NCBI GenBank assembly: GCA_016432485.1
Contig: CP066691.1
Location: forward strand, 281,762-345,761
Direction of reading: 5' to 3'
Length of the DNA stretch: 64,000 bases
Source: Candidatus Niyogibacteria bacterium
GTDB taxonomy: Bacteria > Patescibacteriota > Minisyncoccia > HO2-45-28
Positions 1 to 64,000 of the stretch are shown here, piece after piece. The stretch's first letter is position 1, and the number at the start of each line of letters is the position of its first letter. The translations under genes and the position numbers were made by a program. Below the pieces are notes generated by a model that was given only the letters and a program-made list of their open reading frames with translations, was not told where the DNA came from and searched no databases.

Positions 1-176
1 AGGTCAAAGCCCGAGATATGCGGTTCGCCTATCCAATTTTGAATATCGTCTGAAACAATTGATTGCCCGCCGAACGACTCGGTAATTAAAAGCGTCTTTA
101 ATTTTTTGCGCGCCGAATACACCGCCGCCGCCGTCCCAGCCGGCCCTCCGCCAATAATGACAACATCGTAAAGCAT
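1..176 (-). CDS. FAD-dependent pyridine nucleotide-disulfide oxidoreductase, thioredoxin-reductase-like; N-terminal fragment, gene continues beyond the window start
   Basis: Reverse translation from the ATG at 174-176 gives MLYDVVIIGGGPAGTAAAVYSARKKLKTLLITE, a GxGxxG FAD Rossmann motif typical of TrxB/AhpF N-termini. Confidence 0.6.
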   Translation of the reverse strand, partial: MLYDVVIIGGGPAGTAAAVYSARKKLKTLLITESFGGQSIVSDDIQNWIGEPHISGFD

Positions 177-191
177 AAATTTTAAAAAAAA

Positions 192-899
192 TTAATTGCC
201 GGCCAATTCTTCCTGAATCACGGCTTCAAACGAAGAAAGCGGCAAGGCTCCGGTAATATGGCGACCGTTAATGAAAGACGACGGCGTGCCCGAAACGCCT
301 AATTGTCTGCCAAGAGCCGATTCATCCTGAACCGCAGAAAGATACTTTTCCGAATCCAAGCACTCATTGAATTTTTGGGACTCAAGGCCAAGATTTGCGG
401 CGAAACTTTTAAGGTTGGCGTCTGAAAACGCGCCCCGATTCTCACCCTGCTGATTTCCAAAAAGAGCATCGTGGTATTCCCAGAATTTGCCCTGCTCGCC
501 CGCACACCTTGCTGCAACTGCGGCATCATATGATTCCTGGCCCAAAAACGCGAAGTCGCGCCAGACGAAAACAACCTGCCCTGCTTTTACATATTTTTCT
601 TTAATCTGCGGAAGGGTTTGACTCCAAAATCGGCCGCAAAACGGACACTGAAAATCGCCGAACTCCACAAAGACAACAGGGGCCGAAGGATTTCCCAAAA
701 CAAAATCGTCTTCCTGAATTTTAAGAAGGGTCTGGGCATCATCGGACAGGCCCGCAACCGCGGCTTGCTCTTTTTTTGATTCAAAACCCGCCTGTTCCTT
801 CTTCGGTCCTCCGACGTACACGACGGCTAAAGCAATAATGGCACCGGCAATAATTACCGATACCGGAATTAAATATTTAGACTTAACTTCTAAATTCAT
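192..899 (-). CDS. DsbA-like thiol:disulfide oxidoreductase, membrane-anchored
   Basis: N-terminal TM helix and CPFC (CxxC) active site in a thioredoxin fold (FGDFQCPFCGRF). Confidence 0.8.
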   Translation of the reverse strand: MNLEVKSKYLIPVSVIIAGAIIALAVVYVGGPKKEQAGFESKKEQAAVAGLSDDAQTLLKIQEDDFVLGNPSAPVVFVEFGDFQCPFCGRFWSQTLPQIKEKYVKAGQVVFVWRDFAFLGQESYDAAVAARCAGEQGKFWEYHDALFGNQQGENRGAFSDANLKSFAANLGLESQKFNECLDSEKYLSAVQDESALGRQLGVSGTPSSFINGRHITGALPLSSFEAVIQEELAGN

Positions 900-904
900 A
901 ATAT

Positions 905-2170
905 TTATATCTCTTTAAAACCCGGCGTTAATTCCTCGACATTCATCTTAACATCGATGAACCTGTCTTTGCCATCCCCCTCACCTTTAAGCCTGATGGT
1001 GTATTCCTGCAAAGCGCTTTCTCTGGGGACTTCAATCCAAAAATCCGCTCCGTCCGAAAATTGCCCCGAAGTCAAAGTTATCATCGGCGGGGAAGAAAGC
1101 GGTCCCGAAGATTCCTGGCCGTTAGTGTTATTGCGCAAGTGATACACGGCGCCCGAGAGCGCGGGCGTAATACTATCCACCGAAAGGGCCACTTGTGAAT
1201 TGAAGCCGAAAAGAGAAACTACGGTTATTATAGTTTCAGTGGAAACGGCGAAAGGAGCGGCGGTAATGCTGACTTCGATATTATTTGAAGAAGAAAGAGA
1301 AAAATCTTCCGGCAGCTCCTGGACATTGATTGAAATTCTATTTTCACCAGCATTTGCTCCACGCTCAATTATAACTTTAGCTGTATAACTCCCGACAGAA
1401 GAATAAGTATGAACAACTTCTTTTGATGTTTCTGTTACGCCGTCAAACTTAGCGCCTATTGCGGGATTTGTCGGATCGCCGCAAGCGCCGGTCGCCGACG
1501 AAACATTCGCGCTTCCGTTATTGCAATTCCACCAAAAAGTATAATTTATCGAACCTGCTCCGCCGGCAACGCTTGCGGTCAGATTTGTTGAAAGAGGAAC
1601 AAAACCGGAAGACGGCAGCGCTGAAAGAGAAACGGAAAAATCGGCGCAGGCGTCGCCCGAACCGGTAATGCCGTAATTTGAGCCGGAAAAATTAATCCAG
1701 CCGATCACATCCGAACCCCACGCCCAGCCTTGCCAGACGCACTGGCTTGCGCTTACGCCGTAATTAGAGCCGGAAAGAGAAATCCAGCCGTCCCAGCCGC
1801 CACCGTTAGCCAAAGCCCTTGCCCAGCCGGTTACAGCGCCGTTATTTTTGTTAAAATTTGCCTGACACGGCGAATTAGGACATCCGCCCAAATCGCCCTG
1901 ATTAAAGGTTATCCAACCGACATTGTCCGACCAGGCATAACCGGAAAGGCGGCCGTTTGAAGCAACCGTAACGCCGTAATTTACTCCCCCGCCTTGATTG
2001 GTTGAGTTAAAACTAATCCAGCCGGTATTTCCGGACCACGCCCAACCGGATAAATTATGCTCAGAGCCTGCAAAAACAACGAGAGCGTAAAGGGAAAAAC
2101 TCAAAGCGAAAAACAAAAGCGCAAGACATAAGATATTTTTAGTTTTACGCTGTTGTTTTACATTTTGCAT
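905..2170 (-). CDS. secreted or membrane-anchored repeat protein with GWxW-N-GWI-F repeats and a PKD-like domain
   Basis: Signal/TM at the N-terminus. Four tandem motifs (GWAWSGNTGWISFN, GYAWSDNVGWITFN, GWDGWISLSG, GWAWGSDVIGWINFSG). Beta-rich C-terminal half. Confidence 0.6.
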   Translation of the reverse strand: MQNVKQQRKTKNILCLALLFFALSFSLYALVVFAGSEHNLSGWAWSGNTGWISFNSTNQGGGVNYGVTVASNGRLSGYAWSDNVGWITFNQGDLGGCPNSPCQANFNKNNGAVTGWARALANGGGWDGWISLSGSNYGVSASQCVWQGWAWGSDVIGWINFSGSNYGITGSGDACADFSVSLSALPSSGFVPLSTNLTASVAGGAGSINYTFWWNCNNGSANVSSATGACGDPTNPAIGAKFDGVTETSKEVVHTYSSVGSYTAKVIIERGANAGENRISINVQELPEDFSLSSSNNIEVSITAAPFAVSTETIITVVSLFGFNSQVALSVDSITPALSGAVYHLRNNTNGQESSGPLSSPPMITLTSGQFSDGADFWIEVPRESALQEYTIRLKGEGDGKDRFIDVKMNVEELTPGFKEI

Positions 2171-2195
2171 TTTACACTTTTATTTTAACACATAT

Positions 2196-3329
2196 CTATT
2201 CTTTCATATAAGCGTCTCTTGTATATTTATTGCCGGCGTCCCAAACCATCCAGCCAGTTAATCCGGCGTCATAAACGGCCTGCATTTGCGCTCTGACCAT
2301 TCCCGCGTCGTAAGTCGCGCCCAAATCAAAATCCTGCAGCCACGGCCGAAGTTTTGAAGGACTGGAACTCGCGGCCGTCAGACGTCCCGAGGCCACGGTC
2401 ATCGCCTGATGCACGATTTCGTAAGGATGCAGAGCCGGATTTTTAAAATTATTAAAGCCGGGCGGATAGTGGGACGGGTAAACCATGGGAGCTATGTAGT
2501 CAAAATACAAAGCGGCGTTTTCCAAAACCTGACCTATGTTAAGGTCGTCGTAATTAACCGTAACCATTCCGAATAAATCCACGGACAACGGTAATCCGAC
2601 TCCGTCCAATTCCCTCCTTAGATAGGCGAAAAAATCGCCGATGACTTCCGCCGGAGGCGTTACTTCATCCCAATAATCATATTTAATATCTTTCATATTT
2701 CCGTCTGAAGGAAAACGCACATAGTCAAAATTCAGTTCGTCAAAACCCGCTTTTTCCGACGCTTTAGCCACTAAAACGGTATAAGCCCAAAATTCTTTGG
2801 CCGCGGGATCAATCCAAGTTAAACCTTTACGGTCTTTCCAAACACTGCCGTCTTTTTTCTTGACCGCGAGATCCGGACGCTTGGAAACAAAATACGGGTC
2901 CTGAAAAACGCTAATGCGGCCGATTACATATATATTTTTCTGGTGGAGATATTCAATAAATTCTTTAATATCGATTATCCTTTTTTCGGACGAGCCCAAA
3001 TCTTTAATGTGGGCGTCATCCGTTTCAAACGATACCCGCCCGCTGTAATCCTTAATATCAATCACCACGGCGTTAAGTTCGGTTTCCTCCACAAATTTCA
3101 CCAGGTTTTCGCGCCAATCGGCAGTGCCCGCCACCCAGCTGGTCATATAAATAGCGCGAGTCGGCTCCGGCGTCCGAAGATGCTGAATTTTTTCTTGAGA
3201 AGGCGCGGCTATTTCATTTCCCGGAGCGATATAAGAAATGCGGTTGTTGCCGCCAAAAACCAAAAAAAGAGACGCGACTCCGATAAAAGCGGCCGCCCCT
3301 AATCCAAAGTAATTTTTGAATCTGCCCAT
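2196..3329 (-). CDS. putative TIM-barrel glycoside-hydrolase-like protein (DUF4015/GHL-like), membrane-anchored
   Basis: N-terminal TM. Strand-acid pattern (NAVVIDIKDYSGRVSF, FDELNFDYVRFP) resembles the GH-like DUF4015 family. The 5' end overlaps the next ORF, so the real start is probably an internal Met. Confidence 0.45.
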   Translation of the reverse strand: MGRFKNYFGLGAAAFIGVASLFLVFGGNNRISYIAPGNEIAAPSQEKIQHLRTPEPTRAIYMTSWVAGTADWRENLVKFVEETELNAVVIDIKDYSGRVSFETDDAHIKDLGSSEKRIIDIKEFIEYLHQKNIYVIGRISVFQDPYFVSKRPDLAVKKKDGSVWKDRKGLTWIDPAAKEFWAYTVLVAKASEKAGFDELNFDYVRFPSDGNMKDIKYDYWDEVTPPAEVIGDFFAYLRRELDGVGLPLSVDLFGMVTVNYDDLNIGQVLENAALYFDYIAPMVYPSHYPPGFNNFKNPALHPYEIVHQAMTVASGRLTAASSSPSKLRPWLQDFDLGATYDAGMVRAQMQAVYDAGLTGWMVWDAGNKYTRDAYMKE

Positions 3330-4474
3330 CCATTCATTATAGCTTGATTAATCTTTCCCAAAAACCTCTGGCCGTTCATGAGAACCGCGCCTATGACGCG
3401 ATTATCTTTCATAAAAATTTTTATATGCTCTTTTTTTTCTTTATCAAAGCGGATTTCTTCGGTTTTTACGCCGAACTTTTCGTCAAAGGGGCCGACATCG
3501 CCGACAAAAGAGATATTTACGCCCAAATGGCTGATGGCGTAAACCGGAATATTTTTAAACGATTCTTTGCCGCCCGCCATATTAAGTCCCGCCGTCCTGC
3601 CCTGCATAAAAGCGCCCGACCAGTTTCCGCCAGAACGTCTTCTCCCGGAAAAACGGTCTTTATACGAGGCGACATCTCCGGCCGCCCACACATTTGGAGT
3701 CCCGGTTTCCAAATGCTCATTTACTTCCAGGCCCCCGCTTGGCGGTTTAATCGCCGCATGGGGCAGAAAGTCCAAATTTCTATCAAGACCTATACCAACG
3801 CCAACGAAGTCGGCATCTAGTTCCGCGCTGTTTTTTATCTCACGGCCAAAAATGGTCTCAATCCCGTTTTTTTGCCACAAATCCTTTAAAATTCCGAAAC
3901 CCGTTTCATCCAAAAAATCCGGCCAAAAATACTTTTCGGCGCACAATAATTTTATTTTCCATCCGTATTTTGCCAAAATCGCGATAAACTCCAAAGCCAT
4001 AAAACCTCCGCCGACGACCAGCGCCGTACCCGACGGACGCGAAGACAAAAACTCCTTAATCTTCAAAGCGTCGTCCAGCGTTTGAAGGCGAAAAATATTG
4101 CCGGGTAACAAGGTTTCAAAGTTCCATAATTTTGGCCGGCCTCCGGAGGCAATAAGAATTTTTTTAGCGCGAAATTCTTTGCCGGAAATAGTTTTAAGCG
4201 TCATAGTCTGCGAATTAAAATCGCAAACTGACTCATTCAAAAAAATATCAATGCCGTTTTTTTTATAATCGCCGGCTGTTCTCAACATCACTTTATCCAG
4301 CTCAATCTCTTTGCGGATAAATTCCGGCAAAAGAACTCTTGAATACAAAAAATGCGGCTCGCCGCAGATTAATGCGACAGAACCATTTTGGTCTTTTTGG
4401 CGTATGGTTTCTGCGGCAGTCGTTCCGGCAATTCCGCCGCCTATAATCAGATAATCAAAGACGAGTTCGGCCAT
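3299..4474 (-). CDS. FAD-dependent pyridine nucleotide-disulfide oxidoreductase (NADH oxidase/CoA-disulfide reductase-like)
   Basis: IIGGGIAGTTAAE FAD-binding Rossmann motif, a second NAD-binding GGGFMALE motif, and about 390 aa. Confidence 0.75.
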   Translation of the reverse strand: MAELVFDYLIIGGGIAGTTAAETIRQKDQNGSVALICGEPHFLYSRVLLPEFIRKEIELDKVMLRTAGDYKKNGIDIFLNESVCDFNSQTMTLKTISGKEFRAKKILIASGGRPKLWNFETLLPGNIFRLQTLDDALKIKEFLSSRPSGTALVVGGGFMALEFIAILAKYGWKIKLLCAEKYFWPDFLDETGFGILKDLWQKNGIETIFGREIKNSAELDADFVGVGIGLDRNLDFLPHAAIKPPSGGLEVNEHLETGTPNVWAAGDVASYKDRFSGRRRSGGNWSGAFMQGRTAGLNMAGGKESFKNIPVYAISHLGVNISFVGDVGPFDEKFGVKTEEIRFDKEKKEHIKIFMKDNRVIGAVLMNGQRFLGKINQAIMNGWADSKITLD

Positions 4475-4496
4475 ACGGCGCCATCAATCTTATTTG

Positions 4497-4646
4497 TATC
4501 CCCGGGATAGTTCGGCAAGAAAATCTTTCATTTTTAATTTGCCGTACGGGCCTCCGCGGCGACTTTTGCCGCTTACAAACCCGCCTCTTTGGCGCCGCAA
4601 ATGGGCTTGTTCTTCGGGGGTATATTCGGGTAATTTTTCGTTCATA
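4497..4646 (-). CDS. small basic protein (about 50 aa), not in the ORF track
   Basis: Minus-strand ORF MNEKLPEYTPEEQAHLRRQRGGFVSGKSRRGGPYGKLKMKDFLAELSRGYK. It is intergenic and short, with no obvious RBS. Confidence 0.25.
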
Positions 4647-4686
4647 TCGTTATTATATTAAATTATACAAAAAAGGCAGAAAAAGC

Positions 4687-4720
4687 AAAATCCCTCCGAG
4701 AAACTTCGGGGGGATTTTGT
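4687..4720. terminator. intrinsic terminator hairpin with flanking T runs, usable in both directions
   Basis: AAAATCCCTCCGAG-aaac-TTCGGGGGGATTTTGTT; downstream of the small minus-strand gene 4737-4910. Confidence 0.55.
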
Positions 4721-4736
4721 TATTCACTCCTTTGAT

Positions 4737-4910
4737 TTACATCGCCTGTCCTGCCGACTTTCCTCCGGCCATCGCTGACCAAAAAGCAAGAATCGCAATG
4801 ACGATACCGGTTACCACCATTAATGAACGGTGGGCGGAAGGCGTAAGACCCAAGAAGGGCATCAAAATGACCCAGAGTCCCAAAACGCCGTTAATCCAAT
4901 TTTGCCACAT
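4737..4910 (-). CDS. small two-TM membrane protein (57 aa)
   Basis: Minus-strand ORF MWQNWINGVLGLWVILMPFLGLTPSAHRSLMVVTGIVIAILAFWSAMAGGKSAGQAM. Hydrophobic and followed by a terminator. The overlapping plus-strand ORF 4717-4935 looks spurious. Confidence 0.45.
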   Translation of the reverse strand: MWQNWINGVLGLWVILMPFLGLTPSAHRSLMVVTGIVIAILAFWSAMAGGKSAGQAM

Positions 4911-4980
4911 AATTCAGGTAAAAAATTTAATTTAAAATTAATAAAAGGTTGAAACGACCTTATGTTATTATTTTATCATG

Positions 4981-5013
4981 GCCGCGGAATATAAAAACGG
5001 GGGTTATCCACAA
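4981..5013. terminator. intrinsic terminator for the mutase-meaB operon (hairpin plus T-tract on the minus strand)
   Basis: GGGGGTT-atccaca-AACCCCC flanked by A/T runs. A second perfect 26-bp palindrome (CCTCTTTGCCGGCCGGCAAAGAGG core) lies at 5072-5097 just after the meaB stop. Confidence 0.6.
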
Positions 5014-5119
5014 CCCCCATTTTGGGTCCGGCCGCCATTTAACACATTTAAAAAGCTTAATTTTATATTAATAAAGTAAAATCCTCTTTGCCGGCCGGCA
5101 AAGAGGACAAATAAATCGT

Positions 5120-5833
5120 CTAAGATGTTCGGAACAAAAAATCACGGTGCTTATAGATACCGTCGCGGACAACGGCTTCAACGCCCTCGCCCGTCAAAGC
5201 GTTAGCCCCAAAGACCAACTGCGTCCATCCTTTAATTTCGCGCAGCAATCCGTTAAGCATCGCGGAAAACCTTTTTTCTTCGTCTGCTTTGCCTCTTAAA
5301 TTCAAAACCATGATGTGAGCGTGTTCGTGTATGCCGGATTTCATAAGGTTGACGATATCGGCCCTGATATCCGGTAAAAAGATGAAAGTATCCGCCGCGT
5401 CTTTAATTCCCAAATCCATTTGTCCGGCGCCGGGACTTTCGACTAAAACGATTTCAGCAAAATGAGAAGCGACGTTCACCAAATTCAACAAATGCGGAAC
5501 GCTTGAATCTTTTGAGCCCCTGGAACTCAGGGAACGAATGAAAACTCCCTCATCCAAATAGTGAGCGCGCATTCTTATTCTGTCGCCAAGAAACGCTCCG
5601 CCGCTTTCCGGGTCGCTCGGGTCAATCGCAAGCACCACAACGGATTTATTATCGCTCCTTAATGCTTTTATAATTTGGTTAGTCAAAGTGCTTTTTCCGG
5701 CAGCGGCCGCGCCGGTTACGCCGACTACGTGCGCCGGGCCGCGCGATTGAAATTCCGGCGGAAAATTTCTGCCGTCGGCAGCGCAACTTAAAAGACGCGT
5801 CAGTCGCTTGGGGTCAGCCACGTTAACGCTCAT
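5120..5833 (-). CDS. meaB: MeaB/ArgK-like G3E GTPase (methylmalonyl-CoA mutase chaperone)
   Basis: P-loop GVTGAAAAGKST; overlaps the upstream mutase gene by 11 nt; ArgK/MeaB-like overall pattern, although shorter than canonical MeaB. Confidence 0.7.
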   Translation of the reverse strand: MSVNVADPKRLTRLLSCAADGRNFPPEFQSRGPAHVVGVTGAAAAGKSTLTNQIIKALRSDNKSVVVLAIDPSDPESGGAFLGDRIRMRAHYLDEGVFIRSLSSRGSKDSSVPHLLNLVNVASHFAEIVLVESPGAGQMDLGIKDAADTFIFLPDIRADIVNLMKSGIHEHAHIMVLNLRGKADEEKRFSAMLNGLLREIKGWTQLVFGANALTGEGVEAVVRDGIYKHRDFLFRTS

Positions 5834-7853
5834 TTGCTTTCTCCTCTCCTTCCTTTAAAAATTCGGCGATATTTTTATAGAGATCGGGTCCGGCCGTAAA
5901 AAAACGCTCAACCCCCGATTTCTTCAATAGGTCCGCTTCGGTTCGGCGAATAATTCCCCCGCCGATAACTTTGGCTCTTTCATGTCCGACAATCCGCAAA
6001 TTTTGAATAAGGTCTTCAAAAAGTACGACCGGCGAACCTATATGAGTGGATACCGCGACAACATCAACGTTTTCCTGCAAAGCCACCCTTGCCAAATTCA
6101 AAGTTGAAAGATGTAGTCCGGGATAAATAACTTCCGCGCCCAGATTTTTTAAAAACGGAGCAATAAGATAGATCGGCCTGTCATGACCATCAAGTCCTCC
6201 CTTGGCCAATAAAACCCTCAACGGTTTTTTCAAACGATAAATTCTGACGAGATCGGCTGAATTTTTGTCCGGCTCTGCCGGCACGTAAAGTCCTTTATCC
6301 TCATACGCGCCCCAAACCTGTTTCATGGCTGAAACAATTTCACCAAGAGTCGCTCCGCTTGTCGCCGCGCGAATTAAAAACGGCATTATGTTTTCTTCGG
6401 TTTCGGCAACACGGCGAATATCGTCCAGGGCGGAGCGCGCTTCTGAAATTTTGCTGAATGCCGATCTTTCGCGCTTAAAAGCCGCGAGACTTTCAAGCTG
6501 TCTTTCTTCAAAACCCCGCCTGGTTTCAAGCTCGCGGGCAACGCTTTCCGGCTCATCCAATTCTTCTTGCAGGCAATATTTTGTGACTCCGACAATCTGC
6601 ATCGCGCCCGAACGCAAACCCCGATCATATTCTCGCGCTGATTCCTGCACAACCCTTTGAGGGTATCCGGCTTTGACCGCCTCAATCATTCCGCCGATTT
6701 GCTCTATTCTCTGAATTTCGGCAAGAGCTTCTTCAAAAATTCTTTGAGTACTTTCCTCTATAAAATACGAGCCGCCCAGGGCGTCGACAACGGCGCAAAT
6801 TCCGGTTTCTTCCTGCAAAATCTGCTGAGTGCGGGCCGCGACTCTGGCTGCTCCTTCGGTCGGCGTGCACATCACCTCGTCATACGAATTAGTGTGCATA
6901 CTTTGGGCTCCGCCTAAAGCTCCGGCCAGAGCCTGAATGGCAACGCGCACGATGTTATTCAGCGACTCCTCTCGGGTCAAAGTGCAGCCGGCAGTCTGAA
7001 CATGCATCCGGCACCACTCGGAACGGTAATTTTTAGCGCCAAACCAATGCCGCATAATATGCGCCCATAATTTGCGCGCCGCGCGCAGTTTCGCTATTTC
7101 TTCCAGAAAGTCATTATGGATATCAAAAAAGAAAGAAAGCCGGGGCGCGAAATCATCAATTTTCAAACCGCGTTTTACGGCCTCGCGCGCGTAGGCAACG
7201 CCGTCGGCCAAAGTAAAAGCCAGTTCCTGAACCGCCGTGGCTCCGGCTTCTCGGATATGGTAACCGCTGATTGATATGGGATTCCATCTCGGCATATATT
7301 TGGCCGCGAACTCAATCGTATCCGTAACCAATCTCATGCTCGGTCCTTCAGGAAAAATCCATTCCCGCTGAGCTATAAATTCTTTCAATATGTCGTTTTG
7401 GATCGTCCCGCCTAATTTTTCAACGGCGATTCCTCTTTTTTGAGCCATAGCGATATACATAGCCCAGATTATTGCCGCGGGCCCGCTGATAGTCATTGAA
7501 ACCGTAAGCTGGTCTATGGCAATGCCGTTAAAAAGCTCTTCCATATCGCGGATAGTGTCTACAGCGACGCCATCCCAGCCCACTTCTCCCCGGCAGATCG
7601 GGTCATCCGAATCAAATCCCATAAGCGTAGGCAGGTCAAACGGCGTTGAAAGTCCGGTAGTCCCGGCGCCTAAAAGCATTTTCCAGCGGGCATTAGTATC
7701 AAAAGCCAAGCCGTGTCCGGCAAATTGCCTGATGGTCCACTTTTTATCTCGGTACATTCCGGGATGAATCCCTCGGGTATATGGAAATTCTCCAGCCGGC
7801 GCCGGCTCATGAAGAGCCGCGAAACCTTCAGCCAGTTCGTCCGCTAATCGCAC
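5823..7853 (-). CDS. methylmalonyl-CoA mutase-like, fused substrate-binding barrel plus C-terminal B12-binding domain (MutB-like)
   Basis: Conserved MCM N-terminal motifs (FAGHGLAFDTNARWKMLLGAGTTGLS). C-terminal cobalamin-binding DxHxxG signature (GLDGHDRP) and a Rossmann-like B12 domain. Confidence 0.8.
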   Translation of the reverse strand: MRLADELAEGFAALHEPAPAGEFPYTRGIHPGMYRDKKWTIRQFAGHGLAFDTNARWKMLLGAGTTGLSTPFDLPTLMGFDSDDPICRGEVGWDGVAVDTIRDMEELFNGIAIDQLTVSMTISGPAAIIWAMYIAMAQKRGIAVEKLGGTIQNDILKEFIAQREWIFPEGPSMRLVTDTIEFAAKYMPRWNPISISGYHIREAGATAVQELAFTLADGVAYAREAVKRGLKIDDFAPRLSFFFDIHNDFLEEIAKLRAARKLWAHIMRHWFGAKNYRSEWCRMHVQTAGCTLTREESLNNIVRVAIQALAGALGGAQSMHTNSYDEVMCTPTEGAARVAARTQQILQEETGICAVVDALGGSYFIEESTQRIFEEALAEIQRIEQIGGMIEAVKAGYPQRVVQESAREYDRGLRSGAMQIVGVTKYCLQEELDEPESVARELETRRGFEERQLESLAAFKRERSAFSKISEARSALDDIRRVAETEENIMPFLIRAATSGATLGEIVSAMKQVWGAYEDKGLYVPAEPDKNSADLVRIYRLKKPLRVLLAKGGLDGHDRPIYLIAPFLKNLGAEVIYPGLHLSTLNLARVALQENVDVVAVSTHIGSPVVLFEDLIQNLRIVGHERAKVIGGGIIRRTEADLLKKSGVERFFTAGPDLYKNIAEFLKEGEEKANER

Positions 7854-7912
7854 CGTAATTCCTCCCAGTCCTTATCAAAGTTTCCGCGTTTAATATAACA
7901 AATAATCGCTTT

Positions 7913-8914
7913 TTAAGCTATAAGTTTTTTAAACTCCTCCACCATCGGCACTTGTTCGGGGTCCGCGCCGTAGTAAAGCGCCAAATGATAGGCGGTCCAC
8001 TCCGCCAGAAGTATGGAAGAAAAAATTTTATGCCAGATATTCGCGGGTAAGACGTTTGGGACGGCCGTCCCAATCGTATGACAAACGAATCCCCTCTTTT
8101 TCAAAAGTTTTTGGGTTATATCCATTCTTCTCGCGATTCGCGGATCGTCTTCGGGGTCGCGTAAAAATATAAAAGAGAAATTCCGCGAAAGTTCTTTTGC
8201 CTCTCCCACCGAGTCAAAACCGGTCATCTCGTTATGATTGAGTTCTGGAAAAACATTGTAAAAAGCAGGAATCTTTCCGGTCTCGTTAAATATGGCTTTC
8301 CAGTTGAGCGCGAGCGCGCTATTTTTTTCTGACGCGTAAATCACCGGAATTTTCCCTTCAAGTTTTTTAGCAAGCTCTTTTCCGACATTTTCCGAACCGG
8401 AATCAAAATTAACCGCAAGTTTTTTAACCTCCGCGATTTCTTCATCCTCGCCCATCAATTTCAAAAGAGCCAAAACGGAAAATCCGACGGCCATTCGCGG
8501 CTGAATCCCCGTATCCGGAATTCTTACAAAGGCGACGCCTTTGCTTCGGGCTTCTTCAAGCAGTTTTCCGCCGATTGAAATCGCGGCCAAATTTAATTTT
8601 TTCTCAAACGCCTCGCCAAACGAGTCCAGCGCTTCCTCCGTGTTTCCGGAATAAGAATTGATAATAACAAGCCGTTCGTTCAAGTCGCTTTTTTTGGGCT
8701 TATCCTGAGCGTAGTCGAAGGGCAATCCGTAGTTTGAATGGATGACTAAATCCAAATCGGAGCGCGCCGCCTTAATCAAGTCCGCCGCCAAATGCGACCC
8801 GCCCATTCCGCAGACAACAAATTTATTTTTAGGCCGGAGGTTTTCCGCATTTTCAATAACCGGCTCAAACCCCAGCTGCTTCGGAAAATCTTTTATAACT
8901 TTGTCCATTGGCAT
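7913..8914 (-). CDS. bifunctional phosphoglucose/phosphomannose isomerase (SIS domain, archaeal-type PGI/PMI)
   Basis: SIS-domain motif VVCGMGGSHLAADLIK, two SIS repeats, about 330 aa. Confidence 0.7.
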   Translation of the reverse strand: MPMDKVIKDFPKQLGFEPVIENAENLRPKNKFVVCGMGGSHLAADLIKAARSDLDLVIHSNYGLPFDYAQDKPKKSDLNERLVIINSYSGNTEEALDSFGEAFEKKLNLAAISIGGKLLEEARSKGVAFVRIPDTGIQPRMAVGFSVLALLKLMGEDEEIAEVKKLAVNFDSGSENVGKELAKKLEGKIPVIYASEKNSALALNWKAIFNETGKIPAFYNVFPELNHNEMTGFDSVGEAKELSRNFSFIFLRDPEDDPRIARRMDITQKLLKKRGFVCHTIGTAVPNVLPANIWHKIFSSILLAEWTAYHLALYYGADPEQVPMVEEFKKLIA

Positions 8915-8979
8915 ATAGAAATTATATCAATACCTCAACGCTTTATCCATCATCCCCTTGGCGCTTTTACCTTTTGCTC

Positions 8980-9008
8980 TTGCAATTACTAAAAGGGTGT
9001 GCTATAAT
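8980..9008 (+). promoter_or_regulatory. sigma70-like promoter (TTGCAA, 17 nt, TGcTATAAT extended -10) for the small membrane gene
   Basis: TTGCAA at 8980-8985 and TATAAT at 9003-9008 with a TG at -15/-14. Followed by a YerC-operator half-site TATCGTAGTT at 9011-9020. Confidence 0.45.
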
Positions 9009-9087
9009 CATATCGTAGTTCGTTAACTGGGTAGAGATGCCCCAAAACCGCCCGAGAGGGCTTCCCAGAGATGGGGAGGAGGACAAA

Positions 9088-9252
9088 ATGAAAGACATCG
9101 GAAAAGCTATCGCCACCATTGCAATTTGGGGCGGGACAGCAGGTCTTTCGTATCTTTTCCTTGGATTCGGTATTTTATCGGGACTTGGCGCTTTCTTGAT
9201 GGTGCTGGGAGCTATTCTGCTCACAGCCGCGCTATGGAAACTGAAGATCTAA
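9088..9252 (+). CDS. small membrane protein (54 aa), hypothetical
   Basis: Strong RBS GGAGGAGG before the ATG at 9088; two TM helices. The track ORF 9037-9252 probably starts too early. Confidence 0.5.
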   Translation: MKDIGKAIATIAIWGGTAGLSYLFLGFGILSGLGAFLMVLGAILLTAALWKLKI

Positions 9253-9261
9253 TCTCTTTCT

Positions 9262-9296
9262 TGCATAGGCCTAGCTCACATGAGCGGGCCTTTTTC
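9262..9296 (+). terminator. intrinsic terminator (nested hairpin GGCC-GCTCAcaTGAGC-GGCC plus TTTTTCTT)
   Basis: Palindromic hairpin followed by a T-run, downstream of 9088-9252. Confidence 0.5.
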
Positions 9297-9469
9297 TTAC
9301 CCCTGTGTCATGTGACATCTCTACACTTTAAATACTGTCACGCACGGATTTTCTTTATTTTAAGCCATTTTTCATCTGTTAATACTTCGAATTGGTCATT
9401 TTATAGAAAATGTCATGGGGAACTTATGCTTGATTATTCGCCCTTTCTGCGGTACTCTCAATAAAGAAC

Positions 9470-9721
9470 TTGGTTGGGAGGAAAAACACGGAAATGTTTA
9501 TACAAACAGCTGGCTGGATAGGAACAACTCTGATTGTTCTTGCTTATTTTCTTGTTTCTCGCCAATATGTAACCGGAAAAAGCAAGATTTATCAACTTAT
9601 GAATCTGTTCGGCGCTATCGGCGTTGGCATCAATGTCTTTCACCAAGAAGCCTGGCCCGCTCTAGCTCTACAGATTACTTGGGCTATCATAGCCATTATA
9701 TCGCTCATTCGACCCAAGTAG
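9470..9721 (+). CDS. small integral membrane protein, hypothetical
   Basis: Three predicted TM helices; RBS GGGAGG upstream. Confidence 0.5.
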   Translation: MVGRKNTEMFIQTAGWIGTTLIVLAYFLVSRQYVTGKSKIYQLMNLFGAIGVGINVFHQEAWPALALQITWAIIAIISLIRPK

Positions 9722-9825
9722 CTCGGTTCATTGAAATCGGGCTTTTTTCTTTGTTTTATCTCCCGTGACACTTCTTATATTTCTTCCCCTGTTTGATTTG
9801 CCGCGCGGATATCCAAATCTTAATC

Positions 9826-10524
9826 TCAAAAAGTCAGCCGGCGGAATGGCTCGGCATATTTTGTCCCGCTCTTTTTACCGTTTAGGCGCGCCCGTTCTAC
9901 AACTCCTTTTTCAAGCAGACGCATATCATGAAACTGGCTCTTATGCGCCCGCAGGGCTTTTAATTTCAGTCCGATGGTTTTAGAAATGTCCATAAATTTA
10001 TTCGGATTTTCAGGATTCCAAAACCAGGCCTCGTTTATTTGATGGGGTTTAAACTTCTTGGCCAATTCCGGAAAATAATATTTTGAACCGGCCGCGGGGT
10101 AAATGGCGTCAAAAACGGCTTCAGCCGACGTCCGATGGTCGCGATGCGAGCCGTAAAAACTAATAAAAGATTTATTGGCCGGGTCCGGAGAAACAATTAT
10201 ATCCGGCCCGACCATTCTGATAACTTTGACTATTTTTTTACGCAGGGCTTTGGTATTTTCAACCTCTCCGTCAAGTTCATCCAGAAACAAAACTTTTTTA
10301 ACTCCGACTATTTTGGCCGCGTTCATCTGTTCTTTGCGGCGCGTATTTTTCATTGCTCCGGCATTCAGGCCGGCTTTGTGCGCCCCTTTTGAGCCGTCAG
10401 TTATGACGCAATAAAAAATTTCATTGCCGTTTTTGGCAAGCTCCGCGGCGCTTCCGCTAAAACCAAAATCCGCGTCGTCGGGGTGCGGAGAAAATACCAG
10501 AAATTTTCTGACTTTCTTTGCCAT
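9826..10524 (-). CDS. PIG-L/LmbE family N-acetylglucosaminyl deacetylase
   Basis: N-terminal PHPDDADFGFSGS motif and downstream HRDH signature of the LmbE-like fold. Confidence 0.75.
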   Translation of the reverse strand: MAKKVRKFLVFSPHPDDADFGFSGSAAELAKNGNEIFYCVITDGSKGAHKAGLNAGAMKNTRRKEQMNAAKIVGVKKVLFLDELDGEVENTKALRKKIVKVIRMVGPDIIVSPDPANKSFISFYGSHRDHRTSAEAVFDAIYPAAGSKYYFPELAKKFKPHQINEAWFWNPENPNKFMDISKTIGLKLKALRAHKSQFHDMRLLEKGVVERARLNGKKSGTKYAEPFRRLTF

Positions 10525-10841
10525 AAAAAATAAAAAGTATTTTTACAATTTAACATATTATTCAAAAGATTAAAATGGTTGATATGCCCTTATTTTTTAT
10601 GTTTTAGGCAGGCGCATATGGCGGTTTTTTAGCTCCGCGGTATTTGATTTTTCAAACCGGCCGTTCTTTGCCCCAGCGGGCAAAGTCGGCCTGCGCTCTC
10701 GGCGCAAAATCGGCCTCAATGCCTGCGCGGCATAAAAAAGAGGCCGAACCGTGCTTTTGCGCCTCCGAGAGCTTTGAAAAACCAAACACCGCTTCGCTTT
10801 TGTAAAAACCGCCAAATGTGCTTGCCCATTACCTTAAAGTA

Positions 10842-10870
10842 TTGACAAAATATAATAATAGGAGTATAAT
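10842..10870 (+). promoter_or_regulatory. consensus sigma70 promoter (TTGACA, 17 nt, TATAAT)
   Basis: TTGACA at 10842-10847, a 17-nt spacer and TATAAT at 10865-10870, about 70 nt upstream of the 10940 ATG. RBS GAGGAGGGAG lies before the start. Confidence 0.6.
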
Positions 10871-10939
10871 AGGAGTTAAATAAATAGGCAGTTCTTAAGA
10901 CAAACCAAGCGCCCACGGGGCGAAAGAGGAGGGAGTAAA

Positions 10940-11725
10940 ATGAGTTTCCGGATGAAGGTGGTGCTGTCTTTGGCCTTGACAATGTTCGGTCTCACTGCCG
11001 TAACCCCGGCCTTCGGGGACGTGCTCACCTGCGGCAAGGACGTGATCGTGAACAGCGATTCAACCTACGCGCGGTTTGCGGGTCTTGACCCTGACTGCTA
11101 CGGCAGGGGCGTGGAGCCAGCCGTGGTCGTCTCGAGTAAGGAACGGCGCGAGGCCGCCGAGGCGAGGATACGCATCTTGGAATCCGAGCTCAAGAAAGCG
11201 GTGGAGCCGGCCGTGGTCATCCCGGAGAGCAGCAGGAAACGGCACGAGGCCGCCGAGGCGAGGATACGCATCTTGGAATCCGAGTCCAAGAAGGCAATGG
11301 ATGAACTCAAAAAGCTGGCAGCCCTACGGGCAAAACCGGCAATCAAACCGCCGGTGGTGAAAACCACCCTGACAGCGAAAAAAGCAACTACCGTCGCCGG
11401 CAAAAAGAAGTCCGGCCCCCCCACGCCATCCTGGGTATGGATTATGATTGGCGTGGTGCTCATCGCGATCCTGGCGTCATTACTCGCCAAAGTCGCAGAG
11501 AACTTTCCAAGCCGGCTTATCATGAAAGGTGGGCGCCGAGCCGCCGCACCGGCCGGCCCAACCGCGCCGCCCAACCCAGAGGCGCCACCCGCCCCCGAAA
11601 ACGCAACCCCGCCTGACACTCCCGCGCCTGCCGAAGAGCAGTCCGTCGATGAAAAACCGCCGACGGAACCAGACGAACCCTCAACGCCGTCAACTACGTC
11701 GGGCGTCAGCACTTCCAGACGCTAA
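10940..11725 (+). CDS. secreted/membrane protein with a tandem roughly 31-aa repeat, a central TM helix and a Pro/Thr-rich tail; high-GC gene
   Basis: Signal peptide. Two tandem 90-96-nt repeats (11111-11200 and 11201-11296), each containing EAAEARIRILESE. TM helix WVWIMIGVVLIAILASLLA. PAPT-rich C-terminus. Local GC is visibly much higher than the flanks. Confidence 0.6.
   Translation: MSFRMKVVLSLALTMFGLTAVTPAFGDVLTCGKDVIVNSDSTYARFAGLDPDCYGRGVEPAVVVSSKERREAAEARIRILESELKKAVEPAVVIPESSRKRHEAAEARIRILESESKKAMDELKKLAALRAKPAIKPPVVKTTLTAKKATTVAGKKKSGPPTPSWVWIMIGVVLIAILASLLAKVAENFPSRLIMKGGRRAAAPAGPTAPPNPEAPPAPENATPPDTPAPAEEQSVDEKPPTEPDEPSTPSTTSGVSTSRR
11111..11296 (+). repeat. tandem direct repeat, 2 units of 90 and 96 nt, inside the CDS
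   Basis: gtggagcc[a/g]gccgtggtc...cgaggccgccgaggcgaggatacgcatcttggaatccgag repeated, with a 40-nt identical core. Confidence 0.85.
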
Positions 11726-11746
11726 ACCCGCCTGGACGGAAACAAA

Positions 11747-11778
11747 GGGGCTCCCCCACCAGGGAGCCCCGTTTTTTA
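11747..11778 (+). terminator. intrinsic terminator
   Basis: GGGGCTCCC-ccacca-GGGAGCCCC followed by GTTTTTTATT. Confidence 0.7.
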
Positions 11779-11869
11779 TTAGATTTCTTTTTTCATATTT
11801 ACTTTTTACGTAATTCATACTATCCTGGGGACAGAAGAACACGGTTCATTTGCCGGGAGGAAATATCAG

Positions 11870-12190
11870 ATGGTCACATTGCCGGACGGCGTTACGTTTA
11901 TTTTCGAACGAAACAGTAAATTAAAATATGTTAAAACTACCGAATACACCTCTGATCGCCTGCTGATTTTTTCCCGACTGATTAAAAAAACGACGGGGGA
12001 AATTTTAAATTCAATCGCTGATAAATTCAACGATGATATTTCGGAAGAACTTATCAATCGCCATCTTGATGAACTGGACCCGCCGCTGCCAAACCCGGAA
12101 GATGTTGAAATCCGGGGTCCGGTTACGGATATTGAAATTCGAGCGCAATTTACAAGGTCACAGGAGCGCCTGATAGAACCATCAGAATAA
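11870..12190 (+). CDS. hypothetical protein
   Basis: RBS GGGAGG 8 nt upstream; followed by terminator CCCCTC-atttgc-GAGGGG plus a T-run at 12200-12236. Confidence 0.45.
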   Translation: MVTLPDGVTFIFERNSKLKYVKTTEYTSDRLLIFSRLIKKTTGEILNSIADKFNDDISEELINRHLDELDPPLPNPEDVEIRGPVTDIEIRAQFTRSQERLIEPSE

Positions 12191-12257
12191 CAAACACCCC
12201 GCCCCTCATTTGCGAGGGGATTTTTTATTTTTTAAAAATGTTTCTTCCTCTTCTTTT

Positions 12258-12716
12258 TTACGCCTCCCTTATTTCGTGGCTGATAATCGTGTCATTATCC
12301 TTGAAGAAAAAATCGGCATTGAAGTTTTTGCCGGCCAGAAACAGGGGAAACCAGTGGCGGTCGTCGGGCCACATCTTGTCAAACGGAATTTCATCTTTGG
12401 CGTACCATTCGGGCTTCATTTCTTCCCCTTCCGTCGGCTCGCCTTTAAATTTTGTCGCGGAAAAAAGATGCACTTCCAGCGTTTCGGGATTACCCTGAAA
12501 TTCAAAATTGATTACTCCCCTCTTTTTTAAATCTTCCGGCACAACACTAATTTCCTCTTTTATCTCGCGCATTGCCGCCTGTTCAATGGTTTCTCCTTCA
12601 ACCGGCTTTCCGCCAAAACCGTTCCAGCGGCCCTCTCCAAAACCGCGTTTTTTTAAACCCAAAAGCACATGAGTATCGTTATGAATAAGGCAGAGGGTTA
12701 AAATTTTTTTAGTCAT
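12258..12716 (-). CDS. NUDIX hydrolase
   Basis: Nudix box GGKPVEGETIEQAAMREIKEEISV (GX5EX7REUXEEXGU). Confidence 0.85.
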   Translation of the reverse strand: MTKKILTLCLIHNDTHVLLGLKKRGFGEGRWNGFGGKPVEGETIEQAAMREIKEEISVVPEDLKKRGVINFEFQGNPETLEVHLFSATKFKGEPTEGEEMKPEWYAKDEIPFDKMWPDDRHWFPLFLAGKNFNADFFFKDNDTIISHEIREA

Positions 12717-12727
12717 ATATGAAAATT

Positions 12728-13219
12728 TTAGCGTATCAGCTGAAAAATGGCTATACCAAAGGCAACGCTGACATTAAGCGATTCCTTTTTGCCCCTCTGG
12801 GGAATTTCCAAAATTTTATCCGATTGTCTCAAAATACTTTCCGGCAGACCTTTTGTTTCTTCGCCCAAAATAAGTGCGTATTTAAACTTTTTAACAGATT
12901 TGAACTTAAAGATATTAACCGACTTTTTATGCTGTTCAAGCGCGAGTATTTTATAGCCCTCTTTTTTTAATTTTTTAATCAAGGCGGCCGCGGACTTGTA
13001 ATGTTCATACGACACGGAGTATTCCGCGCCGAGCGCGACTTTCGCCAGTTTCTGATTTATTCTGCCGTATTTATCGCGGGGCCCGGGCGTAATTCCGCAT
13101 AAATAAATTTTCTCAACGCCGGCGGCGTCGGCCGTCCTGAAAATTGAGCCGACATTATGCGAACTACGGATGTTATTTAAAATCGCGACCATAAAAAGAT
13201 AGTGTATCAATTTTAACAT
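12728..13219 (-). CDS. SpoU/TrmH-family RNA 2'-O-methyltransferase (SPOUT)
   Basis: C-terminal SPOUT knot motifs LILGEETKGLP and LNVSVAFGIAIFQL; about 160 aa. Confidence 0.8.
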   Translation of the reverse strand: MLKLIHYLFMVAILNNIRSSHNVGSIFRTADAAGVEKIYLCGITPGPRDKYGRINQKLAKVALGAEYSVSYEHYKSAAALIKKLKKEGYKILALEQHKKSVNIFKFKSVKKFKYALILGEETKGLPESILRQSDKILEIPQRGKKESLNVSVAFGIAIFQLIR

Positions 13220-13273
13220 AAAAACTTTACAAATTTTCCGCAGATAGTTAATCTTAGGCAGGATTTAGCTTCT

Positions 13274-13909
13274 TTGACCGGAGGAGAAATGCTTAAAAAC
13301 GCCCTGTGGCGCGGCTTTATTATTCTCGGGTTTTTACTGGTTGCCTCAATAACCTTAAAACTGATTTCTTCAACCTTTCTAGAGCCGCTATTCGTCAATC
13401 CCATAGAACGCGCATTGCTTAATTCGGCATTAGCGGATTTTTTGGACCAATTCTGGCTCAAGATGTTATCGTTTATTTTGGGCATAACGGGTTTTATTGC
13501 GGTTGTGACCATAGTGGGCTTGCTATCCATAGGCAATTTTGTTTCTCGTCTCTTCAGCCGCTTTCCACGTCTGGCAAAAATACCACTGTTAAAAAAATTG
13601 GCCGATATCTGGTTTATGAAAATTTTTGAATGGAAAACGGGACTCCACGCCCGCTATGTCATTGAAATGGAAGATCGGCTTTTTTATAGCGGCGGCAAGA
13701 TAATCGGAATTGTGACTAATGAATTTACTAAAGAAGACGGCCGCGTCTTTTGCAATGTTTTCTTGCCAACCGCGATAAGCATCTGGACCGGAAATTTGCT
13801 CAAAGACGTCCCTAAAGACGAGTTCCGTATTTTGGATGGAGCGACTTTAAGCGAATGCACTATTTTATTCGGTTCCTTCGGCGCCAATGATCCCCTTCAT
13901 CGTCATTGA
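13274..13909 (+). CDS. DUF502-family membrane protein
   Basis: Two N-terminal TM helices plus a conserved C-terminal region (FLPTAISIWTGNLL) typical of DUF502. Confidence 0.55.
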   Translation: MTGGEMLKNALWRGFIILGFLLVASITLKLISSTFLEPLFVNPIERALLNSALADFLDQFWLKMLSFILGITGFIAVVTIVGLLSIGNFVSRLFSRFPRLAKIPLLKKLADIWFMKIFEWKTGLHARYVIEMEDRLFYSGGKIIGIVTNEFTKEDGRVFCNVFLPTAISIWTGNLLKDVPKDEFRILDGATLSECTILFGSFGANDPLHRH

Positions 13910-13964
13910 CAAAAATCAAGTCGGCTGATATGATATCCTTGGAATAAATGAGGAGGAGAAAAAA

Positions 13965-14192
13965 ATGATGGTGCTGGATGAACAGTTTTTACGTTGCGGA
14001 AATGAAGGTTGCGGTGAAATACTTAAACGCTTGCCCAGTCCATATTTTGAGTTAGGAGTTTGCTATTACGGATGTCCGAGATGCAATCTTGTTTTTAAAG
14101 CAAAGATTGAAAATAACGCTATTAGCGCGCTTGAAAAAGACGAAAGAACTTACGAAAAATATATGCTGGAACATCCCAAAAATTGGGAATGA
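13965..14192 (+). CDS. small zinc-ribbon protein (2x CxxC)
   Basis: CGNEGCGE...CYYGCPRCN; RBS GAGGAGG upstream. Confidence 0.5.
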   Translation: MMVLDEQFLRCGNEGCGEILKRLPSPYFELGVCYYGCPRCNLVFKAKIENNAISALEKDERTYEKYMLEHPKNWE

Positions 14193-14240
14193 TAAGTAAA
14201 AATCTCATCAAAACCGCTTCTGCAAAAGTCAGAGCGGTTT

Positions 14241-14609
14241 TTATGTCGAAAAGTAATTTTTTCGGCGAGACCAAAAATCCAACGCAAGAGCTAAAGCGCC
14301 TGCCAGAAGTCCTATGTCGCGAACGGTTATGGCGTTAATTCCCGAAACCAATAAAACCAGCGCCAAATGAAGAACGGCTAAAAGCGAGGCCGTGAATGTC
14401 CAAAAATTAATCAGCAGGAAAAAACCCACCGCCAAATCAAAAATACCCGCGCCAATCATCGTTTTTTCCGGAGTAGTAAAAAGAAAATTCACGGCCCACG
14501 GCTTTATAAACCCGCTCCAGGCCGCGGGATTTTGCAAAATCAAAACGCCTATCCAGACAAAAGTAATGCCCAATCCTATTCGTAAAATATGCGCCGAGGC
14601 GGTTTTCAT
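14241..14609 (-). CDS. DoxX-family membrane protein
   Basis: Four TM helices and a DoxX-like N-terminus (LRIGLGITFVWIGVLILQNPAAW). Confidence 0.65.
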   Translation of the reverse strand: MKTASAHILRIGLGITFVWIGVLILQNPAAWSGFIKPWAVNFLFTTPEKTMIGAGIFDLAVGFFLLINFWTFTASLLAVLHLALVLLVSGINAITVRDIGLLAGALALALDFWSRRKNYFST

Positions 14610-15748
14610 AATTTTCCCTCCTTTATTTTCCGGCGTATGTTCTCCACGAATTTATTAAAACAAAAAAGATTATGCATCGTCAATAAGCGTAAGGGCGTTA
14701 TCTCCCGCGCGCGCAGCAAGTGTGAAATATAATTTCGCCTGTAATTTTTGCAGACAAAACAGGAGCAATGCTCGTCAATCGGTTTTTTATCTTTCAAAAA
14801 GCGGCTTTGGCTGAGATTGACCGGTCCGGAATTCGTAAAGGCAACTCCCGTTCGCGCGTAATGCGTGGGCACGGTGCAATCAAATGTGTCTATGCCGCTT
14901 TTAATTATAAGTTCGATGTCTTCAAGTTTGCCTATACCCAATAAATGCCTTGGCTTTTTTTCATCAAGAAGCGGGAGCGTCCACGAAATTATGTCTTTGG
15001 TTGTTTTCTTGCTTACGCCCAAATCTCCTCCGATGCCGTATCCGTCAAAACCCAGCGAATTTATAAATTTCGCGCTTTCCTGTCTCAAGTCCTTAAAATC
15101 AGAGCCCTGCGTTATGCCGAATAGCGATTGTTTTTTATTTTTTTTTGATTCCAAACATATTTTCGCCCATTTGTGGGTGCGTGCCAGAGATTTTTTAATA
15201 TAGTCCTTTGACGACAGGGGGGCGGTACATTCGTCAAAAGCAAAAATAATATCGGCGCCGAGGGCCTCCTGTATTTTTATTGATTCTCTCGGACCTAAAA
15301 AAAGCGGGCGGCCGTCCACGGGCGAACGGAAATGGACGCCGTCGTCGGTAATTTTTACCGATTTCGGCTGGGAGTGTTCTGAAATCATAATTTCTTTGCC
15401 GGATTGTCCGCTTATTTTCTTTCCCACGCCCAAGTCATGTCCAAAACCCAAACTAAAAACCTGAAATCCGCCGGAATCGGTCATGAGCGCGCCGGGCCAA
15501 TTCATAAATTGATGCAAGCCGCCGGCCGATTCAATTATTTTTTCGCCGGGCTTCAAATGCAGATGAAAAGTGTTGGCAATCAAAAGCCGGCAGCCGGCGG
15601 CCGCGGCTTCTTCCGAAGTCAAAGTTTTTACAACCGCCTGCGTCGCCACCGATACAAGGGCCGGTGTCTCAACTTCGCCGCGCTCGGTATGCAAAATCCC
15701 CAGCCGCGCCCGGCTCCTTTTTGATTTTTTAAGTATTTCAAAACGCAT
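14606..15748 (-). CDS. tgt: queuine tRNA-ribosyltransferase (tRNA-guanine transglycosylase)
   Basis: Tgt catalytic motifs (MTDSGGFQVFSL, LGIGKLED) and C-terminal Zn site CSCFVC...H. Confidence 0.9.
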   Translation of the reverse strand: MRFEILKKSKRSRARLGILHTERGEVETPALVSVATQAVVKTLTSEEAAAAGCRLLIANTFHLHLKPGEKIIESAGGLHQFMNWPGALMTDSGGFQVFSLGFGHDLGVGKKISGQSGKEIMISEHSQPKSVKITDDGVHFRSPVDGRPLFLGPRESIKIQEALGADIIFAFDECTAPLSSKDYIKKSLARTHKWAKICLESKKNKKQSLFGITQGSDFKDLRQESAKFINSLGFDGYGIGGDLGVSKKTTKDIISWTLPLLDEKKPRHLLGIGKLEDIELIIKSGIDTFDCTVPTHYARTGVAFTNSGPVNLSQSRFLKDKKPIDEHCSCFVCKNYRRNYISHLLRAREITPLRLLTMHNLFCFNKFVENIRRKIKEGKL

Positions 15749-15795
15749 TTTTATTATTTTAAGACACGCCTACATTTCAACTGGTATTTTAAGAT

Positions 15796-15846
15796 AAATG
15801 TTTTAAATAAGGTGATGTTTTAAATAGAATGATGTTTTAAATAGGA
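15796..15846. repeat. three tandem 17-bp repeats (TGATGTTTTAAATAGRA) in the tgt upstream region
   Basis: aaatgttttaaataagg / tgatgttttaaatagaa / tgatgttttaaatagga, directly seen. Confidence 0.8.
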
Positions 15847-15860
15847 TATATTCACCTAAG

Positions 15861-15888
15861 TTTAAACTACGATATATCGTAGTTGAAA
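15861..15888. promoter_or_regulatory. 28-bp palindrome (one mismatched pair), copy 1 of the YerC-associated operator; sits in the tgt promoter region
   Basis: tttaaactacgatatatcgtagttgaaa with a perfect 20-bp core at 15865-15884. A near-identical copy lies at 16404-16431. Confidence 0.6.
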
Positions 15889-15909
15889 TAAATGCATCTG
15901 TTTTTTAAC

Positions 15910-16326
15910 TTATTCTTTATTCATCATGTCATAAAACCATTTCCATCGGCCGCGTCCTCTCGGCGGAAGACCGGCGCTCAGTAAAATTTCCAAATCGTCA
16001 ATAAATCCTCTTTTTTTCTTGGCATCAACAATAATTGCCTTTATGTTGTCAAAATCCCCGCCCCTCATCCCCTTCCACAAACGGCCTACGGTAGAAGGAC
16101 TGACCTTCAGCGTTTTTTCCACTACCGTAAAAGGGTATTTGTTAAAAAGCATCAGGATAACAGCTAAGCGTTTGGCCAGCATTATCCGTTCCGTGGACGA
16201 CAAAAGGTCACCAAAGAAAAGCCGGCCAAAATTCTTATCTTTTAAGCTGGCCATAACGGCGTAAAAACGATCATTCATTTTTAAAAATGCTTTCTTTTTT
16301 AATTTTCTCTTCGAAATATGCGGCAT
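15910..16326 (-). CDS. TrpR-like YerC/YecD-family DNA-binding protein
   Basis: LLSSTERIMLAKRLAVILML...VVEKTLKVSPSTVGRL matches the YerC/YecD TrpR-like HTH pattern. Confidence 0.6.
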   Translation of the reverse strand: MPHISKRKLKKKAFLKMNDRFYAVMASLKDKNFGRLFFGDLLSSTERIMLAKRLAVILMLFNKYPFTVVEKTLKVSPSTVGRLWKGMRGGDFDNIKAIIVDAKKKRGFIDDLEILLSAGLPPRGRGRWKWFYDMMNKE

Positions 16327-16403
16327 ATATTTATTTGTGTTTTGATATTAACATCCATACTGCCAATGCTATTAACGGTTATATTAGCTTATAAAAACCA
16401 AGC

Positions 16404-16431
16404 TTTCAACTACGATATATCGTAGTTGAAA
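16404..16431. promoter_or_regulatory. perfect 28-bp palindrome, copy 2 of the YerC-associated operator, in the yerC promoter region
   Basis: tttcaactacgatatatcgtagttgaaa; perfect inverted repeat checked base by base. Confidence 0.6.
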
Positions 16432-16473
16432 ATAGGTTGAAAATGGATTGTGAGCACTAGTAAAAGGCCTTAA

Positions 16474-16506
16474 ATAAAAAAACGCCTCGAGAAAAACTCG
16501 AGGCGA
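16474..16506 (-). terminator. intrinsic terminator
   Basis: GCCTCGAG-aaaaa-CTCGAGGC followed on the minus strand by TTTTTTTATTT, downstream of 16517-17011. Confidence 0.7.
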
Positions 16507-16516
16507 AAATCAAAAC

Positions 16517-17011
16517 TCAATTGCCGTCGGATCCTCTGCCATACGGAATTTCCGACCTCTTCTCTTCCCACTTTTCGTCAGACAAAAGATAATCTTTATA
16601 GCTTGGTCTGGTCGAGAGACCGGCCCTTTTGGCGATTCCGTGCATTTCCCAAAAACAGTGTTTACGTGCCGCGGCATTTTTCTTACATATATTCAAATTT
16701 TCCACAGCACCCCAACTCGGGGCAGGATCATCCGCCACTATCTTAGACCATCTGGCTTCGTTTTCAAATGCCGCATTAAGAAAATCGGCTTCTCGTTTCA
16801 AAGCACGGTCAACAGCACCTCGAACAATTTTTCTCCAACCATCCGCGCATCCGCAATGTCTCGGTGTAAACGGATTTATGCCAAAAGTTCTTTGGAAATC
16901 AAACAGATTTATTTCATCTTCCCACATCAGCCATCTCGGTTTGCCATGAAATAAACCCAAACAGAACCCGAATGCTACTATGATAAAGGCCAAAACAAGC
17001 AGCGCCCCCAT
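16517..17011 (-). CDS. membrane-anchored hypothetical protein
   Basis: N-terminal TM helix; Cys/Trp-containing soluble domain; no recognisable family. Confidence 0.45.
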   Translation of the reverse strand: MGALLVLAFIIVAFGFCLGLFHGKPRWLMWEDEINLFDFQRTFGINPFTPRHCGCADGWRKIVRGAVDRALKREADFLNAAFENEARWSKIVADDPAPSWGAVENLNICKKNAAARKHCFWEMHGIAKRAGLSTRPSYKDYLLSDEKWEEKRSEIPYGRGSDGN

Positions 17012-17234
17012 CCACCTTTCCTCCTTTTTTCAAGGCGCTCTTCGCCTTGGGAGACGCTCTTCGCCTCCGAGGAGAACCGAACCCCGCCCAACGAAAGCCT
17101 ATCTTTCGCGGCGGGCCAAAACGCTTTTTCAAATCCTTCGTGAGAATATCAAAAAACAGGCGCTTCGTCAAGCCCTTTATGTTTTAAAAAATAATTTCCA
17201 TTCTCTCTAAAACCTACGATCGTAAGATTTAAAT

Positions 17235-17712
17235 TTACCCCCACCAGCGGTGAAGTCCGGGGAAATTTTTGCAAATAGGCAGATTCGCGCACCAGTTTTC
17301 CAAACCCCAGTAGCGTCCGGCGCGGACTGTCGCGAAATAAACCAGAACCAAAGCGTAAATTATATGGTCATCAATAATATATGAATTCTGGCCGATATAA
17401 GGAAAGGTCAAAACCGGAAAGTAGTAAAGAAGCATCAGCAAGGCGCCGAAAATCGAGGAAAACCTGACTCCGATACCCAAAATTAACGACGCGCCAAGCA
17501 AAGTCAGCCCCCCATTCATTTATAAAATTGATTGTCGGCAGGATATTCGGCTGTAAAAACCATTGATAAAACGCCGGAAAAGTTTTTGCCGAACCCAAAT
17601 ACCCCGCCGCCGACCAAGCCGGATTTAAAATCTTGGTAATTCCTGCGTAAAACATCACCCAGCCCATTGAAACCCGCAGGATAAATAACGCAAATTTTTG
17701 GCCGCCGTTCAT
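17235..17712 (-). pseudogene. DoxX-like membrane protein gene split by a frameshift (two overlapping ORFs 17371-17712 and 17235-17519)
   Basis: The upstream ORF has a DoxX-like N-terminus (FALFILRVSMGWVMFYAGITKILNP). The downstream ORF in another frame continues the TM helices. They overlap across 17371-17519. Confidence 0.45.
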
Positions 17713-17730
17713 ATTTAAAAATATTTTTAA

Positions 17731-18492
17731 TTAAGCCGCCAACCATCCGCCGTCGACATATAAAGTTGAGCCAGTTATATAACCGGCCTCATCGGAAGCC
17801 AAAAATACCACTGCCGCCGACACTTCTTCGGGCCTGCCCATTCTTTTTAACGGCACCCTTGAAAGCATCGCGTCCATTTCTTCTTTGGAGGTGTTTGCGG
17901 CATCAACCATTGGCGTATCAATAACACCAGGAGCAATAGCATTGACATTTATGCCGAGAGGCGCCAGTTCTATTGCCATCGTTTCGGTCATACCGATTAT
18001 CCCGCCTTTAGAAGCCGTATAATGGGCGCCGTATGAAAAACCTATCCCGACCCCGCCAGAAGCAATTGAAGCAATATTGATTATTCGACCCCATTTATTT
18101 TTAGCCATTTCTTTGGCCGCGCGCTGAGCACAAAGAAATTCTCCTTTCAAATTTATTGCCAGTGTCCTATCCCATTCTTTCTCAGTCATTTCAAGCGCGG
18201 ATTTGGGCAAAAATACGCCGGCATTATTTACCAAAATATCCAATCGGCCGTAAAATTTAATTACTTCGTCAAAAACTTTATTAACCTCATCGGCATTTGA
18301 TACGTCCATCCTCAAACAAACCGCCTCTCCTCCCCTTGCTTTAATCTCTTCAACCACCGGCAAACATTCTCCGGCATCAATATCGGTTACGATAACTTTC
18401 GCGCCCTGTTCGGCCAAAGCCAAAGCATGCGTCCGGCCCATACCGCGCCTGGCGCCCGTAACTAACGCGATTTTATTTTTAAGACCAAACAT
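17731..18492 (-). CDS. short-chain dehydrogenase/reductase (FabG-like)
   Basis: TGARRGMG cofactor motif, NNAG, and the YxxxK catalytic motif (YTASKGG). Confidence 0.85.
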   Translation of the reverse strand: MFGLKNKIALVTGARRGMGRTHALALAEQGAKVIVTDIDAGECLPVVEEIKARGGEAVCLRMDVSNADEVNKVFDEVIKFYGRLDILVNNAGVFLPKSALEMTEKEWDRTLAINLKGEFLCAQRAAKEMAKNKWGRIINIASIASGGVGIGFSYGAHYTASKGGIIGMTETMAIELAPLGINVNAIAPGVIDTPMVDAANTSKEEMDAMLSRVPLKRMGRPEEVSAAVVFLASDEAGYITGSTLYVDGGWLAA

Positions 18493-18501
18493 TAAATCGG
18501 A

Positions 18502-18726
18502 TTATTTTTTATCAATATGCTGCCAAAGCCAAACTATTACCAAGACGCCGACAATCAGAAAAATGGTTGAGTAGGCGAACATAAAAAATCCTCCCCACCC
18601 GTAACCCATCATGCTCCACGGCATCATATTCCAGCCGGAAACATCCGCGCCGTTGGCCAAAACGGCAAAAGGCGACAAAGCCGCAAGGGCTAAAATTATT
18701 TTTTTCATAAAATAAACATATTTCAA
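18502..18726 (-). CDS. small secreted/membrane protein
   Basis: Signal peptide plus one TM helix. Confidence 0.4.
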   Translation of the reverse strand: MKYVYFMKKIILALAALSPFAVLANGADVSGWNMMPWSMMGYGWGGFFMFAYSTIFLIVGVLVIVWLWQHIDKK

Positions 18727-18750
18727 CTAATAATGCCCGACTTTTTTATT

Positions 18751-20904
18751 TTATATCTTTTTTCGGCGCATTAAAATAGCGTTTATCGCGACTATCACCG
18801 TGGATAGCGACATTAGGATTGCGGCCGCCGCCGGCTGTAACAATACGCCCTTAAACGCCAAAACTCCCGCAGCCAGCGGAATTGCCGCAACATTATAGCC
18901 CGCCGCCCAAAAAAGATTTTGAATCATCTTATTATATGTGAGGCGCGAAAGTTTAATTATCTTTACGATATCCCTTGGGTCGTTTCGGACAAGAATTATG
19001 CCCGCGGATTCAATGGCCACATTCGTTCCCGCGCCTATGGCTATGCCCAAATCTGCTTGCGTTAAGGCCGGCGCATCGTTAATTCCGTCCCCCACCATCG
19101 CAACCTTCATCCCTTTTTCCTGCAAAATTTTTACTTTTTCCGATTTTTCGCCCGGCAAGACCCTCGCGAAATATTCATCTATTCCCAATTCGTTTGCCAC
19201 CCACTTTGCGACATTATCCGAATCACCGGTAATCATAGCGACCCTAACGCCTTCTTCCTTAAGCGCGCGCAATGCTTCTCTTGATTCCTCACGAATTAAA
19301 TCGGATAAAGCCAGAGCGCCCAAAATAGAACCGCGGTCAAGCGCGTAAATTATAGTTTTGCCTTTTTTGTTTTCTATCTCTATTTCGCCTCGCAATTTAT
19401 CAGTTAAAGGAGACTTTACTCCTTCCAAAATCGCTTGTCCGCCGACTAAAATTTCTTTGCCGTCTATTTGGCCGCTAACCCCCTTGCCGGCAATGCGCTT
19501 GAAATTTTTTATCTCAAAGAGCGATAGGTGTTTTTCCGCCGCCGCCCTTACAATGGCTTTGGATATAAAATGCTCCGAATGAGCATCAACCGAAGCCGCC
19601 AAACGCAAAAGTTCATTTTCATTCTCCGCGCCGACATTCCAAATGTCAGTCAGTCCGTATTCTCCTTTGGTCAATGTTCCGGTTTTATCAAAAAGCACCA
19701 CATCAATTTTTCGGGCCAGCTCAAGCGCGAGACGCTGTTTAATCAAAAATCCCCGGCGCGCGGCCATAGTCGTTGATATTGAAGCCACAAGAGGAACCGC
19801 CAAACCCAAAGCGTGCGGACAAGCAATGACCAAAACCGCAACCAGCCGCTCAACGGCAAAACCAAAACCGGCTTTAGCAACAAGCCAGAAAATAAAGGCC
19901 GAGGCACCGAAAGCAATCGCGATAATGGTCAGGAAATAAGCCGCGCGGTCGGAAAGAATCTGCAGTCGGGATTTTGACGCCTGGGCTTCGCGCACCAAAC
20001 GCATGATTCCGGCCAAAAAAGTATGTTCTCCAACCTTAGTTACTTTAATTTTCAAAGCGCCGTCGCCGTTTATGGTGCCGGCGATGACTTCTGACGATGC
20101 GGATTTTTTTACCGGGGCCGATTCTCCGGTAATCATTGATTCGTTGGCTTCCGATTCTCCTTCAACAACAACTCCGTCCGTGGGAATTCTTCCGCCCGGA
20201 CGCACAAAAACAATATCTCCTTCCTTTATTTCTTCTAGACGGACTTTTTTGGGCTCGCCGTTTTTAATCACCTCGGCTTCGTCGGGTATAAGTTTTGAGA
20301 GTTCTTTAAGCGCTCCTTGCGCGCCCGAAACCGCTCTCATTTCTATCCAATGGCCCAAAAGCATAACCGTAATCAGCGAGGAAAGCTCCCAGAAAAGGCC
20401 TTCTTCGGGGCGTCCGACCAAAACGACATAAATACTATAAATGTAAGCAGCGCCTATGGCGACGGCTATCAAGGTCATCATTCCCGGCAGACGCGCTTTT
20501 AATTCCCTCGCGGCGCTCGCCAAAAAAATCCACCCGCCGTAAAAAAATATGATTGAGCCCAAAACAGCAGGAATATAAGAAGAGCCGTAAAATGCGGGCG
20601 CCCGCCACTCAAAAAGCTGATTTAAAATATCGGAATAAATCACAACCGGAATAGAGAGAATCAAACTCACCCAAAATTTTTTCAAAAACGCCTCGGTTGA
20701 ATGCCCGGCGTGCTTATCATGCTCTTTATGGTCAGTATGCTTTTTATGACTCGTGGTAATTAAATTCATTCCGCATTCATGGCAAATTCCCGGCGATTCT
20801 TCCAAAATCTCCGGATGCATGGGGCAGGTGTAAAAACTCCCGCCTTTTTCGGCAGAATCAGAATCATTTTTATGTTCCTGATGACAATAATTATGATGGT
20901 TCAT
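18751..20904 (-). CDS. heavy-metal-translocating P1B-type ATPase (CopB-like, CPH motif) with an N-terminal His-rich/CPMHPE metal-binding region
   Basis: DKTGTLT phosphorylation site, GDGINDAPAL, TM6 CPH (IACPHALG), N-terminal YTCPMHPE...CHECGM and a His-rich stretch. Confidence 0.85.
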   Translation of the reverse strand: MNHHNYCHQEHKNDSDSAEKGGSFYTCPMHPEILEESPGICHECGMNLITTSHKKHTDHKEHDKHAGHSTEAFLKKFWVSLILSIPVVIYSDILNQLFEWRAPAFYGSSYIPAVLGSIIFFYGGWIFLASAARELKARLPGMMTLIAVAIGAAYIYSIYVVLVGRPEEGLFWELSSLITVMLLGHWIEMRAVSGAQGALKELSKLIPDEAEVIKNGEPKKVRLEEIKEGDIVFVRPGGRIPTDGVVVEGESEANESMITGESAPVKKSASSEVIAGTINGDGALKIKVTKVGEHTFLAGIMRLVREAQASKSRLQILSDRAAYFLTIIAIAFGASAFIFWLVAKAGFGFAVERLVAVLVIACPHALGLAVPLVASISTTMAARRGFLIKQRLALELARKIDVVLFDKTGTLTKGEYGLTDIWNVGAENENELLRLAASVDAHSEHFISKAIVRAAAEKHLSLFEIKNFKRIAGKGVSGQIDGKEILVGGQAILEGVKSPLTDKLRGEIEIENKKGKTIIYALDRGSILGALALSDLIREESREALRALKEEGVRVAMITGDSDNVAKWVANELGIDEYFARVLPGEKSEKVKILQEKGMKVAMVGDGINDAPALTQADLGIAIGAGTNVAIESAGIILVRNDPRDIVKIIKLSRLTYNKMIQNLFWAAGYNVAAIPLAAGVLAFKGVLLQPAAAAILMSLSTVIVAINAILMRRKKI

Positions 20905-21077
20905 ACCTTACTCTTTAAAGAAAAAATAAATGACTATCCATACAGTCAAAGTATAAGACTCCAAATAAGCCGGGCATACCGCACAGTCGAATTAGGTTAC
21001 GCGCCTTTCCAGCCGGACAAAAATTTATTTTTATTTAGTTCCATATGTTTTTGTTAAGTTATTAATTTTTCCGACCT

Positions 21078-21338
21078 TTATTTTTGTTTTAACTCGTCAA
21101 ACTTTTTCTTCAACTGTTCTTCGGTCGCGCCACCAAAAGCGAAGAACTCGTCATTTACAAGAATCCCGGGGCTTGAAAGGATATTATACTTTTTAACCAT
21201 TTCTTGACCTTCGGGCGTGGTCATATCAATTTCTTCAATGGTAAGTTCGGGGTAGTCAGCTCTCATATTTTCCAAAGTTACCTTAACCGCGGCGCAATGC
21301 TGACAGCCCGGAGGACGAATAAGAGTTACCTTTAACAT
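21078..21338 (-). CDS. glutaredoxin/thioredoxin-like small protein (CxxC)
   Basis: PGCQHC active site in a roughly 85-aa thioredoxin fold. Confidence 0.6.
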   Translation of the reverse strand: MLKVTLIRPPGCQHCAAVKVTLENMRADYPELTIEEIDMTTPEGQEMVKKYNILSSPGILVNDEFFAFGGATEEQLKKKFDELKQK

Positions 21339-21360
21339 AAATTTATAATTTCTAATTATT

Positions 21361-21549
21361 CTAATTTCTAGTCACGACCTTTTTAATTCTTTTTGAAATC
21401 ATAATTACCAAAGCAATAATTATAATTGCGATAATTGGCCCCCACCAATCCGCTTCGGCCAGATTCGTTATTTCCTCTTCCCCTTCATGGGCAAATATTT
21501 TAACCAAAGGCAGAAGCAACAATATGCTTATTGAAAAAAGTTTCTTCAT
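21361..21549 (-). CDS. small membrane protein
   Basis: Signal peptide plus TM; HEGEEE motif; 4-nt overlap with the upstream gene. Confidence 0.35.
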   Translation of the reverse strand: MKKLFSISILLLLPLVKIFAHEGEEEITNLAEADWWGPIIAIIIIALVIMISKRIKKVVTRN

Positions 21550-22520
21550 AAATTTTGATTAGCGGCGTCGGTTTTACGCAAGTGAACCGCGTCCCACAAA
21601 ATAATCGCGCCAATAATGCCCGCGAATACAACCCACGGGACAATTCCGCCAATTCCCTGCGGAAGATTCAGAGACGATTCAATAATCGCCGATTCCGCTA
21701 TTTTTGGAAACGCAACCTCCAAAAATCTGTTCCATCCCTGATGGATAATTGAATCCTCAAACCAGGCCATTCCAAAAAATCCATAATTAAATATAAACGC
21801 GCCTAACGCCACCAGGGCCCATGCGACCCATCGTTTTACTTTTTCCTGATAAAAACTTAATTTGTTCATTGCGTTAATTCCCAATACCGCAAGCACAACA
21901 AGGAATAAAAGCGGCACAATTCTTCCAAGTCCGTGAAGCGCGCCCAACGACGCGCCGACCGTCGGAATACCGAGAGTCGCGACATAACCAAAGAGAATAT
22001 AGAAAGCGGGATTCGGACATCCCACGCCGGCATTGCCGAGAAAGAATCCCAAAAAGAAACTGCGGATATAATCATTTTTGCCCTGTAAAGATCGCGGGAG
22101 AATTGTTTGTTTGAAAGGCAGTTTGAATTTAATCAGATTAAGTTCGGAAACGCCGAATACCAGCGCCGCGATTCCGCCCAAAAGCAACATCCATGTTATA
22201 ACTTTATACAAAGCGACAAAACCCCCGAGCCAGCCAAGAGCCATTCCGTAAAGAGTAAAAGTAAGGGTTAATCCCAAACCGAAAAGAAAGGCCATAGTAA
22301 GTCCTTTGCCGATTTTACGCGAAAGCGCTAACGGCACGATGATAAATACCAGCGGAAAGGTGCATGGCAAAAAAATCATTGAGATGCCGGCAAGAAAAGC
22401 AAGAGAATATCCCGGAATAAATTCCGGCGATGTCCATAAGCTAAAGAGTCCCACCAAAATTATTGAAAGCAGAATAAAAGCCGCGGCTGTTAGCCAGATT
22501 TTAATTATATTTACACCCAT
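21546..22520 (-). CDS. DsbD/CcdA-family thiol-disulfide transporter-like membrane protein
   Basis: Polytopic; two conserved Cys in TM segments (FLPCTFP and GVGCPNPAF), resembling the CcdA/DsbD transmembrane domain. Confidence 0.5.
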   Translation of the reverse strand: MGVNIIKIWLTAAAFILLSIILVGLFSLWTSPEFIPGYSLAFLAGISMIFLPCTFPLVFIIVPLALSRKIGKGLTMAFLFGLGLTLTFTLYGMALGWLGGFVALYKVITWMLLLGGIAALVFGVSELNLIKFKLPFKQTILPRSLQGKNDYIRSFFLGFFLGNAGVGCPNPAFYILFGYVATLGIPTVGASLGALHGLGRIVPLLFLVVLAVLGINAMNKLSFYQEKVKRWVAWALVALGAFIFNYGFFGMAWFEDSIIHQGWNRFLEVAFPKIAESAIIESSLNLPQGIGGIVPWVVFAGIIGAIILWDAVHLRKTDAANQNL

Positions 22521-22552
22521 AAATTTATCTTATTGTCCCTACTTATATTATA

Positions 22553-23347
22553 TCAGATGGCGCAACCGCCGGATTGCGGCTGGGAATCTACGGCGCAAGG
22601 AGAACCGGCATCCTGATTTAATTCGGGAAACCACATTGCGTTAACCTTTGCGGCAAAATCGTACATTTCTTTTTCACCCACTCCTTGTGAGGCCATCAAT
22701 TCCAAAAGCCCGAGCATGGCCATACCGTGATTGCAGTCGGGGAAATAGGTTGAATTACTGCAGCAAGGCCGATAAACATTTTTGCTGACGCGTTCAACTA
22801 ATTCCTGCTGTTCCTCGTTCAAAATCACGAATGGGTGCCTGGCATAATGCTCCATTGCGTGTCCTTTTGCCAGCGTCCACCCTCCGGTTGATGCGAATCG
22901 GGAAGCCTTGATCAAGACCTCTTCGGCCGAAGCGGGACTTTTGCCGTCATAAGTCGTCATCGGGCCATAAATTAAAATATCGTTTCTGTTGCCAAGACCC
23001 AAAGCCCATAAAAGATTTAGGATAACGCCCGAGTTTTCAGGAGTAATTTTAAGATCGCCGTTATTTTCGCCGTAAAGAAGCTGGCGCGTTTTTTCATCCA
23101 AACCGCCGCGACCCGCGTAAAGCGATTCAAATTTTTCGGCGTCAATCACGCCCACGCTTATCATTTTTACACCTAAATCGCCCCATTTAACCGGCAAGAC
23201 CGTTCCTTCCGAGAACCCTGGCGCAACCGCGGCAAGATTTTTATTTTTTTCAGCAGCCGGTTTTTGAGTATAAATCCATGCGCCTCCAAGAATAAGCGCT
23301 GAAACTACTATGGCAACCGGCAAATTAAAACTGTTTTTTATGTCCAT
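22553..23347 (-). CDS. membrane-anchored extracytoplasmic Cys-containing hypothetical protein
   Basis: N-terminal TM; CC and C..C motifs near the C-terminus; sits within the redox gene cluster. Confidence 0.4.
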   Translation of the reverse strand: MDIKNSFNLPVAIVVSALILGGAWIYTQKPAAEKNKNLAAVAPGFSEGTVLPVKWGDLGVKMISVGVIDAEKFESLYAGRGGLDEKTRQLLYGENNGDLKITPENSGVILNLLWALGLGNRNDILIYGPMTTYDGKSPASAEEVLIKASRFASTGGWTLAKGHAMEHYARHPFVILNEEQQELVERVSKNVYRPCCSNSTYFPDCNHGMAMLGLLELMASQGVGEKEMYDFAAKVNAMWFPELNQDAGSPCAVDSQPQSGGCAI

Positions 23348-23356
23348 AAATTATTT

Positions 23357-23722
23357 TTATTTTTTATTCTCTAATAAGCACCCGCTTGCCTCTGATAATT
23401 TTTCAAGACCCGTCTCACCTTCAAATCTGCGGCCGTCGGAAAGAATCCATGTCGGATAGCCGTTAATTTTTTCAGCTAAGCATTTGTCCGTTTCTTCGGT
23501 ACACTCCACATAATTCACGAGGCGAAATGAACCGGCGAAGGCCTTTTTCTCGTTTTGGCAATGCGGACACCAGTAGGCGCCGTACATAACGACGCCTCTA
23601 TCCGTAAGGCATTGCGCGAAATCGTCATATTTTCCCTCAACCGATTCTTTCGGCCAAAAAATAAATACAAATACTGCTGCTAAAATTACGGCTAATAAAA
23701 TAATCCAAATAATTTTTTTCAT
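23357..23722 (-). CDS. membrane-anchored thioredoxin-like protein
   Basis: N-terminal TM plus WCPHC active site. Confidence 0.7.
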   Translation of the reverse strand: MKKIIWIILLAVILAAVFVFIFWPKESVEGKYDDFAQCLTDRGVVMYGAYWCPHCQNEKKAFAGSFRLVNYVECTEETDKCLAEKINGYPTWILSDGRRFEGETGLEKLSEASGCLLENKK

Positions 23723-23746
23723 ACTATAGTTCGACTACGCTCACTA

Positions 23747-24304
23747 TTAACAGCAATTTTTTAACTCGTCTTCCAATTTTTCGGCTTTGGCCGAATGTTT
23801 TTTGAGATTCTCGCTTCCGCTATTTTTTCTGACAAAAAAGACGTAAACGAGCATCGTGAAAAAAACAATTTCAATGACAAATGTCGGCCAGCTCAAAGCG
23901 CCTATGGCGATGTGCGCCAAATAAAATCCGGCGACGATAACGGCAAACCTGAACCAGAAAGATTTTTCGCCTCGCCAGTTGAATTTTTTTTCCGCCTGAT
24001 ACGCAATGCCCGCAACCGTCCCGCCCATCAGAAGCGTTATTACCGGCAAATATAAATCTACCGGCGCAAAGTCGGCCAAAACCGCGAGCGTCATCAAAAT
24101 CCACGCCCCCGAAACGCCGGCGCAAAGAGCGCAAACAGAAAAAGGCAAAAATTTATTCGCGACCTTGACGCCCAAAGTTATTGCCACAAATAAAATCAAA
24201 GCAATGATTATATCCATAATTAAAGAAGAAATATTAAAGCGCCCAAAACGACCATGGCTATTCCGCCCCAAAGCCGCATATTTTTTCGTTCTTCGGCCTG
24301 CCAA
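23747..24304 (-). CDS. polytopic membrane protein with a CxxC motif, possible disulfide-bond-formation (DsbB/VKOR-like) function
   Basis: Four to five TM helices; CALC in the first TM region; C-terminal CC; adjacent to a thioredoxin-like gene. Assignment is tentative. Confidence 0.35.
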   Translation of the reverse strand: MAGRRTKKYAALGRNSHGRFGRFNISSLIMDIIIALILFVAITLGVKVANKFLPFSVCALCAGVSGAWILMTLAVLADFAPVDLYLPVITLLMGGTVAGIAYQAEKKFNWRGEKSFWFRFAVIVAGFYLAHIAIGALSWPTFVIEIVFFTMLVYVFFVRKNSGSENLKKHSAKAEKLEDELKNCC

Positions 24305-25002
24305 GCCCGAACTTTTTTAAGCAATTTCTCCTCGCTCGCGATTAAAAGAATTATCGCGAGCGGCAAAACAAATATCAGATTGTACATCAGAAGATACCCA
24401 AAACCTCTCAAATAAGTCGCGCTGTCGTGCAAAAGCCCCAAAACCATGAGATACGGACCGCCGGTGCAGGGAAACTCGCAAAGCCCGACTAAGACCCCCA
24501 AGAAAAACGCCGTCGGCATAGAGGCCTTCTCCATAAGTTGCGCCATTTTGTGATGAGCCGCGTGCGGAACTCGAAGTTTTATGGGAAATGTCGGGAAAAA
24601 TTCATTGATGACGTTAATCGCGCCAAAGGCAATGAGAAGCGACGCTCCAACTTTAGCCATAAAATGCGGGGTGTTGAATAAATGCAGGGCTTGCAAAATC
24701 CCAAGGCCGATTAAAACATAAATTACGAACACACCCAGAATGTAGAAACCGCCTATGCGCAAAATCCCCGATCGCATTTGCCCCAGACCAAAAAGAAAAG
24801 CGACGGTCAGTAAAAGAATTGAGAAAGCGCAGGGATTGATTGAATCAATCAAAGCCGCGATGCCGACCAAAGGCAGAATCCAGCGGCCGCCATCGGACCA
24901 ATTCCACAAAATTTCCGTTCCCGCGCCACCAAATCTGAAAAAAATGACCACGGCCGCAAGTAAAACCGCGAAAACAACCAAAAAAACGAATCTGGAATTC
25001 AT
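24220..25002 (-). CDS. ccdA: CcdA-like cytochrome-c-biogenesis/DsbD transmembrane-domain thiol-disulfide transporter
   Basis: Six TM helices; conserved INPCAFS and EFPCTGGP Cys motifs; about 260 aa. Confidence 0.65.
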   Translation of the reverse strand: MNSRFVFLVVFAVLLAAVVIFFRFGGAGTEILWNWSDGGRWILPLVGIAALIDSINPCAFSILLLTVAFLFGLGQMRSGILRIGGFYILGVFVIYVLIGLGILQALHLFNTPHFMAKVGASLLIAFGAINVINEFFPTFPIKLRVPHAAHHKMAQLMEKASMPTAFFLGVLVGLCEFPCTGGPYLMVLGLLHDSATYLRGFGYLLMYNLIFVLPLAIILLIASEEKLLKKVRAWQAEERKNMRLWGGIAMVVLGALIFLL

Positions 25003-25007
25003 AGTCC

Positions 25008-25496
25008 TTACGGGGTTACCGTTGCTTTAATCATAAATTCGGCAACCGGACCCGAATCATCCTCAATTATGACTTCCCTTTCAATGTAACCGATACCGGT
25101 CGGGCCGTGCGCCGCCGGATCAAATTCAACCAGAATTTCGGCTTCCTCGTTTGGTGCCAATGTTTGACCAGCTCTCGGCACAAACCCATGCCCGGGCATG
25201 CCGTAAGGCCCGTATTTCTTTCCACCTTGAATTAAAGTGGCTTCGGTACACATGCAGGAAGTGTAGATTTTTTCCATCTTAAGCGGATCGGTTCCCGAGT
25301 TGGTAATCTTGAATTTGTGATTTACCTTGCCTTTTGCCATTGAAATTGAGCCGAAATCATAGAGTTCCTCATCAAGTTTCAGAAATCCGGCCGAGGCCGA
25401 AAGCGAGGCACTTTTTTGCGGCTGTATGTATTTTAGTCCCCATAATCCCCCGACAACCAAAATTGCTACAGTTAAAGTTAAAATAATTTTTCGCAT
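25008..25496 (-). CDS. DUF1573-domain secreted protein
   Basis: Signal/TM anchor; FDFGSISMAKGKVNHKFKITNSGTDPL...SCMCT pattern typical of DUF1573. Confidence 0.6.
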   Translation of the reverse strand: MRKIILTLTVAILVVGGLWGLKYIQPQKSASLSASAGFLKLDEELYDFGSISMAKGKVNHKFKITNSGTDPLKMEKIYTSCMCTEATLIQGGKKYGPYGMPGHGFVPRAGQTLAPNEEAEILVEFDPAAHGPTGIGYIEREVIIEDDSGPVAEFMIKATVTP

Positions 25497-25584
25497 ATTT
25501 TAAGCAATAAAAAATAAAAACCCCTTATAGAGGTTTTGCGCCGCGATATAAATATGCCCGACCGGCAAATTTAAAATCGCGGTT

Positions 25585-26049
25585 TCAGTTAAAAGACGGG
25601 CTGTTTTCGTGTAGCGAAAGCCAGCGTAAATATTTTTCAGGAAAACGAACCGCGGCCGCGAACCAACGGCTCAAAACCGAAAAAGAAAAATCTTTGTTAA
25701 CGTAAATATCCGCGGCCGAAGCTGTCAGATAAATAGCAACCGTAAACAAAACGGCAAGTACGGCAAAATTAAAAGCCGCGGAAAAAACGGCTAAAGAAAA
25801 ACTCTTAAAGGCGTTGGAGTAAAAAGAAACTGCCCCGCTTATGCCTGGAGGACAGGCCGAACGGTTGACCGCGGCAGCTAAACATCCGCCGCGCATTTCG
25901 GCATTATGACCCATGGCCAAAAACCCAAAAATCGCGATTGCGATGAAACCAAAAAGTATGAAATTAACCAAAAACTTGTTCACTATTGCATTATAGTCCT
26001 CGTCCAAATCAAGGTCAACAAACCCCTCAACTTCGTTCAGGGCAAACAA
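25585..26049 (-). CDS. hypothetical membrane protein
   Basis: Two to three TM helices. Confidence 0.4.
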   Translation of the reverse strand: MFALNEVEGFVDLDLDEDYNAIVNKFLVNFILFGFIAIAIFGFLAMGHNAEMRGGCLAAAVNRSACPPGISGAVSFYSNAFKSFSLAVFSAAFNFAVLAVLFTVAIYLTASAADIYVNKDFSFSVLSRWFAAAVRFPEKYLRWLSLHENSPSFN

Positions 26050-26080
26050 AAAACGCGCTGTCGGGCGCGTTGTTTCAACC

Positions 26081-26503
26081 TTAATCAGTGCCGAGATTCA
26101 CAATCATCTTACGTTCAAGGGTTTCACCGGCTATTATTTGAATCCCGCCTGTGTGTCTTAAGTTGTTAAAATTTACGTAGGGCTTGCCGTTGTATTCTAC
26201 AAAAATACTATACTCCGCCGCTTCAAGCTCTATACTAAATTCTCCGTTTTCATCCGTATCTACCACAACGACTGGCTCTTGAGATCCGAGATACAGATCG
26301 CCGGGCGGCCATCCGTCTTTTCCATATTTATAGTCAAGAATTTCTTTGCAAGACGCTTCCCATGCGCCAATACATTCTTTGCAGAAAATTGGCGGGCTGT
26401 AAATAAAAATCCTTGTTTTAAATGGCACAACTTTTCCTCTAGGCATTGGTGGCATAAAATCGCCCGTCCGTTTAAAAGCCTGGCCTTTCAGCAGCCCCCT
26501 CAT
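26081..26503 (-). CDS. hypothetical protein with a carboxypeptidase-regulatory-like beta-sandwich
   Basis: VVVDTDENGEFSIEL...IFV pattern. Confidence 0.35.
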   Translation of the reverse strand: MRGLLKGQAFKRTGDFMPPMPRGKVVPFKTRIFIYSPPIFCKECIGAWEASCKEILDYKYGKDGWPPGDLYLGSQEPVVVVDTDENGEFSIELEAAEYSIFVEYNGKPYVNFNNLRHTGGIQIIAGETLERKMIVNLGTD

Positions 26504-26631
26504 TCCTAAAACCTCCTCTCAAAAAACACCCGACCCCATCTTTGCATATTCAGTAAAAAATCGCAACCTAACCAATTTTTAATTGGCTTTTAATCAAATC
26601 AAAAACCGGCCAAACAATCACAAGTCACACA

Positions 26632-26661
26632 ATTCAGACGGCCGTCCGAATTATATGACTT
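26632..26661. repeat. 30-bp direct repeat, copy A, containing an 18-bp imperfect palindrome
   Basis: attcagacggccgtcCgaattatatgactt; matches 27253-27282 with one mismatch. The reverse complement contains TATAAT directly abutting the palindrome. Confidence 0.85.
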
Positions 26662-26682
26662 ACTATATTTGCCATATTTGTG

Positions 26683-27210
26683 TTACACAACTTCTTCTAT
26701 AAGAAACAATTTAATATATGGGATAACGCGGTAGGATCGTATAATTTCTTCAGTTTCTTTGTAAACATCGTAGGGGCACACCCACGCACTTTGCTGGAGT
26801 TTTTGATAACCCAGATTTATCAACGCCTCTCTCAATAATCCCCTCGTCCGCCTTTGCTTCTCCGGAATATCAAAAATGATCATTACCCATCTCCCGTCTT
26901 TTCGTCTTTTCTTTTGCTTTGATTTCCACCTTGCCAAAAGCACCCTTTTGGCGCCTTTGGGCGTAAGAATAATCCCCCTTGTGCCCTCAAGAGCTTTCAC
27001 CTTTATATATCCTCTTTCTCCTAAATTCTTAATAAACTGACTGAATTTGGTTCTGGCTTTCAATATTTGATACTCGCGTCTCAAGCGATGCTCTTCGGGG
27101 TAAACAACTTGATGCATCGTGTGCGGTGCTAAGACATCATATGCTTTATCCATTTTCTCAATAAATAGATAGAGTTTCCATAAAAACGCATCGGTAATTG
27201 GTAATTTCAC
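26683..27210 (-). CDS. winged-helix plus Cas2-like-fold (PaaX_C-like) putative transcriptional regulator
   Basis: C-terminal WVMIIFDIPEKQRRTRGLLREALINLGYQKLQQSAWVC matches the Cas2 core pattern (YDI..KRR.K...L..YG.R.Q.SVFEC). The N-terminal half is wHTH-like. Bracketed by 30-bp direct repeats. Confidence 0.5.
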   Translation of the reverse strand: MKLPITDAFLWKLYLFIEKMDKAYDVLAPHTMHQVVYPEEHRLRREYQILKARTKFSQFIKNLGERGYIKVKALEGTRGIILTPKGAKRVLLARWKSKQKKRRKDGRWVMIIFDIPEKQRRTRGLLREALINLGYQKLQQSAWVCPYDVYKETEEIIRSYRVIPYIKLFLIEEVV

Positions 27211-27252
27211 GATGTTTTAATTATACATCAATTTAAAACACAAGGTAATATG

Positions 27253-27282
27253 ATTCAGACGGCCGTCTGAATTATATGACTT
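27253..27282. repeat. 30-bp direct repeat, copy B, with a perfect 20-bp palindrome ATTCAGACGGCCGTCTGAAT
   Basis: Directly seen; lies in the promoter region of 26683-27210. Confidence 0.85.
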
Positions 27283-27287
27283 GGGTT

Positions 27288-28430
27288 TTATTTATCTTCA
27301 AAATATTTTCTGCCTTTAAGCTTATCGGGCATCAAATCCTCGCTGGTGTATTTCTCATAACCTTTGCCGTAGTTTAAATTCTTCATCAATTTTGTGGACG
27401 CGTTTCGGATTTTAAGCGGAATCGGGAGGTTACCGTGATCTTTTGCGTCTTTCATCGCCGACATCAATCCGTCGTAAGCCCTGCGGTCTTTTTTGCACTG
27501 CGCCAAATACGCGACTCCATGAGCCAGATTTATCGCGCATTCGGGAAGTCCTATTGTTTCAACCGCGCGAAAGACCTCGTTAGCGACAACAAGCGCTGTC
27601 GGCTGGGCTAAACCAATATCTTCGGATGCAAAAATAACCATTCTGCGAGCGATAAATTTCGGGTCTTCGCCCGCGTCCACCATTCGCGCCAAATAATATA
27701 AAGCCGCATCCGGCTGGCTCGCGCGCATGCTTTTTATAAACGCGCTGATGGTATTATAATGTTCCTCGCCTTTTTTATCGTATCGTAAATGTTTTGATTG
27801 CAACGCGGATTTCAAATTTTCTAAATTAACTTTGCCATACAAATTATCCGTTGTTTCAAGCAAATTAAGAGCTTGGCGGGCGTCGCCGTTGGCCATGGCA
27901 ATAAGCCAATTTTGCGCGTCTTTTGGCATATTCATTTTAGTTCTGCGTATAATCCGCGTCATTTCGGCATTGTTTAATTCATTCATTACAAAAACACGGC
28001 AACGGGATAAAAGCGCGGGGATGACTTCAAAACTGGGATTTTCAGTGGTTGCGCCGATTAAAGTTAAACGCCCCGACTCAACAAAAGGCAATAAAAAATC
28101 CTGCTGGGCTTTATTGAAACGATGAATCTCGTCTAAAAATAAAATTTTACTTTTCTCGCCCAACTTGCCCTGATTGGTTCCAAGAATTTCTTTTATGTCT
28201 TCTTTTCCGGCCGAAACCGCCGAAAGTTCGTGAAGTTCGGCGTCAAGATTTCTTGCGTAAATCCGCGCGAGTGTTGTTTTGCCCACCCCCGGCGGGCCCC
28301 AAAAAATAAATGAAAAAAGGTGTCGTTTGCGAACGGCCTCATAAATCGGCTTTCCCTTGCCAGCCAAATGCCCCTGCCCCACGAATTCCCTTAAATTTTT
28401 TGGCCTGATTTTTGCCGCTAGCGGTTCCAT
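27288..28430 (-). CDS. rarA: recombination factor RarA/MgsA (AAA+ ATPase)
   Basis: Walker [12 protein letters not shown] and the RarA C-terminal helical domain. Confidence 0.85.
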
Positions 28431-28481
28431 AACGACTTAATTCTAATAAAAAAACCGCCTCGCGTGAAGCGGGACGGCTGG

Positions 28482-29075
28482 CTATTCGTGGTTTTTTGAA
28501 AACCATTTGGCAAATTTCGTAGCGGCGTTACTATCTCTTTTTTTGCGCCACAAGGCGCGCTCCCCATCGTTCATTTCGGCAATAGTTTTTGTATAACCCT
28601 CCGGAACAAAAATCTGCCACAAACCCGACCACGCCTCTTTCGTCAACTCGCCTTTTGGCTTATTCGAAACAGAGCCCAAAATTGTGTCTTCAAAAAATTT
28701 TACATTCTCGCCGTCATCGGTATAAGCAAGACACTCGCGAAATTCGCATTTGCGCGTCCTTTTTTTGACAAGCACCATAATCCCCTCCGGCCCAAGCGTC
28801 ATAAAAGCGAATCTGACAAACGTCCCCGGAAAGTTCGGCCAAGCGTGGAGATAAAAACCAGAATCCTGCACAATCACGGGCTTTTTTATCAATTTATATG
28901 CCGCCAAAACTTTCTGTCTGGCAATTTCTTTTAGGTCCATCAATTGCGGCTCCGGCAATTCTCTATCTATGTGCTCAATTTCAATCCCATACGGCTCAAA
29001 AACGGTCTTAAATGAAGCGACTTTACCGGGATTCGTGGTTACCAGACAAATTTTAGACATACGCCTTCTCCGCAA
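28482..29075 (-). CDS. Ham1/RdgB-family non-canonical purine NTP pyrophosphatase
   Basis: N-terminal TTNPGKVASFK and C-terminal FVPEGYTKTIAEM motifs. Confidence 0.7.
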   Translation of the reverse strand: MRRRRMSKICLVTTNPGKVASFKTVFEPYGIEIEHIDRELPEPQLMDLKEIARQKVLAAYKLIKKPVIVQDSGFYLHAWPNFPGTFVRFAFMTLGPEGIMVLVKKRTRKCEFRECLAYTDDGENVKFFEDTILGSVSNKPKGELTKEAWSGLWQIFVPEGYTKTIAEMNDGERALWRKKRDSNAATKFAKWFSKNHE

Positions 29076-29114
29076 ATATAACCAAATCCTAAATTAGGTT
29101 ATCAGAAAATACAC

Positions 29115-29336
29115 TTATTGCAATATTTCAAAAATTTTGGAGGGGCGGCGGGCTCCTTTTATCATACGAACGCGCGATGCGGGGATTTTTAAATGTTCGG
29201 CAAGAGCGCGGATAACCGCGCGGTTGGCCTCGCCCCGTTCGGCTTTTGCTTTTACGCAAATCTCAAAATGATTTTCTGATTTACGCGAAATCCCCTCTTT
29301 TTTCGCGCCGGCAAAAACTTTTACTTTAATTAACAT
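29115..29336 (-). CDS. DUF167 (YggU/UPF0235) protein
   Basis: VKAKAERGEANRAVIRALAEHLKIPASRVRMIKGARRPSK matches the YggU pattern. Confidence 0.7.
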   Translation of the reverse strand: MLIKVKVFAGAKKEGISRKSENHFEICVKAKAERGEANRAVIRALAEHLKIPASRVRMIKGARRPSKIFEILQ

Positions 29337-29387
29337 AATTATTCATATCTCACCGGAGGCATTTTTAAGAAATTTAAAAACTCAAGT

Positions 29388-30089
29388 TTATTTTATTCTT
29401 ATTTTTTTCTCGTTTCGTCCGGCGTAATAATCGCACTTTTTGCACTCCAAATCGTCTCCCGGGTAAGGTTTTTCAAGAAAATCAACCATTTCTTTGAGTT
29501 TCTTTTCAAAATTTTTGGCGTCAATTTTCACTTCGTCCACATGACTCGCGAATTTCACTTCTGTTGACGGGTCGTTTTTGTCTTTGACGAAATAGTGCAG
29601 CAAAAAGGCGCGGTCTGACGGCTTATATCCGTTTTTCAAAAACATATAGCCATAGGCGGCAAGTTGGTCGCGGTAATATTTCTGCTTGTCTTCAGCCGGC
29701 GCGTTGCCGGATGATTTGTAATCGGCCGGAATAAAGCGGCCGTCCGATTCCACAAAAACATCGTCAATTTTTCCGACAAGTTCGTAACCCGAATTTTCAT
29801 TTACCACTTTAAGCGCGCTGGAATTGGTCCGCCACTCGTTGAGAAGTTCCAGATCGTCAAAAGTCCTTATGCCCATTTTCTCAAGCTCCTTGGATTCCGG
29901 CGGAAATTTTTTGTCGGCGCGGTATTTGTCGTATCTGGTCTTTAAAATGCTGTCCATCGCCGTATTTAAAGCCAACGGCAGCATCGGCGGTTTTCTATGA
30001 TGATTCTCAAGCCAAAAACAGGCCTTGCATTCCGTATAAGAATAAAGCCCGCTCGGGCTCAACTTCCATAATCCATTTTTTGTTTTCAT
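29388..30089 (-). CDS. PD-(D/E)xK nuclease, Cas4/RecB-like, with four Cys
   Basis: IDD...ADYK nuclease motif. N-terminal CKAC and C-terminal CKKC pairs, consistent with Cas4-type Fe-S ligation. Confidence 0.55.
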   Translation of the reverse strand: MKTKNGLWKLSPSGLYSYTECKACFWLENHHRKPPMLPLALNTAMDSILKTRYDKYRADKKFPPESKELEKMGIRTFDDLELLNEWRTNSSALKVVNENSGYELVGKIDDVFVESDGRFIPADYKSSGNAPAEDKQKYYRDQLAAYGYMFLKNGYKPSDRAFLLHYFVKDKNDPSTEVKFASHVDEVKIDAKNFEKKLKEMVDFLEKPYPGDDLECKKCDYYAGRNEKKIRIK

Positions 30090-30271
30090 GATTTTGGTTT
30101 TTTGTTCTTTTTTAAGTGTTTAAAAATCTCAATTTGACGAAGGCGCCTTTCGGCTTCTTTTTTTGTGTTATATCTTCCAAAAACTCTGCCTGTTTTTTCC
30201 GACGTCACCACATACTGTCCCTTGACTTTTTTAATCACGTACCTATAATAACACCGGACGTTGTTAAGCAT
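30086..30271 (-). CDS. small basic protein, hypothetical
   Basis: 61 aa, Lys/Arg-rich; overlaps the upstream nuclease gene by 4 nt. Confidence 0.35.
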   Translation of the reverse strand: MLNNVRCYYRYVIKKVKGQYVVTSEKTGRVFGRYNTKKEAERRLRQIEIFKHLKKNKKPKS

Positions 30272-30556
30272 AAGGGGGATGCCGTGAAAATTCTACGCGC
30301 TCTTCTTAAGGCGCTAAATCCTCTCATCTGGCTTATTAATCTGTTTATGTACTTTGCGCATCTTGAGGGTCAGAGATCTTGTAAAGAATATCATCCTTAT
30401 GATTTTTTCTGGGATCTAAAATATTTTTAAGGCCGAACCGCCCAACCCTCTTGGGCGGTTTCAATTGTTGCAAAGCATTTAATTATTCATATAATGTATA
30501 GAGAAGTTCCCTTTAAATTCATTCCGCAGTAGCTCAATGGTAGAGCAGCTCCCTGT

Positions 30557-31128
30557 GAATAAAATAGTTCGTTTTTTGTGGTATACTTAAATGTGTATGC
30601 CAAAAGAAAAACGAACATACGCCGACCGCCGAGAGTATTTAAAAATGGCAGTGACCAAAAGACGACGAAGATTAAAAACACTGCTTGTAGAATATAAAGG
30701 CGGGAAATGCACGGTCTGCAGTTATAATAAAACCCCGTGGGCAATGGATCTTCATCATGTTGATGAATCCAAGAAATCATTTGATATGTCCTCACGCGGA
30801 CTTACCCGCTCATGGGAACGTCTTAAAAAAGAGGCAGATAAGTGTGTGTTGCTTTGTGCAAATTGTCACAGAGAAATACACGCCGGCGTAACGCAGCTTC
30901 CTAAAGTAATTTAGGTTGAAAAATCTCGGGATAACGGTGAAGCCCTAAATCTTTTGCATTAGATTGGGTAATACCGTGGGAACCTTTGCTTGTTCGGGGT
31001 TTACTCCGAGCGAAGTCGAGGAGCGCCGTAGAGACTAGATACCGAGATCCCGCCATTCATTTGAAATATTATTTAATGGAGGGGGGGAAAGATATAGTCC
31101 AACCCTAAAAGTAATTTTAGGACCGTTG
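30557..31128 (+). mobile_element. group I intron (about 572 nt) with an embedded HNH homing-endonuclease ORF
   Basis: Lies between tRNA halves. Exon 1 ends in T and the intron ends in G (accgttG). P7-like pairing GAGACTAGA / GATATAGTCC, with the latter close to the Tetrahymena AGATATAGTCGG segment. P9-like hairpin CCTAAAAgtaaTTTTAGG just before the 3' splice site. Confidence 0.6.
30591..30914 (+). CDS. HNH homing endonuclease (intron-encoded)
   Basis: CTVCS...DLHHVD...CANCHREIH HNH/zinc-finger motif; 107 aa, basic. Confidence 0.75.
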   Translation: MCMPKEKRTYADRREYLKMAVTKRRRRLKTLLVEYKGGKCTVCSYNKTPWAMDLHHVDESKKSFDMSSRGLTRSWERLKKEADKCVLLCANCHREIHAGVTQLPKVI

Positions 31129-31234
31129 TAAGGAGTTGGTTGTAGGTTCGAATCCTACCTGCGGAGCCAATAAACTAGATACGAACTCATTTTTTGAAGA
31201 TTAGACCTCTATCAGAGGTCGTATCCAGCGCGGT

Positions 31235-31270
31235 TGACAATCGCTTGACAATTGAATATAGATTGCTTGG
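31235..31270 (+). promoter_or_regulatory. candidate promoter for the SNF2 operon
   Basis: Two TTGACA hexamers (GCGGTTGACAATCGCTTGACAATTGAATATAGAT); the first is 17 nt from TATAGA. Confidence 0.3.
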
Positions 31271-31292
31271 GTTTTGTGCCGCAAAACGCCCC

Positions 31293-31331
31293 GCCCCCGC
31301 CTCCGGCATATGCCGGAGGCGGGGGGTTTTA
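31293..31331 (+). terminator. intrinsic terminator downstream of the tRNA
   Basis: CCCCGCCTCCGGCATATGCCGGAGGCGGGGGG followed by TTTT. Confidence 0.7.
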
Positions 31332-31464
31332 GGTTGAAATCAGGCCAAAAATGTGGGAAAGTAAGGGGGATATGAAGAATCTCATGGAAAAATTGAAAAA
31401 GGTGCTTATCAAAGAGATGTTTACACATTCGGTGTTCCGCTTGATGATTTAATCAAGTAGAAAT

Positions 31465-34398
31465 ATGTCGGTTTTTCTTAAAAAATATTTGGCTGAAAAA
31501 GTAGCTCTTCAAAAAATGGCCGGCTCTTTGAACCGCCTATCTTCTGTCTTGGCAAAATCAACGATTGACCTCAACCCGTATCAAATTCATGCGGCTCTTT
31601 ACGCATTTAACAGTCCGCTTTCTCGTGGCGCAATTTTGGCCGATGAAGTCGGCTTGGGTAAGACGATTGAAGCCGGCATTATCATATCCCAACTTTGGGC
31701 CGAAGGGAAGAGAAAGATATTAATTCTTGCCCCGGCCTCGTTAAGAAAACAGTGGCAAGATGAGTTGCTTTCAAAATTTGGAATTGAATCAGAAGTTTGG
31801 GACGGCCCCTCTTTTAGGGCGCAAACAGACATGGGAGAAAAGACACCCCTAACTTACAGTGGCGTTTTTATAATTTCTTACCATTTTGCTTACAGCCACC
31901 TTGAATTGATAAGGAAGCAAGGTTGGGCTGTTGTTGTAATAGATGAAGCCCATCGTTTTAGGCGTGTGTTCAAGGGAAGAGATGCCTCAAAAATGGCATA
32001 CGACATTCGGGAAATAATAAAAGATAAACCAAAGGTTTTGCTGACGGCAACACCCCTGCAAAACAGCCTTGAGGAATTATACGGGATAGCAAGTTTTATA
32101 GACGACAAGCTTCTCGGATCATCCTATAGTTTCAAAACGAAGTTCATACAGCCGATAAAGGACCAGTCGGGGTTAGCTAAATTGAGATTGGAGGAATTGA
32201 GGGCATTGATACGCGGGGAAGAAGGCGACGACCCGTCGTCAATCTCCGGAGTAATTACACGGACTTTGAGAAAACAAGTTTTGGAGTATGTGCAATTTAC
32301 CGACAGGACATCAATGACTTTTGACTTTACTCCCACCGAGGAAGAAGTTGAATTGTACGAGAAAGTTTCCGCATACCTCCAGCGTCCTAATGTGGCGGCC
32401 ATTACCGCGACGCAGAGAAATTTGATGATTCTCGTTTACAGAAAATTATTGGCCAGTTCGTCGTTCGCCATAGCCGACACCCTGAAGAAGTTAAGTGAGA
32501 ATCTAAAAAACGAATTGAAGTTGCGAAATAAAGAAGCAGTGGCCGAGGAGTTGAATCCGGAGTCAACGGCAGATGAGGGCCTTTTGGAAGAATTTGAAGA
32601 ATCAGAATTGGAGGGAGTAGAACAAGGTCAGAAGAAAGAAAAGCAACGCGTTGACGATACTTTTAGCGATGACGACATAAAAAAGGAAATAGAGGAGTTG
32701 GAAGGATATTATTCATTGGCAGTCAAAATTAAAGAAAACACAAAGGGTAAAGCGTTGATTAACGCCTTGTCGCAACTTTTCAAACAGGCCAGAGAAAAGA
32801 AGTGGCCTGAAAAAGCTGTGGTGTTCACAGAGTCAACGCGCACTCAGGACTATCTTTTAAAACTTCTCAAAGAAGCCGGAATTTCTTTTACGGAATTCAA
32901 CGGGTCAAATAACTCGCCCGAAGCACGAGAGGCATTCAATCGTTGGAAAAAGGAGTTTCCAGAAGCGGCATCTGTTGGTTCAGCATCTGCCAACACGCGC
33001 CAAGCTCTTATTCATGACTTCAGAACAAATACACAAGTCTTGCTTACCACAGAAGCGGGGGCGGAAGGATTAAACCTCCAGTTTGCAAATATTGTCATCA
33101 ATTATGATTTGCCGTGGAATCCTCAAAGAGTGGAACAGAGAATCGGCCGTTGCCACCGCTACGGCCAAAAGCACCAAGTGGTAGTTGCGAATTTTCTTAA
33201 TACAAAAAATTACGCCGATAAGCGAGTACTGGAATTGTTGAGCGAGAAACTAAATTTATTTAACGGACTTTTTGGAAGTTCCGATGAGATTCTTGGCGCT
33301 TTGGAATCCGGTCTTGATTTTGAAAAGAAGATACTTGAAATTTATCAAAACAGCAGAAGCCCTGAAGAATACGACAAAGCGTTTACAGAACTACAGGAAA
33401 GCTTGAAAGATGTTATCTCAAAAACAACCTTGCAATATAGAAACTTGTTATTGGAAAGCGCGGATCAAGCTGTTGCCGCATTATTCAAAAAAACGGAAGC
33501 GGAAACTAAAAAAGCGATTTCAGATTTTGACAGGGATTTGCTTTTTCTCTGCAAGCTCACGCTGGAAGAAAAGATAAAACCAACCGAGGATGAGGCGATT
33601 TTTGTGATAGATGGTTATAAATTTCCGATTGCTTTTCGAGAGCTTCGCGATGATGAAGAAGGTAAAATTTCCCGCGCGCACAAAGACCATCCAGTCATCA
33701 GTAAAATTATTGAAGATAATTTGAAACTGCAAACTAAGCCGATACCTTCTTTGATTTTTGAGCTTTCAAAACACGGCGGTAAAATATCCCAGTTGAGCGA
33801 CGCTAAAGTAAAAGAAGGATTTATATTTCTTTGGAAGTTAAAGATAGCCGGAGTCGAGACGGAAGAAATTTTAGTGCCGCTCGTTTTTCTCGAAAAAACA
33901 GAAGGCGAATTCAGCGCATTGGATGTGGCAATTGCCAATGAATTCATTGATGTGGAAAGTGTTGATTCTGAAAAAACACTTGAGAGTTCGCCTATTAAAA
34001 AAGAGTTTTTGCTTCAAACTTGGGAAAAATGGAAAAAGCCAGTTGTAGAAAGGTATCAGAAAAGAAATGAGCGTCTTTTTGACAGGGAGACGAACAGGAT
34101 AAACCGATATTACGACGACTACGCGCTTCGTGTTGAAGATAGGATGAAAAAGTCGGAAAATGAACAAAAGGATGTAAATCGTAGGAGAGATAATTCCTCC
34201 GACTTGGAAGAAAGGCGGAAGTTGCTCAAGCGAATTCAAGACATCAATATTGCTTTGGACAAGCTAAGAATCCAGCAGTTGAAGTTGAGACAAGAAGGTG
34301 CGAAATTGCGAGAAAAAGAACTGGACAATCTTTGGAAAACTCTGGAGCCGAAAATTTCCGAAGAAATGATTGCGATAACGCATTTCACCATTCAATAA
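31465..34398 (+). CDS. SNF2-family DNA-dependent ATPase/translocase with a roughly 350-aa C-terminal domain of unknown function
   Basis: Motif I DEVGLGKT, Ia PASLRKQWQDE, II DEAH, III TATPLQNSLEELY, helicase-C motifs (TEAGAEGLNLQ, QRIGRCHRYGQ). Acidic insert between lobes; coiled-coil C-terminus. Confidence 0.85.
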   Translation: MSVFLKKYLAEKVALQKMAGSLNRLSSVLAKSTIDLNPYQIHAALYAFNSPLSRGAILADEVGLGKTIEAGIIISQLWAEGKRKILILAPASLRKQWQDELLSKFGIESEVWDGPSFRAQTDMGEKTPLTYSGVFIISYHFAYSHLELIRKQGWAVVVIDEAHRFRRVFKGRDASKMAYDIREIIKDKPKVLLTATPLQNSLEELYGIASFIDDKLLGSSYSFKTKFIQPIKDQSGLAKLRLEELRALIRGEEGDDPSSISGVITRTLRKQVLEYVQFTDRTSMTFDFTPTEEEVELYEKVSAYLQRPNVAAITATQRNLMILVYRKLLASSSFAIADTLKKLSENLKNELKLRNKEAVAEELNPESTADEGLLEEFEESELEGVEQGQKKEKQRVDDTFSDDDIKKEIEELEGYYSLAVKIKENTKGKALINALSQLFKQAREKKWPEKAVVFTESTRTQDYLLKLLKEAGISFTEFNGSNNSPEAREAFNRWKKEFPEAASVGSASANTRQALIHDFRTNTQVLLTTEAGAEGLNLQFANIVINYDLPWNPQRVEQRIGRCHRYGQKHQVVVANFLNTKNYADKRVLELLSEKLNLFNGLFGSSDEILGALESGLDFEKKILEIYQNSRSPEEYDKAFTELQESLKDVISKTTLQYRNLLLESADQAVAALFKKTEAETKKAISDFDRDLLFLCKLTLEEKIKPTEDEAIFVIDGYKFPIAFRELRDDEEGKISRAHKDHPVISKIIEDNLKLQTKPIPSLIFELSKHGGKISQLSDAKVKEGFIFLWKLKIAGVETEEILVPLVFLEKTEGEFSALDVAIANEFIDVESVDSEKTLESSPIKKEFLLQTWEKWKKPVVERYQKRNERLFDRETNRINRYYDDYALRVEDRMKKSENEQKDVNRRRDNSSDLEERRKLLKRIQDINIALDKLRIQQLKLRQEGAKLREKELDNLWKTLEPKISEEMIAITHFTIQ

Positions 34399-34399
34399 T

Positions 34400-35374
34400 A
34401 TGTCAACGGAAATTAAACAAAAAAAACAGGACTTGGGAATTTTTTACACCGACCAGAGAATCGTGAGTTTTATATATGATATTCTTTCTGTCTGGAAAGC
34501 AAAAGAGGACGAGGATTTAAAGCGTTGGGAGAGTCGAAAACCTCATGCTCACTATCCGTCAGTTATTGATCCGGCTTGCGGCGAGGGAATCTTCTTAAAG
34601 AAAGCAGTGGAGTCCGGTTTTACCGGATACAATCCTACACATAAAGTGCCATATATTTTCGGTATTGATATAGATGAATCGGTTGTTGATAAATGGGAAT
34701 CTGTTGAGCTTCTAAATTTTTTCCACGAAGACAGAAGGGCAATGAAAAATCACTTTTATGGCCAAAACGGATTGCTTAATCTGCCGAATAGAAAATTGCC
34801 TTACAAAAAAATGGAAGACGGACTTGTACAATTTGATGCGGTTGTTGGTAATCCGCCGTATGGAGGCATCGGTCTTAAAGAAGAAGAAATGAGGGGCAAA
34901 TTGGCGGCATCCCTTTTGGAGTACGAGATATGGAAATACGCTTTTGATATACAAATAAGCAAGCAGGGAAATATGTTTGGATCCATGGCCTCTCAAAAGG
35001 ACATTGTAAATAGATTGAGAAATATGCCCATCGAAATTTTATTTCTAGAGAGATTTATACAACTTGCAAAGCCGGGCGGTTGGATAGCTATCATTATTCC
35101 AGACGGCATTTTAACCAATTCAAATTCTCACTATGTACGCGAATTTGTTAGCGAGAAAGCAAGAGTGGAAGCAATTGTTTCTTTGCCGCGAGACGCTTTC
35201 AAAAATGTTGGCACAACAGCCAAAACCAGCATTTTATTTTTACAAAAATATAAAGACCAAGGGAAAGAGCGAGATTTAAACTATCCGGTTTTTCTCGCTT
35301 CAGTCGAATCTCTTGAAGAAAAATATTTTAAAATTATAAAAGATGCTTACCAAAAGCATTATACAAAAATATGA
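34400..35374 (+). CDS. gamma-class N6-adenine DNA methyltransferase (HsdM/Eco57I-like catalytic module without TRD)
   Basis: Motif I DPACGEGIFL and motif IV VVGNPPYGG; the start is 2 nt after the SNF2 stop. Confidence 0.8.
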   Translation: MSTEIKQKKQDLGIFYTDQRIVSFIYDILSVWKAKEDEDLKRWESRKPHAHYPSVIDPACGEGIFLKKAVESGFTGYNPTHKVPYIFGIDIDESVVDKWESVELLNFFHEDRRAMKNHFYGQNGLLNLPNRKLPYKKMEDGLVQFDAVVGNPPYGGIGLKEEEMRGKLAASLLEYEIWKYAFDIQISKQGNMFGSMASQKDIVNRLRNMPIEILFLERFIQLAKPGGWIAIIIPDGILTNSNSHYVREFVSEKARVEAIVSLPRDAFKNVGTTAKTSILFLQKYKDQGKERDLNYPVFLASVESLEEKYFKIIKDAYQKHYTKI

Positions 35375-36198
35375 GCAAGAAAAATTTAGTTCAAATAACA
35401 ACAGATGAAAAAGGTCGGGAAATCGTAATGGTACGAGTGGATAAAACCCTGAAAGAAATGATGGAAGAAAAACCATCAAGTAGATGGAATGCTGCTTACT
35501 GGCATCCAACCTATGTTAAAAATTCAGAAGAAATAGCAGCAAGTAATTTTTCTGTAATTAAAATAGGCGACGCGGAAGAAAGATTGACTTATGGCGCAAT
35601 CGTTACTGGCGGGAAAAATTATGAGGGGAAGGGAGTATTTTTAGTCAATCAGGGAGATATCCAATTTACCGGATTAGATAATACGAATTTGAAAGAAGTT
35701 AAAAAAGCTTCTCCTTGGAATATTGAACGCGCAAAGGTTAAACTTAATTCTTTGATTTTAGCTCGATCTGGAGTTGGAGGAGTTGGTAAAAATCGAATTA
35801 CTATTATAACCAAGCCAATGAATGCGGTGGTAGATAGTTTTGTTGATGTTTTAGACCTAGACGATAAAAAAATTAATCCTGTTTATGTACTTGTCTTTTG
35901 GAAAACTATGTTTGGGAAATTACAAATTGAAAGAATAATAAATGGCGTTGGAACTGTAAATATTAGTTTTGATGAAATTAGAGAAATGAAAATACTTGAT
36001 ATTTCGGAAGGTGTTCAAGGCAATATTGAATCCGAATATAAAAAAATATCTGTCTTTCACGACAAGGCAATGGAAGCAAAGAAAAAGGGCAAGGATGTGG
36101 AATACAAAGCTAACATGGAAACCGCCGAGAGAATGCTGAAAGATTTAATCGCTAAAACCGAAGCCGTTATTCGCGGCGAGAAAAAAGATGTAATTTAA
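35371..36198 (+). CDS. HsdS-like DNA specificity protein with a single target-recognition domain
   Basis: TRD-like pattern (LTYGAIVTGG..., LILARSGVGGVGKNRITI, INGVGTVNISFDEIREMKILDISE) plus a helical conserved region. Overlaps the MTase stop by 4 nt. Confidence 0.7.
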   Translation: MSKKNLVQITTDEKGREIVMVRVDKTLKEMMEEKPSSRWNAAYWHPTYVKNSEEIAASNFSVIKIGDAEERLTYGAIVTGGKNYEGKGVFLVNQGDIQFTGLDNTNLKEVKKASPWNIERAKVKLNSLILARSGVGGVGKNRITIITKPMNAVVDSFVDVLDLDDKKINPVYVLVFWKTMFGKLQIERIINGVGTVNISFDEIREMKILDISEGVQGNIESEYKKISVFHDKAMEAKKKGKDVEYKANMETAERMLKDLIAKTEAVIRGEKKDVI

Positions 36199-36203
36199 TT
36201 TTT

Positions 36204-37997
36204 ATGCCAGAACAAAGGTCGGAAAATTCTTATATCGTAAACGACATCTTACCGTTTCTGGCAAGCAATTTTGGCTACCCGATTCATGACGCGGAGCGAG
36301 TAAAAATAAACGATGTTCCGATTTTTCGGCCAAGCGGCGGCAGAAGTGGGTCCACAATTGATATTGTCTACTATCATAACGGGGAGCCAGTTCTTCTCAT
36401 TGAAGCAAAAACTAAACATAAAACTCATGAGTCCGCATTGATAGAAGCAAAGAATTATCTAAAAAACTTTCCCATAGACAAACCGGAGTTTGCTCCGTCT
36501 GGCTTGCCCCCAAAAATTTTGGCAACAACAGTCGGTAAAAACATTAAATTTTACAAATGGAGCATAGATTATTCAAAACCAATTCCGGATTTTATAACCG
36601 AAGAAATTGAGGTTTTATCATTTGAGAAGTTGCTTTCCTACTACGGATTAATTAAAGAATATAAGGCGCGCATTTTAGAGCCCAAAAACTTTGCCACGGA
36701 TTTTTTTGACGAACTAATTTCTATTTTCAAATTTCATAAAAAAGAGAAAAAAATAACAAAGGATGTTGTCAAAGAAGTTGTTTATCAAATTCACAATTAT
36801 TTGCTGAATCCAAAAAAATACACCGGCGATTATCCTTACACCGAATTGGACTTACAAGGACAAAAAGCCGTTCGCGATCTGTTTAAGCGATTTGATTTTG
36901 TCGCTTCGCTTGGCCCGGAAATAGCCAAAGAATTTCGCAAGTCGATTTTGAGATCTTTTCAAGGCGAAGAATTCAATCAGTACCTTACCGAAAAATGCGT
37001 TATAGATTTTGTTTTCGGTCTGATTGGCAAATTGAACAAACACACGAAAGTTTTGGATTTCGAGTGTGGTAGTGGAGGATTTTTGGCGACGGCAGTCAAT
37101 CAGAACAATTTGGATTTGGAAAATGTGATGGGGATTGATATTGAGGACTTGCCTTATATCATCGCCAAAACTTACTTTGCTCTGTACTTCGGAAAAACCG
37201 GTGAGGGGTTGAATCTTGTCCCAATAAAGAAAGATAACGGCTTGTTTTATCACGGCAAGAATTGGGATTTAGTTGTGGGCAATCCCGCCGGAAGCAGTAA
37301 ATACGAACATGGCGATGAAGATAAAATTTTTGAGAATCTAAATAGTGATTTAAATAACGACGACAAAAAAGATAAAATTTCGGAGTACAATTTGTCAATT
37401 CAGCAAGCGATTCAATCCGCTCGCGTTGGCGGCAAGATTTGTTTGATACTGCCTGAAGGAGTGTTTTCAAATTCTCAAGACGAGTTTTTAAGAAAATATA
37501 TCGCCAAATATTGCAATATATTGGCAATCGTGAGCTTGCCACCGGGGTCGTTCAGAAGAGGAACAACAGTAAGCCAGTTAAGGAGAGGCGCACAATCTGC
37601 TTCAATGAAAATGTCTATTGTGTACGCGGAAAAAACCAGAGAGGTCAGGAAAAAAGAAGGATTGGAAGTTGATTTGAGGCATTTGGACTACCCGATATTT
37701 TTAGCGCACATTGATAAGGTTGATTCCGGATCAGGCGAAATCAGTGAATGGCTGGAGGAAAGATTAAACGTTGTGTTGGAGCAATGGAAAGAGTGGCAGA
37801 ATAAAGCTGAATTGAATGATATTGAAAAAATAACCACAAAGCTTGATAAAGAAGAAAAGATAAAAGAAAATCAAAAAACTTTGTTTAGCAAGGTCGAGCT
37901 CGACAAGACAAACATAGAAAAAAGTAAAAAGATAAAACCAAAAGAGGGTAAGTCAGAAACAAAGATAAGCAAAAACTTGGAAGATTTATTAAGTTAA
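36204..37997 (+). CDS. HsdR_N-type PD-(D/E)xK nuclease fused to a paralogous N6-MTase-like domain with a degenerate motif IV (NPAG) and a Lys-rich coiled-coil tail
   Basis: N-terminus GSTIDIVYYHNGEPVLLIEAKTK (D...ExK). MTase-like domain has motif I LDFECGSGGFLATAV but VVGNPAGSS in place of NPPY. Collinear similarity to the 34400-35374 protein (MGIDIE vs FGIDID, GGKICLILPEGV vs GGWIAIIIPDGI, AIVSLPP vs AIVSLPR). Confidence 0.7.
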   Translation: MPEQRSENSYIVNDILPFLASNFGYPIHDAERVKINDVPIFRPSGGRSGSTIDIVYYHNGEPVLLIEAKTKHKTHESALIEAKNYLKNFPIDKPEFAPSGLPPKILATTVGKNIKFYKWSIDYSKPIPDFITEEIEVLSFEKLLSYYGLIKEYKARILEPKNFATDFFDELISIFKFHKKEKKITKDVVKEVVYQIHNYLLNPKKYTGDYPYTELDLQGQKAVRDLFKRFDFVASLGPEIAKEFRKSILRSFQGEEFNQYLTEKCVIDFVFGLIGKLNKHTKVLDFECGSGGFLATAVNQNNLDLENVMGIDIEDLPYIIAKTYFALYFGKTGEGLNLVPIKKDNGLFYHGKNWDLVVGNPAGSSKYEHGDEDKIFENLNSDLNNDDKKDKISEYNLSIQQAIQSARVGGKICLILPEGVFSNSQDEFLRKYIAKYCNILAIVSLPPGSFRRGTTVSQLRRGAQSASMKMSIVYAEKTREVRKKEGLEVDLRHLDYPIFLAHIDKVDSGSGEISEWLEERLNVVLEQWKEWQNKAELNDIEKITTKLDKEEKIKENQKTLFSKVELDKTNIEKSKKIKPKEGKSETKISKNLEDLLS

Positions 37998-38001
37998 AAA
38001 T

Positions 38002-38283
38002 ATGAAAAAAGATAATAAAACAATAGGTATTACAATTCGTTTTTTCACCAACGATCTGCCGGGTCGTGTAGGAACCAAAAAGGAACACACACCATTTTGG
38101 ACTTGTGGCAACGTTCATCTCGAGGCGAACAAAACAAAAGGAATAAAACCTCAAGATGAAATGTTCAATTACTTTGAAGATATTCCCCGCGCAATTAAGG
38201 TGGTTTTAAGCAAAAGTAAATTGGTAGCCGTTGAAGATGTTGCGTATAGCATGAGAGCAGAGAAAAGAAGAAAAACAAGTTGA
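38002..38283 (+). CDS. small hypothetical protein, last gene of the operon
   Basis: 93 aa; begins 4 nt after the upstream stop. Confidence 0.4.
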   Translation: MKKDNKTIGITIRFFTNDLPGRVGTKKEHTPFWTCGNVHLEANKTKGIKPQDEMFNYFEDIPRAIKVVLSKSKLVAVEDVAYSMRAEKRRKTS

Positions 38284-38568
38284 TCAGCTCGTCTATGGTT
38301 CGATAAACTCACCACAGGTAAACTCTACACCCTCACCCCGGAGGAAATTAAGGTTGTGGAAAATTGATTTGCATTTTCAAAAATTTATGTCCTAACTTTA
38401 AAACCAAGTTGATTTTTTAAATAAAATATGCTAGACTTAAACTAAAGTAGATAAAAAATTGAGAGATTAATAAATCGGGGGTTCGCTAAACATTTTTTGT
38501 GACGCAACCTCATTCATCCCTCCGATTCACGGAAAGATGCTCGTCCGAAAACGGCGGCATCTCAAGAA

Positions 38569-38597
38569 AAACGGACGGGATAGGTCCGTTTTTTTGT
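38569..38597 (+). terminator. intrinsic terminator
   Basis: AACGGAC-gggatag-GTCCGTT followed by TTTTTTG. Confidence 0.65.
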
Positions 38598-38634
38598 TTG
38601 CTGAGTCGAAAAACAGTAATTATTAATTCATTGC

Positions 38635-38919
38635 TTGTCAAAATATATGATAACTTTAGAGCTTGTTTTCGCAGTTATAACAACCGTCCTTACTCTAGCC
38701 AATATTTTTCAGTGGTTTGATCACAGATCAAAAAATAAAGCACTGCAAAGCTTTCTGGAAGCTATTCACGACATCTCTAAAAGGTTAGAGGGGGTAAGTG
38801 ATGGACCAACAATTAAACAAAAATCTCAAGATATTTGTTCGGTAGTAAACGCCGCAATAGTAACGGTTGGTGGATATAAAAAGCCGTTTTTTAACCGCAT
38901 TAAAAAGGGTGGGGCTTAA
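38635..38919 (+). CDS. hypothetical membrane-anchored protein
   Basis: N-terminal TM; followed by terminator AAACGGCTAAATC-ggtg-GATTTAGCCGTTT at about 38996-39032. Confidence 0.4.
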   Translation: MSKYMITLELVFAVITTVLTLANIFQWFDHRSKNKALQSFLEAIHDISKRLEGVSDGPTIKQKSQDICSVVNAAIVTVGGYKKPFFNRIKKGGA

Positions 38920-39101
38920 AAATCCTGAAAACCACATGAGTCTTGATCTGCTTAGATAAGCGGAGATGGCGCTTTGCTAATTCAGGGACCCGACACCAAA
39001 CGGCTAAATCGGTGATTTAGCCGTTTGGTTTGCCCTTGATTTTTCCCAAAATTTTTTGTAGGCTTGGAATATCTTTATGGATATCTTTATCTTCTTAAAA
39101 A

Positions 39102-39785
39102 GTGAAAAAAGATCAAAAAATATATATAAAAGAGAACGATGTTAACTTTCGGAAGCCATCCGGTGAACCAGATGGCGTGGAAAAAATGAAAGCGGGACAG
39201 AATCTCGTTTTTGTGGATGGGCCGTGGTTTAGGGCAACAAAAGATGGAAAGATTGGTTGGGTCTATGCTGACTATATATCTGAAACGAATCCGAACCCCG
39301 CACAGCAGCCACAGCAATTGATTTCTTTTGTGGAGGGATGGCCAAACTTATACAACAGCCCTGTTACTGTTGCCGTTCGCGAAATTATTAATAATGAGTT
39401 TGGGCTTGAAGCGGAGAAAATCCCGTTAAATTGTACCGAATACGTCCAGTATTGCATCAAGACAAAACTGGGCATTGTTATCGAGTGGCCATCTGACCGC
39501 CCGCGTCATGGCGGAAAATGGGCAGATATTTTTAGACGAAATAATTTGTACAAGGTTATAAATGAACCAGTTTCAAATTGTGCTGCTTGTTTTACTGATG
39601 TCCGCAAGAAAGACGGAACTTTAACAAAGGAAGGTCACGTTGCATTTGTTGAAGAAATATTTCCTGATGGCTCAATAAAAATTTCAGAGGCAAATTGGCC
39701 CAACAGCGGTATTTATAGTGAGCGTATTTTAAGCAAAGCGGATTGGCAAAATAAATATAGGTGCCGTTTTATTGATTTTTTATGA
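39102..39785 (+). CDS. SH3b plus CHAP-domain peptidoglycan hydrolase (no signal peptide)
   Basis: SH3b-like GQNLVFVDGPWFRATKDGKIGWVYADYI. CHAP Cys (CTEYVQYC) and His (GHVAFVEEI). Confidence 0.65.
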   Translation: MKKDQKIYIKENDVNFRKPSGEPDGVEKMKAGQNLVFVDGPWFRATKDGKIGWVYADYISETNPNPAQQPQQLISFVEGWPNLYNSPVTVAVREIINNEFGLEAEKIPLNCTEYVQYCIKTKLGIVIEWPSDRPRHGGKWADIFRRNNLYKVINEPVSNCAACFTDVRKKDGTLTKEGHVAFVEEIFPDGSIKISEANWPNSGIYSERILSKADWQNKYRCRFIDFL

Positions 39786-40279
39786 CAATACCGGGTCAAC
39801 AAAAAGTACGAAAAATTATTCGTGGGGACGAACAAAATAGGATTACTATTGCGGTGGTATTTTTGGCCACCTATCTAACTATTATTTTTGGGCTGTCTGA
39901 TAAAATCAGGGTATCTATAAATGATATAAACGGGATGAGCATCTTGAATGACTTGGTTTTTGCAATTTTTATAGTTTTCGGCGTCTTAATTTCATCTCTG
40001 TTTTTCTTATATCTAGTTTTCACGGCACTAAGTTTAGATTTTAATAAACAAAAAGAGGTTATTTTTGAGCAAGAGGTGAGTGAGAAAAAATTAGTTAAAG
40101 TAAGAGAAAAACTTTTTAATGCTGGAGTGCGATCTGTTTTCATTTCATTTACGTTCCCGGTTTATTATCTCTTCGTTTTGTTTAGGAAAGGTTACGGAGT
40201 ATGGACCTCCGTATTGCTGTGGGGCTTCAGTCTAGCCTTAATATATATTTTGTTATTTTTAGTTTTTAAAGACGATTAA
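39782..40279 (+). CDS. four-TM membrane protein, hypothetical
   Basis: Overlaps the CHAP gene by 4 nt. Confidence 0.45.
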   Translation: MTIPGQQKVRKIIRGDEQNRITIAVVFLATYLTIIFGLSDKIRVSINDINGMSILNDLVFAIFIVFGVLISSLFFLYLVFTALSLDFNKQKEVIFEQEVSEKKLVKVREKLFNAGVRSVFISFTFPVYYLFVLFRKGYGVWTSVLLWGFSLALIYILLFLVFKDD

Positions 40280-40311
40280 CTGGCCAACAAAAAAATTAGG
40301 AAAATAAATTT

Positions 40312-41136
40312 ATGAACGAATTTGAATATATTAAACAGCATCTGCTCAATAGATTAGAAATTGATCGCGGATACTCTCATGGTGGGGCCCAGCGTATTTT
40401 AAGAGAACAACTAAATGAATGGGAAAAAAGAAAAAATGGCATTAAAGATTTATATGGCTTGTATAGACAATTTCTTATAAGCGCGCAAAATCGGCAGGGC
40501 ATGCCTAACATTATAGGGGGAGAAAAAGGGGTTGATGAAATTTTAGAAAAAGTCATTAAGACACGACGACTTGATAAAATTGTGGAAAACTTTAAATCAC
40601 CGGAAATTCTCTTTGAGAAAATTAAAAAGGTGAGTATAACAAAAAAACATACACTGAAAAGCTCTAAAAATACATGGATTGGTTTTTGTAAATCTGTTAT
40701 ATCCAGCGCGGAGTTTTTAAAGCAGTTTAAAGATTTAAACGATTTTAGAAAGTTTGCGGATTCTTTGTATAAAGTGAGGGGAGCGCGTATGGCTCTGCCT
40801 CTTATCATAAGTGCGGAAGTTAGCGGGATTGGGTTGGCATTGGCTTGTGATATTTTAAAAGAAAGCGGATACCCAGATTATGTTAAACCCGATATTTGGA
40901 TTAAGCGCTTTGCAAAAGCTTTTGAAATTACAAAGTCAAACAGCGACTACAGAATAGCGGAGGATCTCGTGGCTTATAGTAAATCTATTAACGAACTGCC
41001 GTATGTGGTTGATAAGGCGTTCTGGTTAACTGGTAGCGGAGATTTTTATCTTAGTGGAGATAAAATCGAAAGAGTTAAAAAAGAAGATATAGAAAGTTTT
41101 GTTGAAAAATATAAAAAAGAGAAATTAACCCCATGA
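40312..41136 (+). CDS. hypothetical protein with an HhH-GPD-like motif (possible DNA glycosylase fold)
   Basis: LPLIISAEVSGIGLALACDIL followed by VKPDIWIKRF resembles the EndoIII LPGVG...VDTHIFRV arrangement. Confidence 0.35.
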   Translation: MNEFEYIKQHLLNRLEIDRGYSHGGAQRILREQLNEWEKRKNGIKDLYGLYRQFLISAQNRQGMPNIIGGEKGVDEILEKVIKTRRLDKIVENFKSPEILFEKIKKVSITKKHTLKSSKNTWIGFCKSVISSAEFLKQFKDLNDFRKFADSLYKVRGARMALPLIISAEVSGIGLALACDILKESGYPDYVKPDIWIKRFAKAFEITKSNSDYRIAEDLVAYSKSINELPYVVDKAFWLTGSGDFYLSGDKIERVKKEDIESFVEKYKKEKLTP

Positions 41137-41474
41137 CCTCAATTTTAATTTCCATAATTATTTTTCTTGCCGTGGCAGTTTTGGTGCTGGCTGTTTTTGC
41201 GCGTAAAGAAGCGGAAAAACACGGCACGAATACGAAAGATGAATTTGTCGGTATCTGCGCCTCGGCAATTGAGACGGCTTCGGAAAAAGAATCTCGCAAG
41301 CAAAAGGCGCTGGCTATGTTTGAGCGGAAAAAAGAACTCTCCAACGCCGAAATCCGCAAGACGCTCGGCGTATCTAGCCGCACGGCCGTGCGCTATTTAG
41401 ATGAATTGGAAGCGGAGGGCAAAATAGAGCAAGTCGGCAAAATCGGCCACGCCGTCACCTACCGTCTAAAATAA
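41133..41474 (+). CDS. membrane-anchored winged-HTH DNA-binding protein
   Basis: N-terminal TM plus C-terminal LSNAEIRKTLGVSSRTAVRYLDELEAEGKI HTH. Confidence 0.55.
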   Translation: MTSILISIIIFLAVAVLVLAVFARKEAEKHGTNTKDEFVGICASAIETASEKESRKQKALAMFERKKELSNAEIRKTLGVSSRTAVRYLDELEAEGKIEQVGKIGHAVTYRLK

Positions 41475-41475
41475 A

Positions 41476-41513
41476 ACAACATTCCAACATTCTGCAGAAT
41501 GTTGGAATGTTGT
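41476..41513. promoter_or_regulatory. perfect 38-bp palindrome, ArsR operator candidate, copy 1
   Basis: aacaacattccaacattctgcagaatgttggaatgttgtt, checked base by base. Located immediately upstream of the arsR-like gene. Confidence 0.6.
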
Positions 41514-41536
41514 GGCGGATGTGTTATGTTGTAAAT

Positions 41537-41806
41537 ATGGTAAAGACTTCAAGACAACTGGAAAGATATTTTAAGGGCGCGGCCAACCATCGGCGAATTG
41601 ATATCTTGTTTACGGTTGAAAAAAATGACGGGATTACGGTTGAAGAGATTGCGGATGCTCTGGAGGCAAATTTCAAGACCATCTCCCAGCACACACGCTC
41701 GCTGGTCCATGCCGGTCTGTTGAATAAACAATACCGCGGCCGTCGGGTAGCGCACTCACTTTCTCCCTATGGCAAATTTTTCCTTAAGTTCATGAAAACA
41801 TTCTAA
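41537..41806 (+). CDS. ArsR/SmtB-family transcriptional regulator
   Basis: HRRIDILFTV...ITVEEIADALEANFKTISQHTRSLVHAGLL ArsR HTH. The track start at 41507 overlaps the palindrome, so the likely true start is the ATG at 41537 (MVKTSRQL). Confidence 0.7.
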   Translation: MVKTSRQLERYFKGAANHRRIDILFTVEKNDGITVEEIADALEANFKTISQHTRSLVHAGLLNKQYRGRRVAHSLSPYGKFFLKFMKTF

Positions 41807-41830
41807 CATTCTGCAGAATGTTAGAATGTT
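41797..41830. promoter_or_regulatory. perfect 34-bp palindrome, ArsR operator candidate, copy 2, upstream of tspO
   Basis: aaacattctaacattctgcagaatgttagaatgttt; shares its core with copy 1. Confidence 0.6.
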
Positions 41831-41865
41831 ATGAATGCGCCAGACGAGTGGCGTATTGAAAAAAA

Positions 41866-42375
41866 ATGAAAATCGGTAATATTTTAAAACTCACTATTGC
41901 GATTGCGGTGTCGGAATTGGCCGGTGTGATCGGCTCGTTTTTTACTGTTTCTTCAATTCCAAATTGGTATGCCGGGCTGGTGAAGCCGGCGCTCAATCCT
42001 CCTGCTTGGGTATTTGGACCCGCGTGGACTATGCTTTACGCGTTGATGGGCATTTCGCTTTTTTTGATCTGGAAGATCAACCCTTCCGAAGCTCGCGTCG
42101 GCGAGCGTAGGAGGGCCGTCACATTATTTTTCATCCAGCTTTTCTTAAACGCAATCTGGTCAATTATTTTCTTTGGCCTGCATGGTTCAACATGGCTCAC
42201 CATAAACAATCTCGGCTGGGCATTGGTTGATATCATTCTTCTCTGGCTCGCGATCGTCTGGACAATGGTTGTATTCTACAAAATTTCTCGCCCGGCGGCA
42301 TATCTCCTCGTGCCGTATCTTCTCTGGGTAAGTTTCGCGATGTATTTAAACTACGCGATCTGGGCATTAAATTGA
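41866..42375 (+). CDS. tspO: TspO/MBR tryptophan-rich sensory protein
   Basis: Five TM helices; conserved NPPAWVFGPAWTMLY and W-rich segments. Confidence 0.85.
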   Translation: MKIGNILKLTIAIAVSELAGVIGSFFTVSSIPNWYAGLVKPALNPPAWVFGPAWTMLYALMGISLFLIWKINPSEARVGERRRAVTLFFIQLFLNAIWSIIFFGLHGSTWLTINNLGWALVDIILLWLAIVWTMVVFYKISRPAAYLLVPYLLWVSFAMYLNYAIWALN

Positions 42376-42382
42376 AAAAATT

Positions 42383-42847
42383 ATGACCACATACAGACAC
42401 ACTCAAATTGGTTACCTGATGCTCTCTATTACGCTCGTCGTGCTGGTGTTTTTCGCGTGGCTTCAGATCACGGCCAGAGCTGAACCTCCTTCGTATGACT
42501 CCGGCACCAATTTTGCCATTACCGCCATAATGGCACTCATTCTGTTTATCCTTGCATCGTTTTCAACGCTTACCGTCTTCATTGACGAACAATTTTTGAA
42601 AATCTGTTTTGGCTGGGGCATTTTCCGCAAAAAGTTTCCGTTAACCGATATCGCCACTATCGGGAAAGTAAAAAATCATTGGTATTACGGCTGGGGCATA
42701 CGGCTATGGTTCTGGCCGTATATGTGGATTTTTAATGTTTCCGGCATTGACGCGATTGAAATTCGAATTAAGAACGGAAAAATCTATCGTATCGGCACGG
42801 ACGAGCCGGAAAAACTTGAGGCCGCGATCAAGCAAGCAATAAGTTAA
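42383..42847 (+). CDS. hypothetical membrane protein
   Basis: Two N-terminal TM helices plus a Trp-rich region. Confidence 0.4.
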   Translation: MTTYRHTQIGYLMLSITLVVLVFFAWLQITARAEPPSYDSGTNFAITAIMALILFILASFSTLTVFIDEQFLKICFGWGIFRKKFPLTDIATIGKVKNHWYYGWGIRLWFWPYMWIFNVSGIDAIEIRIKNGKIYRIGTDEPEKLEAAIKQAIS

Positions 42848-43002
42848 GCAAATCGTCCTAAGGGTTCAAGTTTCGTTTTACGGCTCGTCAGTATCGCAAT
42901 TGGCGCAAAGGGCTCTTACCCTCGGCACAAATCACCGCGGGGACAATTACGGGGCAGTCAGCTCGTTTAAAGTAGATTAATACGTTTAACAAGTTATAAA
43001 AA

Positions 43003-44415
43003 TTGGGCGATAATGGGGATGTGAAGCATAAATCCTCGATTCTACCAATAGTGGCGGTATTATTCTTTTTTGAGATAATGCTTGTCAATGCGCAAGCAGA
43101 TTTTATATTCTCAAAAACACTTCGGAAGGGAAATTCTGGAGCAGATGTCCATAAATTACAGGAAGCCCTTGCCGCAATGCCCGATATTTACCCCGAAAAG
43201 CTTGTTACGGGATACTTTGGTGTTCTAACAAGGCAAGCAGTGCGAAGATTTCAGAAAAAATACGGAATTGTTTCTTCGGGCGATGAAAGCACTACGGGAT
43301 ACGGATTGGTCGGGCCCAAAACAAGAAAAAAGCTGAATGAATTTATGGGAGGGCCGCAAGCCGGAATATCACAAGCGACAACGACTCCTTCCGGTTCCGA
43401 ACTAAAAATAAATTCCGCGTTATGTCCGGATAACATTTGGGATGAAGCAGAACAAAAAGATTTGAACCTGTGCCCGGAAGACAATCCGATAAATAATCCG
43501 AAATCCGCAGTCGCGAAAATTGCGCCGCAGGCATCTTCATCTCCGTCTGCGTCGACTACGACACCTCCGCAAATTACACAACCGCTCCCCCCGCCTGTTT
43601 CGACGACAACGCCGCCGTTTAAATGGACAAAAGATTCGGGAATTAGAATTTCTGGAGGACAAGTTCCGTATGTTTACAAACTCAAAGATGGCAGATACCG
43701 CATGTATTATTGCGGCACGAATGGCAGTATTATGTCGGCTATTTCTTCAGACGGACTTAATTTTCAGACAGAATCAGGAGCGCGCTTGTCGCCAATCTAT
43801 GGCGATTTTGAGGCCGTCATTTGCGACCCAACGCTTGTAGAACTGTCAGATGGCCGATTTCGTCTTTACTACAAAGGCGCTAATACCGGCGGTGTGCCGG
43901 CAATACATAAAGTATTTTCGGCCATTTCGTCTGACGGGTTAAATTTTGAACGGGAGGGATTGGTTATAGACTCGGAGAAAACTGACGACCAGAGTTGGGC
44001 AAGCGTACCCGAGGCGATTAAATTATCCGATGGTCGCGTTCGACTTTATTATGTATCAAGGGCTTGCGGCCGCGGCTGTATAGTTTCCGCCATATCAAGT
44101 GACGGCCTAAATTTTACAAAAGAGGAAACGAAAATTTACGATTATGTTGATCCGTCGGTAACACAACTTTCAGACGGCAGGTTTTTTCTTGTTACTGCGA
44201 ATTTTACTTCGCAGGGCGGAACCGAACTTTATAGTTTTATTTCGAGTGACGGTATTCATTTTGACAATGCGAATCCGCAATCGGTAATCGTTGAATCGGT
44301 GGCAGATCCGGCAATTGTGAGGGTGGACGACAAAACTTATAGAATTTATTACTGGAAGATACCAGACAGCTCTCCCGTCATCTATAGCATTACCGGAACA
44401 ATCGCAGGACAGTAG
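43003..44415 (+). CDS. secreted protein with a peptidoglycan-binding domain and five Asp-box (SxDGxNF) repeats, probable beta-propeller
   Basis: Signal peptide; PG_binding_1-like LRKGNSGADVHKLQEAL...LTRQAVRRFQKKYGI; repeated ISSDGLNF motifs. Confidence 0.55.
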   Translation: MGDNGDVKHKSSILPIVAVLFFFEIMLVNAQADFIFSKTLRKGNSGADVHKLQEALAAMPDIYPEKLVTGYFGVLTRQAVRRFQKKYGIVSSGDESTTGYGLVGPKTRKKLNEFMGGPQAGISQATTTPSGSELKINSALCPDNIWDEAEQKDLNLCPEDNPINNPKSAVAKIAPQASSSPSASTTTPPQITQPLPPPVSTTTPPFKWTKDSGIRISGGQVPYVYKLKDGRYRMYYCGTNGSIMSAISSDGLNFQTESGARLSPIYGDFEAVICDPTLVELSDGRFRLYYKGANTGGVPAIHKVFSAISSDGLNFEREGLVIDSEKTDDQSWASVPEAIKLSDGRVRLYYVSRACGRGCIVSAISSDGLNFTKEETKIYDYVDPSVTQLSDGRFFLVTANFTSQGGTELYSFISSDGIHFDNANPQSVIVESVADPAIVRVDDKTYRIYYWKIPDSSPVIYSITGTIAGQ

Positions 44416-44509
44416 TCAAACTAATTTTCTCTACACTCGGCAGCAACTGATTCATTTGCGCTAAGATAACAGTGGGATATTCGTATTTTTCCGCCCAGTC
44501 AAACTCCCA

Positions 44510-44538
44510 CCCCGTTAGATGCGAGCTATCTAACGGGG
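44510..44538. repeat. hairpin with an 11-bp perfect stem
   Basis: CCCCGTTAGAT-gcgagct-ATCTAACGGGG. Confidence 0.8.
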
Positions 44539-44555
44539 TGAAAAAGTCATCAAGC

Positions 44556-44616
44556 GGGGGGAGCAAAAACAAAAGCAGACGGCCATGTGTCGTCTGCTTT
44601 TGTTTTTGCTCCCCCC
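44556..44616. repeat. hairpin with a 26-bp perfect stem and 9-nt loop
   Basis: GGGGGGAGCAAAAACAAAAGCAGACG-gccatgtgt-CGTCTGCTTTTGTTTTTGCTCCCCCC. Confidence 0.85.
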
Positions 44617-44694
44617 AATCCCCTCCTGCTGAGCCGTCTTTGCTCAAAAAGTTTTGGCGGCTACATCTTTAAATAAACCCAAAAAATTGGTAAA

Positions 44695-45363
44695 ATGATA
44701 ACAACCGCTATGAAATTACTCCTTACTTCAAACGGGTTTTCAAATCAAGCAATCGCTGACACACTCTTTGAATTGGTCGGCAAGAAGCCGGAAGATACGA
44801 GTTTAGTTTTCATCCCCACCGCCTCAAATGTTGAGGCGGAACATAAAGATTGGTTTATTGACGACCTTATCAATATTAAAAAACAAAACTTCAAATCGGT
44901 CGCCATAACTGACATTTCGGCTGTGCCGGAAAATATCTGGCGCCCGCAACTGGAAGAAGCGGATGTTTTGTTTTTTGAAGGCGGCAACACTTATCACCTC
45001 ATGCGCTGGATAAATGAGTCGGGGCTTATAAAACTTTTGCCGGAAATGCTGAAGTCAAAAGTATATGTTGGCTTGAGCGCGGGAAGCATGGTAACCGGCC
45101 CCGATCTAGACCTCCGCCTTTTCAAAGCGATTTATGGTGAAGAGGCGGAAAAAGATTCGGTGGCTGGACTTGGTCTTGTAGATTTTTATTTTTTACCGCA
45201 TCTCAATAACCCTCACTTCTCCGCGCGGATTGAAGCTAATCTCAAAGAAGTGATGAAAGAAATTAAGAGAAAGACCTATGTACTTGACGATTACTCCGCG
45301 CTAAAGGTAGTTGACGGAAAAGTGGAACATGTCGGTGGCGGGAAATATCTGGAATTTAATTAA
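44695..45363 (+). CDS. peptidase S51 (dipeptidase E/cyanophycinase-like)
   Basis: GLSAGSM nucleophile motif and class-I glutamine-amidotransferase-like fold pattern. Confidence 0.7.
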   Translation: MITTAMKLLLTSNGFSNQAIADTLFELVGKKPEDTSLVFIPTASNVEAEHKDWFIDDLINIKKQNFKSVAITDISAVPENIWRPQLEEADVLFFEGGNTYHLMRWINESGLIKLLPEMLKSKVYVGLSAGSMVTGPDLDLRLFKAIYGEEAEKDSVAGLGLVDFYFLPHLNNPHFSARIEANLKEVMKEIKRKTYVLDDYSALKVVDGKVEHVGGGKYLEFN

Positions 45364-45375
45364 ATTGGAATAATT

Positions 45376-45837
45376 ATGAATACCGAAATTCTCGCAATAT
45401 TTCTAAACGAAGCGAACAAAGCGACTTATGCCAACAAAAACACCCCCAAAGTCGCGCCCACTCGCCTGAAGTCAGAGGACTACCATTTTGAAAAAGATGG
45501 CTTGATTTACCACGATACATATTTTGGTGGACGCGACTTTATCGGTGAGGAAATCGTATACGAAAACGAAAAACCAGTATGGGGCGCAAATTATTTCGGC
45601 TTTGTCCTTGATAAGAAAGTGAGCGAGAAAGATGTTTACGATTTCCTCCGAAAAGCACTGATGCAAGAATACAACGATATTATTCCGGTTCGAGGACCAG
45701 CAAAATTTTCTGATGGTGAGTGGACTTATCAATTTACAGCAAATGGTGGCTTAGAAAACTTTGCTGGTCAAGAAGAAATTTTGCTAAACGCAAAAATTGT
45801 GTATCGTTGTTTGATACACGGAGGATTCATCAGATAG
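45376..45837 (+). CDS. hypothetical protein
   Basis: 153 aa, no recognisable family. Followed by twin GC-rich hairpins at 45855-45901. Confidence 0.4.
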   Translation: MNTEILAIFLNEANKATYANKNTPKVAPTRLKSEDYHFEKDGLIYHDTYFGGRDFIGEEIVYENEKPVWGANYFGFVLDKKVSEKDVYDFLRKALMQEYNDIIPVRGPAKFSDGEWTYQFTANGGLENFAGQEEILLNAKIVYRCLIHGGFIR

Positions 45838-45955
45838 CCGCCGGATTTTTTCTTCCCCGCCGCGCTTGCGGGCGGGGCTTCCTCGCCGCCGCAGGCGGCG
45901 AAATGCGTTCGAACTATCTTAAGAATACAGAACCAAAACATGAAGTTAGAATTTT

Positions 45956-46765
45956 TTGCGAGAACGAGATAAAATAGAACCAATGAACGAGAAAGCCATG
46001 CCTGCCGGCAGGCAGGGATTCGCGCCGCTTATAATTATTGTCATCGCGACTTTAGTTATCGGCGCCGGAGTCGTCTGGTTTTTAAGATTCCGGAGTGAAG
46101 GGGGGTTATCTTCCCGAGCAGCCGTCCCTCAATTTATCCAAGCCGATTTTATTGACTTATCAAAAATATCCGCCATATCAAAATTTCGTTCGGGAAGCGG
46201 ACATGACTTTTCACGAGGATCGGGAGAAACCTGCCGCAGTATGAAGCATTATTTTAATGTTCAAAGGCCGGAATCAGCGGAAGAATTAATTAACAAAAAC
46301 AGGGGCATCCCGCCAAAACCTGACGGCAAAACAGATATCCCTATTTACAGTCCGGTTGACGGAAAGATTATCAGCATTGAATCTGACCAATTTGGTGAAC
46401 AATTTTATATTCGGCCAGATTCTCATCCCAACTTCACCGTTCGGCTATTCCATATTTATCCGCTCTCGGATATTAAAAAAGGCATTAAAGTTAAAGCCGG
46501 ACAGAAAATTGGCGTCATTGGACAATATCAAAACACCGACATCGCGATTACAAAGGGCTGGACCAATTACTTTTCCTACTTTGAGGTTATGCCCGATGAT
46601 ATTTTTGCGAAATACCAGGCCTTGGGAATTAAAAATCGCGACGAATTAATTATTTCAAAAGCAGACCGCGACGCCAATCCATTACAATGCAACGGGGAAT
46701 GGTTTACCAAGAATTATGACAGCGATCCAAATTCCGGAAACTTTGTTTATTTAACCAGACATTGA
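45956..46765 (+). CDS. membrane-anchored hypothetical protein (weak M23/LytM-like beta-barrel resemblance)
   Basis: N-terminal TM; VKAGQKIGVIGQ resembles the M23 C-terminal strand, but the HxH motif is absent. Confidence 0.35.
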   Translation: MRERDKIEPMNEKAMPAGRQGFAPLIIIVIATLVIGAGVVWFLRFRSEGGLSSRAAVPQFIQADFIDLSKISAISKFRSGSGHDFSRGSGETCRSMKHYFNVQRPESAEELINKNRGIPPKPDGKTDIPIYSPVDGKIISIESDQFGEQFYIRPDSHPNFTVRLFHIYPLSDIKKGIKVKAGQKIGVIGQYQNTDIAITKGWTNYFSYFEVMPDDIFAKYQALGIKNRDELIISKADRDANPLQCNGEWFTKNYDSDPNSGNFVYLTRH

Positions 46766-46781
46766 TAAAATAGCTTAAGCT

Positions 46782-47387
46782 ATGATGCCTATTTCTAAAT
46801 CGGGCCTCCTCGTTTCTCTGGCTTCCGGAATTTTTATTGGCGGCGCTTTGTTTGATGTGTTGCCGGAGACAATAAAAAACCTCGGAATATCCACAGCCGT
46901 CTTTTGGCTGCTTGTCGGCTATATTGGCTGGTGGATTATTAAGCTCGTTTTACAAAAATTAAAAAAGGCCTCTCTGCCGTATCTCACCGCCGCCGCGTTG
47001 TGGCTTCATTCCGTTTTGGAAGGAATGGTTACCGGACTTGCTTTTGGGGTTTCTCAATTATTCGGGTTTGTCATACTTATCGCGATGACTCTGCATATTC
47101 TTCCGGAATTTTTTTTGTCTATGATACTTATGAAAGGAGCCGGCTCAACCACAAAATGGTCGCTCGCGACCACCTTTGCCGGGTTTGGATTGCTTTACGC
47201 AAGTTTTGGAATAACTTATTGGCTGATACCTGACTTCGGGACGATACTGCCGATTGCTCTCGCGCTGTCGGGCGGGGCTTTCTTGTTTGTTGGATTGGCC
47301 AGTTTCTGGAAAAGAAAGTCGCTTGCGAACTTTGTATCGCTTCTTGTTGGTATCGGTGTTATCTTTCTGCAAAGCGTAGCAGATTGA
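46782..47387 (+). CDS. ZIP-family metal transporter-like membrane protein
   Basis: Six to seven TM helices; HSVLEGMVTGLAFG and HILPEFF motifs resemble the ZIP/ZupT metal-binding motifs. Confidence 0.5.
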   Translation: MMPISKSGLLVSLASGIFIGGALFDVLPETIKNLGISTAVFWLLVGYIGWWIIKLVLQKLKKASLPYLTAAALWLHSVLEGMVTGLAFGVSQLFGFVILIAMTLHILPEFFLSMILMKGAGSTTKWSLATTFAGFGLLYASFGITYWLIPDFGTILPIALALSGGAFLFVGLASFWKRKSLANFVSLLVGIGVIFLQSVAD

Positions 47388-47448
47388 ATTTTTCGCTTTG
47401 GGGATAACCGAATTTACGTTCTTTCTCGGGAAAATGATAAAATAAAAT

Positions 47449-49665
47449 ATGCAAAATAAAAAATGGTTGGCCGCGAGAGCGGCGGTGTTTTATTTGACCT
47501 TAGCCCTGATTCTTCCGGCCGGAGCGTGGGCCGCCGAGGAAACGGCCGAAGAAGTGCCCGAAACCGTTCAGGCGGCAATTGAAGAAGCGGCGGAGAAATC
47601 TTTAGAAGAGGAGCGGAAACCCGAGGAAGTAAAACTGGATACGGAAATCAAAGCGGAAGATCTGGGGGTAGAAAAGGCTAGGGTTTTGCCGGGCAGTTTT
47701 TTCTACGGGTTCAAGAATTTTTTCCGCGGGACGCAGGAGGTCTTGACTCTGAACTCGGTGAAAAAAGCCGAACTTCGGCTGCAACACGCCAATGAAAAAA
47801 TTATTGAAATCCAGCAGCTCGCGGAGGAACAAGGGGCTGAAAAAGCGTCGGAAATTTCGGCAGGAGTCATCAGGGGAATTAACCGGAACTTTGAAAGAAT
47901 CGCGAATCAGGGTGATAAATTAAAAAAGGCCAAAGCCAAAGACGGCCAAAGAGTGGAAAAACTCCTTGATAAAATCGCCGACAATTCATTAAAACAGCAG
48001 ATTGTCCTGCAAAACTTGCAAGGACAGGTTCCGGAAAAGGCCTTTGCCCAAATTGAGGAAGCCAGGCAACGGAATTTAGAAATGTTTGGCCAAGTGATGA
48101 CCAAAGTGGCCGAAAATCCTCAAGAGCTGGCCCAACGTTTGCCGCGAATCATTGAAAACAGGGAGGGCAGCGATTTTAAGGAGTTAAAGGCCGTGGAGAT
48201 TTTAAGAGAATTGGAAGACAAGGCGCCGGAAGAGACTAAGGAGGCCTTAAGATTAGCCCAAAACGCGCTCGCCCAGAGATTTGAGCAAAGATTCGCCGCC
48301 CTGCCCGAAAAAACCAGAACGGAAAAACTCAATAATTATGTTGAGTTCTTGCCGGGCAACGCCGTCCGACAGTTTGAAACCCTTGAGACAATGAAACAGA
48401 ATTTCCAGTCGCCGAAAACAATGCAAGAAATGGAAATCGCCAAAGACGGAGCCCTCCGCAAATTTGAAAATCAGTTCTCGCGGTTTGATGGCGATGAGGC
48501 CCGCCAGGCGTTTATGCAGCCCTGGAGGGAAGGCAGTCCCGAGGCCTTAAGAACGATGACGGAAATGGAAATGAGAATGGAACCCCCAAAGGATGACCCT
48601 AGCGCTCCGCCCGTGCCAGTTTTCCAGAATTTCCAGCAGTTTCACCAGGAAGCCCAAAACAATTTCCGGGAACGTTTTGACGACAATCCAGAGGCCCTGC
48701 GACAAAATCCGGTTTTTCAAAGAATGGCGGAAAATCCAGATATTGTTGATTTGAAATTAACGCAGGACTTGAGTCGGGCTTTCCAGCCCGGCCAAGAGGC
48801 GCCCGGGCCTATCGAGCCAGAGGGAGCCGCGCCGCCGCCTCAACCAAGAACATTTGATTTTATGAAAGAGGTCCGGAATCAAGCGACGGAAAAATTCATT
48901 GAAAACACGGAAAATAATGACCAAACCAACAGATTTATCTTTGGACCTCCTGTTCCCGGCGGTTTGAAAGTTCTGGAAGAAATCAGAGGACGGGCTCCTT
49001 TTCAGGCGCAAGCAGGATTAAACCGAGCCATTGAAGCCCAAACCCAAACAGTGGAAAGACACGCGGAGCGCGTTGAAATGATTGAACAAAAAGAAAGGGA
49101 GAGAAAGTTCCAAAAGATAGAGGAGATAAACCGTCAGATATTTATGCCGCCATCCGAGTCCCCCGGAGGCGAAGGCCAGGTAACAGGACAGCCACAACCG
49201 ACAGGACAACCAAGAGAAGAAATTATGAAAATATTCAGGCCAGAAATGCGTCAGGAAATAGAGGGATTCAGAAAGAGAATACCGGAGGGACAGCAGCCAA
49301 TTTTCAGACCCGAAAAAAGCAGTCAAGAACAAGGGGGTGTCCCCGGCGGACCACCGCCAAGACCAAATGTTCCTTTGACGCCGGAAAGAGCCAAAATGTT
49401 TGAAGGAAGACAGCCGACGCCTCAACCAATCGGCGAACCGCAATTCCGGGAACAGCCCGGCAATATGAAGCCAATTTTGCCCGCGCCAACGCCAACGCCA
49501 GCTCCGATTCAGGAAAGGGCTTTGCCTCTGCCGGTCGGTCCGGCTCCAGTGCCGGCCCCCGCCCCCACTCCAACGTCTGCTCCAACGCCAACCATAATGC
49601 CAGCTCCAACGCCCGCACCAGCTCCAGCGCCCGTTTCAGAACCAGGCCTTAATAATTCTTTCTAA
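47449..49665 (+). CDS. large secreted low-complexity protein (Glu/Gln/Pro-rich; DUF5667-like N-terminus)
   Basis: Signal peptide; VLPGSFFYGFKNFFRG N-terminal motif; long coiled-coil/PQ-rich and PAPT-rich C-terminus. Confidence 0.55.
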   Translation: MQNKKWLAARAAVFYLTLALILPAGAWAAEETAEEVPETVQAAIEEAAEKSLEEERKPEEVKLDTEIKAEDLGVEKARVLPGSFFYGFKNFFRGTQEVLTLNSVKKAELRLQHANEKIIEIQQLAEEQGAEKASEISAGVIRGINRNFERIANQGDKLKKAKAKDGQRVEKLLDKIADNSLKQQIVLQNLQGQVPEKAFAQIEEARQRNLEMFGQVMTKVAENPQELAQRLPRIIENREGSDFKELKAVEILRELEDKAPEETKEALRLAQNALAQRFEQRFAALPEKTRTEKLNNYVEFLPGNAVRQFETLETMKQNFQSPKTMQEMEIAKDGALRKFENQFSRFDGDEARQAFMQPWREGSPEALRTMTEMEMRMEPPKDDPSAPPVPVFQNFQQFHQEAQNNFRERFDDNPEALRQNPVFQRMAENPDIVDLKLTQDLSRAFQPGQEAPGPIEPEGAAPPPQPRTFDFMKEVRNQATEKFIENTENNDQTNRFIFGPPVPGGLKVLEEIRGRAPFQAQAGLNRAIEAQTQTVERHAERVEMIEQKERERKFQKIEEINRQIFMPPSESPGGEGQVTGQPQPTGQPREEIMKIFRPEMRQEIEGFRKRIPEGQQPIFRPEKSSQEQGGVPGGPPPRPNVPLTPERAKMFEGRQPTPQPIGEPQFREQPGNMKPILPAPTPTPAPIQERALPLPVGPAPVPAPAPTPTSAPTPTIMPAPTPAPAPAPVSEPGLNNSF

Positions 49666-49695
49666 ATTTTTAATGAGTGTTAAAATGTAAATACT

Positions 49696-49887
49696 ATGAA
49701 TATAAAAACTTTTTATTCAACAGTCGGAATTATCTTTGCGCTTATTTTTATTTTACACTCGGCTAGAATTATCTTTGGCTGGAGCGCCGTTATCGGCGGA
49801 TTAGAAATTCCCATGTGGGTAAGCTGGATTGCCGTTTTTGTGGCAGGATTCCTTATCTATCAAGGAAATAAATTCAGAAAACAATAG
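49696..49887 (+). CDS. small two-TM membrane protein
   Basis: Hydrophobic, 63 aa. Confidence 0.4.
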   Translation: MNIKTFYSTVGIIFALIFILHSARIIFGWSAVIGGLEIPMWVSWIAVFVAGFLIYQGNKFRKQ

Positions 49888-49893
49888 ACAGAA

Positions 49894-50610
49894 GTGTCAA
49901 AAAGCGTAGTCAGAGTTTATCTTTTGCTTTTTATCGCCGCTATCGCGGTCTGGCTCTATAATTCCAATCTTGATTTTTATTACGGCCGGGGCGGAAACTT
50001 TCCTTCCTTTTTGGAGAACTGGCCGGTCTCTTCCCGCCTTTTACTGCTCAATTTAACATCAAACATTTTTTATGCGTTTATCGCGCTGGGACTTCTCATT
50101 GAGTTTTTTAATCCAAAAATAGAAATCAAGCGGCAAAGAAACAAGTTTTTGGCGGGGCTTGGCATTTTGCTAGTGGCCAACGCTTTGATGGTTGGCTGGA
50201 ATAACACCCTTTTTTCCGGGAATCTTTATTATCTAATTGATACGGTAATTTACGGATTGGGATTCGGGCTTATGTTTTTATTTATGTCGCCGCAAAAAAC
50301 ATTGGGCTTGAGCGTCGTTTTGTGGGCCCGCCTTATTGAGGTGGGCGGATTTTTTATCGGTTATTTTTTCATGCCCGCCGTCTTGAGCATGTGGCCGGAG
50401 GGCTACACTCTCGGTCATTTTGCGCGCGGACCGGCTTTTATGTTTACCAACTACTTTTTTTGGACGGATTACATTACGGCCGTCGGAAGTTTAATTGGGG
50501 TCATAATTTTGTTAAAAAAATTTAATTTTTCAAAATTTTGGATGTCCTCTTTTTTTATCGGCGCGATTATTGTGGGATACAACATCGCCCGCGCGCTCAT
50601 TAAAGCGTAG
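49894..50610 (+). CDS. polytopic membrane protein, hypothetical
   Basis: Six or more predicted TM helices. Confidence 0.45.
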   Translation: MSKSVVRVYLLLFIAAIAVWLYNSNLDFYYGRGGNFPSFLENWPVSSRLLLLNLTSNIFYAFIALGLLIEFFNPKIEIKRQRNKFLAGLGILLVANALMVGWNNTLFSGNLYYLIDTVIYGLGFGLMFLFMSPQKTLGLSVVLWARLIEVGGFFIGYFFMPAVLSMWPEGYTLGHFARGPAFMFTNYFFWTDYITAVGSLIGVIILLKKFNFSKFWMSSFFIGAIIVGYNIARALIKA

Positions 50611-50707
50611 AGGTTCAAAATAATCCGCCGTCGGGCGAGAGGTATTTTTTTTCGCCCATAAATATGGAAGTAAGAAACACCCCGCAGTCGCGGGGCAAGT
50701 AGCAAAT

Positions 50708-52498
50708 ATGGAAATACGCAATATCGCTATTATCGCTCATGTAGACCACGGCAAAACCACTTTGACCGATGCTTTGATGCGTCAGTCCGGGGTTGCCGAA
50801 GAAGGGGTCTCAATGGATTCAAACGCCCTTGAACTTGAGCGCGGAATTACGATTTATTCAAAAAACGCGGCGATTTTTTACAAAGATACAAAAATAAATA
50901 TCGTAGACACTCCCGGGCACGCCGATTTCGGCTCCGAGGTTGAACGGGTTTTACACTCAATTGATTCGGTCCTTTTGGTGGTTGACGCGCAAGAGGGGCC
51001 GATGCCCCAGACCCGTTTTGTTCTAAAAAAGTCGCTTGAGCTGGGATTGAAACCGATTGTGGTTATAAATAAAATTGATAAGCCCGCGGCCGACCCGAAA
51101 CGCACCGAAGAACAAACGCTTGAGCTTTTTTTGGAGCTTGGCGCGAACGACGAACAAGCCGATTTTCCGGTGATTTATGCCATAGGCCGCGAAGGTATAG
51201 CCAAATTAAAACTTGAAGACGAATCCAAGGATTTGACTCCCCTGCTTGACGCCATTCTCAAACATATTCCGCCGACATCAAGTTCCACGATTGACCTGCC
51301 GCTTAGATTGCAGCCATTTAATCTTGCCTATGATAATTTTTTGGGGCGGCTTGCGGTATCGCGGGTTTACGAGGGCTCGGTAAGCGCGGGCCAAAATGTG
51401 TTTGTCAAAAAACCCGAGAGCGAGGCCCGCGCGGGAAAAATAACGCGTATATTCACTTTCCGAGGATTGAAACGGATTGAAACCGAACGCGCTGAAGCCG
51501 GAGACATCGTGATGATAGCCGGAATTCCGGATATTGATATCGGCGAAACCGTGGCTTCAAACTCCGATACTCCTCCCCTACCCGCAATCGCGGTGGATGA
51601 GCCGACGATTGTTTTGAATTTTTTGATTAATAATTCGCCTTTTGCCGGACGCGAAGGAAAATTCGTAACCTCGCGCCAGCTTCGCGAACGGCTCAAACGA
51701 GAACTGGAAGTGAATGTCGGCCTGCGCGTTGATTTTAATTCGTCAGAAAATTTTACGGTGTCCGGCCGGGGCGAACTGCACATCGCGATTCTGCTTGAAA
51801 ATATGCGCCGAGAGGGCTATGAAGTGCAGGTGTCCCAGCCGCAAGTCATATTCCATCAGGAAGAAAACGGCGAGCGAAGCGAGCCGTTTGAAGAAGTGAT
51901 TATTGACACTCCATCACAGCATCAGGGCACTATTATTGAACGCCTTGGCAAACGCAGATTCGTGATGAAAGACATAAAAACGCGCGGCAATTCGGTTCGC
52001 ATAATCTTTGAAGGGCCGACGCGCGGAATTTTGGGGTACCGCAGTCAATTCGTGATTGACACCAAAGGCGAAGGAATTATTTCTTCAAGAGTTATCGGAT
52101 TCAAACCTTACGCCGGCGAAATTAAAAAGCGCTCTACGGGCTCAATGATCTCTATGGCTGACGGAAAAGCATTGGGATATTCGCTTTGGAACCTGCAAGA
52201 CCGAGGCGTGCTTTATATCGGCCCGAGCGCCGAAGTTTATGAAGGCATGGTTATCGGCAATACATCCAAAGGCGAAGAGATGAGCGTGAATCCGACCAAA
52301 GGAAAACAGCTTACCAACGTGCGCGCGTCGGGATCGGATGAAGCCATCGCGCTTACTCCTCCTTATGAACTTACGATTGAGCGCGGACTTGAAGTGATAG
52401 CCGTAGACGAATATCTGGAAATAACACCCAAAAGCGTCCGCCTGCGAAAACAGCATCTCACCAAAATTGACCGCTCCAGAGCGCGAAATAAAATATAG
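50708..52498 (+). CDS. typA: translational GTPase TypA/BipA
   Basis: G1 AHVDHGKTT, G3 DTPGHADF, G4 NKID; about 600 aa with an EF-G-like domain order. Confidence 0.9.
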   Translation: MEIRNIAIIAHVDHGKTTLTDALMRQSGVAEEGVSMDSNALELERGITIYSKNAAIFYKDTKINIVDTPGHADFGSEVERVLHSIDSVLLVVDAQEGPMPQTRFVLKKSLELGLKPIVVINKIDKPAADPKRTEEQTLELFLELGANDEQADFPVIYAIGREGIAKLKLEDESKDLTPLLDAILKHIPPTSSSTIDLPLRLQPFNLAYDNFLGRLAVSRVYEGSVSAGQNVFVKKPESEARAGKITRIFTFRGLKRIETERAEAGDIVMIAGIPDIDIGETVASNSDTPPLPAIAVDEPTIVLNFLINNSPFAGREGKFVTSRQLRERLKRELEVNVGLRVDFNSSENFTVSGRGELHIAILLENMRREGYEVQVSQPQVIFHQEENGERSEPFEEVIIDTPSQHQGTIIERLGKRRFVMKDIKTRGNSVRIIFEGPTRGILGYRSQFVIDTKGEGIISSRVIGFKPYAGEIKKRSTGSMISMADGKALGYSLWNLQDRGVLYIGPSAEVYEGMVIGNTSKGEEMSVNPTKGKQLTNVRASGSDEAIALTPPYELTIERGLEVIAVDEYLEITPKSVRLRKQHLTKIDRSRARNKI

Positions 52499-52537
52499 CC
52501 AAAAGGATATAGAATAACCGCGACGGGAACAAAAACA

Positions 52538-52568
52538 AAAAGGGCGAATAGCCCTTTCTTTTTTTATC
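52538..52568. terminator. bidirectional intrinsic terminator between convergent genes
   Basis: AAGGGC-gaata-GCCCTT with T-runs on both sides. Confidence 0.65.
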
Positions 52569-52932
52569 TGGTTAAAAATTCATTGAGCGCTTTTTCGTTT
52601 TCGGCGAAGTCCATATAACGGCGTTCTTTTCCTTCTTCAGAAAAACCTTGCTTAATCGCCAGACGATTGCACAAATCCTGCAATACAGAAAAAATGATTG
52701 AACGCAGAACTTTTGAGCCAATCCAGTATTGGCCGTTCATGCGGAGGGCGCCCATTATTTTCAAACTGTCGGGAGAATTCATAGCATTGGAAAAATCAAC
52801 AAATCCGCGCTCTTCTTGATACAGTTTAAAAAATTTTCTCAACAGCTCTCTATGTTTCTTGCCAAGTTTTCTAAGATTTAATCTTTCGCCTTCTAAGGTT
52901 ATGTAGTAAAACCCGGCCTGTCCTCTGCTCAT
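52564..52932 (-). CDS. hypothetical protein
   Basis: 122 aa, no recognisable family. Confidence 0.4.
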   Translation of the reverse strand: MSRGQAGFYYITLEGERLNLRKLGKKHRELLRKFFKLYQEERGFVDFSNAMNSPDSLKIMGALRMNGQYWIGSKVLRSIIFSVLQDLCNRLAIKQGFSEEGKERRYMDFAENEKALNEFLTR

Positions 52933-53021
52933 TTATCCCCTCCTCAAATTGCTAAAGCCAAAACAACACTATCATTGACAACCATAAAAATCAAATCTCA
53001 AGAGGTTTATCAAATTATTAT

Positions 53022-53420
53022 ATGATATATAATATGCTTATTATGGAAAATAAGAAAAAAATTGAATGGATTTTGCGTATCGGGGTTGCCGGCGAGTTTG
53101 CCGGACACGGTTTATTGGCAATAGGCGGAAAAGCAGACTGGGTAGGCTGGATCGGCCAAATGATAAAGGTCAGCGAGCCGACTGCGACAGCGCTCCTGCT
53201 CTGGGCAGGCATTTCGGACCTGATTGTGGCAACAATTATTTTGATAAAACCGATTCGTCCGGTTATTTTGTGGGCGGCTTTCTGGGGTTTTTGGACCGCT
53301 CTTGTGCGCCCTTTGGTTGGCGTGGGATGGCTGGATTTCATAGAGCGATTCGCGAACTGGGCCGCACCGTTGGCTTTATATTACTTATACCGCCTGCCGG
53401 GCAAAACAAATAATAAATAA
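53022..53420 (+). CDS. hypothetical membrane protein
   Basis: Four TM helices. The alternative overlapping ORFs (53066-53413 plus, 53018-53341 minus) are judged less likely. Confidence 0.4.
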   Translation: MIYNMLIMENKKKIEWILRIGVAGEFAGHGLLAIGGKADWVGWIGQMIKVSEPTATALLLWAGISDLIVATIILIKPIRPVILWAAFWGFWTALVRPLVGVGWLDFIERFANWAAPLALYYLYRLPGKTNNK

Positions 53421-53422
53421 TA

Positions 53423-54325
53423 TTGTTGAGAAAACTTATACTAACAGCCGCGATTTTGATGCCGTTATTCGCGCTGGCCTCTGCCCTGACCAACGCCGGC
53501 TTCCTGCAAGGCGGCATTTGGTATTCCAAAGACCCGTTTTTTGCCGGAGAAACCGTCAGGATTTATGCCGCGCTTTTTAATAGCGGTCCGGATGACATTT
53601 CCGGAACCGTTGAATTTTTTGACAATCAAAAATCAATAGGCGTTTCTGATTTTTTTGTGGAACGCGGAGGAAAATTCACCCAAGTATGGAACGATTGGAA
53701 AGCTGCCGAAGGCCAACATTCCATAGAAGCGAAAATAATAAAAGCGTCTCTCTTACGGGTGGGAAAGCCGCCCATAGCAGTTGAACTGGCAAAACAAAAA
53801 ACTCAAAGTAGTTCGCTTTCAATACAAAAAGACACCGACGGCGACCTGATAGGAAACGACAGCGACCCCGATGATGATAATGACGGCATTCCGGACATTG
53901 AAGAAATAAAAAACGGCACGGATCCATTGATCTCAAATCCGCGAGCGCAAAAAAAGGAAAACGTCATTCCGGATAACGAAGAACCAGAAAAAAATATCAC
54001 GGATGAATTGATTTCTTTGCTGCCGCGAGATTCGGAACCGCAAATATCGGCGGCCAGGAACGCGGTAAAGGAGGTATTGGCGCCGACCGTGGAATTTTTG
54101 GAAGAAAAAAAGAATGAAGTCAGAAAACGGCTGCAAGCCTTAGCCCAAAATCCGCAAGCCGATTCAAAAGAAAAAATAATAGATTATTCTTACCTCTCCG
54201 CGCTGACGGCCGCGTCTTTTATTTTTAAAAACGAAGTCGTCTTATATATCGTGGCGGCCTTTGCGGCCTATCTTGTCTTAAAAATGATATTTCGCAGGAT
54301 TTTCAGAAGATTCCACAGGCCCTAA
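53423..54325 (+). CDS. secreted protein with thrombospondin-type-3-like Asp-rich calcium-binding repeats and a C-terminal TM anchor
   Basis: Signal peptide; DTDGDLIGNDSDPDDDNDGIPDIEE; C-terminal hydrophobic helix. Confidence 0.5.
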   Translation: MLRKLILTAAILMPLFALASALTNAGFLQGGIWYSKDPFFAGETVRIYAALFNSGPDDISGTVEFFDNQKSIGVSDFFVERGGKFTQVWNDWKAAEGQHSIEAKIIKASLLRVGKPPIAVELAKQKTQSSSLSIQKDTDGDLIGNDSDPDDDNDGIPDIEEIKNGTDPLISNPRAQKKENVIPDNEEPEKNITDELISLLPRDSEPQISAARNAVKEVLAPTVEFLEEKKNEVRKRLQALAQNPQADSKEKIIDYSYLSALTAASFIFKNEVVLYIVAAFAAYLVLKMIFRRIFRRFHRP

Positions 54326-54334
54326 AGACCTCCT

Positions 54335-54362
54335 TGACATTGTATCTGGCCTATGATAAGAT
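54335..54362 (+). promoter_or_regulatory. candidate promoter for csp (TTGACA, 16 nt, TAAGAT) with a long 5' UTR
   Basis: TTGACA at 54335-54340; about 100-nt leader, as is typical for cold-shock genes. Confidence 0.35.
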
Positions 54363-54462
54363 GGACTTAATCAAATCAGGGCTGTAAGAGAAACGGGGGT
54401 CGGGTTTTGTTCTACAGCAAGCTGTTTTTGAGGAATTATTTAATTTATTCCTTTCACAATAA

Positions 54463-54663
54463 ATGAACGAGGGAACAATTGCTCGACTGACTGACCGAGG
54501 CTTCGGGTTCATCGCTCGCGCGGGTGAAGAAAAAGATCTTTTCTTCCACTCAAACGAGCTTCAGAACGTAAAGTTCGATGAGCTCAAAGAGGGGGACAAA
54601 GTCACTTTTGAGATTGCTGAAGGTCCTAAAGGCCTTAGCGCTGTAAAAGTTAACCGAGTGTAA
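54463..54663 (+). CDS. cspA: cold-shock protein (CspA family)
   Basis: RNP motifs GFGFI and FFH within a 66-aa cold-shock domain. Confidence 0.9.
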   Translation: MNEGTIARLTDRGFGFIARAGEEKDLFFHSNELQNVKFDELKEGDKVTFEIAEGPKGLSAVKVNRV

Positions 54664-54707
54664 CTAAAACAAAAATCCGTCTCGCGTCCGCGGGACGGGT
54701 TTTTGTT

Positions 54708-55463
54708 TTGGTGTATAATATAATTGATCATATGGCCTCAATATTTGTCGTAACGCCGACCTATAACGAAAGGGATAATCTGGAAAAGCTCGTCAAAAAA
54801 ATAATCGGCGCCGGAATCGCGAGCCTCAAAATAATCGTGGTTGATGACAATTCTCCGGACGGCACCGGAGAACTGGCCGAGAAGCTGGCCAAAATTTATC
54901 CGCTAAAAGTCCTGCACCGCGCGAACAAATCCGGCCTCGGCACCGCCTATGTCCACGCTTTTAAAAAAATACTAAGCGGCGAATTTAACGATGGGGGCCT
55001 GCCCGATTATATCGTGCAAATTGACGCCGATTTATCGCACGACCCCGAGGTAATTATGCGAATGCTTGCCAAAATGCCGGAATGCGACGTGGTTTTGGGA
55101 TCGCGCTACATCCCGGGCGGAGAAATAAAAAATTGGGGCTTTCTGCGCCGGCTGATCAGCCGCTTCGGCAATATATACGCGCGTTTAATCCTTGCCCTCC
55201 CCCATCAAGACCTGACCGGAGGATTTAAATGCTGGAAAAAAGAGGCTCTGGCGGCCATAGACTGGAATTCCCTTTCTTCAATCGGCTACAATTTTCAGAT
55301 TGAGACCACTTATCGCGCTTACAAAAAGGGATTTAAGATTTGTGAAATCCCGATAATTTTTACCGAGCGCAAAACCGGCGTTTCAAAATTCAATCCCAAA
55401 ATAATCCTTGAAAGTTTCTGGAAAGTGCTGGTTTTGAGGTTTAAAAATAGAAAAAATAAATAA
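54708..55463 (+). CDS. GT2 polyprenol-phosphate mannosyltransferase (DPM-synthase-like)
   Basis: VVTPTYNE, VDDNSPDGT and DADLSHDP motifs. Confidence 0.8.
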   Translation: MVYNIIDHMASIFVVTPTYNERDNLEKLVKKIIGAGIASLKIIVVDDNSPDGTGELAEKLAKIYPLKVLHRANKSGLGTAYVHAFKKILSGEFNDGGLPDYIVQIDADLSHDPEVIMRMLAKMPECDVVLGSRYIPGGEIKNWGFLRRLISRFGNIYARLILALPHQDLTGGFKCWKKEALAAIDWNSLSSIGYNFQIETTYRAYKKGFKICEIPIIFTERKTGVSKFNPKIILESFWKVLVLRFKNRKNK

Positions 55464-55494
55464 ATTCATACGTACATCTTTTTTGTACGATTTT

Positions 55495-56925
55495 TTATTT
55501 CCTCCCGAATATAATATATCTTTCACGAATAACTTGAATATTGTACTCGCCGGAAAGCGCGTAAGAATCGGCATAAGACTGCAAGGCCTCGGGATTGTAA
55601 AAACCGAATAAATCCCCGCCGTCTATGATAACCGCATCCGGACGGAAAGGCTTACCGTCGACCCAAAAAGGTTCGCTGCCAAGCATATAAACACGCTCGC
55701 GCTTTGCCAGATGCGGCAAAATATTGGCATGGGCGGAAACTGATATCTCCCCGGGAATATTTTTAACGATTTGCCGCAGAGTCTGGCGGCGTTCATTTGA
55801 TTTAAAAATTTCTGTCGGAAAATAAAAGGGACTGACGGGAGAACGAAATAAAAATCCGGCAAGTATGACGGCGGCAAACAGCCATTTTACCCAAATTATT
55901 TTTTCAGGCCAAATTTTTAATAAGGACTTAAGGCCGTAAACCGAGGATATAAAAATTCCGGCGATGAGCATTGAGTCATATTGATAAAATCCTGAAAATT
56001 GGCTGGAAAAATTGGTCAAAAGATTTTCCAGAAGCCCCGGAACTAAAAGTAAAAGGGAAAGCGGGCGGATAAACGGCAAAAATAAAACCGGAAAAAAAAT
56101 CCAAAATAAATAAGTGAGTTTCGGCGCGGTAAAAGCCGTTTTGAAAAAAAGCGGCGGATGCGTAAATAAATTTCGCGCAATCTCCGAAAAACTTCCGCCA
56201 AGCGCGGCATATCGGTCAAGACGCAACAACCCCCCTCCGAAAACCGGCATAATCAATTTAACTGAAATTATAAAATAGCCCAGCGCCGCGGCCGCGACCC
56301 ACAAACCATTTTTTCTTTCGTCCCTTTGTCGCCAATGTAAAACGGCCAAAAATAAACCGCTAAACGCGACTGCTAAAATGGCGTCTTCCTGGGTGACAGA
56401 TGCCAAAACCATAAATACCCAAAACCAGAGCCATTTTTTTTCGTTAAAAAAATAAAAAGCCGCAAGCAGCGCCGGAATCAAAAAAGCTATCGGATGAAAA
56501 TCAAAAAAATTTACCCAGTGAAGCGCGGGATATAAAAGGTACCCGAAGGCGATAATTAAAGCCGAACCCCTGCGCTCCAGAACTTTTTTGGCAAACAGAT
56601 AGAGCGGCAGCGCGCCAAGGGCAAGCGCCAATGTCTGAATAATCAGCAGGTAATAAGCGCTGGGGAAAACCAAAAAACCCGGAAGCAAAACAAAAATAAT
56701 CGGACTCATGTGAACCCCCAGATGGTTCGACACTTCTTCAATACTGTTTTGCATTATTCTGCCTTGAGCCGTGTTCCAGAAGGTCTGAAAAAAAATTCCC
56801 ATATCCCAGGCCTGCGTTTGAAAATCGTAGTGGCGCGCGACGGAAACAGAGCCGACAACCGCGATATAAACGAAAATCGCGGCTAAAACCGCAAAAAACG
56901 CCTTTCGCTCGCTTAAAATTTTCAT
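55495..56925 (-). CDS. polytopic membrane protein (DUF2079-like, putative glycosyltransferase/flippase-type)
   Basis: About 12 TM helices plus a C-terminal soluble domain. Confidence 0.4.
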   Translation of the reverse strand: MKILSERKAFFAVLAAIFVYIAVVGSVSVARHYDFQTQAWDMGIFFQTFWNTAQGRIMQNSIEEVSNHLGVHMSPIIFVLLPGFLVFPSAYYLLIIQTLALALGALPLYLFAKKVLERRGSALIIAFGYLLYPALHWVNFFDFHPIAFLIPALLAAFYFFNEKKWLWFWVFMVLASVTQEDAILAVAFSGLFLAVLHWRQRDERKNGLWVAAAALGYFIISVKLIMPVFGGGLLRLDRYAALGGSFSEIARNLFTHPPLFFKTAFTAPKLTYLFWIFFPVLFLPFIRPLSLLLLVPGLLENLLTNFSSQFSGFYQYDSMLIAGIFISSVYGLKSLLKIWPEKIIWVKWLFAAVILAGFLFRSPVSPFYFPTEIFKSNERRQTLRQIVKNIPGEISVSAHANILPHLAKRERVYMLGSEPFWVDGKPFRPDAVIIDGGDLFGFYNPEALQSYADSYALSGEYNIQVIRERYIIFGRK

Positions 56926-56954
56926 ATATAAAGAATATAATATAATAATCCTTT

Positions 56955-58586
56955 ATGAAAACCAGAAATTGGCTAATTTTGATACTTATACTTGCCGCGG
57001 TTTTACGTTTTTGGGGGCTCTCCCGAGGCGACACCGTAAACGATGAGGTCTTTTATGGATTTCGGGCCGTCGGCCTTATGGATTTTGACGAGGCAGCCGA
57101 ACAAACAACGCCTCTTGAATGGCTTGATCCGAACATCCCCTCATGGACCAAACTCTCCTTCCACGACCATCCGCCGCTGGTATTCTGGGTCCAGCATTTC
57201 TCCATTTTGCTTTTCGGAGAAAATAATTTTGCTCTGCGCTTTCCGTCAGCCGTACTGGGCATTTTATCGGTTTATCTTTTGTATTTAATCGGCCGGCGGC
57301 TTTACTCGGCGCGCGCCGGCTTGGTGGCCGCGGCCTTAATGGCCGTAACGCTCAACTCGGTTTATATTTCGCGGACAGGACTGCAGGAAGCATTCGTGAT
57401 ATTTTTCCTGCTTTTGGCGTCTTATTTTTTTCTGCGCTCGCTTGATGAAGAAAATTATCTAATCTGGCTTGGCGCCGCGCTCGGACTCGGATTTTTGACA
57501 AAATATAACGTTTTTGTGCTTGTTCCGATTTTTACAACCTATTTGCTATTTTTCAGGCGCGATTATTTTTTGAATAAAAAATTGTGGCTCGGCGGGGCGC
57601 TGGCCGCGATTATTTTCAGCCCGGTGATAATTTACAATATTAAACTTTACCAAACGGTCGGGCATTTTGACTTTCAATTTTCTTATATTTTCGGCCAAAA
57701 TCCAGAGGTCTGGAAAATCGCTCCGGGCAAAGAAATCGGGGGCCTTACGGACCGACTTAAGAACTTCGTTTTGCGCTTTATCGCAAGCAATTCGTGGCTG
57801 TTTCTCGGGATTTTCGCGGCGGCGGCATCTGCGGCACTTGTAGGTGCGATAAAGAAACGAAAAGAGTTTTTAAAAGAAAATTCCTTTCTTCTTCTTGCCT
57901 CCGCTTACTTGCTTTTGTTACTAGCCGCAATCGGCCCCTCATACCGCTTTTTAACCATGCTTACGCCGTTTATGGCCCTTGGCACCGGAGTTTTTCTGAA
58001 TTACATTTATAAAAGCAAAATTTTTCTTCTCGCTCTCGGTGTATTTCTTGCGTTTGAAATTTTTTATTCTTTCAACAACCAAATCACCTACTACCCCATC
58101 GGGCCCCAGCTGTGGCTTTCTTCAAAAGTCCGCTATGAAAATTACAACTGGGGTTATAACGCGCTCGGAGATTTTTTTAAAAAAGAACTCAAAGAAAAAA
58201 TGCCGGCTATAAGATTTGACGCGCGCTATAAATTTATTGAAAAAGCGCAGGATAAATCTTTAGAGCTTGCTCAAAAAAACGGCTTTGAACCGTTCCCGGC
58301 TATGATTATAACCTACGGCAATTTTGACCGCGGAGCGAAACTCTGGGTTTTAGACCGGCTGCATATTTATCACGGCTGGCCGGTGATTGATCTGGATACC
58401 TATTTTAAGTATTTATCCGAAAACGGCCCTGACTATTACGAGCGAGTTGGTTTTAAGCATTACTATTTCGTGTTGGCTGCTAATATCGTTCCCTCTTACG
58501 AATTCCAAAAAATAGTCGGGGATACCAAATCCTTGAGCGTTTTAAATCCTCGGGGTGATGAGACGTTTAGGATCTATAAATTTTAA
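56955..58586 (+). CDS. PMT/ArnT-family (GT39/GT83-like) membrane glycosyltransferase
   Basis: N-terminal DE-containing loop (VNDEVFYGF), 10 or more TM helices, C-terminal soluble domain. Confidence 0.6.
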
Positions 58587-59755
58587 CTGTAACCGTCAAG
58601 TTTATGCGCTTTTGAATGCTGGCGGATTCTTTCAAGGGCTTTGGCCTCAATCTGGCGGATGCGTTCGCGAGTAACGCCGAATTCTTTGCCTACTTCCTCC
58701 AGAGTGTGGGTTATGGCGTCTTCCAGACCGAAACGCATTTTTAAAATCTTCTGCTCTCTGGGCGTAAGATCAACTATTATATCGCGAAGCTGGTCTTTTA
58801 AAAGTTTTCGCGCGGTTTCTTGATCGGGAGAAAGAATAGTATCGTCCATTATAAACTCACCCAGCGTTGAATCCTCTTCGTCCTCGCCCACTGGAGCGTC
58901 AATTGAAATCGTATCCTGCGAAATCTTCTGAATATGATGAATTTTTTCAACCTCAAGACCCATTTCATCGGCAATTTCTTCAGCCAGCGGGTCGCGCCCC
59001 AAATCCTGCGTTAATCTGCGCACGGCCTGCTGATATTTTGAAATGGTTTCAACCATATGCACCGGAATACGAATGGTGCGCGCCTGGTCTGCCAGCGCCC
59101 TGGTAATAGCCTGCCGAATCCACCAGGTGGCGTAAGTCGAAAACTTGAATCCGCGCCTCCAGTCAAATTTTTCCACAGCGCGGAATAAACCGATATTCCC
59201 TTCCTGAATCAGATCCAGAAGAGTGAGATTCGGGGAGCGTCCGGCGTAACGCTTGGCGATTGACACCACCAAACGCAGGTTGGCTAAAGCCAGACGATTC
59301 TTGGCGTCTTCGTCTCCTTTTTCTATTTTTCTGGCCAGTTCCTTTTCGTCCTCAGCGCTAAGTAACGGTATTTTCCCTATTTCACGAAGATACATCTGCA
59401 CCGAATCCGTACCCGTAAGCTCCAGCGCCTCGCGCAGCTTAACCTGGCGCGTCTTTTTTTCCTCAACTTCCAGCAGGTCTTTGCCTTCAACCACATCAAT
59501 ACCGGCCTCCTGCAAACGGTTATAAAGATCTTCAAGAAAAAGAATGTTGCGTTCAATATGGTGAAACTTGGACAGTATTTCACCATAGGTTACAAATCCT
59601 CGGATTCTTCCGCGCTTAATGAGTTCAGCGACTTTTTCCTCGCTAAACTCCTTTTTAGCCGAGAATCTGCCTGCCGCGGATAACTTGGGCTTTTTTGCAG
59701 ACTTGGCCCCGGGCCTTTTTTTGGCCCTGGATTTTGATTTGATCTTTTTAGGCAT
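58583..59755 (-). CDS. rpoD: RNA polymerase primary sigma factor (sigma-70)
   Basis: Region 2 [10 protein letters not shown]...[12 protein letters not shown]; regions 3 and 4 present. Confidence 0.9.
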
Positions 59756-59821
59756 GTAAATATCTATCTTACATTAAATTGCCGGACATTTCAACTTAAA
59801 AACTATTTAATTTTAACGGCG

Positions 59822-61555
59822 CTAAAGGGAGTTAAGTTCGGCTGAAACGGCCTTGAATTCGTTAAATTTTTTCTCAAGTTCTTCTTTACCTCCGGAATCC
59901 TCCAGCTCTCTGACCGATTCCCCGAGCTTGATCAGCCGGTTTTTCAAATGTTCTTTTTGAAGTTCTTTGGCTAAATTTTTAAACTGGTCCGACAGATTAT
60001 CTTCTAGAGAGTAAATCACTTCGGCTTCAAGCGCCAATTTTTTGACGTAGTGATCTTCGGCCGCGCTACCTTGCGCGCTTGATTCAAAAATATGCCGGCG
60101 TTCCGGAGAAAACCAATCAGCCCGACAATCACCAAAAACCGTTGACAAATCATTTCTTCGCCATGCGGCCAGACCTATTAGCCTTTCCTCTAAAAGGCTT
60201 TTGCGGCTTCGCGTTTGCGGGCGAATTTCATAAGCCGCATCTTTTGAATCAGGCTTTGCTTTTATTCTTTTGAGCTCCTGCCAAACATTTTCTTCGCGCA
60301 TTTTAAGGGCGCTTGCGACTTCGCCGACCCAATGGGCCTTATCTATTTCGCTCGGCATAGCGGAAATATACGGCAATACGGATCGCCCCGCTTCTTTTTT
60401 AAAGGCAAGGACATCTTTATGCTTTGAAGCCAAGGTTTTCAGCAGAAACGCGACAATCGGCTCGGCTTTTTCCAAAACAACCGGCCAGCTTTCGGGGTTT
60501 TCTTTTATTAAATCAGCCGGATCTTTTACTTCCGGTATCAAAACTATTTTTACGTCAAATCCGCAGGTCAAAGCCAGGTCAAGGCTTTTTTTCGTGGCCT
60601 CAAAGCCGGCGTTATCCATATCAAAAGACATAATTAAGGTATCGCAAAGCCGTTTAATGCTTATTAGATGCTGCATGGTTAAAGCCGTTCCGGAAACAGC
60701 CACGGCGTTAACGACGCCGGCTTGATGCGACATAATCAGGTCCATTTGCCCTTCAAGAATTATTGCCGCGTTTTTTTTGCGGATTTCGGATTTCGCCCGA
60801 TCAAAACCGTAAAGCACTCTGGATTTGTCGTAAAGGGTCGTTTGGGGGGTGTTGATATATTTTGCCGGTTCAATGTCCGCGCCGCCCGGACGCAGATCTT
60901 TCTCAAAAATTCTGCCGGAAAAACCCACAATGCGCCCCGCGCCGTCAAAAAGCGGAAACATTACGCGGGCGCGAAATCGATCGTAAAATCTGCCGGTAGC
61001 CGGCTGTTGGTCGCCGGCTGCCGCGATAGCTAATCCCGCTTTTTCTATTTCATCTTGTTTAAAACCGGCTTGTTTAAGGTGGGAAATGGTAGCGTCCCAA
61101 GAATCGGGAGCGTAGCCCAAACGAAACGATTTGGCGGTTTGCCCCGTCATGCCGCGCTCTTTTAAATACGCGCCGACATCTTTTCTTTCATATAAATTTT
61201 TTTCATAAAATGAGGCGGCTGTTTCCAGCAAATCCAGAAGGCGCGTGCGTTCGCTTCTCAATTTGGGGTCCTGGCGTTCAAGCTCCACTCCGGTTTTTTC
61301 AGCAAGAATCCGCAGAGCTTCGGGGAATTCAACTCCCTCAATATTCATTACGAATCTGAAAATGTCTCCTCCGGCGTTGCATCCGAAGCAGTGCCACATT
61401 TGGCGCGCGGGAGAAACATAGAAAGACGGCGTGCGCTCGGAGTGAAACGGGCAGACGGCCTTAAAGTTGACGCCGGCTTTTTCCAGCTTGATATAGGAAC
61501 CGACAAGTTCGGCAACATCCATTTTTTCTTTTATTCTCTCTACGGGCGAAGGCAT
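59822..61555 (-). CDS. dnaG: DNA primase
   Basis: Zinc ribbon CPFHSE...CFGC plus TOPRIM motifs (EGQMD, DMDNAG). Confidence 0.9.
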   Translation of the reverse strand: MPSPVERIKEKMDVAELVGSYIKLEKAGVNFKAVCPFHSERTPSFYVSPARQMWHCFGCNAGGDIFRFVMNIEGVEFPEALRILAEKTGVELERQDPKLRSERTRLLDLLETAASFYEKNLYERKDVGAYLKERGMTGQTAKSFRLGYAPDSWDATISHLKQAGFKQDEIEKAGLAIAAAGDQQPATGRFYDRFRARVMFPLFDGAGRIVGFSGRIFEKDLRPGGADIEPAKYINTPQTTLYDKSRVLYGFDRAKSEIRKKNAAIILEGQMDLIMSHQAGVVNAVAVSGTALTMQHLISIKRLCDTLIMSFDMDNAGFEATKKSLDLALTCGFDVKIVLIPEVKDPADLIKENPESWPVVLEKAEPIVAFLLKTLASKHKDVLAFKKEAGRSVLPYISAMPSEIDKAHWVGEVASALKMREENVWQELKRIKAKPDSKDAAYEIRPQTRSRKSLLEERLIGLAAWRRNDLSTVFGDCRADWFSPERRHIFESSAQGSAAEDHYVKKLALEAEVIYSLEDNLSDQFKNLAKELQKEHLKNRLIKLGESVRELEDSGGKEELEKKFNEFKAVSAELNSL

Positions 61556-61706
61556 AAAGTTATCTAAAATCTAGCAGATTTTTGACTTTCGGGCAATGTA
61601 AAGAGCCGCAAGCTCAAAAAAATCCTCATGAAATCGGCCTTGCCTTGGGCCTAAAAAACTGCTAGTTTTTTGACAGACCCGTTACTTAACAGCAAAGGGA
61701 CAAACA

Positions 61707-62819
61707 GTGATGAAACCAAAAATCAGATTTAATGAAAAACGAGCGCTTGATATTTTTCGTATTCTGGCCGACTTGTGGAAAAAACGCGCGGGAATTTTCC
61801 AGGGAGTTCTTCTTCCGCAAGAAAAATGGCTCCTGCCGAGCTCCACTGATTCTCGCGATTATGCTAATTGGCTTTTTTTTGCTTCCATGCCGATGCGCGG
61901 CGGAATCATGTCCGAATTGCCGTTCAAATTATGGTGGACTCTGCAAAGAAAAACGCCCGAACTTTTTCGTCCGGAAATAATTTCAAAGGATTTCTCGCCG
62001 AAAACAATACTTGAGGTCGTGCGCCTGACGCTTTTGGAGATTCTTGAAGAAAACGGGGCGCCTTTGCCGGCAAACGGCGATGATTTTGGGTTCAAACTGG
62101 ATGAATTATCCCGCTGGTGGCACCAAAACGCAAAAACGCTCAATCAATGTTGGGGAAACAGTGTGTTAAACATTTTTAACGGCGCGCGCGAATTTGAGGG
62201 AGCTTTCGCCAAAATATCCCCGAACGGAAAATCGCCGGATGGTTTTCGCGGAGTGCGAAGAAAAATCTTTTCTCTTTTCGTAATCTGGCTCCAGGAAAGA
62301 AATCTCATTCCGATTTTTCCCGCGCCCATCCCAGTGGATTTTCACGCCATAAGAGTGCTGTGGGCAACAGAAATTCTGGATTTAAGCGGCATCGCCAAAC
62401 CATTTGAACCGAAAACGGAAGGGCAAAAAAAGCTCGCAGTCATTGCCGGTTTGCCGACGATAAGAGTTTCTGAAAAATTTACGGACGCGATTGCGATATG
62501 GTCGCAAAAATTCCTGCAAAAACACGGAATTTCACACCTCAATATCAATCCCGCGCTCTGGGTTTTAAGCCGCGACTTTTGCAAATGGCAAATCCAAAAT
62601 AAAATTCGCGGAGGCGGAACACTATTTTTTTCCGCCGAAACGCTGGAAAAAAATCCGGAACTCTGGCCGACCAAACATAACAACCCGTGCAAACTGTGTC
62701 CGATTGAGAAGTTTTGCACCGGGGTTGTTCCCAACCACCCATATTCAAGGCAGGGATTGCTTGCGCGAGGAAGACGAGCCAAACATCCTCAACTGGAACT
62801 AATCCTGGAAGGGAGGTGA
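61707..62819 (+). CDS. hypothetical protein with an EndoIII-like VDxHxxRV motif and a C-terminal Cys cluster
   Basis: PVDFHAIRV and CKLCPIEKFC (C-x2-C-x5-C). Confidence 0.35.
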   Translation: MMKPKIRFNEKRALDIFRILADLWKKRAGIFQGVLLPQEKWLLPSSTDSRDYANWLFFASMPMRGGIMSELPFKLWWTLQRKTPELFRPEIISKDFSPKTILEVVRLTLLEILEENGAPLPANGDDFGFKLDELSRWWHQNAKTLNQCWGNSVLNIFNGAREFEGAFAKISPNGKSPDGFRGVRRKIFSLFVIWLQERNLIPIFPAPIPVDFHAIRVLWATEILDLSGIAKPFEPKTEGQKKLAVIAGLPTIRVSEKFTDAIAIWSQKFLQKHGISHLNINPALWVLSRDFCKWQIQNKIRGGGTLFFSAETLEKNPELWPTKHNNPCKLCPIEKFCTGVVPNHPYSRQGLLARGRRAKHPQLELILEGR

Positions 62820-62824
62820 AATAA

Positions 62825-63832
62825 TTGTCCGGATATTCGGCGCCGGACTTAGTAAAAAGAGATGTTGCTTCAATACTTAGATGGGCGGAAGTGACTATAG
62901 AAATTACTCCTGCCGGCGTTGAAGAACATGTTAATCCGGATCCCGGCCTTAGAGTTATCGGCGTGATAGGCCAAGGAGCCAGTGGCCACAAAAATCTCTG
63001 CGGTCAAAAGTTTGAAAAAGCCGTCCTTATGGAAATCGGCATAAGCCGAGGACGCCCCTACGGCGCGACTGTAACGCCAATTGATTCTTTTGACCCTGAA
63101 ATGCCCAAAACACTTGCCAGACGACGAGGCGAATATTTTTCCATCACCGAAGAACAATATATTCAAGCAGCGCCATACCTCTGGGAACATATCCAGCGCA
63201 TTGCCGATGAACGAATCAGTAGATGGAAACGCGGCCCAAAATATCCAATTAAATTGCCGACTCAACGCACTTTTATGCACGCGCTCACCCATAAAATCAG
63301 ACAATACTTATTTCTCTGGCGTCCCCAACCCAAAGGAGCGCGATTCAGTGTTTCCAAACACGATACATATTTAATTCAAGATATTTTCTTCGCCGAGCTT
63401 TCGTGCAATCCGCAATTTAGGCGCGCGGTAACGGGACTTGCTAAATTCATCCATCAAGTTTTCAGCCGCTTGCGCTACGGCGCCAGCGATAAAAACCTGT
63501 ACGCGCTGGTCGAAAATATCAAAGAGCGCGGAATTCCGACTCGTATTATTTACGAAGCGCGCAGTTTCGCGTTGAATAACCTGCGCATAATTCCGGGTTA
63601 TGATGCGGAGGAAGCAATTCCTCTCTGGAAAATATTTTTTGAAAAACTCGGCCTGCCCGACTTAGAGATTTGCCCGGAACGGGCTCTTGCCGACGGCGCG
63701 CTTCCCGGCGCGCATGAACGCCTCGGTAATGTCCGGCTTCGTGTAAGCACCGGAATAGATGCAAATAAAAATTATGTAGTTTTTGAGGTCTATTCATCCG
63801 CCAAACTTAATACGGGTGTCAATAAAACATAA
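62825..63832 (+). CDS. hypothetical protein
   Basis: 335 aa; starts 5 nt after the upstream gene; no recognisable family. Confidence 0.4.
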   Translation: MSGYSAPDLVKRDVASILRWAEVTIEITPAGVEEHVNPDPGLRVIGVIGQGASGHKNLCGQKFEKAVLMEIGISRGRPYGATVTPIDSFDPEMPKTLARRRGEYFSITEEQYIQAAPYLWEHIQRIADERISRWKRGPKYPIKLPTQRTFMHALTHKIRQYLFLWRPQPKGARFSVSKHDTYLIQDIFFAELSCNPQFRRAVTGLAKFIHQVFSRLRYGASDKNLYALVENIKERGIPTRIIYEARSFALNNLRIIPGYDAEEAIPLWKIFFEKLGLPDLEICPERALADGALPGAHERLGNVRLRVSTGIDANKNYVVFEVYSSAKLNTGVNKT

Positions 63833-63883
63833 CCGCGACCGGCAAAATCCGCCGGCCGCTTTTAATTTATTTTTTAATTTTAA

Positions 63884-64000
63884 TCAGAGCTTTGGCCTCA
63901 ACGCCTTTTCAAGAGGCGGATAGAGTTCCGGATCAATGGTCCTGTCAAAACAATAGTATCCCGATGGGTGGTCCCACGCGCCCGAAAGATAGCCGAAAGG
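63884..64000 (-). CDS. C-terminal fragment of a minus-strand gene that continues beyond the window end
   Basis: Reverse translation ends ...PFGYLSGAWDHPSGYYCFDRTIDPELYPPLEKALRPKL-stop at 63884-63886. Confidence 0.3.
   Translation of the reverse strand, partial: PFGYLSGAWDHPSGYYCFDRTIDPELYPPLEKALRPKL

Follow-up and report, generated by a model that had tools for sequence, protein, structure and literature searches.

A conserved gene cassette of uncultured bacteria that apparently encodes a restriction-modification-type system with an added Snf2 ATPase

Do five tightly packed genes in a Candidatus Niyogibacteria (CPR) MAG make up a defence system of their own, or are they a familiar restriction-modification (RM) system that happens to lie beside a helicase gene? 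The question arose in a stretch of 64,000 nucleotides, the whole of which we refer to as the window. All five ORFs lie on the + strand and encode, in order, a Snf2 ATPase (977 aa; 31465-34398), a methyltransferase M (324 aa; 34400-35374), a specificity subunit S (275 aa; 35371-36198), a subunit we call RM' (597 aa; 36204-37997) and a small protein of 93 aa (38002-38283), with spacings of +1, -4, +5 and +4 nt between successive genes. The ORFs, spacing and motifs given in the original prediction were all reproduced, and its component identities were borne out by Pfam and PADLOC profile searches of the proteins. Just 5' of the Snf2 start codon is a weak sigma-70-like promoter match (31420..31448, + strand; TTTACA-17-GATGAT, 9/12 positions agreeing, by consensus only), and a terminator-like hairpin with T run (38573..38591, + strand; a 7-bp stem then TTTTTGTTT, a weak consensus match) is a possible end of the transcription unit.

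The genes follow a tRNA with an encoded CCA end and a group I intron in its anticodon loop (30523..31169, + strand). This tRNA, already claimed from the sequence, is real, as judged from its exons, read directly, and from the Rfam match of the intron (RF00028, 30815-31121, 57.3 bits); the intron is ~570 nt long and holds an HNH homing-endonuclease ORF (30591-30914; phrog_2255, 1.5e-29). ARAGORN did not call the tRNA, and its anticodon is ambiguous (Thr-UGU or His-GUG). A strong GC hairpin with a T run behind it (31294..31325, + strand; 14-bp stem, 13 GC pairs) is likely a terminator dividing tRNA from operon. The tRNA is a neighbour of the system and lies outside it. In a scan of 19 loci with Snf2, no cassette had a tRNA next to it and the one tRNA that turned up was ~5 kb away, so that recurrent tRNA adjacency is not supported. 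Nor is a surrounding defence island, the neighbours in the window being housekeeping or uncharacterised genes. Horizontal acquisition, also suggested earlier, is backed by low GC (0.34-0.40 over 33-41 kb vs about 0.44-0.47 in the rest of the window) and by a sharply bounded mosaic block.

Components of the cassette

The Snf2 protein matches SNF2-rel_dom (6.9e-34) and Helicase_C (8.6e-24) in Pfam, and its Walker A (GLGKT, K66) and DEAH (160-163) motifs are invariant across 49 homologues. Its core is DrmD-like (PADLOC DrmD model, 2.4e-184); the BrxHI/BrxHII model also matches (2.5e-66, aligned over aa 504-936), and the top NCBIfam match, DISARM_DrmD_b, scores 614 bits, under its cut-off of 950. 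The C-terminal part (~aa 690-977) is conserved and is modelled by AF2 as an alpha+beta domain with a long helical hairpin after it, at a C-terminal pLDDT of 82-91 in a model that is poor as a whole (pTM 0.43); the domain itself resisted assignment. We propose that the protein is a dsDNA translocase module.

M is a gamma-class N6-adenine DNA methyltransferase without a TRD of its own (Pfam N6_Mtase 1.7e-19, Eco57I 4.6e-13), with DPACGEG as motif I and GNPPY as motif IV. Its closest PDB match is RM.BsaXI (3.6e-14), it scores 26 bits against the NCBIfam hsdM equivalog (cut-off 243), and it lacks an HsdM_N domain. Of 32 related loci, 13 have M and S joined in one polypeptide. The window S gave no match in Pfam; it does match the PADLOC Type I specificity models (Specificity_I, 1.3e-12), and the fused orthologue at L043 matches Methylase_S. 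S holds one variable TRD (~aa 46-165), between an N-terminal segment and a C-terminal region (aa 211-275) that are both conserved; over 33 sequences conservation is 0.37-0.44 in the TRD and 0.62-0.84 at the ends. The identity of S at other loci to the window S is out of step with that of the other genes, and nucleotide identity to L006 is mosaic (Snf2 0.77-0.91, M core 0.54-0.65, S TRD 0.48-0.57, RM' 0.71-0.89). RM systems typically show such TRD shuffling and mosaic horizontal transfer across phyla.

RM' (Pfam HSDR_N 6.8e-06, N6_Mtase 4.1e-14) begins with a PD-(D/E)xK nuclease (aa 1-150; D53...E67-A-K69), continues with an HsdM-like helical domain and a Rossmann domain (aa 160-510) and a conserved helix at 513-534, and has no TRD. 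It is a paralogue of M (26% identity over 279 aa, E=3e-15), Pfam PF07669 matches both, and its top PDB sequence match is likewise Type IIB BsaXI. The SAM-binding motif I (FECGSGG) is intact and motif IV reads GNPAG. In nearly all full-length RM' examined D...E[AS]K and [FL]ECGSGG are kept, and NP(A/S)G stands as motif IV in 35/35 homologues. The original prediction had called this domain a degenerate methyltransferase paralogue; paralogy and NPAG are confirmed, but with motif I and NP(A/S)G kept family-wide the degeneracy is not random. The domain probably no longer methylates, because the aromatic residue of motif IV is missing.

Distribution and the link between Snf2 and the RM' tail

A search of 185,579 species representatives found 37 loci, a sporadic distribution, and the homologues are all from uncultured organisms. 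The order Snf2-M-S-RM' recurs at ~20 loci in roughly ten phyla, with hosts among the Patescibacteria, Nitrospirota, Nitrospinae, Planctomycetota, Actinomycetota, Omnitrophota, Elusimicrobia, Firestonebacteria and Gammaproteobacteria MAGs, and since it repeats in so many unrelated genomes the gene set is far beyond chance. The reverse test started from independently chosen Snf2 homologues on long contigs, and 3/3 lie directly 5' of M-S and RM'. The neighbourhood search proposed with the original prediction thus found the cassette conserved, with Snf2 linked to the remaining genes.

The conserved unit has four genes, and three at loci with an M-S fusion. At least 8 loci consist of M-S-RM' without Snf2, with housekeeping genes on either side and no substitute helicase seen among the flanking genes; because the core stands without it there, Snf2 is an optional add-on module, linked as had been claimed but no obligatory core part. 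Of the five-gene system first envisaged, Snf2, M, S and RM' remain and the 93-aa gene does not. That gene accompanies the cassette only in the closest clade (L006, L007 and L009, 87-91% identity), where it was co-transferred within the nucleotide-homology block that ends at ~38.3-38.4 kb. The protein has no match in Pfam, PADLOC, NCBIfam or PHROG; of its 109 CPR homologues some also trail other defence-like cassettes (L046, L047) and one is on a virus-like contig (L048), and because it also trails unrelated defence cassettes it is not specific to the system.

The C-terminal extension of RM' (~aa 545-597; 37836..37994, + strand) consists of a Lys-rich low-complexity linker and a conserved terminal motif, ETKISKNLEDLL, which across the family reads TKISxxLxDLF. 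The tail is present at 21/21 loci with a complete Snf2 gene and at 0/8 M-S-RM' loci without one (Fisher p=5.7e-6, a figure that ignores phylogeny), and at L031, where only a Snf2 remnant is left, RM' has no tail. The Snf2-less loci occupy at least four places on the RM' tree, Snf2 and tail having been gained or lost together several times. Since its presence tracks the tail, Snf2 is no unrelated neighbour. AF2 models the tail as a disordered linker and then a short helix (590-596), and we propose, solely from the co-occurrence, that it is a Snf2-docking peptide, by which RM' probably recruits the optional motor.

Known systems and rival explanations

No description of such a cassette was found in the literature searched, and the view that it fits no standard architecture stands up, as Type I, IIB, ISP, DISARM, BREX and MADS each fail on a defining feature. 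BcgI/BsaXI-like Type IIB systems, set aside earlier, turned out to be the nearest relative. The nearest solved relatives are BsaXI, HsdM and PacII, with Type IIB BsaXI the closest; the complexes are (RM)2S in BsaXI (PMC11997821), 2RM:1S in BcgI (PMC3874165) and M1M2S in PacII (PMC9613975). In Type IIB systems the RM subunit is itself an active methylase and S has two TRDs (PMC11997821, PMC3874165), whereas here RM' has NP(A/S)G, there is a separate, predicted active M, in many cases joined to the single-TRD S, and a Snf2 ATPase is added at most loci. An ordinary BcgI/BsaXI-like Type IIB (or Type I-like) system beside an unrelated helicase gene would suit BsaXI being the top PDB match of both M and RM', as well as the M-S-RM' loci lacking Snf2; it seems very improbable to us, as the separate M, single-TRD S and non-canonical RM' motif IV are foreign to Type IIB, Snf2 and the RM' tail coincide without exception at loci with both genes intact, and its position directly 5' at ~20 loci across phyla (1-nt gap here) and in all three reverse tests already largely refutes an unrelated helicase. 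Unlike in Type I, the nuclease is off the motor, a Snf2/DrmD-like ATPase stands in place of HsdR as the motor, S carries a single TRD, and M lacks HsdM_N. Type ISP enzymes (LlaGI, LlaBIII) are single polypeptides with another helicase-like ATPase family; the cassette divides its parts among three or four proteins and has a pseudo-MTase domain besides. Eco57I, whose genes encode a bifunctional RM enzyme and a separate M, resembles the cassette in its nuclease-MTase fusion and stand-alone Eco57I/N6_Mtase-family methylase, but its RM has its own TRD and an active MTase, with neither S nor ATPase.

The motor itself recalls other systems. Class 1 DISARM, to whose DrmD the Snf2 core is closest, has a Snf2 helicase gene beside an N6-adenine methylase gene (bioRxiv 10.1101/2021.12.28.474362), and the helicases of Type 3 BREX (BrxHII) and of BREX-related (BR) systems are Snf2 proteins with RapA-like C-terminal domains (PMC12839542), similar to our protein in having a conserved C-terminal extension and an N6A methylase alongside. 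Class 1 DISARM (DrmD + DrmMI) or Type 3 BREX (BrxHII + PglXI), present as a fragment or in minimal form, would explain this juxtaposition and the DrmD and BrxHI/BrxHII profile matches, but is hardly to be expected when DrmD_b falls under its curated cut-off and DrmA, DrmB (DUF1998), DrmC (PLD), BrxC (DUF499) and PglZ are absent from the annotated genes that lie up to roughly 4-8 kb from the cassette (window, L001, L043-L045). BrxA and BrxB are also absent here; the helicase core begins at ~aa 27, so that an N-terminal Tudor domain is missing; and the cassette pairs a small Eco57I/HsdM-like M with a separate S and has a PD-(D/E)xK subunit dedicated to restriction, S and this subunit having no place in DISARM. 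We give equally little credence to a module outside defence, epigenetic or for chromosome maintenance, where Snf2 would give the methylase access to its sites and the nuclease-like domain would serve repair or be inactive. The neighbours in the window, and the biosynthetic genes around several Snf2-less loci, would suit it; against it stand the PD-(D/E)xK triad in nearly all full-length RM', the RM-typical TRD shuffling and mosaic transfer, the sporadic spread, and the defence or mobile-element settings of L004 and L045, the latter borne by an element that encodes a serine recombinase, beside OLD-like and other defence genes.

A more serious rival, though still an unlikely one, is that RM' remains an active methyltransferase, M and RM' sharing one S and methylating one strand each while the nuclease rides along, as in PacII M1M2S or Eco57I-type RM-plus-M pairs, with NP(A/S)G...Y a functional motif IV variant. 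Heteromeric M1M2S complexes have precedent (PMC9613975, PMC5100572), and such an arrangement would remove the problem of hemimethylation that a single TRD poses. In RM' motif I is invariant, as are many residues of the Rossmann fold, and motif IV, though altered, is conserved and shows no decay. Tyr367 is invariant four residues past motif IV, and a sister family has NPPG/NPPA at motif IV and then an aromatic residue, which leaves open a functional variant pocket in RM'. On the other side, an aromatic residue at motif IV position 4 occurs in 0/35 RM' vs 31/32 M (NPP[YF]; every M in which the motif was found, the scan returning none for L001), RM' has no TRD and S supplies only one, and AF2 confidence at the RM' motif IV loop is <50.

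Proposed working of the system

Our preferred explanation, which we hold to be reasonably likely, is a modular methylation-based RM system of M-S and an RM' restriction subunit, with Snf2 added. It builds on observed gene content, synteny, fusions, motif conservation, tail/Snf2 co-occurrence and TRD mosaicism. M and S would together act as an m6A methyltransferase, recognising a short target through the single TRD and marking host DNA. RM', its nuclease borne on an HsdM-like paralogue, would sit on the conserved helices of S like the second M in Type I M2S, PacII M1M2S or BsaXI (RM)2S, a stoichiometry that we infer, and docking would place the nuclease beside the recognition site; its adenine/SAM pocket may sense methylation state. 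The M-S-RM' core alone, as in some genomes, would work in a Type IIB/IIG-like manner. Where the Lys-rich linker and TKISxxLxDLF peptide tether the Snf2 ATPase, it would add ATP-driven dsDNA translocation, comparable to HsdR in Type I or the Type ISP motor, presumably directed against phage. A single TRD with a single active M may leave one strand unmethylated, and how the Snf2-less version spares freshly replicated host DNA is an unexplained difficulty for this modular system; the orphan RM' genes at L004 and L011, which carry the tail without partners, also count against it. The best reading is nevertheless of a modular RM system that bridges Types I, IIB and ISP, and the cassette is conserved and apparently a so far uncharacterised RM-type defence system of uncultured bacteria.

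The cassette and its surroundings

An exact protein match assigns the window to a Candidatus Niyogibacteria MAG, within the CPR/Patescibacteria. All five ORFs lie on the plus strand exactly where the original prediction had placed them, and the spacings it gave are confirmed (+1, -4, +5 and +4 nt between consecutive ORFs, with M and S overlapping by 4 nt). Pfam profile search upheld the predicted domain calls: the 977-aa ATPase Snf2 (31465-34398) carries SNF2-rel_dom (6.9e-34) and Helicase_C (8.6e-24), the 324-aa N6-adenine methyltransferase M (34400-35374) matches N6_Mtase (1.7e-19) and Eco57I, and the 597-aa RM' (36204-37997), a PD-(D/E)xK nuclease fused to an HsdM-like domain, matches HSDR_N and N6_Mtase. 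The motifs originally read by eye are all present, namely DPACGEG and GNPPY in M, and D53...E67-A-K69, FECGSGG and GNPAG in RM'. These two proteins are paralogues, with 26% identity over 279 aa (E=3e-15), and the similarity reaches through a '(L)xYP(V/I)FLA' segment just before the C-terminal helix of each. The 275-aa specificity protein S (35371-36198) gives no match in Pfam; its fused orthologue in the related locus L043 matches Methylase_S. The call of a single-TRD HsdS, TRD denoting the target-recognition part, stands on one variable block and a match to the PADLOC Type I specificity models (1.3e-12).

The intron-bearing tRNA upstream of the operon is also real. It occupies 30523-31169 with CCA encoded, and its anticodon loop is interrupted by a ~570-nt group I intron (Rfam RF00028, 57.3 bits) which contains an HNH homing-endonuclease ORF (30591-30914; phrog_2255, 1.5e-29). 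ARAGORN called no tRNA anywhere in the window, missing this intron-split one, and joining the candidate exons in silico yielded many incompatible anticodons, with Thr-UGU or His-GUG obtained depending on the splice sites. The tRNA and the operon are separated by a strong intrinsic-terminator candidate at 31294-31325, where a T run follows a perfect hairpin whose 14-bp stem has 13 GC pairs, and a weak terminator-like site lies 3' of the operon (38573-38591). The tRNA adjacency did not survive as a recurrent feature, since it does not recur among the 26 related loci checked.

Low GC (0.34-0.40 across 33-41 kb) and sharp homology boundaries, where identity to the close relative L006 ends abruptly at ~31.47 kb and ~38.3-38.4 kb, support horizontal acquisition of the cassette, which had been proposed together with a defence island. 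The island itself was not found in the window: the neighbours are RarA/MgsA, Ham1, YggU, a Cas4-like PD-(D/E)xK protein, a CHAP-domain protein, wHTH proteins and TspO, among which PADLOC and Pfam gave only generic wHTH and Cas4-like PD-(D/E)xK matches and no recognisable defence island. Elsewhere, locus L045 (1-18928) has the cassette on an apparent integrative element with a serine recombinase and a primase-like protein; a small HTH_17/MerR gene abuts the Snf2 start, and PDDEXK_1, trypsin-like, DUF4238 and OLD-like AAA_15/TOPRIM genes follow, a genuine defence-island context.

The fifth ORF (38002-38283, plus strand) encodes a 93-aa protein with no match in Pfam, PADLOC, NCBIfam or PHROGs, belonging to a family of 109 CPR proteins without a known domain. 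Among the fetched loci it occurs just in the three closest (L006, L007 and L009). Homologues were also seen at the 3' end of a cassette with a 1523-aa helicase-nuclease and RmuC (L046, 8001-8282), at the 3' end of a cassette of PLD-Snf2, an MmeI-like methylase and a trypsin-like protease (L047, 8001-8288), and, on a virus-like contig, next to a short Snf2 gene (L048, 8001-8273). The L046 and L047 cassettes are defence-like and unrelated to Snf2-M-S-RM'. Thus, of the five-gene system first proposed, the Snf2-M-S-RM' part is borne out, and the 93-aa gene, which also trails unrelated cassettes, travels with the cassette in the window's clade and is not a defining component. It could be a marker of a defence-integration hotspot, or a mobile accessory or regulatory gene.

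Distribution and relation to known systems

A word-indexed search with RM' returned at least 304 homologues. The best 120 of these are all at least 49% identical to it and mostly ~590-606 aa long, apart from fragments and a group of shorter proteins of ~540 aa. In a set of 1.84 billion cluster representatives, just 25 reach E<=1e-30. Scanning a single genome for each GTDB species gave 37 RM' loci, every one in a MAG, which span Patescibacteria, Nitrospirota, Nitrospinae, Planctomycetota, Actinomycetota, Omnitrophota, Elusimicrobia, Firestonebacteria, Gammaproteobacteria and one Methanosarcinales bin. Searches by tblastn of 72,556 plasmid and 50,697 phage records gave distant MTase-domain matches and no full-length RM' homologue.

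Conservation of the neighbourhood in other genomes is well attested. When the five window proteins were compared by tblastn with every fetched locus, the order Snf2-M-S-RM' appeared in ~20 distinct loci and M-S-RM' without Snf2 in 8 (L003, L014, L020, L027, L034, L035, L036 and L041), this latter count taking in only loci with upstream DNA long enough to judge; the Snf2 gene is present in ~20 of ~29 informative loci. The loci lacking it have housekeeping genes on their flanks (IlvD, acetolactate synthase, PmbA/TldD, amidotransferase, RlmN) and no substitute helicase. In the reverse direction, three Snf2 homologues (57-71% identity) picked solely for their long contigs each have an M-S gene and an RM' gene directly downstream. 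Two further arrangements were noted. In one subclade the M-S gene and RM' are separated by an inserted DUF3800 gene (Pfam 1.7e-17; L028 9116-9859, also L024 and L030; broken in L013, 4371-5117), which may be an accessory component of the cassette. In L004/L011 an RM' (~9959-11794) that keeps the nuclease motif intact, NPAG and the C-terminal tail is an orphan, with no M, S or Snf2 nearby, and is accompanied by AbiEii, HNH, a 966-aa multi-methylase, HATPase_c_4 and SocA_Panacea; it may be a remnant, or another system may have recruited it.

The original prediction had held the cassette to be no standard Type I, IIB, ISP, DISARM or BREX architecture, and in our comparison Type I, IIB, ISP, Class 1 DISARM, BREX/BR and MADS each fail on a defining feature. 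With respect to Type I, M has the N6_Mtase domain and the DPACGEG and NPPY motifs but lacks HsdM_N and scores 26 bits on the NCBIfam hsdM equivalog against a cut-off of 242.75. HsdS has two TRDs, whereas S here is a single variable block between conserved ends, and the PADLOC Specificity_I alignments to S span just half of each model. HsdR joins nuclease and SF2 motor; here there is no HsdR, the HSDR_N nuclease sits on RM' with an MTase fold, and the sole ATPase is the separate Snf2-family protein. The likeness to Type IIB enzymes (BcgI/BsaXI) is closer, RM' having an N-terminal PD-(D/E)xK and a gamma-class MTase fold, no TRD and a separate S, and BsaXI is the best solved relative by sequence of both M and RM'. 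In Type IIB, however, the RM subunit is an active methylase with NPP[YFW], whereas RM' appears to have given this up (NP[AS]G in 35/35) with NPP[YF] found in the separate M, and a two-TRD S without ATPase contrasts with one TRD here and with Snf2 in ~20 of ~29 informative loci. Type ISP enzymes combine nuclease, SF2 ATPase, MTase and TRD in a single polypeptide, as against 3-4 ORFs in every locus here.

Class 1 DISARM is built on the triplet DrmA (helicase), DrmB (DUF1998) and DrmC (PLD) (bioRxiv 10.1101/2021.12.28.474362). None of these domains occurs among the window neighbours, over ~4 kb upstream and 6 kb downstream, and L001 and L043-L045 have no helicase, DUF1998 or PLD neighbours. BREX type 3 and BR systems have a BrxC/DUF499 ATPase, a PglZ phosphatase and BrxA/BrxB homologues (PMC12839542), domains absent from the neighbours in the window and related loci; the helicase alone resembles BrxHII. 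We rejected the BR systems built around DUF499 for lack of that domain. For MADS (methylation-associated defence system), the MADS2 model (the MAD2 methylase equivalog) gives 90.9 bits for M and 71.9 bits for RM' against a cut-off of 720, and MADS5 (the MAD5 S-subunit equivalog) 33.9 bits against 400. Full-text literature search found no description of the Snf2-M-S-RM' architecture. Restriction-modification systems in general pair a sequence-specific methylase with a nuclease guided by the same specificity determinant, and their TRDs diversify; architecture, catalytic motifs, M-S fusion and TRD mosaicism fit this, as far as sequence can tell. Taking the failed memberships together with the want of a published description and of a full-length plasmid or phage RM', we regard the cassette as a variant within the RM paradigm and not categorically new. 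The finding is real, conserved and uncharacterised, and the first reading of it was right in substance, with details now corrected.

Specificity, putative pseudo-methylase and motor

M and S are one polypeptide in 13/32 loci and separate in 19/32, Rosetta-stone evidence which suggests that the two form one methyltransferase with one TRD. Of the 32 loci with an M gene, 31 have NPP(Y/F) as motif IV of M, the exception being L001, where the motif scan gave no match. Alignment of S shows a variable central block (aa 46-165, mean conservation 0.37-0.44) between conserved N-terminal (aa 16-45, 0.65-0.67) and C-terminal (aa 211-275, 0.62-0.84) ends, and the identity of S to the window's S fails to track that of the other cassette genes. 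Nucleotide identity between the window and L006 is likewise mosaic: 0.77-0.91 in Snf2, 0.54-0.65 in the M core, 0.94 at the junction of the M C-terminus and S N-terminus, 0.48-0.57 in the S TRD and 0.71-0.89 in RM'. This is the pattern that would be expected of a horizontally moving RM cassette exchanging specificity modules. A second segment of low identity to L006 and L007 (0.54-0.65) covers the middle of M (34501-35100), between very similar flanks (0.94 at 35101-35400), and M orthologues also differ by ~60-aa insertions; a portion of M may vary together with the TRD and take part in DNA recognition.

The MTase-like domain of RM' had been described as a degenerate paralogue. Its paralogy and NPAG motif stand; decay does not. 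Motif IV is NP(A/S)G in 35/35 homologues examined (36% to 100% identity), and the nuclease triad, the FECGSGG motif I and a Tyr 4 residues past motif IV are invariant in a 62-sequence alignment of closer homologues and kept in most of the broader set. Such conservation argues for a selected variant over a decaying copy. A distant sister family (P0374, P0378, P0382, P0388 and P0403; ~500-527 aa, 27-34% identical to RM' of the window) shares the nuclease and MTase-like layout, with NPPG/NPPA at motif IV and an aromatic residue 4 positions later, so absence of the canonical aromatic residue may extend to a broader set of HsdM-like proteins fused to nucleases; the one contig looked up for its context (L049) is short and uninformative.

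The Snf2 core is closest to DISARM DrmD (PADLOC PDLC02619, 2.4e-184), although NCBIfam DISARM_DrmD_b gives 614 bits, under its 950 cut-off, in an alignment limited to aa 27-689. Walker A (GLGKT) and DEAH are invariant across 49 homologues. The C-terminal region aligns with the PADLOC BrxHI/BrxHII model as far as aa 936, and in an AF2 model that is poor overall (pTM 0.43) the C-terminal 290 residues are confident (pLDDT 82-91), forming an alpha+beta domain and then a long helical hairpin.

Beside a complete Snf2, RM' always ends in a Lys-rich linker and a conserved '(E/K)TKIS..L.D(L/I)F' peptide, whereas RM' of the Snf2-less M-S-RM' loci stops ~50 residues earlier, just past a conserved helix (513-534). 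Tail and Snf2 are both present in 21 loci and both absent in 8 (Fisher p 5.7e-6, uncorrected for phylogeny). Departures from the pattern come from two degenerate loci, L021 with a truncated RM' and L031 with a Snf2 remnant and no tail. A neighbour-joining tree built on the RM' core places the loci lacking Snf2 at 4 or more separate positions, and tail and motor have therefore been gained or lost together repeatedly. We take this pattern as the best evidence at hand for physical coupling of Snf2 as a functional module, and propose the RM' tail as its docking peptide.

A possible assembly and its implications

We consider M-S most likely to be the modification enzyme and RM' the restriction subunit. 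Since RM' has no TRD, it would have to be targeted via M-S. Type I complexes have a 2M:1S stoichiometry, that is, two HsdM-fold subunits per S. The PacII complex, M1M2S, also has two HsdM-fold subunits per S (PMC9613975), and BsaXI and BcgI form (RM)2S (PMC11997821, PMC3874165). Together with the M-RM' paralogy, these complexes suggest an M·S·RM' assembly with RM' in the second M position. That position would have no TRD beneath it and hence be presented with no target base, which would explain a loss of catalysis with SAM binding kept, and RM' would then be inactive as a methylase. The three-gene form would behave like a Type IIB/IIG enzyme, and the four-gene form would add ATP-driven translocation through the tethered Snf2, functionally like Type I or Type ISP. 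Tail binding, translocation and a role in defence are all conjectural steps of this model.

The inactivity of RM' is where a rival reading bears. RM' could still be an active methyltransferase, acting beside M on one S. If just one strand of an asymmetric site were methylated, the motor-less form would risk cutting newly replicated host DNA, a difficulty which keeps this alternative alive, although we judge it unlikely. The inactive-subunit reading, with its account of why catalysis would be lost, is the one we lean towards among the possibilities, and in its full form we hold it tentatively, as a claim with rather less than even chances: a distinct RM type, in which the second of the two M places in an M2S core like that of Type I would go to a dead, SAM-binding pseudo-methyltransferase that would carry the nuclease, read methylation and recruit a Snf2 translocase of the chromatin-remodeller type via its C-terminal peptide. 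The motor would be a plug-in, repeatedly gained and lost, and the type would bridge Type IIB, I and ISP systems to the Snf2-methylase pairs of DISARM and BREX.

If confirmed, this would be a new architectural class among restriction-modification systems, and a natural experiment in modularity, with one M-S-RM' core found with and without an ATP motor and a short tail marking the difference. It would open to direct test a long-standing question, namely the relation between enzymes that cut at a fixed distance (Type IIB/IIG) and those that translocate (Type I/ISP). The cassette would also offer a simple bacterial model for the coupling of a Snf2 ATPase to DNA methylation machinery, relevant to DISARM DrmD and BREX BrxHII and, by analogy, to eukaryotic DDM1/LSH, and a clear case of a pseudo-enzyme, a dead methylase reused as scaffold or sensor. 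Swappable single-TRD M-S modules with a separate nuclease could help to engineer new specificities. For specialists, the optional Snf2 module, the tail signature and the conserved, putative pseudo-methylase nuclease are noteworthy and all directly testable, and the cassette would broaden what little is known of defence in CPR bacteria.

Follow-up and report, generated by a model that had tools for sequence, protein, structure and literature searches.

Type IIB restriction-modification enzymes such as BsaXI and BcgI, organised as (RM)2S, combine a separate specificity subunit, S, with an RM subunit made of an N-terminal PD-(D/E)xK nuclease, a connector and a gamma-class N6-adenine methyltransferase (MTase) fold. 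In the BsaXI RM subunit the connector is multi-helical, and the eighth strand of the MTase fold helps to cradle the TRD of S (PMC11997821). Type IIB enzymes cut at fixed distances to either side of their recognition site. Type I systems (EcoKI, R2M2S1; half-S or AhdI-type M2S2 cores) have separate M and S genes, a recombining TRD set in conserved flanks, an HsdR_N-type nuclease motif and an ATP-dependent translocase of double-stranded DNA, and cut far from the site. The locus described here, in a window of 64,000 nucleotides from a Candidatus Niyogibacteria bacterium, resembles both. Four genes lie in the order SNF2-family helicase, methylase M, S and NM'. The product of the last, NM' (597 aa), has the nuclease-then-MTase layout of a Type IIB RM subunit (Pfam HSDR_N and N6_Mtase), and BsaXI RM is both its best PDB match and its closest solved relative (profile 1.5e-10, Foldseek 2.8e-16). 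Separate M and S genes with conserved regions around the TRD are found as in Type I, though with one TRD only, and a translocase is predicted from the genes. The best reading of these features is that NM' is the putative DNA-cutting subunit of an undescribed restriction-modification operon, with the helicase as an optional partner. The features of the region are as follows.

31294-31325, + strand: strong terminator-like hairpin (14-bp stem, 13 G-C pairs; consensus scan), closing the upstream unit
31420-31448, + strand: promoter-like site before the operon (consensus scan)
31465-34398, + strand: SNF2-family helicase/translocase, DrmD/BrxHII/RapA-like, 977 aa (Pfam SNF2-rel_dom 6.9e-34, Helicase_C 8.6e-24)
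34400-35374, + strand: M, active-looking gamma-class N6-adenine DNA methyltransferase, 324 aa (Pfam N6_Mtase 1.7e-19, Eco57I 4.6e-13)
35371-36198, + strand: specificity subunit S, single TRD, 275 aa (PADLOC Specificity_I 1.3e-12)
36204-37997, + strand: NM', consisting of the next five features
36204-36608, + strand: PD-(D/E)xK nuclease domain at the N-terminus of NM', aa 1-135 (Pfam HSDR_N 6.8e-06)
36609-36953, + strand: helical connector between nuclease and MTase-like domain, aa ~136-250, ~115 aa (AF2 helices 140-146, 160-178, 186-201, 217-252)
36954-37808, + strand: MTase-like domain, M', aa ~251-535 (Pfam N6_Mtase 4.1e-14; BLASTP to M 3e-15)
37809-37958, + strand: disordered Lys-rich linker, aa ~536-585 (AF2 pLDDT, low conservation)
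37959-37997, + strand: C-terminal peptide TKISKNLEDLLS, aa 586-597, and stop codon (conserved; pattern TKISxxLEDLF)
38002-38283, + strand: small ORF, 93 aa, starting 4 nt past the NM' stop codon (same position in loci L004 and L007)

M starts 1 nt past the stop codon of the helicase, to which it is translationally coupled, and the start codon of S overlaps the M stop codon (ATGA). Rfam and repeat scans found neither RNA elements nor shufflon-type repeats inside the operon. The 93-aa ORF is kept in L004 (E 8e-57) and L007 (2e-51) and matches nothing in Pfam, PADLOC or NCBIfam; it is possibly an accessory gene restricted to the closest relatives. The complete SNF2-M-S-NM' arrangement was found in 17 distinct operons from Patescibacteria, Nitrospirota, Omnitrophota, Planctomycetota, Elusimicrobia and others. 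A form with M, S and NM' and no helicase occurs at seven loci of the same family (family A) and also in a sister family (family B, ~28% identity), where the partner of the nuclease protein is either M plus S or an M-S fusion with Methylase_S. M and S are likewise fused into one protein at eight family A loci. NM' and its relatives are confined to uncultured lineages (Patescibacteria, Nitrospirota, Omnitrophota, others); searches of the plasmid collection, which gave one unrelated MTase match, and of the phage collection found no homologues. A metagenome scan for family B was set aside, its patterns being too generic and returning mostly ordinary MTases at 23-30% identity. None of the defence-system models tried (PADLOC, NCBIfam) calls the operon family, and full-text literature searches found no description of its architecture. 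Two papers proved not relevant: one concerns Haloferax HVO_A0006, which is part of a Type IIG nuclease, and the other, on "solitary REases", deals with frameshifted MTases.

The nuclease assignment of NM' relies on a Pfam HSDR_N match of 26.5 bits (cut-off 25.1) and on the motif D53 ... E67-A-K69 (D53 within nt 36357-36374, E67 and K69 within 36396-36413), all three residues of which stay unchanged across 20 homologues with identities as low as 50%. This is the HsdR_N-type D...ExK signature that a preliminary description of the sequence had placed at the N-terminus. The connector occupies the place of the multi-helical one in BsaXI RM, and the Foldseek alignments to BsaXI RM and BpuSI span nuclease plus MTase domain. 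The C-terminal part of the protein has pLDDT below 50 over residues 542-597 in the AF2 model. The protein ends in a helix and a disordered tail and has no TRD. Conservation is highest in the MTase-like domain (0.73, against 0.69 in the nuclease) and lowest in the Lys-rich linker (0.32). The preliminary description had assigned two thirds of NM' to the MTase-like region; the true share is about half (~aa 250-535), lying between the ~115-aa connector and a ~60-aa Lys-rich tail. Nor is the fusion the one-off oddity that it had been taken for, as it belongs to a conserved family, to which the RM subunit of the Type IIB enzyme BsaXI comes closest among solved structures.

The Pfam N6_Mtase match in NM' spans residues 252-491 (E 4e-14), and the landmarks of a gamma-class enzyme can be followed along M'. 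Motif X reads QYLTE (nt 36978-36995) and motif I, retained as claimed before, reads LDFECGSGGFLATAV (aa 284-298, nt 37053-37097; core DFECGSGGFL). GIDIED (37131-37148), NGL (37236-37250), LPEGVFSNS (37449-37475), the strand YPIFLA (37689-37706) and a conserved Trp-rich helix (37746-37805) follow. Motif IV is non-canonical: GNPAGSS at aa 359-365 (nt 37278-37298; GNPAGSSKY, 37278-37304). The AF2 model places it where strand 354-359 ends, at the canonical location of beta-4; the loop carrying Y367 (363-371) has pLDDT below 50. N360, P361, A362, G363, Y367 and motif I are all invariant in the 20 homologues. A census of 342 fetched relatives gave 155 NPAG, 6 NPSG, 50 NPPG and 15 NPPA. NP[A/S]G is invariant across family A and family B has NPP[G/A], whereas MTases outside these families, taken as library matches with a recognisable motif IV, have NPP[FYW] with two exceptions, NPPM and NPPA. 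The SAM-binding motifs X, I, II and III and the Asn-Pro of motif IV are kept, and in all family members examined the aromatic residue is replaced. An aromatic occupies position N+7 (Tyr in the 20 homologues) in every family A member and nearly every family B member; the motif VIII-like Phe of LPEG(V/F)FSNS is also nearly invariant. From the single substituted residue of motif IV, M' may have lost methyl transfer. The earlier label "catalytically degenerate" fits the missing aromatic but goes beyond what is established, given that the Asn, the first Pro and the N+7 Tyr are invariant.

By comparison M has the expected motifs: GIFYTD (X), IDPACGEGIF (I) and GNPPYGG (IV; aa 150-156, nt 34847-34867). 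Its best PDB sequence match is RM.BsaXI (3.6e-14). Partner M proteins have NPP[YF] throughout, save for NFPY in one system (represented by L001, L002 and L014), and a canonical-type M is kept in every complete operon. Pairwise BLASTP between M and NM' gives 26% identity over 279 columns (E 3e-15), with M 52-306 collinear with NM' 280-507 and GNPPYGG of M aligned column for column with GNPAGSS of M'; both the collinear homology and the NPAGSS/NPPYGG difference had been correctly perceived in the preliminary description. The description of M' as a paralog of the adjoining M needs qualifying. To judge by sequence, the two are members of the same MTase subgroup and are no recent tandem duplicates: M from the window scores 55.8 bits against the M' family profile, as against at least 66 bits for the best 150 cluster representatives in the library, most of which are NPPF/NPPY MTases outside the M' family.

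S has a conserved N-terminal segment (~aa 10-52) and a C-terminal helical segment (~aa 216-275) around a hypervariable TRD. Profile matches (PADLOC Specificity_I) cover one half of the profile length only, in keeping with the single TRD noticed before, and the match to S.BsaXI is weak. In an alignment of S proteins (A3), median identity is 28% in the TRD and 55% in the flanks. The distribution of TRD types does not follow the NM' tree, TRDs having been swapped between distant operons, and S has the lowest identity of the four proteins between related operons. Because of these three properties S behaves, as far as sequence comparison goes, as the specificity determinant. L001, where the helicase is present, has a TRD type in common with L003, L012, L016 and L018 (77-84% identity); the helicase is absent in L003, L012 and L018 and not assessable in L016.

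The preliminary description had drawn the system without the SNF2 gene. The helicase gene (31465-34398) is coupled to M and co-varies with the C-terminal peptide of NM'. Its motifs are intact (Walker A GLGKT, 31651-31665; DEAH, 31942-31953; motif VI QRIGRCHRYGQ, 33136-33168), and it matches the PADLOC models DrmD (2.4e-184) and BrxHII (2.5e-66). The C-terminal ~290 aa form an alpha/beta domain with a long helical hairpin (AF2 pLDDT 81.9). The AF2 model of this domain matched nothing in the PDB significantly (the top hit, at E 0.08, was due to coiled coils), and a word-indexed sequence search with it returned only fragments of the same family. At the other end of the operon, a short helix (590-596) is predicted in the NM' peptide. 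Tail peptide and full helicase are both present in 17 of 17 helicase operons and both missing from 7 helicase-less ones (Fisher p 2.9e-6, a statistic that ignores kinship); in L028 the tail is lost and the helicase is a 293-aa remnant. A rough NJ tree implies one gain of tail and helicase and two to three concordant losses. One orphan NM' (L009) has the tail, yet no helicase, M or S within 8 kb. Since the peptide is present when the helicase is, it probably recruits the SNF2 motor to NM', as a candidate docking peptide.

Taken together, the findings suggest a hybrid of Type IIB (BsaXI/BcgI) and Type I in which labour would be split between two related MTase-fold proteins, M with S methylating and NM' with S restricting; we put the chance that this is correct at about even. 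M and S would methylate the target adenine and so protect host DNA. Through its M' domain NM' would bind the S that M uses, or else the M-S protein, as BsaXI RM cradles its S, and would therefore read the very sequence modified by M. The M' pocket would bind SAM and probe the flipped target adenine through Asn-Pro without efficient methyl transfer, and this probing would license the tethered nuclease on unmethylated sites only. Finally, the Lys-rich disordered linker and terminal TKISxxLEDLF helix would recruit the SNF2 translocase, so that a cutter acting at fixed positions (three genes) would become a Type I-like enzyme driven by ATP (four genes, as in the window). S binding by M', the stoichiometry of the complex and docking of the tail on the helicase are proposed from homology and co-occurrence. 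The strand pattern YPxF(L/M)A, common to M, M' (YP(I/V)F(L/M)A) and BsaXI RM, aligns to the post-knob strand of the latter and may correspond to its eighth MTase strand. Where M and S are fused, the M-S protein offers the nuclease protein its sole route to a TRD. This speaks for a complex that contains M as well as M', as the preliminary description had supposed; such fusions occur at the eight family A loci and at sister-family loci. More tentatively, M' may be a pseudo-enzyme sensor that binds SAM, flips the adenine and reads its N6 position without methylating it, with the SNF2 protein detachable by way of the C-terminal peptide; the operon would then typify a modular class of restriction-modification system. 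An M' unable to methylate would mean that restriction and modification no longer compete in one active site. The earlier suggestion of a docking or SAM-sensing module agrees with this inasmuch as the SAM motifs and the YP(I/V)F(L/M)A strand are kept and the altered state is itself conserved, although a simpler account of NM' is a Type IIB/IIG-type RM subunit whose methylation has been handed to a separate M.

M' might instead have remained active in adenine methylation, using an unusual motif IV (N-P-x-G-x-x-x-Y) in which the invariant downstream Tyr would stack the base; RM plus S would then form a conventional enzyme of Type IIB/IIG kind with M as a companion, as in Eco57I and BpuSI. The 6-amino group of the target base is hydrogen-bonded by the Asn and first Pro of NPPY (PMC3874165), and the corresponding N360 and P361 are invariant together with the SAM motifs; some Type IIC enzymes do cooperate with separate MTases (PMC4081073). 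The constancy of the N+7 aromatic, which might re-enter the pocket, and of the motif VIII-like Phe point the same way. Against this, position 4 of motif IV is aromatic in all library matches outside the family that have a recognisable motif IV, bar one NPPM and one NPPA, and the canonical-type M, never missing from a complete operon, would duplicate the work of an M' that methylated a symmetric site set by S. Furthermore, Gly or Ala at this position is not known to us from any characterised N6-adenine MTase, and Y108A/G mutants of M.TaqI reportedly lose two to three orders of magnitude in kcat. On balance, an active M' appears unlikely. A purely structural M', docked as a heterodimer with active M in an M-M'-S2 tetramer where M alone reads the methylation status, would accommodate the M-S fusions, which force the nuclease protein to join an M-containing protein for access to the TRD; Type I cores with two different M subunits also exist, as in PacII M1M2S (PMC9613975, PMC5100572; structural match 7vs4). 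A pure scaffold, however, would need neither invariant SAM-binding motifs nor an invariant Asn-Pro in its catalytic loop, and conservation is higher in the MTase-like domain than in the nuclease, leaving this possibility distinctly doubtful. Decay of a Type IIG/IIB gene, with motif IV mutated by drift, would explain a non-canonical motif. The substitution is constant in more than 150 sequences from many phyla, is matched by NPP[G/A] in the sister family, and lies in an intact ORF within the most conserved region of the protein; the change is thus no decay, an explanation that conservation contradicts and that we find hardly credible.

Derivation of the operon, as a fragment or a variant, from a larger known defence system that combines an SNF2 protein with an N6-MTase is also very improbable. 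Class 1 DISARM (DrmD/DrmMI), type 3 BREX (BrxHII/PglXI) and Hma/DUF499 all have a RapA-like SNF2 protein of this subgroup adjoining an N6-adenine MTase, and type 3 BREX and Hma are defined by a BrxC or DUF499 ATPase (and PglZ for BREX) beside the SNF2 helicase and MTase (PMC12839542). The strong helicase matches to the DrmD and BrxHII models and weak matches of M, S and NM' to MADS2/MADS5 models would suit such an origin. However, the helicase scores 614 bits with NCBIfam DISARM_DrmD_b, under the 950 cut-off, and no DrmA, DrmB (DUF1998) or DrmC (PLD) flanks the genes in the window, L001 or L003, which rules out class 1 DISARM. Type 3 BREX and Hma are ruled out since the BrxC/DUF499 AAA+ ATPase and PglZ are missing from operon and flanks. 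MADS, an eight-gene mad1-8 operon that includes a kinase (bioRxiv 10.1101/2023.03.30.534895), is ruled out as well: the MAD2/MAD5 matches are partial, domain-level ones of 34-91 bits (cut-offs 400 and 720 bits), those to MADS2 reaching 72-91 bits against 720. Neither the DISARM, BREX and Hma components nor a kinase lie near the operon in the window, L001, L003 or L118-L120, and in L001 and L003 the four-gene unit stands amid unrelated housekeeping genes. Unlike in the DISARM, BREX-3 and Hma modules, the MTase is small and comes with a Type I-style S and a nuclease supplied by the M' fusion.

The operon differs from each of the systems most like it. BsaXI RM has an active NPPF motif, methylates and has no separate M; NM' has NPAG in place of the NPP(Y/F/W) of a catalytic Type IIB RM subunit, and a separate NPPY protein, M, stands beside it. 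BsaXI also has two TRDs in S, knob and paddle insertions in RM and no ATP-dependent motor, whereas here S has one TRD, NM' lacks both insertions and an SNF2 helicase is attached. A two-gene Type IIB system of RM and a two-TRD S, with neither M nor motor, is thus not what the locus encodes. In Type I systems the nuclease is fused to an HsdR/ResIII-type motor within a single HsdR polypeptide; here its fusion partner is the MTase-like domain, and a distinct SNF2-family protein, dispensable in some lineages, serves as the motor. Type ISP enzymes carry nuclease, helicase, MTase and TRD in one polypeptide, functions that are here distributed over four genes. PacII, like the present operon, combines two distinct MTase-fold proteins with one S, but its two M subunits both methylate (m6A and m4C), and no nuclease is attached to either of them, as it is in NM'. 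Type IIG/IIC enzymes with a companion MTase (Eco57I; BpuSI, structural match 3s1s) share the nuclease-MTase fusion and the stand-alone MTase; these fusions have their own TRD, an active NPPY/F motif and no helicase, while NM' has NPAG and lacks a TRD.

If M' is indeed a sensor that does not methylate, a bifunctional Type IIB/IIG RM subunit can split into an active methylase and a nuclease-bearing pseudo-methylase with S in common, removing the competition between cutting and methylating that Type IIB/IIG enzymes must manage. A Type IIB-like cutter could then be switched to a Type I-like, ATP-driven one by gain or loss of one gene and a 12-residue tail, which suggests that an SNF2 motor of the kind found in DISARM, BREX-3 and Hma may be attached to a restriction complex by a short peptide. 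In bacteria, M and M' would parallel couples of an active and a pseudo-methyltransferase such as METTL3-METTL14, in which an active MTase is joined by a degenerate relative that lacks the motif IV aromatic and catalytic residues (METTL14 has EPPL) and helps to bind the substrate. METTL3-METTL14 is a eukaryotic writer of m6A on RNA and has no nuclease, and METTL14 has lost SAM binding, whereas M' keeps the SAM motifs.

NM', the 597-aa protein that joins a nuclease to an MTase-like domain (M'), is encoded within a block of five plus-strand ORFs arranged head to tail between two terminator-like sites.

ORF block of the window and its borders
31294-31325, strong terminator-like hairpin, 5' border
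31465-34398, +, SNF2 helicase, 977 aa
34400-35374, +, N6-adenine MTase (M), 324 aa
35371-36198, +, specificity subunit (S), 275 aa
36204-37997, +, NM', 597 aa
38002-38283, +, small downstream ORF, 93 aa
38573-38591, terminator-like site, 3' border

Successive ORFs are spaced by 1, -4, 5 and 4 nt, suggesting that their translation is coupled. The GC content of the block is 0.36-0.39, versus 0.43-0.49 elsewhere in the window; the low-GC segment holding the operon (approximately 33-41 kb) suggests horizontal acquisition. The 93-aa ORF begins 4 nt past the NM' stop codon, is kept at this position only in the close relatives L004 (9802-10083) and L007 (9785-10081), and gave no match in family-model searches. 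Just upstream of the operon lies a group I catalytic intron (Rfam RF00028, 30815-31121, +; 57.3 bits versus a gathering score of 50, E 1.3e-12), near which ARAGORN found no tRNA. The end of a 107-aa ORF (30591-30914) overlaps this intron; with its weakly HNH-like C-terminus (CANCHREIH), the ORF product could be a homing endonuclease. Also upstream is a Cas4-like PD-(D/E)XK nuclease (PF12705, E 4e-15; 29388-30089, -); the ORFs examined around the operon include no CRISPR genes. A CHAP-domain protein is encoded downstream (39102-39785, +).

Three Pfam families match NM': HSDR_N (aa 46-88, 26.5 bits for a cut-off of 25.1), N6_Mtase (aa 252-491, E 4e-14) and Eco57I. The nuclease triad D53/E67/K69 is in place, in agreement with the HsdR_N-type D...ExK motif reported in the preliminary description. 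There, the C-terminal two thirds of NM' were said to be collinear with M. Pairwise BLASTP alignment confirmed that the M and M' regions are homologous and collinear (279 columns, 26% identity, E 3e-15), but the MTase-like part amounts to about half of NM'. Likewise, the view of M' as a paralog of M holds for homology but not for closest kinship: M scores 55.8 bits against the M' family profile, as compared to at least 66 bits for the best-scoring 150 cluster representatives, mostly NPPF/NPPY MTases from outside the M' family. The nearest relative of M' is thus not M. The SAM-binding motif I, LDFECGSGGFLATAV, is indeed retained (aa 284-298). At motif IV (aa 359-365), the alignment places "VVGNPPYGG" of M over "VVGNPAGSS" of NM', so that column and coordinates both bear out the replacement of NPPYGG by NPAGSS. 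In the AF2 model of NM', NPAG follows strand 354-359 and so occupies the canonical post-beta-4 catalytic loop.

Searches identified 302 cluster-level relatives of NM' at E <= 1e-5; an identical database protein is assigned to a Candidatus Niyogibacteria MAG (Patescibacteria). Twenty of the relatives, down to 50% identity, were aligned; N360, P361, A362, G363, Y367, DFECGSGGFL and D53/E67/K69 are invariant among them. Screening 1.84 billion representatives uncovered a sister family, B (the relatives of the window protein being family A), whose members are about 500-590 aa long and about 28% identical, share the nuclease, connector and MTase-like layout, and carry NPP[G/A]xxxY as motif IV. A census of 342 fetched sequences counted NPAG 155 times, NPSG 6, NPPG 50 and NPPA 15. 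The motif of relatives that belong to neither family is NPPF, NPPY or NPPW. Alignment and census make the NPAG-type motif a family trait, not a product of decay. The MTase-like domain is the best-conserved part of NM' (majority-residue fraction 0.73, versus 0.69 in the nuclease and 0.32 in the linker); M' is thus strongly constrained in a form without the canonical aromatic residue. All known family members come from MAGs or metagenomes, and no NM' homologue was found in the plasmid or the phage collection.

Genomic context was surveyed at 34 genome loci and three looked-up contigs. Seventeen distinct operons have SNF2 helicase, M, S and NM' in this order; they belong to Patescibacteria, Nitrospirota, Omnitrophota, Planctomycetota, Elusimicrobia, Firestonebacteria, Actinomycetota and others. 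At eight loci M and S make up a single fusion protein of approximately 520-620 aa, and a three-gene M-S-NM' form lacking the helicase occurs at seven. At four loci NM' is separated from S, or from the M-S fusion, by a DUF3800 gene (PF12686, E 1e-16), which may specify an accessory defence component.

DUF3800 insertions, by locus
L021, 5223-5963
L025, 7116-7859
L027, 7066-7806
L011, 4371-5117 (split)

Motif IV of the partner M is NPPY or NPPF in all systems but one, a Nitrospirae operon (L001, same as L002 and L014) whose M (8183-9220) has NFPYGG for NPPYGG. Family B loci contain the same core without the helicase, either as an M-S fusion (N6_Mtase plus Methylase_S) with NM', as separate M, S and NM', or, in one case, as a DprA-M-S fusion with NM'. 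The latter, a 985-aa protein of a WOR-3 bacterium (L119, 928-3885) combining DprA (DNA_processg_A), N6_Mtase and Methylase_S, gives a hint that transforming DNA may be methylated on entry. Since family B has this core and no helicase, the conserved unit consists, by this comparison, of a predicted active M, a specificity module with a single TRD (target recognition domain) and a nuclease joined to a non-canonical MTase fold; the helicase was added later, in part of family A.

S matches Type I specificity profiles across one half only, which upholds its earlier description as a single-TRD subunit. In 19 aligned S proteins, conserved N- and C-terminal segments flank a hypervariable centre (median identity 28% in the TRD, 55% in the flanks). 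Distantly related operons have swapped TRD types; the TRDs of L004 and L032, for example, are 68% identical and their frameworks 49%. In comparison with L004, the closest relative, the window's proteins are 88% (SNF2), 83% (NM'), 70% (M) and 50% (S) identical. To judge from the sequences, this pattern is typical of a specificity determinant that is shared and diversifying.

The helicase is a SNF2-family ATPase with Walker A, DEAH and motif VI all intact. It is closest to the DrmD and BrxHII models (PADLOC 2.4e-184 and 2.5e-66), and scores 614 bits with NCBIfam DrmD_b, under the 950 cut-off. No nuclease motif is recognisable in it; hence, NM' holds the only recognisable nuclease domain of the operon. 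At the C-terminus of NM', a disordered Lys-rich linker leads into a short conserved peptide, predicted helical, with the consensus [T/S]K[I/V][S/N]xxL[E/K][D/E][L/I][F/L]. This tail is present in 17/17 full-helicase operons and absent in 7/7 helicase-less ones (Fisher p 2.9e-6, uncorrected for phylogeny). In a rough NJ tree of NM' rooted on family B, the basal L032 and L036 have neither helicase nor tail, the two are gained together once, and nested joint losses occur in L024 and in the L003/L012/L018/L031 clade; the latter also holds L016, whose sequence does not include the upstream region. L001, with helicase, shares a TRD type (77-84% identity) with L003, L012 and L018, where the helicase is absent, and with L016, where its presence is not assessable. 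At L028 (5396-9674), the SNF2 gene has shrunk to a 293-aa C-terminal remnant and NM' has lost its tail; this operon appears to be losing its motor. From the co-occurrence we infer that the tail may tether the SNF2 motor. At L009 (3755-9794), an orphan NM' has the tail although SNF2, M and S are all missing from its surroundings; its neighbour is a 970-aa fusion of several methyltransferases, with DPPY and C5 "GPPCQ" motifs.

A profile comparison of the NM' family with the PDB gave RM.BsaXI as the strongest match (E 1.5e-10), in which "VVSNPPFS" lies opposite "VVGNPAGS". Foldseek with the AF2 model (pLDDT 72.8) also ranked BsaXI RM first (E 2.8e-16), followed by HsdM proteins, BpuSI, DrdV and PacII M1M2S. 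BsaXI RM is the best PDB match of the window's M as well, and S weakly matches S.BsaXI. BsaXI is an (RM)2S Type IIB enzyme; its TRDs each rest in a cradle to which the MTase sheet contributes its eighth strand and the knob domain its base (PMC11997821). M, M' and BsaXI RM have in common a strand, YPxF(L/M)A, which in BsaXI RM comes after the knob insertion and, because of this location, is presumably the eighth strand of the cradle. On the strength of this shared element we think, by analogy, that M and M' may both bind S in the BsaXI manner.

In NPPY enzymes, the Tyr stacks on the flipped base. The 6-amino group of the target hydrogen-bonds to the Asn and the first Pro (PMC3874165). In M', the Tyr is missing, whereas the Asn-Pro, the SAM motifs and a motif VIII-like Phe are all retained. 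The simplest interpretation is that M' would bind SAM and a flipped adenine with little or no methyl transfer. In the main rival reading, M' would be an unusual yet active MTase whose catalysis is rescued by the invariant Tyr at N+7; we regard this as rather unlikely. If M' is instead a binding module with little or no transfer, M and S would modify the target site, and NM' with S, or NM' joined to an M-S protein, would read the same site and cut it if unmethylated; the SNF2 motor, where present, would contribute ATP-driven translocation. At least in the M-S fusion variants, M and NM' would have to share one assembly, because M and S are fused there. Thus, the M-M'-S complex proposed in the preliminary description gains partial support from these variants; the split-gene form in the window may make either mixed or separate complexes.

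Full-text literature searches turned up no description of this operon architecture. DISARM, BREX-3, Hma and MADS were excluded, their signature genes being absent from the operon and the flanks examined. In Type IIB systems the RM itself methylates, S has two TRDs and there is no motor, unlike here; in Type I systems the nuclease is fused to the motor, whereas in this operon it is not; Type ISP and Type IIG enzymes are single chains with their own TRD, and the operon encodes no such chain. As far as gene content indicates, the operon fails the defining features of each known class considered. Functionally, it would most resemble a Type IIB enzyme whose methylation has been handed over to a separate M and which, in the window, has probably also gained an SNF2-type, Type I-like motor.

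Follow-up and report, generated by a model that had tools for sequence, protein, structure and literature searches.

Positions 39102-41474 of the DNA analyzed here, a 64,000-nucleotide stretch of a Candidatus Niyogibacteria genome (hereafter, the window), hold four tightly packed genes on the + strand, which raises the question of whether the four make up a single machine and what they may do. Gene A (39102-39785, 227 aa, GTG start) encodes a predicted signal-less SH3b-CHAP cysteine amidase/peptidase, B (39782-40279, 165 aa) a four-TM membrane protein, C (40312-41136, 274 aa) an HhH-GPD-fold protein, and D (41133-41474, 113 aa) a winged-HTH protein anchored by an N-terminal TM segment. A overlaps B and C overlaps D by 4 nt each, with a gap of 32 nt between B and C; the ORF coordinates bear out the packing and the two overlaps described in an initial annotation of this locus. 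For each of A, B, C, and D, homologs were found at E <= 1e-36, and the four are hence considered real genes and not chance ORFs. The GTG start of A is also supported, because its homologs share the conserved N-terminus MKKDQKIY.

Upstream of A is a hairpin (38995-39029, + strand) whose perfect stem of 16 bp precedes a U-rich tract (dG -28.4 kcal/mol, z -4.62); it probably terminates the upstream unit and marks the 5' boundary of A-D. Directly 3' of the stop codon of D, furthermore, lies a perfect palindrome of 38 nt (41476-41513, z -6.2), possibly a bidirectional terminator and/or operator that forms the 3' boundary; its second copy is at 41797-41830, and the two copies flank an ArsR-family gene. 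The hairpin before A and the palindrome after D are consistent with A-D as one transcription unit, and the four genes are probably co-transcribed.

Such an arrangement could be read as one dedicated system, namely an integrated abortive-infection module in which C senses or attacks foreign modified DNA, D regulates, and A and B execute lysis. The two overlaps and the 32-nt gap, the hairpins flanking exactly A-D, and the location of all four genes in a low-GC island next to defense genes would fit this reading. Nonetheless, we consider it quite unlikely, since no other locus was found with the combination. When the island proteins of the window were compared by BLASTP with the ORFs of C-family loci, A, B, or D was found in 0 of 160, and none of the nine other CHAP contexts had B, C, or D; indeed, the pairings A-B, B-C, and A-C were absent from every related locus examined. 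No conserved partner emerged among 2,060 clustered neighbors of the C family either, the largest cluster being present in 6 of the 160 loci. B homologs are located elsewhere, the locus of C's closest relative, at 85% identity, has a small-ORF/PIN pair in place of A-B, and the GC content of D (0.42-0.45) is core-like, unlike that of A-C. We therefore regard A-D as separately mobile genes but not as a conserved four-component machine; tightly coupled translation, in a compact CPR genome, is no evidence that four genes function as a system. The dedicated module corresponds to the first reading put forward in the initial annotation, a glycosylase tied to a lysis/abortive module; its abortive or defensive flavor is supported by the genomic context, while a single four-gene system is weakened by the absence of co-occurrence.

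The context in question is a defense cluster that spans 31465-37997 on the + strand immediately before A-D. It comprises a DrmD-like SNF2 helicase (31465-34398; PADLOC DrmD, 2.4e-184; Pfam SNF2-rel_dom), an N6-MTase (34400-35374; PADLOC MTase_I/II; Pfam N6_Mtase), an S-like specificity protein (35371-36198; PADLOC Specificity_I), and a 597-aa protein with HSDR_N and N6_Mtase domains in Pfam (36204-37997), so that two of the four genes code for methyltransferases. The GC content is 0.33-0.40 over ~33-41 kb versus 0.44-0.48 in the flanks. A starts ~1.1 kb downstream of this R-M-like operon, behind the strong hairpin, and is not embedded between hsd genes. No convincing direct repeats (att sites) were found around the island, and in a Pfam scan of the window, no genes for phage structural proteins, integrases, or terminases were detected next to the A-D cluster; its neighbors are R-M/defense and cellular genes.

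A matches Pfam CHAP (PF05257) over residues 110-198 with 44.2 bits (cut-off 26, E 2.8e-11), has a CHAP fold with autolysin-type CHAP domains as the closest structures, and contains the predicted catalytic residues C111, H179, and E196/N198, of which Cys, His, Glu, and Asn are all invariant in 40 sequences. The match to SH3_3 is just 15.6 bits in A but above threshold in many homologs, and the AF2 model of A has an N-terminal beta domain at residues 6-54, which makes SH3b (PF08239) a tentative assignment for A itself. As had been noted, A has no secretion signal, its N-terminus not being hydrophobic; indeed, 116 of 120 members of the family are signal-less, with one subgroup carrying an N-terminal CPKC extension. 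The core of the family amounts to ~45 clusters at 50% identity among 1.84 billion representatives, and fusions of CHAP with TIR (P0223), Amidase_3 (P0218), and PG_binding_1 (P0219) were found. Scans of A-D with Pfam, NCBIfam, PADLOC, and PHROGs recognized CHAP and HTH alone and left B and C without a match; no model of PADLOC or PHROGs matched A, B, or C. The family of A is small and strongly conserved, and would consist of predicted cytoplasmic SH3b-CHAP amidases with an intact active site and a structure like that of peptidoglycan hydrolases. Peptidoglycan is favored as the target, because the structural neighbors and the fusions to Amidase_3 and PG_binding_1 point there; the same pointers make it less parsimonious that A is a "restriction alleviation" protease degrading HsdR or an amidase stripping amide-linked hypermodifications from phage DNA.

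B has four Kyte-Doolittle TM segments, as expected from its description as a four-TM protein, and belongs to a very small family with seven other clusters at 90% identity. An enzyme of the above type followed by such a protein would suggest a phage lysis cassette left behind by a degraded prophage, with a canonical signal-less endolysin encoded by A and its holin by B. This is highly improbable, and the endolysin/prophage reading is rejected given that no full-length relatives of A were found in the phage and plasmid collections searched or in IMG/VR: none of 2.9 million IMG/VR viral contigs has a match to the two signature motifs of the CHAP family, tblastn against 50,697 phage records gave only four weak partial matches to the CHAP domain, none of them full-length, and tblastn against plasmid collections gave no full-length match. 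Neither A nor B matches PHROGs, phage genes are absent from the immediate surroundings as described above, and B is not a conserved partner of CHAP. It is very unlikely, too, that A and B are a toxin/immunity pair or the weapon of an episymbiont, with A exported non-classically against the wall of a competitor or host and B protecting the producer. While seven clusters of B homologs exist, CHAP was absent from all the B-family contexts sampled, and B homologs were found beside none of the nine other CHAP genes. Lacking conservation of A-B in contexts of the B family or of the closest CHAP subclade, the toxin/immunity and holin-partner readings are rejected as general explanations, and the proposals of a lysis cassette or a toxin/immunity pair in the initial annotation are accordingly abandoned. 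B is considered a lineage-specific membrane protein.

Ten contexts of CHAP genes including the window were sampled, several of which came from one sequencing project (SRR2238xxxx). In four of the ten, CHAP immediately precedes hsdS as part of a Type I R-M operon: three of these (L161, L168, and L176/L177) have the order hsdM-CHAP-hsdS(-x-hsdR) with gaps of 2-11 nt or 4-nt overlaps, and the fourth (L169) has the order CHAP-hsdS-x-x-hsdR on a contig beginning at CHAP, so that the embedding is seen on the hsdS side only. With a mutual identity of just 51-78%, the copies embedded in R-M operons do not stem from a single recent lineage. The CHAP-bearing R-M operons also contain further embedded genes that match the defense candidates PDC-S05 and PD-T7-4. 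As a comparison set, the 114 downstream neighbors of the C family did not include Methylase_S among their recurrent families. Three more contexts have CHAP beside other defense genes, namely the window, a locus with a methylase followed by a Type II REase/GmrSD-like gene and CHAP (L162), and a locus with ThsB (PADLOC, 6e-117) followed by a 325-aa gene and CHAP (L180). No recognizable defense genes were found in the remaining three, one of which has a Y1 transposase and MurG (L165; the others are L178 and L185). In both L178 and L180, the gene after CHAP encodes a small, unrelated TM protein. Members of the CHAP family thus recur inside or beside immune loci, although with ten contexts, several from the same sequencing project, the association with defense is not yet statistically robust. 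In the literature searched, we found no earlier report of CHAP with hsdM/hsdS, defense islands, or embedded systems, and no published precedent for a peptidoglycan hydrolase as a defense effector.

C carries the stretch LPLIISAEVSGIGLAL...PDIWIKRF that was quoted in the initial annotation, and its description there as HhH-GPD-like is upheld by a two-domain all-helical HhH-GPD fold; the structure comparison suggested at that time gave the repair enzymes Ogg, EndoIII, and AlkA as the closest structures. An HhH hairpin (G172-I-G174) and D194 about 20 residues on are invariant in 42 sequences. In a weak hhalign alignment of the C family with E. coli EndoIII (E 0.11, which is not significant by itself and serves only to set the register of the motifs), D194 falls on D138 and the invariant A176 falls on the position of K120. 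C also has a D234-x3-W238 motif, and this D-x3-W aligns, again weakly (E 0.44), with AGOG. The invariant A176 would predict either that C is monofunctional or that its nucleophile is differently placed, K183 and K192 being invariant as well. No match of C to PF00730 (HhH-GPD) or PF22175 (Ogg-HhH) was found at E <= 1, whereas 12 of 42 relatives matched PF22175 (best E 1.7e-5); the sequence of C matched no PDB chain, and a profile search gave AGOG below threshold only. With the catalytic Asp retained and an Ala in place of the lyase Lys, C is probably a monofunctional, standalone, putative HhH-GPD DNA glycosylase.

Relatives of C number 259 among 185,579 species genomes and occur in both bacteria and archaea, and the family is rare, patchy, and horizontally spread. 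Its Pfam-annotated neighbors (113 upstream and 114 downstream) include transposases, resolvases, integrases, Mrr, MmeI, and WYL proteins; they are heterogeneous with a flavor of mobile elements and defense, and no obligate partner was found among them. In Photobacterium, the C homolog is flanked by 119-nt VCR-like repeats, which is the geometry of an integron cassette, and proteins nearly identical to it are present in Vibrio parahaemolyticus and V. vulnificus. In the window, C has a local GC content of 0.33-0.37 versus about 0.45, with the defense cluster 2.3 kb upstream. The family thus represents an unannotated, putative HhH-GPD glycosylase across bacteria, archaea, and Vibrio integrons.

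D agrees with its earlier description as a TM-HTH protein, having one N-terminal TM segment (residues 4-22) and a Pfam HTH_11 domain (8.3e-8). A D homolog with 65% identity directly follows a C homolog in one locus (L171). With respect to the closest relative of C, D follows in just one contig and is absent from two others with an identical C. D is hence a predicted membrane-tethered winged-HTH regulator that is loosely linked to C; a regulator controlling a cryptic lysis cassette, as once suggested, finds no support in its lysis-cassette part, and D follows C in one contig only.

Both A and C might instead be housekeeping genes beside a defense hotspot, A as an amidase for wall remodeling or the recycling of murein peptides and C as an ordinary glycosylase of base-excision repair. 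The autolysin-type structures closest to A, the fusions of its family to Amidase_3 and PG_binding_1, MurG adjoining CHAP in L165, and the repair enzymes closest to C are all compatible with such roles. TspO is near CHAP in three loci (the window, L178, and L180), furthermore, so that CHAP could be a conserved anchor beside a variable hotspot and not its cargo. Wall remodeling by A is nonetheless disfavored, because it needs export and yet the CHAP family lacks signal peptides. Ordinary housekeeping is also hard to reconcile with the rarity of both families, with the location of four CHAP genes just before hsdS inside Type I R-M operons, with a fusion of CHAP to TIR, and with the mobile and variable contexts of C, the integron cassette included. 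We thus judge the housekeeping roles to be unlikely and regard A and C both as candidate immune genes.

The reading that we prefer, to which as a whole we give somewhat better than even chances, is that A-D lie at the far end of a low-GC defense island that this Candidatus Niyogibacteria genome acquired horizontally, as a compact mosaic of separately mobile genes in which A would be an effector and C a glycosylase. What has been observed above are the structures of the genes, the folds and conserved catalytic residues, and the associations in genomes; from these we infer the biochemical activities of A-D and their function in defense. A may be an endolysin-like effector that is held harmless in the cytoplasm and contributes to abortive infection or premature lysis after gaining access to its substrate; this access could be through a lesion that B, some protein like it, or a phage holin makes in the membrane. 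Alternatively to reaching the wall, A might attack murein precursors in the cytoplasm. C, like the Dag glycosylases, would act on invading DNA and excise from it a modified base, probably one derived from a purine. More tentatively, and as a possibility that we rate well below an even chance, the ~227-aa signal-less SH3b-CHAP family may constitute an unrecognized class of immune effectors, i.e., a cell-domesticated amidase of the endolysin type that is wired to Type I R-M, to Thoeris-type TIR proteins, or to a fused TIR, causes abortive self-lysis by destroying the wall or its precursors, and here stands beside a Dag-like glycosylase in a layered island. If this is true, a CHAP enzyme found upstream of hsdS, by ThsB, and fused to TIR would mean a new immune effector chemistry, namely self-lysis or the destruction of wall precursors.

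Among known systems, A resembles staphylococcal and phage CHAP hydrolases (SAOUHSC_02979, 5t1q; PcsB; endolysins of the LysK/LysGH15 type) in the CHAP fold, the Cys-His-Glu/Asn site, and a putative SH3b domain of the cell-wall-binding type, its relatives being fused to Amidase_3 or PG_binding_1. It differs from them in that the putative SH3b is N-terminal, the protein is a fixed unit of ~227 aa, and no signal peptide is present; its family, moreover, is absent from viral collections and is found in R-M/defense loci but not in lysis cassettes or autolysin loci. Similarly, A-B resembles the holin-endolysin cassette of phages in that the gene for a predicted cytoplasmic enzyme of the muralytic type overlaps the next gene, which encodes a small polytopic membrane protein, but it is not in a phage and the partner is not conserved. 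As for the R-M operons, defense functions are enriched among the genes that lie inside Type I R-M, BREX, and DISARM loci (10.1101/2024.01.29.577857; PMC11411939), and PrrC is a precedent of a defense gene embedded in a Type I R-M system, EcoprrI (PMC12707154). Like PrrC, TgvAB in VPI-2 of V. cholerae, and the "guilt-by-embedding" candidates of Payne et al. 2024, the CHAP homologs are directly upstream of hsdS and tightly coupled to the hsd genes on either side, whereas the literature searched offers no embedded system with an effector chemistry of the peptidoglycan-amidase type, and A of the window adjoins an R-M-like operon, unlike the embedded genes of the PrrC type. If confirmed, CHAP in R-M operons would be a concrete and clonable test case for guilt-by-embedding.

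C, for its part, shares only 8-16% identity with Ogg2, AGOG, and EndoIII (Thermotoga Tm1821, 3n0u; Pab-AGOG, 7olb; E. coli Nth), from which it differs in having no PF00730 match, no lyase Lys, no Fe-S cluster motif, and an additional N-terminal helical region of ~45 residues. Its rare, accessory distribution is also unlike that of these near-universal housekeeping enzymes. C is also similar to Dag1 and Dag2, which together with 17 further HhH glycosylases defend against phages with 7-deazaguanine (Getz et al. 2025, 10.1101/2025.10.29.685425). Like Dag, C is a single gene with a fold of the HhH superfamily and no sequence annotation, lies in an AT-rich mobile or defense-island context with a patchy distribution across phyla, and has members in integron cassettes of Vibrionaceae. 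In Dag1, the pair D184/W188 is essential, and the enzyme, with K118 as the catalytic Lys, appears bifunctional (10.1101/2025.10.29.685425); the D-x3-W spacing of D234/W238 in C equals that of D184/W188, while C has the invariant Ala at the position of EndoIII K120 in contrast to K118 of Dag1. None of 12 C-family accessions matched the accession lists in the supplement of the Dag preprint, as far as these partial lists extend, and no link of C to one of the named families was found there. By analogy, C would resemble Dag glycosylases in fold, context, and motif, and if C is indeed of the Dag type, glycosylase-based defense would extend to CPR bacteria and archaea, with a new specificity to be sought.

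The four co-oriented ORFs proposed in the initial annotation, namely an SH3b-CHAP protein (A; 39102-39785, 227 aa, GTG start), a four-TM protein (B; 39782-40279, 165 aa), an HhH-GPD-like protein (C; 40312-41136, 274 aa), and a TM-HTH protein (D; 41133-41474, 113 aa), were found on the + strand exactly as described, with the claimed 4-nt overlaps of A with B and of C with D and a 32-nt gap between B and C. A Candidatus Niyogibacteria MAG carries annotated proteins of 100% identity on an 837-kb contig, and each of the four proteins has homologues at E <= 1e-36, which shows that A-D are genuine genes. Just upstream of A is a hairpin with a 16-bp stem and a U-rich tail (38995-39029; dG -28.4, z -4.6), and a 38-nt perfect palindrome (41476-41513; z -6.2) immediately follows the stop codon of D; this bracketing is consistent with a predicted discrete four-gene transcription unit. 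Also, we noticed a second, near-identical perfect palindrome of 34 nt (41797-41830; shared core AACATTCTGCAGAATGTT). These two copies, the only ones in the window, flank an ArsR/SmtB-family gene and may serve as an operator pair and/or bidirectional terminators. As the listed ATG of this gene (41507) is inside the first palindrome, its real start is probably a downstream ATG (MVKTSRQ...). Farther upstream, the intergenic region 38398-38605 carries a promoter-like site (38398-38427) and a T-run hairpin of terminator type (38573-38600), along with ~150 nt that fold well (z -3.5); it has no match in Rfam and may represent a small RNA or leader.

GC content is 0.33-0.40 over ~33-41 kb versus 0.44-0.48 elsewhere in the window, and the genes directly upstream of A-D encode a DrmD-like SNF2 helicase (PADLOC 2.4e-184), an N6-methyltransferase (324 aa), an S-like specificity protein (275 aa), and a 597-aa HSDR_N + N6_Mtase protein. 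Given the low GC and these defence genes, A-D occupy the far end of a defence island acquired horizontally. The helicase-methylase cluster (31465-37997) is devoid of DrmA/B/C; it is neither classical DISARM nor Type I and may be an undescribed helicase-methylase system. Just upstream of the island, a group I intron (30815-31166; Rfam RF00028, 57.3 bits, E 1.6e-13) directly abuts a weak match to a tRNA 3'-half (31122-31166, 19 bits), and ARAGORN returned no tRNAs across the whole 64-kb window; the two elements are probably an intron-split tRNA gene missed by ARAGORN. Before 30.1 kb every long ORF is on the - strand, and beyond 31.4 kb every one is on the + strand; the cumulative GC skew has its minimum at the same ~30000-31400, which may mark an origin of replication or a major switch of coding strand beside the island.

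A matches Pfam CHAP above threshold (E 2.8e-11) and SH3_3 weakly. The absence of a secretion signal was borne out; indeed, hydropathy gives no TM segment in A, and 116 of 120 family members have no hydrophobic N-terminus, so the family is most likely cytoplasmic. Full-length homologues of A constitute more than 120 clusters (40-66% identity), nearly all of 221-238 aa and sharing the SH3b-CHAP architecture, with a core of ~45 clusters at 50% identity in an exhaustive profile search. C111 (QCTEY), H179 (GHVAFVE), and E196/N198 (SEANWP) are invariant, and a 260-aa subgroup has an N-terminal CPKC extension with a zinc-ribbon-like motif. Another subgroup (P0135/P0174, 392-394 aa) has an unannotated N-terminal domain of ~160 aa. 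Fusions of CHAP with Amidase_3 (P0218) and PG_binding_1 (P0219) support peptidoglycan-type substrates.

The coupled A-B pair had been compared to a phage lysis cassette, but the two signature motifs of the CHAP family have no match in 2.9 million IMG/VR contigs, and tblastn of A against phage and plasmid collections gave partial CHAP-domain matches only; the family is therefore not a phage family. Genes for phage structural proteins, terminase, or integrase do not occur near the cluster, and B homologues are not next to CHAP in their two readable contexts; the lysis-cassette proposal is not supported, and it is extremely improbable that A-B are a prophage lysis remnant.

The genomic contexts of CHAP homologues point instead to immunity: in a small sample of nine loci plus the window, partly from one sequencing project, immune genes lie beside or around CHAP in 7 of 10 contexts. 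The order hsdM-CHAP-hsdS(-x-hsdR) recurs in L161, L168, and L176/L177 with 4-nt overlaps or 2- to 11-nt gaps, and L169 reads CHAP-hsdS-DUF4145-DUF3800-hsdR with CHAP at the contig start. In L162, CHAP lies between an EcoRI-type methylase with a GmrSD_N/HNH protein (PADLOC REase_II 9e-78) and a DUF433/DUF5615 pair, and in L180 (3096-5717) it follows a full-length ThsB (PADLOC 6e-117) and a 325-aa protein; L165, L178, and L185 have no recognisable defence gene beside CHAP. The window gene adjoins its R-M-like operon without being embedded. Among the R-M-embedded copies, pairwise identity is just 51-78%, and further genes embedded in these operons match the defence candidates PDC-S05 and PD-T7-4. 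A 355-aa protein (P0223) joining the same CHAP domain to a C-terminal TIR domain points in the same direction. Defence functions are enriched among genes carried within Type I R-M, BREX, and DISARM operons (10.1101/2024.01.29.577857; PMC11411939), as exemplified by PrrC (PMC12707154), TgvAB, and "guilt-by-embedding" candidates (10.1101/2024.01.29.577857). In the literature we searched, embedded defence genes did not include a CHAP or peptidoglycan hydrolase; a signal-less SH3b-CHAP protein recurring in R-M operons, beside ThsB, and fused to TIR appears to be unreported. We tentatively raise the possibility that the family is a domesticated endolysin serving as an immune effector and, if functional, it would represent a new kind of effector.

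The 325-aa protein of L180 has a C-terminal Cys-rich motif and is otherwise unannotated; the stretch examined there contains no canonical ThsA, and the locus may represent a variant Thoeris system that uses another effector. Furthermore, TspO/MBR genes occur ~0.4-2.1 kb from CHAP in three otherwise different loci, the window (41866-42375), L178 (2712-3107), and L180 (6127-6225), which suggests that related CPR genomes share an orthologous hotspot with the genes around CHAP exchanged. CHAP could be an anchor gene beside a hotspot rather than cargo.

Hydropathy agreed with the expected four TM segments in B and one N-terminal TM segment in D, which also matches HTH_11 and other winged-HTH models in Pfam. 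Homologues of B form only seven further clusters at the 90%-identity level (48-56% identity); the two contexts that could be read place them beside unrelated membrane proteins and a fragment of a DNA methyltransferase, with no CHAP adjacent, and no B-like ORF is downstream of the closest-subclade CHAP homologue (62% identity). An interbacterial toxin/immunity role for the A-B pair is accordingly quite improbable. The closest C relative (85% identity; L170-L172) is preceded, at the A-B position, by a 54-aa gene and a 163-aa PIN gene resembling a VapBC pair; a D homologue (65% identity) lies 3' of it in one contig and is missing in two others encoding the identical C protein. Across 160 fetched C-family loci, none had homologues of A, B, D, or other island proteins, and no neighbour family occurred in more than six. 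Conserved pairing is hence limited to C-D and is shallow, and these non-shared contexts indicate that the four genes are separately mobile. What had been taken for one operon-level module is a local juxtaposition, and an integrated four-gene system is rather improbable.

While the observation in the initial annotation is confirmed, its interpretation is thus supported only in part, and we lean towards regarding A-D as a mosaic of defence-island cargo, with a CHAP lysis/abortive effector and a Dag-like glycosylase. A would be a cytoplasmic endolysin-like CHAP amidase, acting as a lysis or abortive effector upon reaching the wall or its precursors; B could supply this access here, and an R-M complex or TIR module could control the CHAP protein in other genomes. 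C would attack modified bases of invading DNA as a Dag-like monofunctional HhH glycosylase, and D would be a membrane-anchored wHTH regulator loosely associated with C. That A and C are instead housekeeping enzymes seems unlikely; the C family is rare and patchy, with 259 relatives among 185,579 species genomes (including Chloroflexi, Bathyarchaeia, Methanobacteria, Gammaproteobacteria, Flavobacteriia, Bacilli, and CPR), more than 432 in metagenome contigs, and only three in viral contigs.

No Pfam, NCBIfam, PADLOC, or PHROGs model matched B or C. The guess of an HhH-GPD fold for C was nonetheless correct, given a confident AlphaFold2 model (42 homologues as input; pLDDT 93.9, pTM 0.88) and matches to Pfam Ogg-HhH in 12 of 42 family members (best E 1.7e-5; the window protein not among them). 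Aligning the family members reveals an invariant block, ALPL...G.G.ALACD..K......KPD (L162, P163, G172, A176-D180, K183, K192, D194), and a near-invariant Y.VDK.FWL.GSG motif. A weak hhalign alignment with E. coli EndoIII, whose register is a lead only, places G172-I-G174 on the HhH hairpin G116-V-G118, D194 on the catalytic D138, the invariant A176 on the lyase lysine K120, and VDKAFWL on VDCHHWL. The D-x3-W motif was aligned also to Pab-AGOG in a profile-versus-PDB search, and resembles the guanine-binding Asp/Trp of AGOG. From the fold and these registers, C is a putative DNA glycosylase, probably monofunctional.

Immediate neighbours of C-family genes include Mrr, MmeI, IS91/Y2 transposases, resolvases, integrases, WYL/HTH proteins, and Macro domains. 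In five loci of Bacilli MAGs (L045, L047, L055, and related; ~6694-7204), a gene for a ~165-aa Macro-domain protein lies ~25-40 nt 3' of the C-family gene, and one further locus has an ADP-ribosylglycohydrolase, which hints at a link to ADP-ribose chemistry in some lineages. In Photobacterium angustum ATCC 25915 (L021, 3980-5004), the C homologue lies between two 119-nt repeats (TAACAA...GGGCGTTA ends; 82% identical, 906 bp apart), which we take to be attC from their likeness to VCR repeats; this layout is the geometry of a Vibrio-type chromosomal integron cassette. Upstream (790-2997), tandem repeats of 66 nt form a long array within two ORFs. The 90%-identity cluster of this homologue includes V. 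parahaemolyticus, V. vulnificus, and V. jasicida proteins.

Dag proteins are HhH glycosylases of Vibrio integrons that lack sequence annotation, and 19 of them give protection against phages whose DNA carries 7-deazaguanine (10.1101/2025.10.29.685425). No link to a named Dag family emerged, as twelve C-family accessions were not found among those listed in the Dag supplement, which gives locus tags and no sequences (10.1101/2025.10.29.685425). The C family is probably a new addition to these recently recognised defence glycosylases. Its profile as an unannotated putative HhH glycosylase, patchily distributed and found in Vibrio integrons, matches that of the Dag proteins, and the essential D184/W188 pair of Dag1 resembles the D-x3-W element of C.
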